Below are positions 1-7,934 of a stretch of DNA of 7,934 bases, in pieces. This stretch comes from a virus. Lineage: Monodnaviria; Loebvirae; Hofneiviricota; Faserviricetes; Tubulavirales; Inoviridae. Position 1 is the stretch's first letter, and every line of letters begins with the position of its first letter. The notes beneath the pieces are model-generated. The model saw nothing but the letters and a program-made list of their open reading frames with translations. It had not been told where the DNA came from and did not search any database. The stretch is from IMG/VR virus record IMGVR_UViG_2645727945_000001. One strand, given 5' to 3'. The position numbers and the translations under genes were made by a program.

Positions 1-7
1 ATAAAAA

Positions 8-38
8 GGCCGCTGCGGTGGAAAGTATCGCAGCGGCC
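8..38. other. GC-rich hairpin (10-bp stem ggccgctgcg / cgcagcggcc, 11-nt loop) flanked by A-run and T-run; inner part of the junction-spanning hairpin, possibly a bidirectional terminator
   Basis: Perfect inverted repeat 8-17 / 29-38 seen directly; aaaaa upstream and tttt downstream. Confidence 0.5.
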
Positions 39-40
39 TT

Positions 41-75
41 TTCAACATAACGCGTGTCACATTATGCGCACTGTT
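41..75 (-). other. dif-like site (XerC-arm-like AGTGCGCATAA, extended 11-nt central region, XerD-arm-like TTATGTTGAAA), read on the minus strand
   Basis: Reverse complement of 41-75 reads AGTGCGCATAATGTGACACGCGTTATGTTGAA; 13 consecutive nt match the enterobacterial dif core GGTGCGCATAATGT and TTATGTT matches the XerD arm. Confidence 0.5.
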
Positions 76-331
76 ATCAGGACTGATGAAAACCGAAGGC
101 CAGTCATCACCAGAATTGCTGTAACCCATCAATTTCATCAACTGGCCACATCAATGCATGGACGACTCACGCCTTGCGTCGTTCGTCTCGATAGCTGCCC
201 TTTAAAAGCGGCCTGGCAGGAAGCGCGTTGCGCTGTCTCCTGCTGCTCTGTAATTTCTCCCTGGCTTCGGCGGTCAGGCAGCTGCATCACATGAAACATC
301 ATCATGCCGCCTTACATGCCGCGTTGCGGCA

Positions 332-2646
<2,315 letters not shown>

Positions 2647-2657
2647 AAATCACCCTC

Positions 2658-2948
<291 letters not shown>

Positions 2949-2962
2949 TCACCACCTGATTA

Positions 2963-4594
<1,632 letters not shown>

Positions 4595-4598
4595 TTCA

Positions 4599-4769
4599 TC
4601 ACCAGTAAAAACTAAATGGTTTTACAATTCGACGGAAATCCTGATCGGCTTTTTCAAGAATAACTGAAACAACATATTCTTCAATGGTTGTATTTTTATT
4701 GTAAATAATTCTTTCTATCTGCTCGATAGTGTATTCTGGCAATTTAACTTTAAATTCTTGAGTAGACAT
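4599..4769 (-). CDS. Small 56-aa hydrophilic protein with ribbon-helix-helix-like pattern (hypothetical)
   Basis: Hand translation: [56 protein letters not shown]; RBS gagg about 5 nt before ATG; stop 4 nt before the pIII-like start; below the ORF-track length cutoff. Confidence 0.4.
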
Positions 4770-4861
4770 AAAACCTCACAAATTAGATTTAAAGCCAATG
4801 ACGCAACATAACCCACAAAGGGAACCAAACATCATAAAAATAAAATCAAACATAAATATCC

Positions 4862-4887
4862 AAAAAAAGGGCGGAATATCCGCCCTT
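4862..4887 (-). terminator. Rho-independent terminator immediately downstream of the major coat gene
   Basis: On the minus strand: GC-rich 7-bp stem (agggcgg / ccgccct, 5-nt loop) followed by a run of 7 T; located 17 nt after the pVIII-like stop. Confidence 0.65.
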
Positions 4888-4903
4888 CCTCATAAAAAAC
4901 AAC

Positions 4904-5152
4904 TCAGATACTTCTGATGGCTCCCCATACTTTACGAACGCCAGCAAAAGTCAGATAAACTGTAACTCCTGCAACACCGATAGAAAGAATAACAGCAGAA
5001 ACAGAAGACATATCAATGCTGTTAGTCAATGATGAAAAATCGACTGTACCAGCAAAAGACGGAGATACAGCAAGAGCAGAAGCAGCGGAAAAAGATAAAG
5101 CTGCAACTTTCTTATCAACACCCTTAAAAAAATTGGTCATTTTTGCAAACAT
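4904..5152 (-). CDS. Major coat protein (pVIII-like) precursor
   Basis: Start chosen at internal ATG 5152 preceded by RBS aaggag (9-nt spacing); 82 aa: leader MFAKMTNFFKGVDKKVAALSFSAASALAVSPSFA, then approx 48-aa mature part with hydrophobic core and basic C-terminus (GVRKVWGAIRSI). Confidence 0.7.
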   Translation of the reverse strand: MFAKMTNFFKGVDKKVAALSFSAASALAVSPSFAGTVDFSSLTNSIDMSSVSAVILSIGVAGVTVYLTFAGVRKVWGAIRSI

Positions 5153-5154
5153 AA

Positions 5155-5328
5155 TTAAAGTCTCCTTATTAAACTCCAAATTGTGGAAATAATCATGCCA
5201 AGAAAAAAACAAAATACTGGCAGTGAAAATCCCGTTAAAAACGCCGAGGAATAAATCCCCGACACATCAGGTATCCCCACGCAAATAGCATTAATTTGCG
5301 TGGAAACTGAATCCGAATTAACAGACAT
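5155..5328 (-). CDS. Small 57-aa hydrophobic protein (possible pVII/pIX-type minor coat analog)
   Basis: Hand translation: MSVNSDSVSTQINAICVGIPDVSGIYSSAFLTGFSLPVFCFFLGMIISTIWSLIRRL; starts 4 nt after the ssb-like stop and ends 2 nt before the pVIII-like ATG; no clear SD; below ORF-track cutoff. Confidence 0.3.
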   Translation of the reverse strand: MSVNSDSVSTQINAICVGIPDVSGIYSSAFLTGFSLPVFCFFLGMIISTIWSLIRRL

Positions 5329-5332
5329 AAAA

Positions 5333-7089
<1,757 letters not shown>

Positions 7090-7093
7090 TTAC

Positions 7094-7173
7094 CGCATGC
7101 GCGCATCATAATCACATTTAATGTGTGTTGTAAATACGCATGCGCTATGCGGGTGTAAAAAAAATGGAATAAT
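7094..7173. promoter_or_regulatory. Divergent promoter/operator region between rep operon and repressor gene
   Basis: Minus-strand candidate sigma70 promoter: -35 TTTACA (rc of 7129-7134), 18-nt spacer, -10 TATGAT (rc of 7105-7110). Plus-strand candidate extended -10 TGgAATAAT (7165-7173). Palindromes: ATGCGCGCAT (7097-7106), CACAT-tta-ATGTG (7113-7125), CGCATGCG repeated at 7094-7101 and 7137-7144. Confidence 0.35.
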
Positions 7174-7208
7174 CACCTTCTATTGAAAGGACATAGAGGT
7201 AAATTTTG

Positions 7209-7421
7209 ATGAAAAAAGAAACAAAGCGCGGAGACACAACCGTAAGGATTAACGAAAACAGAAAACTGGAGCTAAAACGAAGAGTGCTGGAAATCGGTAA
7301 TAAAACAGGTGAGCTACTAAAACCATCAGAGATAGTAAACCACTTAATAGACAACTACTTAGATGATGCGGTGAAAGATCTAATAAGCAAAGAAGAACTT
7401 AAGAAAAAAAAGGCAATGTGA
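7209..7421 (+). CDS. Arc/Mnt-like ribbon-helix-helix transcriptional repressor (phage repressor candidate)
   Basis: 70 aa from ATG 7209 (ORF track starts at TTG 7206); RBS agaggt 8 nt upstream; TTVRINENRKLELKRRVLEIGNKTGELLKPSEIVNHLIDNYL matches the RHH beta-strand/helix/turn/helix pattern; divergent from the rep operon. Confidence 0.6.
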   Translation: MKKETKRGDTTVRINENRKLELKRRVLEIGNKTGELLKPSEIVNHLIDNYLDDAVKDLISKEELKKKKAM

Positions 7422-7477
7422 TCCCTTTTCCTGCATTCAGCAGACTACCCGCGAAGGATCGAAAGGATACGGTTTAA

Positions 7478-7711
<234 letters not shown>

Positions 7712-7762
7712 TAAAGGAATGTAGAGTCCCGACAGGATTAACAACATCAGCTCAGAAAAACC

Positions 7763-7903
7763 ATGCACGACATGATTCTGGATTTACTAATGAAATACCT
7801 GATTGCCGGTAGTCTGTTCGGCATGTTTTTGTTCAGCGTCATAACAATAGTGTTGCCAATCGTCCTGAGGGCACACAATAAAATCAACAGAAGCAACGAC
7901 TGA
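7763..7903 (+). CDS. Small 46-aa hydrophobic peptide ORF in the intergenic region (hypothetical)
   Basis: Hand translation: MHDMILDLLMKYLIAGSLFGMFLFSVITIVLPIVLRAHNKINRSND; single predicted TM helix; no convincing SD; below ORF-track cutoff. Confidence 0.2.
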   Translation: MHDMILDLLMKYLIAGSLFGMFLFSVITIVLPIVLRAHNKINRSND

Positions 7904-7910
7904 ATACACA

Positions 7911-7934
7911 ACAGTGCGCACAATGGCGTTATGT
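7911..7934 (+). other. dif-like site, truncated by the window end (XerC-arm-like AGTGCGCACAA, short central region, start of XerD-arm-like TTATGT)
   Basis: 7911-7934 acAGTGCGCACAATGGCGTTATGT; inverted partner of the site at 41-75 (15 of 16 nt complementary in the outer arm plus a perfect 9-nt inner arm). Confidence 0.5.

Follow-up and report, generated by a model that had tools for sequence, protein, structure and literature searches.

Integration at dif of an integrase-less filamentous phage of Escherichia coli, probably by way of a folded CTXphi-type attachment site

The mechanism by which the filamentous phage CTXphi inserts into its host chromosome has been described; its attachment region holds two sites, attP1 with a 12-nt central region and attP2 with a 7-nt central region, and the published rule is that a few base pairs beside the XerC cleavage site must form after the strand swap (PMC3089051). 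Its new (+) single-stranded DNA is released after RstA has nicked two consecutive copies of the prophage within Ig-1, which adjoins rstR (PMC8265649). That the plague phage YpfPhi inserts in the same way as CTXphi is also already known: it integrates at dif, has inverted XerC and XerD sites and forms tandem arrays of 2 to 4 copies (PMC4266046). Features of direct single-stranded DNA integration have been attributed to YpfPhi and CUS-1Phi (PMC3089051), both of which have been grouped with CTXphi (PMC4246890, PMC4266046), and CUS-1Phi of E. coli O18:K1:H7 is 99% identical to YpfPhi over 7.1 kb (PMC4266046). The UPphi phages of the Enterobacterales infect E. coli, lie as tandem repeats at dif and have no integrase; the paper that reports them describes no folded two-site attP (PMC7307601). 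Two further types of element are known: the VGJ type integrates reversibly through one double-stranded attP of 29 bp, and in the TLC type the XerD exchange comes first and XerC completes the reaction (PMC4246890).

The DNA analysed here in its whole length, called the window, is one circularly permuted unit (7934 bp) of a filamentous phage (inovirus) that infects E. coli; the phage is complete and integrative and encodes no recombinase itself. In the tandem prophage of E. coli E700025 (L001) the copies follow each other head to tail with a period of exactly 7934, the last base of the window being followed by the first, and the junction between copies reads ...gttatgt-ataaaaagg..., where the hyphen marks the two ends of the window. 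The features on which the analysis rests are the following:

62-72, minus strand: XerC-binding arm of site 1, AGTGCGCATAA, matching the E. coli dif XerC arm at 10 of 11 positions
51-61, minus strand: central region of site 1, TGTGACACGCG, 11 nt, starting with TGT as does the dif centre TGTATA
40-50, minus strand: XerD-binding arm of site 1, TTATGTTGAAA, matching the dif XerD arm at 9 of 11 positions
7913-7923, plus strand: XerC-like arm of site 2, AGTGCGCACAA, 9 of 11 matches
7924-7928, plus strand: centre of site 2, TGGCG, 5 nt
7929-7934 and 1-5, plus strand: XerD arm of site 2, inner part TTATGT (7929-7934) and outer part ATAAA (1-5), 8 of 11 matches
73-76, minus strand: outer stem extension of 4 bp, AACA lying 5' of the XerC arm on the phage strand and pairing with the complement of 7909-7912
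8-38: GC-rich spacer stem-loop, GGCCGCTGCG, an 11-nt loop and CGCAGCGGCC, which by the predicted fold tops the attP hairpin
5678-6874, minus strand: rolling-circle Rep gene, homologue of RstA (Pfam Rep_trans, E = 1.9e-21)
7206-7421, strand opposite to the core genes: small divergent ORF
7504-7537, minus strand: probable RstA-type plus-strand origin hairpin, ACCCCCGTCTTGTAACACGGGGGTAGA on the phage strand, similar to that of CTXphi

Inoviruses package a (+) strand that has mRNA sense, as established for the Ff phages and CTXphi, and since the core genes of this phage lie on the minus strand throughout, the packaged (+) strand corresponds to the minus strand of the window. Rep shares 33% identity with CTXphi RstA over 380 aligned residues (E = 2e-60). 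The other minus-strand core genes encode a small protein in the pV position, coat proteins, a pIII-like protein (543 aa), a DUF2523 protein (pVI-like), Zot (pI) and a secretin (pIV). Hits to Pfam and PHROGs among 10 ORFs belong only to Rep_trans, secretin, Zot, DUF2523, and coat or assembly families, the match of Zot/pI to the CTXphi-Zot family being weak (PHROG E = 3.7e-10). As the preliminary description of this DNA had it, integrase is absent: neither an integrase nor another recombinase was detected with Pfam and PHROGs in these 10 ORFs, and the two others, near attP, are too short (46 and 76 aa) to encode one. A 111-aa protein occupies the position of RstB, the CTXphi integration protein, downstream of Rep; it was rejected as an RstB, having no BLASTP similarity to it.

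The hairpin at 7504-7537 lies upstream of Rep and outside attP, as an associated feature. It matches the CTXphi hairpin ACCCCCGTCTAGTATTACGGGGGTAAA, which was placed in Ig-1 by position and not by annotation, at 23 of 27 positions, and the two occupy the same place between attP and a divergent small ORF. By analogy with CTXphi, RstA-type nicking over tandem prophages is the likely source of (+) single-stranded DNA here.

A megablast search with the whole window found no match among deposited phage genomes, and relatives at the protein level are all below 45% identity ('Inovirus' and 'Dulem virus' entries from human gut and lemur for pI, and CTXphi RstA for Rep), so that the phage is not a named isolate in that collection; a search of the literature library consulted found no description of this particular E. 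coli phage. The genome is a mosaic, its replication module being that of the E24377A prophage (Rep 99% identical) and its structural module being common to other prophages.

Site 1 (40-72, minus strand) and site 2 (7913-7934 plus 1-5, plus strand) are inverted relative to each other and 34 nt apart, with centres of 11 and 5 nt, respectively, compared with 6 nt in dif. Both had been recognized in the preliminary description, the first as a dif-like site in the reverse complement of 41-75 with an XerC arm of 10/11, an XerD arm of about 9/11 and an 11-nt centre, the second as an oppositely oriented partner at 7911-7934 with a shorter centre; both readings are confirmed. Site 2 is split by the end of the window because the window is a circularly permuted unit, and read on the other strand it has the centre CGCCA and the arm TTGTGCGCACT. 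Taken singly, a dif-like site is only weakly significant: an XerC arm with at most two mismatches is expected about twice per window, and a composite arm-gap-arm site occurred in 72 of 2000 dinucleotide shuffles (3.6%; mean 0.037 per shuffle). Chance is not a plausible source of two inverted sites that lie 34 nt from each other and fold at z = -10.9, and the resemblance to a host dif, which had been named as a point to check, is far above chance; the host is E. coli.

On the (+) strand the two sites and the 34-nt spacer are predicted in silico to form one unbranched hairpin of 102 nt (7909-7934 plus 1-76; -42.9 kcal/mol), with a stability that none of 200 shuffles reached. Site 2 supplies the bottom strand of the folded site and pairs with site 1. 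In this fold the XerC arm is an 11-bp duplex including one T.G pair; the centre consists of TG/CA, a 6-nt bulge TGACAC (window 54-59) and GCG/CGC, that is, 5 base pairs plus the bulge; and the XerD arm is perfectly paired at its six inner positions and also contains a 1-nt bulge and one G.T pair. Above it, and continuous with the XerD arm, stands a GC stem of 10 bp (8-17 with 29-38), extended by an A-run (3-7) and a T-run (39-42). A forked hairpin with an unpaired central bulge had been anticipated; the duplex arms and the bulge are indeed predicted, while the centre is not fully unpaired and the hairpin is not forked, because the spacer itself is a GC stem-loop. The CTXphi attP from a deposited prophage, AGTGCGCATTA-TGTGGCGCGGCA-TTATGTTGAGG, a spacer of about 90 nt and CCGTAACATAA-TGGCGAG-TAATACGCATT, yields with the same folding tool the same stem of arm, bulged centre and arm under a branched spacer, in line with the CTXphi-type architecture originally proposed.

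The strongest evidence comes from natural integration products. The tandem dimer of E700025 and a single copy in AST240 (L069) lie exactly at dif, between a LysR-family gene and hipA, which answers positively the question of where related prophages are inserted. In E700025, the LysR-side junction is chromosome-ATTTAACATAA-TATACA-TTATGCGCAC-T-phage, a complete dif whose XerC arm ends with a phage base, and the hipA-side junction is phage-site 2-hairpin-TTCAACATAA-CGCGTGTCACA-TTATGCGCAC-C-chromosome, a hybrid that keeps the XerD arm and the 11-nt centre of site 1; attP is intact between the two copies. Both junctions of AST240 are identical to these. In the (+) reading the pair becomes phage-A-GTGCGCATAA-TGTATA-TTATGTTAAAT-chromosome on one side and chromosome-G-GTGCGCATAA-TGTGACACGCG-TTATGTTGAA-phage on the other. 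When the flanks are joined at one dif, the reconstructed empty site of 168 nt is found uninterrupted, at 99.4% identity, in other E. coli among the matches listed, which means that the insertion is precise; 316 genomes carry at least 80% of this reconstructed site.

The crossover falls at the boundary of the XerC arm and the central region of site 1, between AGTGCGCATAA and TGTGACACGCG (window 61/62). XerC cleaves the top strand of dif between the XerC arm and the centre, and we infer that its cleavage point in the phage lies between window positions 61 and 62. Three phage backbones, namely that of E700025, the one shared by E24377A (L002) and strain 503025 (L005), and another in 2015C-4136CT1 (L004), each regenerate AGTGCGCATAA-TGTATA-TTATGTTAAAT beside phage DNA. 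In 2015C-4136CT1 the chromosomal arm GATGCGCATAA remains at the other junction and the regenerated arm is AGTGCGCATAA, a difference that places the exchange no earlier than arm position 3 and no later than centre position 3. Integration at dif by an exchange on the XerC side is thus shown by natural products, and they support the XerCD dependence that the preliminary description proposed. None of the three outcomes that it had named as refuting its reading was found. Tandem copies are the usual form of integration in E. coli chromosomes: an intact attP junction between copies, indicating at least two tandem phage-derived units, is present in 11 of the 15 genomes with a full-length copy. Given the 11-nt spacer of the hybrid, reversal by Xer is not expected, as judged from CTXphi (PMC3089051, PMC4246890). 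The junctions would be the same had XerC carried out its exchange on double-stranded site 1.

A cassette of about 100 nt corresponding to this attP is found in unrelated inoviruses of at least 10 Enterobacterales genera. A pattern drawn from site 1 recovered it in Yersinia pestis (at the YpfPhi locus), Kosakonia, Lelliottia, Phytobacter, Serratia, Pectobacterium, Rosenbergiella, Erwinia and Kluyvera, as well as in 45 IMG/VR viral contigs, and BLAST added further variants in E. coli. One more occurrence, in a metagenome-assembled genome labelled Nanosynbacter, has the flank TTATGTTG-GGTGCGCATAA, which looks enterobacterial, and is taken to be a binning artefact. This distribution bears on the view that the dif-like sites are fortuitous, or that the prophages came to lie next to dif by homologous recombination. 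A lone XerC-arm match is, as calculated above, within chance expectation; the composite, paired arrangement and its fold are far beyond it, the junctions are base-identical in different strains and phages, and conservation of the cassette extends across genus boundaries and takes in the YpfPhi locus in Y. pestis. We regard this explanation as effectively refuted.

The 36 distinct cassettes that we aligned (alignment A1) have a mean column identity of 86% and form a set biased towards conserved cassettes by both the pattern and the BLAST searches that gathered them; L003, a 9.6-kb 'plasmid' record with a degraded hairpin, fragmented genes and an IS, was excluded. When the structure derived from a single member, the window, is applied to all 36, 92.4% of cells are standard pairs, as against 29-51% with the partners slid. 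Seven pairs are changed on both sides, a number that no shuffle reached, although such counts are blurred in tandem arrays, where the XerC arm of site 1 may stem from a different upstream phage. Most double changes are in the outer stem, beyond the 11-nt XerC arm, where columns 5-8 covary with columns 102-105 (5 to 8 double changes each). Within the centre, one pair is G-C in the window, G.T in 2015C-4136CT1 and A-T in E24377A; the adjoining pair is A-T in Rosenbergiella, and locus L019 has GCA/TGT, not GCG/CGC. The Ypf-type majority has a mismatch, T.T, at the central pair of column 27 with column 89, and G.A at one pair of the XerC arm. Covariation is kept modest by the near invariance of the GC stem and of the Xer arms, the latter speaking neither for nor against pairing; these few compensatory changes lend support to the fold.

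Other columns of the alignment show what is held constant. No cassette departs from the TGT at the cleavage site (T19, G20 and T21), the triplet with which the dif centre also begins, and variation is greatest in the bulge (columns 22-24 and 27) and in the loop. All 36 cassettes contain site 2, whose centre is always 5 nt, the site 1 centre being 10 or 11 nt; with the site 2 centre so fixed, the bulge is kept at 5 to 6 nt. In the GC stem, 9 of 11 pairs never vary.

We consider it likely that attP acts as a folded single strand on which host XerC and XerD insert the phage at dif. Across the permutation point, the 102 nt of the (+) strand would form one hairpin that mimics dif, its top strand supplied by site 1 and its bottom strand by inverted site 2. 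XerC and XerD of the host would bind this mimic and synapse it with chromosomal dif; XerC would then cut both top strands where its arm meets the central TGT, and one strand pair would be exchanged, with 2 to 3 bp of TGT homology stabilizing the swap. The bulged centre, which lacks homology, would prevent exchange by XerD, and the resulting pseudo-Holliday junction would be converted into an integrated prophage via replication. The expected product has a functional dif, AGTGCGCATAA-TGTATA-TTATGTTAAAT, regenerated at the 3' end of the phage and a dead hybrid with an 11-nt spacer at the other end, both of which are found in the natural products. Xer would then not be expected to excise the prophage, and new (+) single-stranded DNA would come from RstA-like rolling-circle replication over tandem copies. 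The folded single strand as substrate, catalysis by XerC only and irreversibility are proposed by close analogy with CTXphi and from the conservation of the fold. The rule formulated for CTXphi (PMC3089051) is fitted by this family, with its invariant TGT and variable bulge.

A route of the VGJphi type would give site 1 a different role. Double-stranded site 1 of the replicative form would be the real attP, XerC would swap one strand pair with dif and replication would complete the reaction, site 2 and the hairpin having no part in integration. VGJ-type elements also make their crossover on the XerC side (table in PMC4246890), and the junctions do not separate a single-stranded from a double-stranded substrate. 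However, the spacer of site 1 measures 11 nt, whereas that of dif has 6 nt and VGJphi possesses a single 29-bp site, and the long centre of CTXphi attP1 (12 nt) accompanies use of the folded form (PMC3089051). Moreover, the retention of site 2 with its short centre throughout the alignment and the compensatory changes that tie it to site 1 speak for its involvement, and the hipA-side hybrid makes reversible excision unexpected, tandem arrays being predominant. We therefore judge a double-stranded route improbable, and favour the folded single strand.

The GC stem raises a separate question, since it is conserved beyond the needs of a spacer. About 290 nt separate the stem-loop from the secretin gene upstream of it, and by inspection only it resembles a bidirectional terminator. 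The whole inverted repeat might then be mainly a terminator or a minus-strand origin hairpin at the end of the operon, with the dif-like arms as a by-product, for example of imprecise excision; the GC stem with its A and T runs and its position would agree with this. Yet the arms beside the stem match both dif half-sites with the correct polarity and spacing logic, and independent lysogens, as well as different phages, all have their crossover precisely where XerC cleaves. The stem-loop was not called when the attP junction was scanned for terminators and promoters, its 11-nt loop being longer than the 3-8 that the scanner accepts, and an Rfam scan of one full phage unit with its junction returned no family. 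An extra role of the stem would, in any case, be compatible with attP function without replacing it. As a substitute for an attachment site, a terminator or origin hairpin is very improbable.

An additional role beside attachment is a different matter. The sequence of the GC stem stays invariant while the bulge and loop drift, a pattern that suggests a second, sequence-specific function. One may speculate that the cassette is a self-contained unit of about 100 nt that moves among unrelated inoviruses, over at least 10 genera of Enterobacterales and at least three replication modules in E. coli, and whose GC stem serves a second purpose in the same hairpin, a proposal that we put forward tentatively and hold to be rather unlikely as it stands. 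Candidate roles may be those of an operon terminator, a minus-strand origin or a host-factor site. If this were true, the integration fold would compete with complementary-strand synthesis, and the hairpin would be a physical switch between lysogeny and replication.

These findings imply that CTXphi-style single-strand integration is not peculiar to Vibrio and would be the common lysogeny device of a broad, mosaic group of enterobacterial filamentous prophages, among them phages in diarrhoeagenic E. coli lineages (O166:H15, and O139:H28 strain E24377A). They also offer an E. coli system with natural variants for the rules of a folded attP: bulge length, TGT homology and arm mismatches. Prophage callers and dif finders may mislabel such elements, which have no integrase, an attP split over the unit ends and a regenerated dif. 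Two points go slightly beyond the literature: a compact attP cassette is common to unrelated enterobacterial inoviruses, and the sequence of its GC stem is unexpectedly invariant, hinting at a second function.

How does this phage relate to the systems already described? With VGJphi-type and TLCphi-type IMEXs it shares the use of host XerCD and dif and the lack of an integrase. Membership of the VGJ type was rejected on its two inverted sites and the hipA-side hybrid with an 11-nt spacer; membership of the TLC type was likewise rejected, the 9/11 XerD arm being present but the crossover lying on the XerC side. UPphi resembles it in its E. coli host, tandem integration at dif and absence of an integrase, but is described as IKe/I2-2-like, with gene II and gene V like those of YpfPhi and carrying a dif copy (PMC7307601).

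The attP cassette of YpfPhi is homologous to that of the window; the two agree in the GC stem and in their centres of 11 and 5 nt. At the Y. pestis locus (L015) it reads GGTGCGCATAA-TGTACGACTCG-TTATGTTGAAAAGGCCGCTGCG...CGCAGCGGCC...CATAA-CGTCA-TTGTGCGAACC, and it is predicted to fold into the same layout of arm, bulged centre and arm. The two cassettes differ in the bulge, the loop, the outer stem and the partner strand of the XerD arm, and the window-type XerC arm is fully paired, unlike the Ypf type with its G.A mismatch. The backbones are distinct: pIV, pI and pVI are 39%, 38% and 45% identical, respectively, and tblastn at E = 1e-5 found no match for the window Rep in the 8-kb Y. pestis locus. 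Identity with CUS-1 or YpfPhi was rejected on these protein identities of 38-45%, the attP cassette alone being shared.

CTXphi is a close parallel in the organization of attP. In both phages inverted dif-like sites on the (+) strand combine a long centre (12 nt in CTXphi, 11 here) with a short one (7 and 5 nt), and the predicted fold pairs both the XerC and the XerD arm and leaves a bulge of 5 to 6 nt in the centre. The top strand continues with TGTG after the XerC arm, and the XerD arm TTATGTTGA has its G.T pair at the same position. The XerC-side crossover, the regeneration of one functional dif beside one dead hybrid, and the tandem prophages are also common to both, as are an RstA-family Rep and, in the same order, an origin-like hairpin and a divergent small ORF. 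The differences concern the spacer, which is 34 nt in a single 102-nt hairpin here and 90 nt in a forked structure of about 150 nt in CTXphi; the host, which is E. coli, with its own dif (TGTATA centre) as the target; and the gene content, the window phage encoding its own secretin (pIV) and having no toxin genes and no detectable RstB homologue. The attP of the window is a further case of the known CTX-type class of IMEX, and its mechanism is not new.

The attP cassette, two inverted dif-like Xer sites with the spacer between them, occurs in nearly identical form on quite different phages, as a comparison of the E. coli 2015C-4136CT1 prophage locus (L004) with those of E. coli E24377A and 503025 (L002/L005) shows. 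One of these phages encodes a 666-aa 'replication endonuclease', another cassette-bearing phage combines the RstA-like Rep of the window with a differing structural module, and YpfPhi of Yersinia pestis represents a third phage type. Because nearly the same cassette is found on such different phages, the sequences indicate that attP travels as a module, separately from replication and structural genes.

Within the cassette, the part lying between the Xer sites can be followed through the alignment of 36 distinct cassettes (A1).

Window 8-38 (A1 columns 42-51 with 64-73): GC stem in the spacer that separates the two Xer sites, GGCCGCTGCG/CGCAGCGGCC.

The sequence of this stem is nearly unchanging in the 36 cassettes, which come from many genera, and most of its positions lie outside those set by the search pattern used to collect them; the adjoining loop and bulge vary freely. 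Judged from the alignment, constraint on the stem exceeds what would be expected of a spacer or a plain terminator.

The cassette is also carried by plasmids, where a 170-nt attP query matched 488 places, and two such copies are associated with an insertion sequence.

L006 700-730: attP cassette and IS on E. coli plasmid NZ_CP173491.
L067 10080-10110: attP cassette and IS on E. coli plasmid NZ_CP078136.

In both, an ISNCY-family element (TGTAAT...), annotated as ISKpn21-like in L006, starts exactly 5 bp past the XerC arm of site 1, and no phage genes adjoin the plasmid attP copy in L067. Insertion at this distance agrees with what has been published on the IS1202 family, which prefers dif and pdif sites as targets (PMC10132070). 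At the prophage junctions, the left flank reads TTATGCGCACT-GACGT-TGTAGTGG in L004 and TTATGCGCACT-GGCGT-TGTGGTAGC in L005, so that the sequence starting 5 bp past the XerC arm is TGTAGTGG or TGTGGTAG. These starts resemble the TGTAATGG end of the plasmid ISKpn21-like elements, at equal distance from the arm, and may represent a relic IS end.

A Ypf-type attP was found in contig JARKOR010000214.1 (L016), from a MAG labelled Candidatus Nanosynbacter (Saccharibacteria). Its chromosomal-junction flank, TTATGTTG-GGTGCGCATAA, is identical to that of E. coli lysogens, and its assignment to this MAG is most likely a binning error. In the E. coli 2012C-4221 lysogen, a variant dif-like site, AGTGCGTATAA-GATATA-TTATGTTAAAT (L011 918), lies close to the attP-carrying junction and could represent a regenerated dif, either mutated or alternative.

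Other features of the window have counterparts in CTXphi or in other prophages.

Window 7504-7537, minus strand: hairpin ACCCCCGTCTTGTAACACGGGGGTAGA, similar to a CTXphi hairpin.
Window 7763-7903, (+) strand: small unannotated ORF beside attP, 46-aa hydrophobic peptide.
Window 64-294, (+) strand: small unannotated ORF beside attP, 76 aa.

The hairpin shares 23 of 27 positions with that of CTXphi (L068 2985-3011) and probably serves as the plus-strand origin. In both phages it is placed alike with respect to attP, to the divergent small ORF and to the RstA-like Rep. Homologues of the small ORFs (45-72% identity) adjoin attP in other prophages, and the accessory-gene position that they hold in the window is occupied by ctxAB in CTXphi and by orphan ORFs in YpfPhi.

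What the first reader, a model, noticed from the sequence alone, without database searches (positions are those of the whole stretch)
4599..4769. Unannotated 56-aa RHH-like ORF wedged between the coat-gene terminator and pIII
A clean ORF with RBS (gagg) and a 4-nt gap to the pIII-like start sits in a position normally occupied by nothing in Ff-type or CTXphi-type genomes. Its sequence (beta-strand-like FKVKLPEY, helix-like [13 protein letters not shown], second helix-like [17 protein letters not shown]) suggests a second small DNA-binding protein. It could be a late regulator or an orphan antitoxin-like module. It is invisible to the 60-aa ORF cutoff.
Basis: partly seen in the sequence, partly recalled or inferred. 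Interest (0 to 1): 0.5.

Follow-up and report, generated by a model that had tools for sequence, protein, structure and literature searches.

The report
Small RHH-fold gene ahead of pIII
A real 56-codon accessory gene in an E. coli filamentous prophage sits directly in front of the receptor-binding gene III and most likely encodes a small ribbon-helix-helix DNA-binding protein of a family that only this phage group has; its role is still untested.

The parts
4599..4769 (-). 56-codon ORF ('ORF56', allele A), RefSeq WP_000107046.1 hypothetical protein. Predicted ribbon-helix-helix fold: strand about residues 5-10, helix A 12-25, invariant turn N26-x-T28, helix B from residue 29. Invariant C-terminal tail D42-x-D-F-R-x-(I/V)-V-K-P-F-S-F54.
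   Evidence: ORF and annotation; dN/dS 0.23; structure model and fold matches; Arc register; invariant columns; shuffle test.
4774..4777 (-). Shine-Dalgarno GAGG of ORF56, 4 nt before the ATG. It overlaps the TGA stop (4778-4776) of the upstream 25-codon ORF.
   Evidence: Read directly from the sequence. Conserved in L002-L004. The B allele has GTGAGTTTTTATG at the same place.
4598..4603 (-). GGTGAT, the Shine-Dalgarno-like element for pIII, embedded in the last codon and stop of ORF56. The pIII ATG (4594) follows 3 nt later, which suits termination-reinitiation coupling.
   Evidence: Read directly from the sequence. In allele B the ORF overlaps the called pIII start by 14 nt.
4776..4853 (-). 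25-codon hydrophobic ORF (MFDFIFMMFGSLCGLCCVIGFKSNL), unannotated. It is conserved across the clade between the coat terminator and pIII. ORF56 is inserted between it and pIII.
   Evidence: 5 synonymous and 0 nonsynonymous changes versus L002; dN/dS 0.06 versus allele-B phages; counterparts in Inovirus D_HF5_61 and Dulem virus 52.
4862..4887 (-). Intrinsic terminator after the coat gene: AAGGGCGGA-TAT-TCCGCCCTT plus a run of T.
   Evidence: I9. Conserved in L002-L004 and L017.
3300..4853 (-). Deep-divergence cassette: ORF25, ORF56 and the N-terminal (receptor-binding) half of pIII up to the Gly/Thr/Ser-rich linker. It differs between allele-A and allele-B phages at dS of about 2, against 0.13-0.28 in the backbone genes.
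2963..4594 (-). pIII-like adsorption protein gene (543 aa), starting 4 nt after ORF56.

Best explanation
ORF56 is a genuine accessory gene specific to this phage lineage and part of the morphogenesis module of this E. coli inovirus.

Expression (inferred from layout). It is transcribed with the genes beyond the coat terminator. It is translated from its own GAGG site right after a conserved 25-codon ORF, and it ends inside the ribosome-binding region of gene III, so translation of pIII is probably coupled to it.

Protein (inferred from the model and sequence pattern). The product folds as a ribbon-helix-helix domain. As in other RHH proteins, it would dimerise through its N-terminal strand. 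In that strand F6/V8/L10 would form the core and K7/K9 (R7/Q9 in allele B) would face the DNA. It would bind duplex DNA through the two-stranded ribbon.

Function (my commitment). It most likely acts as a local transcriptional regulator that tunes expression of the operon it sits in: gene III and the assembly genes that follow. The invariant tail DxDFRx(I/V)VKPFSF would serve either dimer-dimer cooperativity or binding of a conserved partner.

Shown: the gene is real and under protein-level constraint; it is linked to the morphogenesis module; an RHH-like fold is predicted. Inferred: dimerisation, DNA binding, the regulatory target and the coupling to pIII.
For: Real gene:
- An ORF this long arises in 14 of 5000 shuffles.
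- Intact 56-aa variants occur on more than 1200 contigs; only two singleton copies are disrupted.
- A second allele at 46% identity sits in the same slot.
- dN/dS is 0.23 in this frame against 0.87 and 0.60 in the shifted frames.
- In the tail codons synonymous sites are saturated while pN is 0.2.

RHH fold:
- AlphaFold model at pLDDT 71.5 with the expected strand-helix-helix layout.
- Named BFVD top hits are Arc-type, CopG and HicB-RHH proteins and repressors.
- A PDB profile search lists Arc (query 5-40 to Arc 9-44) and KacA in register.
- hhalign against the Arc family gives P = 0.0065, and 3 of 300 shuffled controls reach that score.
- Allele B's best PHROG hit is 'Arc-like repressor'.
- The invariant P11, N26 and T28 align with Arc P15, G30 and S32.

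Local role:
- The ORF travels with the coat-to-pIV module in combination with five different replication or regulatory modules.
- In the IS110/GPA-type prophages it is the only DNA-binding regulator candidate I found.
- It abuts or overlaps the pIII start in both alleles.
Against: - No curated family threshold is met in Pfam, NCBIfam, PHROGs or PADLOC.
- The structure model rests on only 3 sequences and has moderate confidence. The dimer could not be modelled.
- No promoter or operator-like repeat near the gene beats chance, and none is shared by the two alleles.
- The protein is acidic (pI 5.3), more like RHH antitoxins than Arc- or CopG-type repressors. That comparison rests on my own knowledge of those proteins.
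- The most conserved part is the tail, not the predicted DNA-reading strand.
- Within allele A the few changes run 6 nonsynonymous to 1 synonymous.
- There are no expression data.
Confidence: 0.42

Rival explanations
1. Antitoxin-like adaptor. The RHH domain serves mainly as a dimerisation scaffold, perhaps with autoregulation. The invariant C-terminal tail binds and neutralises or modulates another protein. Candidates are a host toxin or defence effector (an anti-defence 'orphan antitoxin') or a conserved phage protein such as the pI ATPase.
For: - KacA is among the PDB sequence hits.
- The protein is acidic, pI 5.3.
- The tail is the most strictly conserved segment although synonymous sites there are saturated.
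- The gene sits upstream of, and abutting or overlapping, the next gene, as antitoxin genes do.
Against: - No toxin homologue is adjacent. The neighbours are a 25-aa peptide that also exists in relatives lacking ORF56, and the exported pIII.
- PADLOC finds nothing.
- The predicted DNA-facing strand positions stay basic or polar in both alleles, which argues that DNA binding is retained.
- No partner is identified.
Confidence: 0.25
2. Gene III accessory factor that does not bind DNA. In this reading it is a small cytoplasmic protein tied functionally to the N-terminal domains of pIII, with which it co-diverges. It could set pIII dosage through translational coupling, or contribute to superinfection exclusion specific to the pIII type.
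For: - ORF25, ORF56 and the N-terminal half of pIII form one cassette with dS of about 2, against 0.13-0.28 elsewhere.
- The pIII ribosome-binding site lies inside the 3' end of the ORF in allele A, and the genes overlap in allele B.
- The ORF is absent from relatives whose pIII is unrelated at the N-terminus.
Against: - Co-divergence may only reflect where recombination can happen, between the conserved terminator and the repetitive Gly-rich linker.
- The tail is invariant while the pIII signal peptide and N-domains differ, so the tail is not co-evolving with pIII.
- The fold evidence points to a DNA-binding superfamily.
- The junction RNA shows no special structure, z 0.3-0.6.
Confidence: 0.18
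3. Spurious or decaying ORF. On this view it is an open frame in an AT-rich spacer, kept by chance or by constraints on the DNA or RNA, for example gene III expression signals.
For: - The family is tiny and confined to E. coli prophages.
- Some annotation runs skip it.
- Two singleton disrupted copies exist.
- Within allele A the changes run 6 nonsynonymous to 1 synonymous.
Against: - The shuffle test gives p of about 0.003.
- The frame and length are kept at dS of about 2 with dN/dS 0.23 in this frame only.
- The tail shows saturated synonymous change under an invariant peptide, which rules out nucleotide-level constraint.
- The start codon changes ATG to GTG but remains a start.
- There is a good Shine-Dalgarno sequence.
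- The predicted fold is coherent.
Confidence: 0.04

Closest known systems
Arc repressor of Salmonella phage P22 (Arc/Mnt family, Pfam PF03869)
   Same: - Same size class (53 versus 56 aa) and the same predicted strand-helix-helix layout.
- The best named sequence-level match, aligned in register over the whole domain: query 5-40 to Arc 9-44 and 5-39 to 9-43.
- The invariant P11, N26 and T28 fall on Arc P15, G30 and S32.
- The alternating hydrophobic/polar strand matches Arc Q9-F-N-L-R-W14.
   Different: - The similarity is below every threshold: E = 0.62, hhalign P = 0.0065, and no Pfam hit.
- This protein is acidic, whereas Arc is basic (the latter from my own knowledge).
- It carries a 13-residue invariant tail that Arc lacks.
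- It sits in an inovirus structural operon, not an immunity region.
RHH-type type II antitoxins (MazE6/MazE7 of M. tuberculosis, TacA, ParD/PrpA, VapB12, RelB, KacA)
   Same: - The same architecture: an N-terminal RHH followed by a C-terminal extension.
- An acidic protein.
- The gene lies immediately upstream of, and abuts or overlaps, the next gene.
   Different: - No toxin gene is adjacent; the downstream gene is the exported adsorption protein pIII.
- There are no PADLOC or Pfam antitoxin hits.
Ff (M13/f1/fd) gene VIII terminator to gene III region, and the same junction in Inovirus D_HF5_61 and Dulem virus 52
   Same: The order coat gene, strong terminator, gene III, gene VI, gene I, gene IV is the same.
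   Different: - Ff has only a short spacer here (my own knowledge).
- The nearest deposited relatives have only the 24-aa hydrophobic ORF before pIII.
- This lineage has an extra 56-64-codon gene inserted in that slot.
Regulators at the RstR position of integrative inoviruses: CTXphi RstR, YpfPhi YPO2273, and the 71-aa ORF at window 7206-7421
   Same: They are small phage-encoded DNA-binding proteins, and the window's own 71-aa protein also has an RHH-like sequence pattern.
   Different: - Those genes lie divergently next to the replication genes and travel with that module (PMC4266046).
- ORF56 lies in the morphogenesis module and is kept when the early module is swapped.

Membership tests
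Ribbon-helix-helix (RHH / MetJ-Arc) superfamily, fold level | Beta-strand, helix, helix topology in a domain of about 45 residues | tested here: met
   [not shown]
Ribbon-helix-helix (RHH / MetJ-Arc) superfamily, fold level | N-terminal strand with alternating core-hydrophobic and outward polar or basic residues; a turn with a small or Asn residue followed by a Ser/Thr N-cap of helix B | tested here: met
   The strand is F6-K7-V8-K9-L10-P11 in allele A and I6-R7-L8-Q9-I10-P11 in allele B. N26-x-T28 is invariant and aligns with Arc G30-x-S32.
Ribbon-helix-helix (RHH / MetJ-Arc) superfamily, fold level | Obligate homodimer formed by an antiparallel two-stranded ribbon that inserts into the DNA major groove | not testable with these tools
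No multimer or DNA-complex prediction is available.
Arc/Mnt family (Pfam PF03869) and CopG/RHH_1 and related Pfam RHH families | Sequence score above the family's gathering threshold | tested here: not met
   No RHH family appears in hmmscan at E up to 10 for any of 8 members. There is only sub-threshold similarity to Arc: E = 0.62 against PDB and hhalign P = 0.0065-0.014. PHROG 'Arc-like repressor' scores E = 0.035.
Pfam HTH_40 (PF14493) | Score at or above the 27-bit gathering threshold | tested here: not met
   15.3 bits, E = 0.017-0.026, in 5 of 8 members. The fold searches do not support a helix-turn-helix fold.
Type II toxin-antitoxin antitoxin | Operon partner that is a recognisable toxin | tested here: not met
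   The neighbours are the 25-aa hydrophobic ORF, which is also present where ORF56 is absent, and pIII. PADLOC finds nothing.
Type II toxin-antitoxin antitoxin | DNA-binding N-domain plus a C-terminal partner-binding extension | tested here: inconclusive
   The architecture is compatible: an RHH domain plus an invariant 13-residue tail, and the top structural matches are antitoxins. No partner is known, however.
Core inovirus gene set (Ff genes I-XI equivalents) | Present at the same position in related inoviruses | tested here: not met
   It is absent from Inovirus D_HF5_61 and Dulem virus 52, where pIII directly follows the 24-aa ORF. An exhaustive HMMER search of 1.84 billion representatives finds only the two E. 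coli allele groups. It is therefore an accessory gene.

The most novel reading that the evidence does not exclude
ORF56 may be more than an ordinary repressor. It could be a new kind of inovirus accessory module: an antitoxin-like RHH adaptor carried in an exchangeable 'host-range cassette' together with the receptor-binding half of pIII. Its invariant tail would dock onto a conserved host or phage protein, for example a defence toxin or the assembly ATPase. That would link the expression of gene III to counter-defence, superinfection exclusion or control of assembly.
Probability: 0.15. Interest if true: 0.6.

Novelty: new member of a known kind. Interest (0 to 1): 0.33.

Why it matters
Filamentous prophages shape the physiology and virulence of enteric bacteria, yet how temperate inoviruses keep the toxic assembly and adsorption genes (III, I, IV) in check is poorly understood outside Ff and CTXphi.

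A conserved small RHH protein built into the morphogenesis module and coupled to gene III would be a concrete candidate for that control, and it is easy to test. Its invariant tail gives a handle for finding a partner.

The work also shows that this clade carries two tiny genes that routine annotation misses or mislabels: the 25-codon ORF and, in some genomes, ORF56. The 25-codon ORF has been merged into the pIII annotation in at least one deposited phage genome.

If the gene turns out to be a plain autoregulator, the result is a useful annotation and no more.

Tried and rejected
- Megablast of the whole window and tblastn of ORF56 against 50,697 phage records found nothing.
- A genome-contig scan with pI found no confirmed relative.
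- The UPphi and YpfPhi/CUS-1 papers describe different E. coli/Yersinia inoviruses with other structural modules, and neither mentions a gene in this slot.
- The single-sequence AlphaFold model (pLDDT 59.9) gave no usable Foldseek match in PDB, so I replaced it with a 3-sequence model.
- The 1840-aa hit P0006 to the tail region is a low-complexity eukaryote-like protein, so I dismissed it as coincidence.
- I rejected the HTH_40 lead because it is sub-threshold and the fold searches contradict it.
- Promoter and operator search: promoter-like sites are no more frequent than in shuffles. The one inside ORF56 (4705-4676), with an overlapping 10-bp inverted repeat (4653-4662 / 4675-4684), has no counterpart in allele B. 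Twelve inverted repeats per kb is background.
- RNA structure at the ORF56/pIII junction is no better than in shuffles.
- Alternative frames and the opposite strand: a 64-codon frame is open in L002 but closed in the window, and dN/dS there is close to neutral.
- I rejected readthrough or a frameshift fusion to pIII. The frames differ, and the junction varies through G-run indels.
- No dif site was found within 3 mismatches in the window or the 16-kb host stretch, so I make no claim about Xer/dif integration.
- The allele-B segment has no megablast match in the 5,426 complete E. coli genomes; it occurs only in draft assemblies and metagenomes.

Full report
**What the window is**

The 7,934-nt window is one unit of a tandemly duplicated filamentous prophage of E. 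coli. It is 99.9% identical to NZ_CM128597, where the annotated genes repeat with a period of 7,934 nt next to hipBA.

The phage genes run on the minus strand, in this order:
- a replication-initiator gene (5678-6904)
- a pV-like gene (5333-5668)
- a 57-codon ORF (5155-5328)
- the coat gene (4904-5152)
- a terminator
- a 25-codon ORF (4776-4853)
- the ORF in question (4599-4769)
- pIII (2963-4594)
- pVI/DUF2523 (2658-2945)
- Zot-like pI (1588-2646)
- the secretin pIV (332-1591)

A divergent 71-codon regulator-like gene lies at 7206-7421 on the plus strand.

**Checking the observation**

The ORF, its GAGG site (4777-4774), its TGA stop (4601-4599) and the 4-nt gap to the pIII ATG (4594) are as described. 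The pIII Shine-Dalgarno-like GGTGAT (4603-4598) lies inside the end of the ORF. The coat terminator folds at -19.4 kcal/mol with z = -3.3. In this 30%-GC segment an ORF of at least 56 codons arises in 14 of 5000 dinucleotide-preserving shuffles.

Two details of the finding need correction:
1. RefSeq already annotates the ORF, as WP_000107046.1, hypothetical protein. Every source calls it hypothetical. It is skipped in some relatives.
2. It does not directly follow the terminator. A 25-codon hydrophobic ORF lies between them, and that ORF's stop codon overlaps the GAGG.

**Is it a gene?**

A word-seeded search of 5.8 billion proteins and an exhaustive HMMER search of 1.84 billion representatives found only E. 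coli sequences, in two groups. Allele A is 56 aa. Allele B is 58-64 aa and 43-50% identical to A.

Allele B occupies exactly the same slot in related prophages and viral contigs: coat, terminator, 25-codon ORF, small ORF, pIII.

Between the alleles, dN/dS is 0.23 in the annotated frame, with dS of about 2.1. In the two shifted frames it is 0.87 and 0.60.

The last 13 conserved residues, D-x-D-F-R-x-(I/V)-V-K-P-F-S-F, are invariant across 24 distinct sequences, yet the synonymous sites in those codons are saturated. The constraint is therefore on the peptide, not on the DNA or RNA that overlaps the gene III start region. Beyond F54 the C-terminus varies through indels in a G-run at the pIII junction.

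Intact 56-aa variants occur on more than 1,200 contigs, and only two singleton sequences show frame disruption. Within allele A the few differences are 6 nonsynonymous (V/I, I/L, E/Q, A/S) to 1 synonymous. That is too few to interpret, but it does not show strong constraint over short time scales.

**Is it RHH?**

Curated libraries give nothing significant. Pfam shows only HTH_40 at 15 bits against a 27-bit threshold. NCBIfam and PADLOC give nothing, and the PHROG hits have E of 0.03 or worse.

The weak signals all point the same way:
- A profile of the family against PDB lists Arc repressor (E = 0.62, residues 5-40 to Arc 9-44) and the RHH antitoxin KacA (E = 1.7, residues 2-42 to 5-45) among its top five hits, both in register from the strand.
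- hhalign against an Arc-family alignment gives the same register with P = 0.014 to 0.0065. Only 3 of 300 column-shuffled versions of the family alignment score as well.
- Allele B's best PHROG hit is 'Arc-like repressor'.

The sequence pattern fits as well:
- The alternating strand is F6-K7-V8-K9-L10-P11 in allele A and I-R-L-Q-I-P in allele B.
- The invariant N26-x-T28 falls where Arc has G30-x-S32.
- Hydrophobic positions in both helices are conserved.

I put the RHH fold at about 0.75. The dimer, which defines the fold, could not be modelled.

**Context**

The nearest deposited phages are Inovirus D_HF5_61 and Dulem virus 52, with pI about 39% identical. They lack this gene. There the coat terminator is followed by a 24-codon hydrophobic ORF and then directly by pIII. 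ORF56 is therefore an insertion specific to this lineage, lying between a clade-wide tiny ORF and gene III.

The gene stays with the morphogenesis module whatever the early module is. Five early modules were seen:
- the window's replication initiator plus the 71-aa regulator
- an IS110-family transposase with a GPA-type endonuclease (L002-L004)
- a GPA-type endonuclease on a metagenome contig (L021)
- an Ff-type G2P_X_C gene II with a 91-aa ORF (L019)
- G2P_X_C with an HTH_3 repressor (L022)

In the IS110/GPA-type prophages ORF56 is the only regulator candidate I could find.

Between A-type and B-type phages, ORF25, ORF56 and the N-terminal half of pIII form one block of deep divergence. Nucleotide identity there is 77%, 57% and 50-80% respectively, with dS of about 2. 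Coat, pVI, pI, pIV and the C-terminal part of pIII are 93-100% identical, with dS 0.13-0.40. The block is bounded by the conserved terminator and the repetitive Gly-rich linker, so the linkage may reflect where recombination is possible rather than shared function.

**Mechanism**

The best-supported reading is a small dimeric RHH DNA-binding protein. It would be made from the transcript beyond the terminator and translated just ahead of, and probably coupled to, pIII. It would regulate the operon in which it sits, and its invariant tail would provide cooperativity or partner binding. I give this reading 0.42.

A non-DNA-binding gene III accessory role gets 0.18, and a spurious ORF 0.04.

I found no promoter, operator or RNA structure that would decide between these.

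**Novelty and verdict**

No paper in the library describes a gene in this slot. The UPphi and YpfPhi/CUS-1 phages are different, and the one RHH protein reported in an inovirus (PMBT54 ORF13, omega-like) is discussed as a candidate for episome maintenance.

This is a new, sequence-orphan member of a very common kind of protein, in an unusual place. The finding is correct in its essentials and of modest interest.

Noticed in passing
window 4776-4853 (-); L015 6232-6306; L016 6086-6160: There is an unannotated 25-codon hydrophobic ORF (MFDFIFMMFGSLCGLCCVIGFKSNL) right after the coat terminator. All 5 differences from L002 are synonymous, and dN/dS against B-type phages is 0.06. Counterparts sit at the same position in distant gut inoviruses: MLWDFAYFLLGMVCGLVVVLGLNG in Inovirus D_HF5_61, and MTWQMIFFIWGLLCAYVVIRGIDG in Dulem virus 52. 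In D_HF5_61 the annotated pIII start at 6236 runs through this ORF in another frame, and the likely pIII start is the GTG at about 6306. It is probably a tiny membrane or minor-coat protein like pVII/pIX.
   Followed up: partly
window 127-5334 versus L002-L004 (4167-9356); L019, L021, L022: The morphogenesis module, from the 57-codon ORF to pIV, is shared at about 98% identity with prophages whose early module is entirely different: an IS110-family transposase, a 667-aa GPA-type replication endonuclease and a 141-aa protein, inserted next to hcxB/yahK. Other relatives carry Ff-type G2P_X_C gene II modules. This is strong modular mosaicism.
   Followed up: partly
window about 3300-4853 (-): ORF25, ORF56 and the N-terminal half of pIII form a cassette with dS of about 2 between phage types, inside a backbone with dS 0.13-0.28. 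It is bounded by the conserved terminator and the Gly/Thr/Ser-rich linker and looks like an exchanged host-range cassette.
   Followed up: yes
window about 3290-3590 (-), pIII linker: The (TGSG)n / (TG)n repeat linker of pIII varies in length between otherwise near-identical prophages: pIII is 525, 537, 543 or 549 aa.
   Followed up: no
window 7206-7421 (+): A 71-aa basic protein (pI 9.6) is transcribed divergently from the replication genes. It matches phrog_2503 (E = 1.5e-27, function unknown) and shows an RHH-like sequence pattern (TTVRINENRKLELKRRVLEIGNKTG...). It is probably the repressor at the RstR position of this phage.
   Followed up: partly
L001 (NZ_CM128597 269597-285530): The prophage is present as a head-to-tail tandem with a period of 7,934 nt next to hipBA. 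The canonical E. coli dif sequence was not found within 3 mismatches in the window or in this 16-kb stretch, so the attachment site is still unidentified.
   Followed up: partly
L017 910-940 and allele-B proteins P0070-P0087: A G-run at the junction between the small ORF and pIII in B-type phages varies in length. This produces at least six different C-terminal endings after the conserved PFSFDF (GG, GR, GRLL, GGWS, GGGCEIK and others) without affecting the pIII frame.
   Followed up: partly
window 4513-4526 / 4560-4573: There is a 14-nt inverted repeat (86% complementary, 33-nt loop) inside the region of pIII that encodes the signal peptide. The 141-nt RNA around it folds no better than shuffled sequence (z = 0.26).
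   Followed up: partly

What the first reader, a model, noticed from the sequence alone, without database searches (positions are those of the whole stretch)
7094..7421. Arc/Mnt-like RHH repressor with back-to-back promoters and nested palindromic operator candidates
The only plus-strand gene encodes a 70-aa protein whose N-terminal 45 residues fit the ribbon-helix-helix pattern (compare Arc: ...SVNSEIYQRVMESF with ...KPSEIVNHLIDNYL). Upstream lies a 115-bp region with a perfect 10-bp palindrome ATGCGCGCAT, the inverted repeat CACAT-tta-ATGTG inside the spacer of the predicted rep promoter, and two copies of the palindromic octamer CGCATGCG 43 bp apart. This looks like a lysogeny/replication switch similar in logic to rstR-rstA but built from an RHH repressor.
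Basis: partly seen in the sequence, partly recalled or inferred. Interest (0 to 1): 0.5.

Follow-up and report, generated by a model that had tools for sequence, protein, structure and literature searches.

The report
Short RstR-type repressor of E. coli inovirus
The 70-residue gene and the palindromes in front of it are the immunity/replication switch of a filamentous prophage integrated at the E. coli dif site, and the protein belongs to the same family as the short RstR repressors of some cholera-toxin phages, so this is a real but essentially known kind of switch.

Summary
Only the pair of CGCATGCG octamers 43 bp apart beats chance (57 of 20,000 shuffles). The 10-bp palindrome and the CACAT/ATGTG repeat are each found in about 16% of shuffles and vary among near-identical relatives.

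The window is one 7,934-bp unit of a tandem, dif-integrated E. coli inovirus. The 70-aa ORF is under strong purifying selection and lies divergent from the replication operon in many genera. It is 68-70% identical to genes annotated rstR in V. cholerae pre-CTX/CTX records and in Vibrio phages VAI1/VAI2. Its family profile also matches the RstR-calc repressor. It is unrelated to the long helix-turn-helix RstR.

An invariant block, TGTAAATACGCATGCG, joins the -35 of a conserved rep promoter to one box. The other box overlaps that promoter's predicted start site. In distant relatives the box sequence changes together with the protein's N-terminal segment.

A ribbon-helix-helix fold is plausible but unproven: the family aligns to ParG at 75-81% probability, while fold searches found nothing. 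There is no specific similarity to Arc.

Verdict: a new member of a known kind.

The parts
7209..7421 (+). Gene for the 70-aa short RstR-type repressor (phrog_2503)
   Evidence: ORF. It matches phrog_2503 at 1.5e-27 and has no Pfam hit. Against relatives pN is 0.07-0.23 while pS is 0.66-0.93. It is 68-70% identical to annotated rstR genes of V. cholerae and V. anguillarum phages. The family profile matches RstR-calc at 27.4 bits.
7196..7199 (+). Shine-Dalgarno GAGG, 9 nt before the ATG
   Evidence: Read directly from the sequence.
7137..7144 (.). Right operator box CGCATGCG, directly upstream of the rep promoter -35
   Evidence: Exact copy. Ten of 12 loci from several genera have at least 6/8 matches at exactly this alignment column, against about 0.15 expected per region. 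It is invariant in E. coli-type relatives.
7094..7109 (.). Left operator: CGCATGCG (7094-7101) plus a degenerate tandem box CGCATCAT (7102-7109), overlapping the -10 and predicted start of the rep promoter
   Evidence: Tandem boxes 8 bp apart are explicit in relatives: L025 has GCATGCgcGCATGC, and L030 has CACATGCA|CGCATGCG.
7129..7134 (-). -35 hexamer TTTACA of the leftward (rep operon) promoter
   Evidence: Promoter scan, 10 of 12 matches. TGTAAA is invariant in all 11 aligned loci.
7105..7110 (-). -10 hexamer TATGAT of the leftward promoter, with an 18-nt spacer
   Evidence: Relatives have TATCAT, TATTAT, TAGTAT or TAATAT at the same columns, so the TA...T positions are kept.
7086..7093 (.). 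Conserved block ATATTTAC of unknown role, in the predicted 5' leader of the rep transcript; it is the reverse complement of the GTAAATAT-type block on the right
   Evidence: Conserved in most close relatives. No function is assigned.
7113..7125 (.). CACAT-tta-ATGTG inverted repeat in the promoter spacer, probably not a functional element
   Evidence: Chance level, in about 16% of shuffles. Its right arm is altered in 6 of 7 near-identical loci and it is absent in other genera.
7165..7173 (+). Candidate extended -10 (TGgAATAAT) of the repressor's own promoter (tentative)
   Evidence: Read from the sequence. Relatives have GATATGA/AATATG-type -10-like sequences at similar columns. The consensus scan did not call it.
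6874..7071 (-). First gene of the leftward operon, a 65-aa ORF (phrog_3104), followed by rep
5678..6874 (-). Replication initiator (Rep_trans, RstA-like), the presumed target of repression
   Evidence: Pfam Rep_trans at 1.9e-21. RefSeq annotation.

Best explanation
The 70-aa protein is the immunity and replication repressor of a dif-integrating E. coli filamentous prophage. It belongs to the short class of RstR repressors found in some CTX and pre-CTX phages.

It most likely binds as dimers to 8-bp palindromic boxes with a CGCATGCG consensus and a GCATGC core. One site (7094-7109) overlaps the -10 and start of the leftward promoter that drives the 65-aa ORF, rep and the downstream genes. The other site (7137-7144) abuts that promoter's -35. 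The two sites are 43 bp apart, about four helical turns, so they lie on the same face of the DNA. Occupancy would block RNA polymerase, keep the prophage silent and exclude phages carrying the same boxes. The right site also lies at or next to the -35 region of the repressor's own promoter, so autoregulation is likely.

DNA is probably read by the conserved N-terminal segment (D9-T-T-V-R-I-N15), acting as the strand of a ribbon-helix-helix-like dimer with an unusually long turn between the two helices.

Shown here: the gene is real, the homology, the synteny, the conserved promoter and boxes, and the co-variation between box and protein.

Inferred: DNA binding, repression, the dimeric state and the fold.
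For: 1. Real, constrained gene. Synonymous sites are saturated (pS 0.66-0.93) while pN is 0.07-0.23.

2. Homology. The protein is 68-70% identical to genes annotated rstR in V. cholerae CTX/pre-CTX records and 'RstR-like' in VAI1/VAI2. The family profile matches RstR-calc over its full length at 27.4 bits, P about 1e-10. An rstR6-like protein scores 86.7 bits.

3. Function of relatives. In a lux reporter assay the short alleles calc, 5 and 6 lowered expression from their own ig-2 promoters; the effect was about 11-fold for allele 6 (PMC11509585).

4. Synteny. The gene is divergent from the rep gene in every inovirus locus examined. The Rep is either Rep_trans or G2P type.

5. Footprint. TGTAAATACGCATGCG is nearly invariant across Escherichia, Xenorhabdus, Arsenophonus, Gilliamella, Photorhabdus and Vibrio loci, even though synonymous sites are saturated. 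The predicted promoter TTTACA-18-TAnnnT is conserved.

6. Co-variation. Relatives with a different N-terminal segment carry different repeated palindromes in the same arrangement: TTACATGTAA x2, TTTAAAATTTTAAA x3 and TTTCTAAGA x2.

7. Fold. hhalign aligns the family to the whole ParG RHH domain at 81% (single sequence) and 75% (family profile, E 2.5e-5). Six members touch Pfam ParG and one touches the PutA RHH domain. The AF2 domain model has pLDDT 95-98 and shows an extended N-terminus followed by two helices. A natural tandem duplication of the domain exists, P0109.
Against: - There is no direct binding or expression data for this protein.
- No strand pairing formed in the tandem-domain model.
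- ParG was chosen after it had appeared among weak hits. Its E-value in the unbiased PDB sequence search is only 0.49.
- The canonical G-x-S/T/N turn of RHH proteins is replaced by a turn 6 residues longer.
- The repressor's own promoter is not confidently located.
- The left box is only 5/8 in several relatives.
- In the published reporter table, repression by RstR-calc and RstR-5 was weak, about 1.2-1.5-fold against the vector.
Confidence: 0.78

Rival explanations
1. It is the repressor as described, but the fold is not ribbon-helix-helix. It would be a different small helical DNA-binding fold that uses a basic N-terminal arm.
Against: The family aligns with the ParG RHH domain over its full length and in the right register, at 75-81%. 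The models were built without a dimer partner, which RHH strands need. The N-terminal segment co-varies with the box sequence.
Confidence: 0.25
2. The conserved boxes are not this protein's operators. They would be promoter elements, host-factor sites or replication-origin sequences, with the protein acting elsewhere.
For: Half of the invariant block (TGTAAA) is explained by a -35 hexamer. The ATATTTAC block has no assigned role. No binding data exist.
Against: The same boxes accompany the same protein next to unrelated Rep types, Rep_trans and G2P, so they are not Rep origins. The box sequence changes when the protein's N-terminal segment changes, while the layout is kept. CGCATGCG resembles no sigma-70 element.
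Confidence: 0.08
3. The protein is mainly an activator or a dual regulator, for example of its own promoter, rather than a repressor of rep.
For: The right box lies about 40 bp upstream of both predicted start sites, a position typical of activators (inference). The repressor's own -35 is weak.
Against: The left site overlaps the -10 and start of the rep promoter. Homologous short RstR alleles lowered their own ig-2 promoters in reporter assays.
Confidence: 0.1
4. The palindromes are chance features of an AT-rich spacer.
For: The 10-bp palindrome and the 5-3-5 inverted repeat each occur in about 16% of shuffles. With one mismatch allowed, the octamer is not enriched in the window.
Against: A repeated exact palindromic octamer occurred in 57 of 20,000 shuffles. 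It is conserved at the same columns across genera.
Confidence: 0.03

Closest known systems
Short RstR alleles of V. cholerae CTX/pre-CTX phages: RstR-calc (59 aa), the rstR of KR063268/GU942563/GQ466608, and the rstR6 type
   Same: Same protein family. Same position, divergent from rstA/rep across an ig-2-type spacer. KR063268 has the same spacer layout, including ATGCGCGCAT, TGTAAATA and CGCATGCG boxes. The short alleles calc, 5 and 6 were reported to repress their own ig-2 promoters, although membership of alleles 5 and 6 themselves was not confirmed here (PMC11509585).
   Different: The host is E. coli. The phage has its own secretin and no RstB. An extra 65-aa ORF precedes rep. Identity to the closest Vibrio allele is 68%, and RstR-calc matches only at profile level. 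This protein has not been tested experimentally and is annotated as hypothetical.
Long RstR (El Tor type, 112 aa) of CTXphi
   Same: Same role and same position in the phage genome. It sets allele-specific immunity through ig-2 operators (PMC11509585 introduction).
   Different: The fold is unrelated. It is Pfam HTH_3 at 4.9e-16, and BLASTP finds no alignment with the window protein.
ParG (plasmid TP228 partition protein, PDB 1P94), a ribbon-helix-helix protein
   Same: It is the best remote match. The alignment covers strand, helix A and helix B, with a very similar helix B: DVVNQLVDNWL against EIVNHLIDNYL.
   Different: The family has 6 extra residues in the inter-helix turn. It has no flexible N-terminal tail and no ParF partner. 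The similarity is below database-wide significance.
Arc and Mnt repressors of phage P22
   Same: Small phage repressors thought to read palindromic operators with an N-terminal strand (general knowledge).
   Different: No detectable sequence relationship. hhalign against Arc gives 0.6% probability, and there is no Pfam Arc hit.
MetJ and its met boxes
   Same: 8-bp palindromic boxes arranged in tandem with 8-bp periodicity (the MetJ comparison is from general knowledge).
   Different: No sequence relationship was tested or claimed. No co-repressor is implied.

Membership tests
Short RstR-type inovirus repressors (phrog_2503 and relatives) | Sequence homology to proteins named RstR or shown to act as RstR | tested here: met
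   68-70% identity to annotated rstR genes. Profile scores are 92 bits for KR063268 RstR, 86.7 bits for the rstR6-like protein and 27.4 bits for RstR-calc. phrog_2503 matches at 1.5e-27.
Short RstR-type inovirus repressors (phrog_2503 and relatives) | Gene divergent from the replication gene of a filamentous phage, across a short regulatory spacer | tested here: met
   Seen in the window and in 15 or more related loci.
Short RstR-type inovirus repressors (phrog_2503 and relatives) | Allele-specific operators in the spacer | tested here: met
   This rests on comparative inference only. Repeated palindromic boxes are conserved with the same protein type and replaced when the N-terminal segment differs.
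Short RstR-type inovirus repressors (phrog_2503 and relatives) | Represses the cognate rep (rstA) promoter and confers immunity | not testable with these tools
   Reported for the short alleles calc, 5 and 6 in PMC11509585; of these only calc was confirmed here as a family member. Not known for the E. coli protein.
Ribbon-helix-helix superfamily | Strand-helix-helix topology in about 45 residues | tested here: inconclusive
   AF2 gives an extended N-terminus, an 18-residue helix, a 5-residue loop and a long helix, with pLDDT 95-98 in the well-covered domain. DSSP assigns no strand.
Ribbon-helix-helix superfamily | Dimer with a two-stranded antiparallel ribbon formed by the N-terminal segments | tested here: inconclusive
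In the model of the natural tandem protein P0109 the two segments did not pair, but its first half had no alignment coverage.
Ribbon-helix-helix superfamily | Detectable sequence or profile relationship to an established RHH family | tested here: inconclusive
   ParG aligns at 81% and 75% probability with E about 1e-5 pairwise, over the full domain. Pfam ParG was touched by 6 of 78 members, best E 0.019. The PDB profile search gives ParG E 0.49. CopG scores 2.5% and Arc 0.6%.
Ribbon-helix-helix superfamily | Structural similarity to solved RHH proteins | tested here: not met
Ribbon-helix-helix superfamily | Short G-x-S/T/N turn between helices A and B | tested here: not met
   The turn is 6 residues longer than in ParG. 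The sequence runs G30-N-K-T-G-E-L-L-K-P-S40, and S40 could cap helix B.
Arc/Mnt family (Pfam Arc) | Match to the Arc family model or to the Arc sequence | tested here: not met
   No Pfam hit. hhalign gives 0.6% probability.
Long RstR / Cro-C1-type HTH repressors | HTH_3-type domain | tested here: not met
   The window protein has no HTH hit. The El Tor-type RstR in GU942563 is HTH_3 and shows no alignment with it.

The most novel reading that the evidence does not exclude
The short RstR class forms a widespread, previously unclassified branch of ribbon-helix-helix proteins with an extended inter-helix turn. It would include CTX-calc RstR, this E. coli protein and an unannotated ORF in the classical phage If1. 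Immunity specificity would be set by a few N-terminal strand residues reading 8-bp palindromic boxes. The apparent trend, on very few cases, is Thr-Thr-x-Arg with GCATGC, loss of Arg13 with ACATGT, and Lys-His with AT-rich boxes. That would amount to a simple, rewritable recognition code for inovirus immunity groups.
Probability: 0.4. Interest if true: 0.45.

Novelty: new member of a known kind. Interest (0 to 1): 0.3.

Why it matters
The result names and assigns a role to a gene that RefSeq calls hypothetical. Matches to the window were found in 105 of 5,426 complete E. coli genomes, and 15 of these carry the whole element, many of them human diarrhoeal isolates.

It shows that 'RstR' covers two unrelated protein folds. 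The short type, with near-identical operator boxes, is shared between Vibrio, Escherichia and insect or nematode symbionts. This predicts cross-immunity between their filamentous phages.

It also supplies defined operator and promoter coordinates for testing how such prophages are silenced. The advance is modest: the switch logic is already known from CTXphi.

Tried and rejected
- Megablast of the whole window against deposited phages found no match.
- Pfam, NCBIfam and PDB sequence searches with the single protein found nothing.
- hhalign against Arc and CopG single sequences gave negligible scores.
- The search for related loci with the deep alignment failed because no stretch was conserved enough.
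- The idea that the conserved boxes are the Rep origin or nick site was rejected, because the same boxes occur next to unrelated Rep families.
- I looked for a rightward promoter using the left TTTAC(A/C) as a -35, but no -10 lies at a suitable spacing.
- No CTGT-N8-ACAG (LexA-box) motif is visible in the 137-bp spacer (read).
- The original RstR-calc paper (PMC94144) and the rstR-4/5 paper (PMC99527) are not held.
- I could not obtain the exact rstR6 or rstR5 sequences, because the primer search of viral contigs found nothing. Their family membership is inferred only from the primer-encoded N-terminus and a 93.5% primer match to a V. cyclitrophicus gene.
- No paper in the library mentions both RstR and ribbon-helix-helix.

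Full report
**What the window is**

All large ORFs lie on the minus strand and form a complete inovirus. They encode a secretin (332-1591), Zot/pI (1588-2646), a DUF2523 minor coat protein (2658-2945), a pIII-like protein with a Gly/Ser/Thr linker (2963-4594), a major coat protein (4904-5155), a DNA-binding-type protein (5333-5668), a Rep_trans initiator (5678-6874) and a 65-aa ORF (6874-7071).

Megablast against complete E. coli genomes found matches in 105 of 5,426 genomes, and 15 of these carry at least 80% of the element. The best match is 99.9% identical and lies beside hipBA. There the element is present in tandem, and copies of the 70-aa gene recur every 7,934 bp. The window is therefore exactly one phage unit.

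The two ends carry inverted dif-like half-sites. Joined, they fold into a forked hairpin with dG -41.6 kcal/mol and z -10.8. That is the attP architecture I know from CTXphi (from memory).

**The observation**

Their statistical weight differs.

- The exact palindromic octamer CGCATGCG occurs twice in 7,934 bp, against 0.14 expected, and both copies lie within the 137-bp spacer.
- A repeated palindromic octamer appeared in only 57 of 20,000 shuffles of the spacer.
- A perfect 10-bp palindrome and a 5-3-5 inverted repeat each appeared in about 16% of shuffles.

**The gene is real and conserved**

The 70-aa product matches phrog_2503, a phage family with no assigned function, at 1.5e-27. Thirty-eight close homologues occur in Escherichia, Salmonella, Gilliamella, Providencia, Xenorhabdus, Arsenophonus and Photorhabdus. 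A profile search found 80 cluster representatives.

Between the window and relatives, synonymous sites are saturated (pS 0.66-0.93) while pN is 0.07-0.23. The invariant residues include R7, D9, T10, T11 and R13 in the N-terminal segment, and I47, D48 and Y50 in the last helix.

**Synteny**

In every inovirus locus I could read, the gene lies divergent from the replication gene. This holds whether that gene is Rep_trans or the unrelated G2P/Phage_CRI type. The small gene and its spacer therefore travel as a module independent of the replication system. One short metagenomic contig (L028) was uninformative.

**Link to known repressors**

A tblastn search against deposited phages found 68-70% identity to genes annotated rstR in V. 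cholerae CTX/pre-CTX records: GQ466608, GQ466611, KR063268 and GU942563. The last is annotated 'RstR-like... repressor of rstA transcription'. The same search hit the 'RstR-like' gene of V. anguillarum phages VAI1 and VAI2.

A 2024 study cloned eight rstR alleles and reported that each lowers expression from its own ig-2 promoter in a lux reporter. Three alleles are short: calc at 180 bp, allele 5 at 204 bp and allele 6 at 192 bp (PMC11509585).

I recovered the RstR-calc sequence (59 aa) from viral contigs using that paper's primer. It matches the family profile over its full length at 27.4 bits, P about 1e-10 as a directed test. A V. cyclitrophicus gene matching the rstR6 primer scores 86.7 bits.

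The 112-aa El Tor-type RstR in GU942563 is a Pfam HTH_3 protein and shows no alignment with the window protein. 'RstR' is thus a positional and functional name covering two unrelated folds, and the window protein belongs to the short one.

**The regulatory DNA**

Anchoring the spacers of eleven loci on GTAAATA gives an almost gap-free alignment. The block TGTAAATACGCATGCG (7129-7144) is nearly invariant, even though synonymous sites in the adjacent gene are saturated.

Its first six bases are the reverse complement of TTTACA. The promoter scan pairs this hexamer, across an 18-nt spacer, with TATGAT at 7110-7105 on the minus strand, for 10 of 12 consensus matches. Relatives have TATCAT, TATTAT, TAGTAT or TAATAT at those columns, so the positions that matter for a -10 are kept. 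This is the promoter of the 65-aa ORF and rep operon, with a predicted start near 7098.

The right CGCATGCG box abuts its -35. The left box, together with a degenerate tandem copy (CGCATCAT, 7102-7109), overlaps its -10 and start. Ten of 12 loci have at least 6/8 matches to the box at exactly column 7137, against about 0.15 expected per region. Extra boxes in relatives fall in phase, 8 bp further on. The V. cholerae pre-CTX spacer has the same layout, including ATGCGCGCAT.

**Co-variation**

Distant family members keep two or three copies of a palindrome 44-65 bp apart in the spacer facing rep. The palindrome differs along with the N-terminal segment:

| Locus | N-terminal segment | Repeated box |
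|---|---|---|
| L025 | DTSVRVNE | GCATGC in tandem 8-bp units |
| L024 | RTTMAIT | TGCATGCA |
| L029 | DTTVAIN | TTACATGTAA |
| L035 (rstR6-like) | YTSLRV | ACATGTATACAT (inverted pair, palindrome CATGTATACATG) |
| L027 | KHVAVT | TTTAAAATTTTAAA |
| L033 (RstR-calc) | KHIKDS | TTTCTAAGA |

This is the best available evidence that the protein binds these boxes and that the N-terminal segment takes part in recognition. It rests on a handful of cases.

Among seven near-identical E. coli-type loci with identical protein, both octamers are invariant. The only variable bases in 137 bp are 7122-7127, the right arm of CACAT/ATGTG, and 7102, which breaks the 10-bp palindrome. The octamer pair is therefore supported. 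The 10-bp palindrome is a by-product of two adjacent boxes. The inverted repeat is not a conserved element.

**The fold**

The monomer model (pLDDT 72) and the well-covered domain of a natural tandem-duplicated relative (pLDDT 95-98) agree. Both show an extended N-terminal segment, an 18-residue helix, a 5-residue loop and a long helix, with no helix-turn-helix.

Sequence evidence points weakly but consistently to RHH:
- Six members touch Pfam ParG and one touches the PutA RHH domain.
- The profile search of PDB lists ParG and TTHA0139 in the expected register at E 0.4-0.5.
- hhalign aligns the family to ParG residues 31-76, which I recall to be its RHH domain, at 81% (single sequence) and 75% (ParG family profile, E 2.5e-5). 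There is one 6-residue insertion at the inter-helix turn.

ParG was chosen after these hints, so I rate RHH at about 0.7. Arc shows no specific similarity.

**Mechanism proposed**

Dimers bind the left and right sites, which lie four helical turns apart. This occludes the -10/start and -35 of the rep promoter, silences replication and virion genes, and gives box-specific immunity. The right site probably also autoregulates the repressor's own weak promoter.

The homology, synteny, conservation and co-variation are shown here. Binding, repression and oligomeric state are inferred from homologues and from the anatomy.

**Novelty**

This is a new, uncharacterised E. coli member of a known kind of switch. 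The modestly new points are two. The short RstR class is probably RHH-like. Nearly the same operator is shared from Vibrio to Escherichia and to insect symbionts.

Noticed in passing
window 7911-7934 joined to 1-72: The window is exactly one 7,934-bp unit of a tandem prophage array. Inverted dif-like half-sites (AGTGCGCACAATGGCGTTATGT and ACATAACGCGTGTCACATTATGCGCACT) flank a GC-rich hairpin and fold into a forked hairpin with dG -41.6 kcal/mol and z -10.8. This resembles the CTXphi attP(+) used for XerCD integration.
   Followed up: partly
window 7122-7127 and 7102: Among seven near-identical relatives with identical repressor protein, every substitution in the 137-bp spacer falls in six bases of the rep-promoter spacer next to the -35 (ATGTGT becomes ACACGT, ACACGTA, ATCTGT or ATCTCT), or at 7102. 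This is a mutational or selective hotspot. It coincides with the position of a third box in other genera and is unexplained.
   Followed up: partly
L032 (Escherichia phage If1, U02303) 1471-1674 and 962-1405: The annotated 'major intergenic region' of the classical phage If1 contains an intact, unannotated 63-67-aa member of this repressor family. An IS200-type Y1 transposase ORF (Pfam Y1_Tnp, 1.2e-27) lies between it and the replication gene, and no GCATGC-type boxes remain nearby.
   Followed up: partly
window 3334-3553: An 18-bp unit is repeated 12.2 times at 95% identity inside the pIII-like gene. It encodes a (Gly-Ser/Thr-Gly-Thr)n linker, a likely source of length variation between strains.
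   Followed up: no
window 7763-7903 (+): An unannotated 46-aa hydrophobic ORF (MHDMILDLLMKYLIAGSLFGMFLFSVITIVLPIVLRAHNKINRSND) lies downstream of the repressor gene, with a terminator-like hairpin at 7804-7823 inside it. Its conservation was not checked.
   Followed up: no
protein P0109: A 142-aa relative is a natural tandem duplication of the whole domain, which fits a protein that works as a dimer. Its genomic context was not examined.
   Followed up: partly
window 7086-7093 and 7130-7136: TATTTAC and GTAAATA are reverse complements, and each sits immediately 5' of a CGCATGCG box on the plus strand. The right copy is explained by the -35 of the rep promoter. The left copy, conserved in most relatives, has no assigned role.
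   Followed up: partly
window 6960-6967: A third near-copy of the box (CGCATGCA) lies inside the 65-aa ORF, 134 bp left of the left operator. It could be an auxiliary site or chance.
   Followed up: no
E. coli genomes, one search hits H8, H9 and H17-H25: Some strains carry the prophage interrupted by an IS21-family element (ISEc62). Many carry a related phage that shares only positions 127-5334, the structural and secretion genes, with a different replication and regulation module. This indicates exchange of the module studied here.
   Followed up: no
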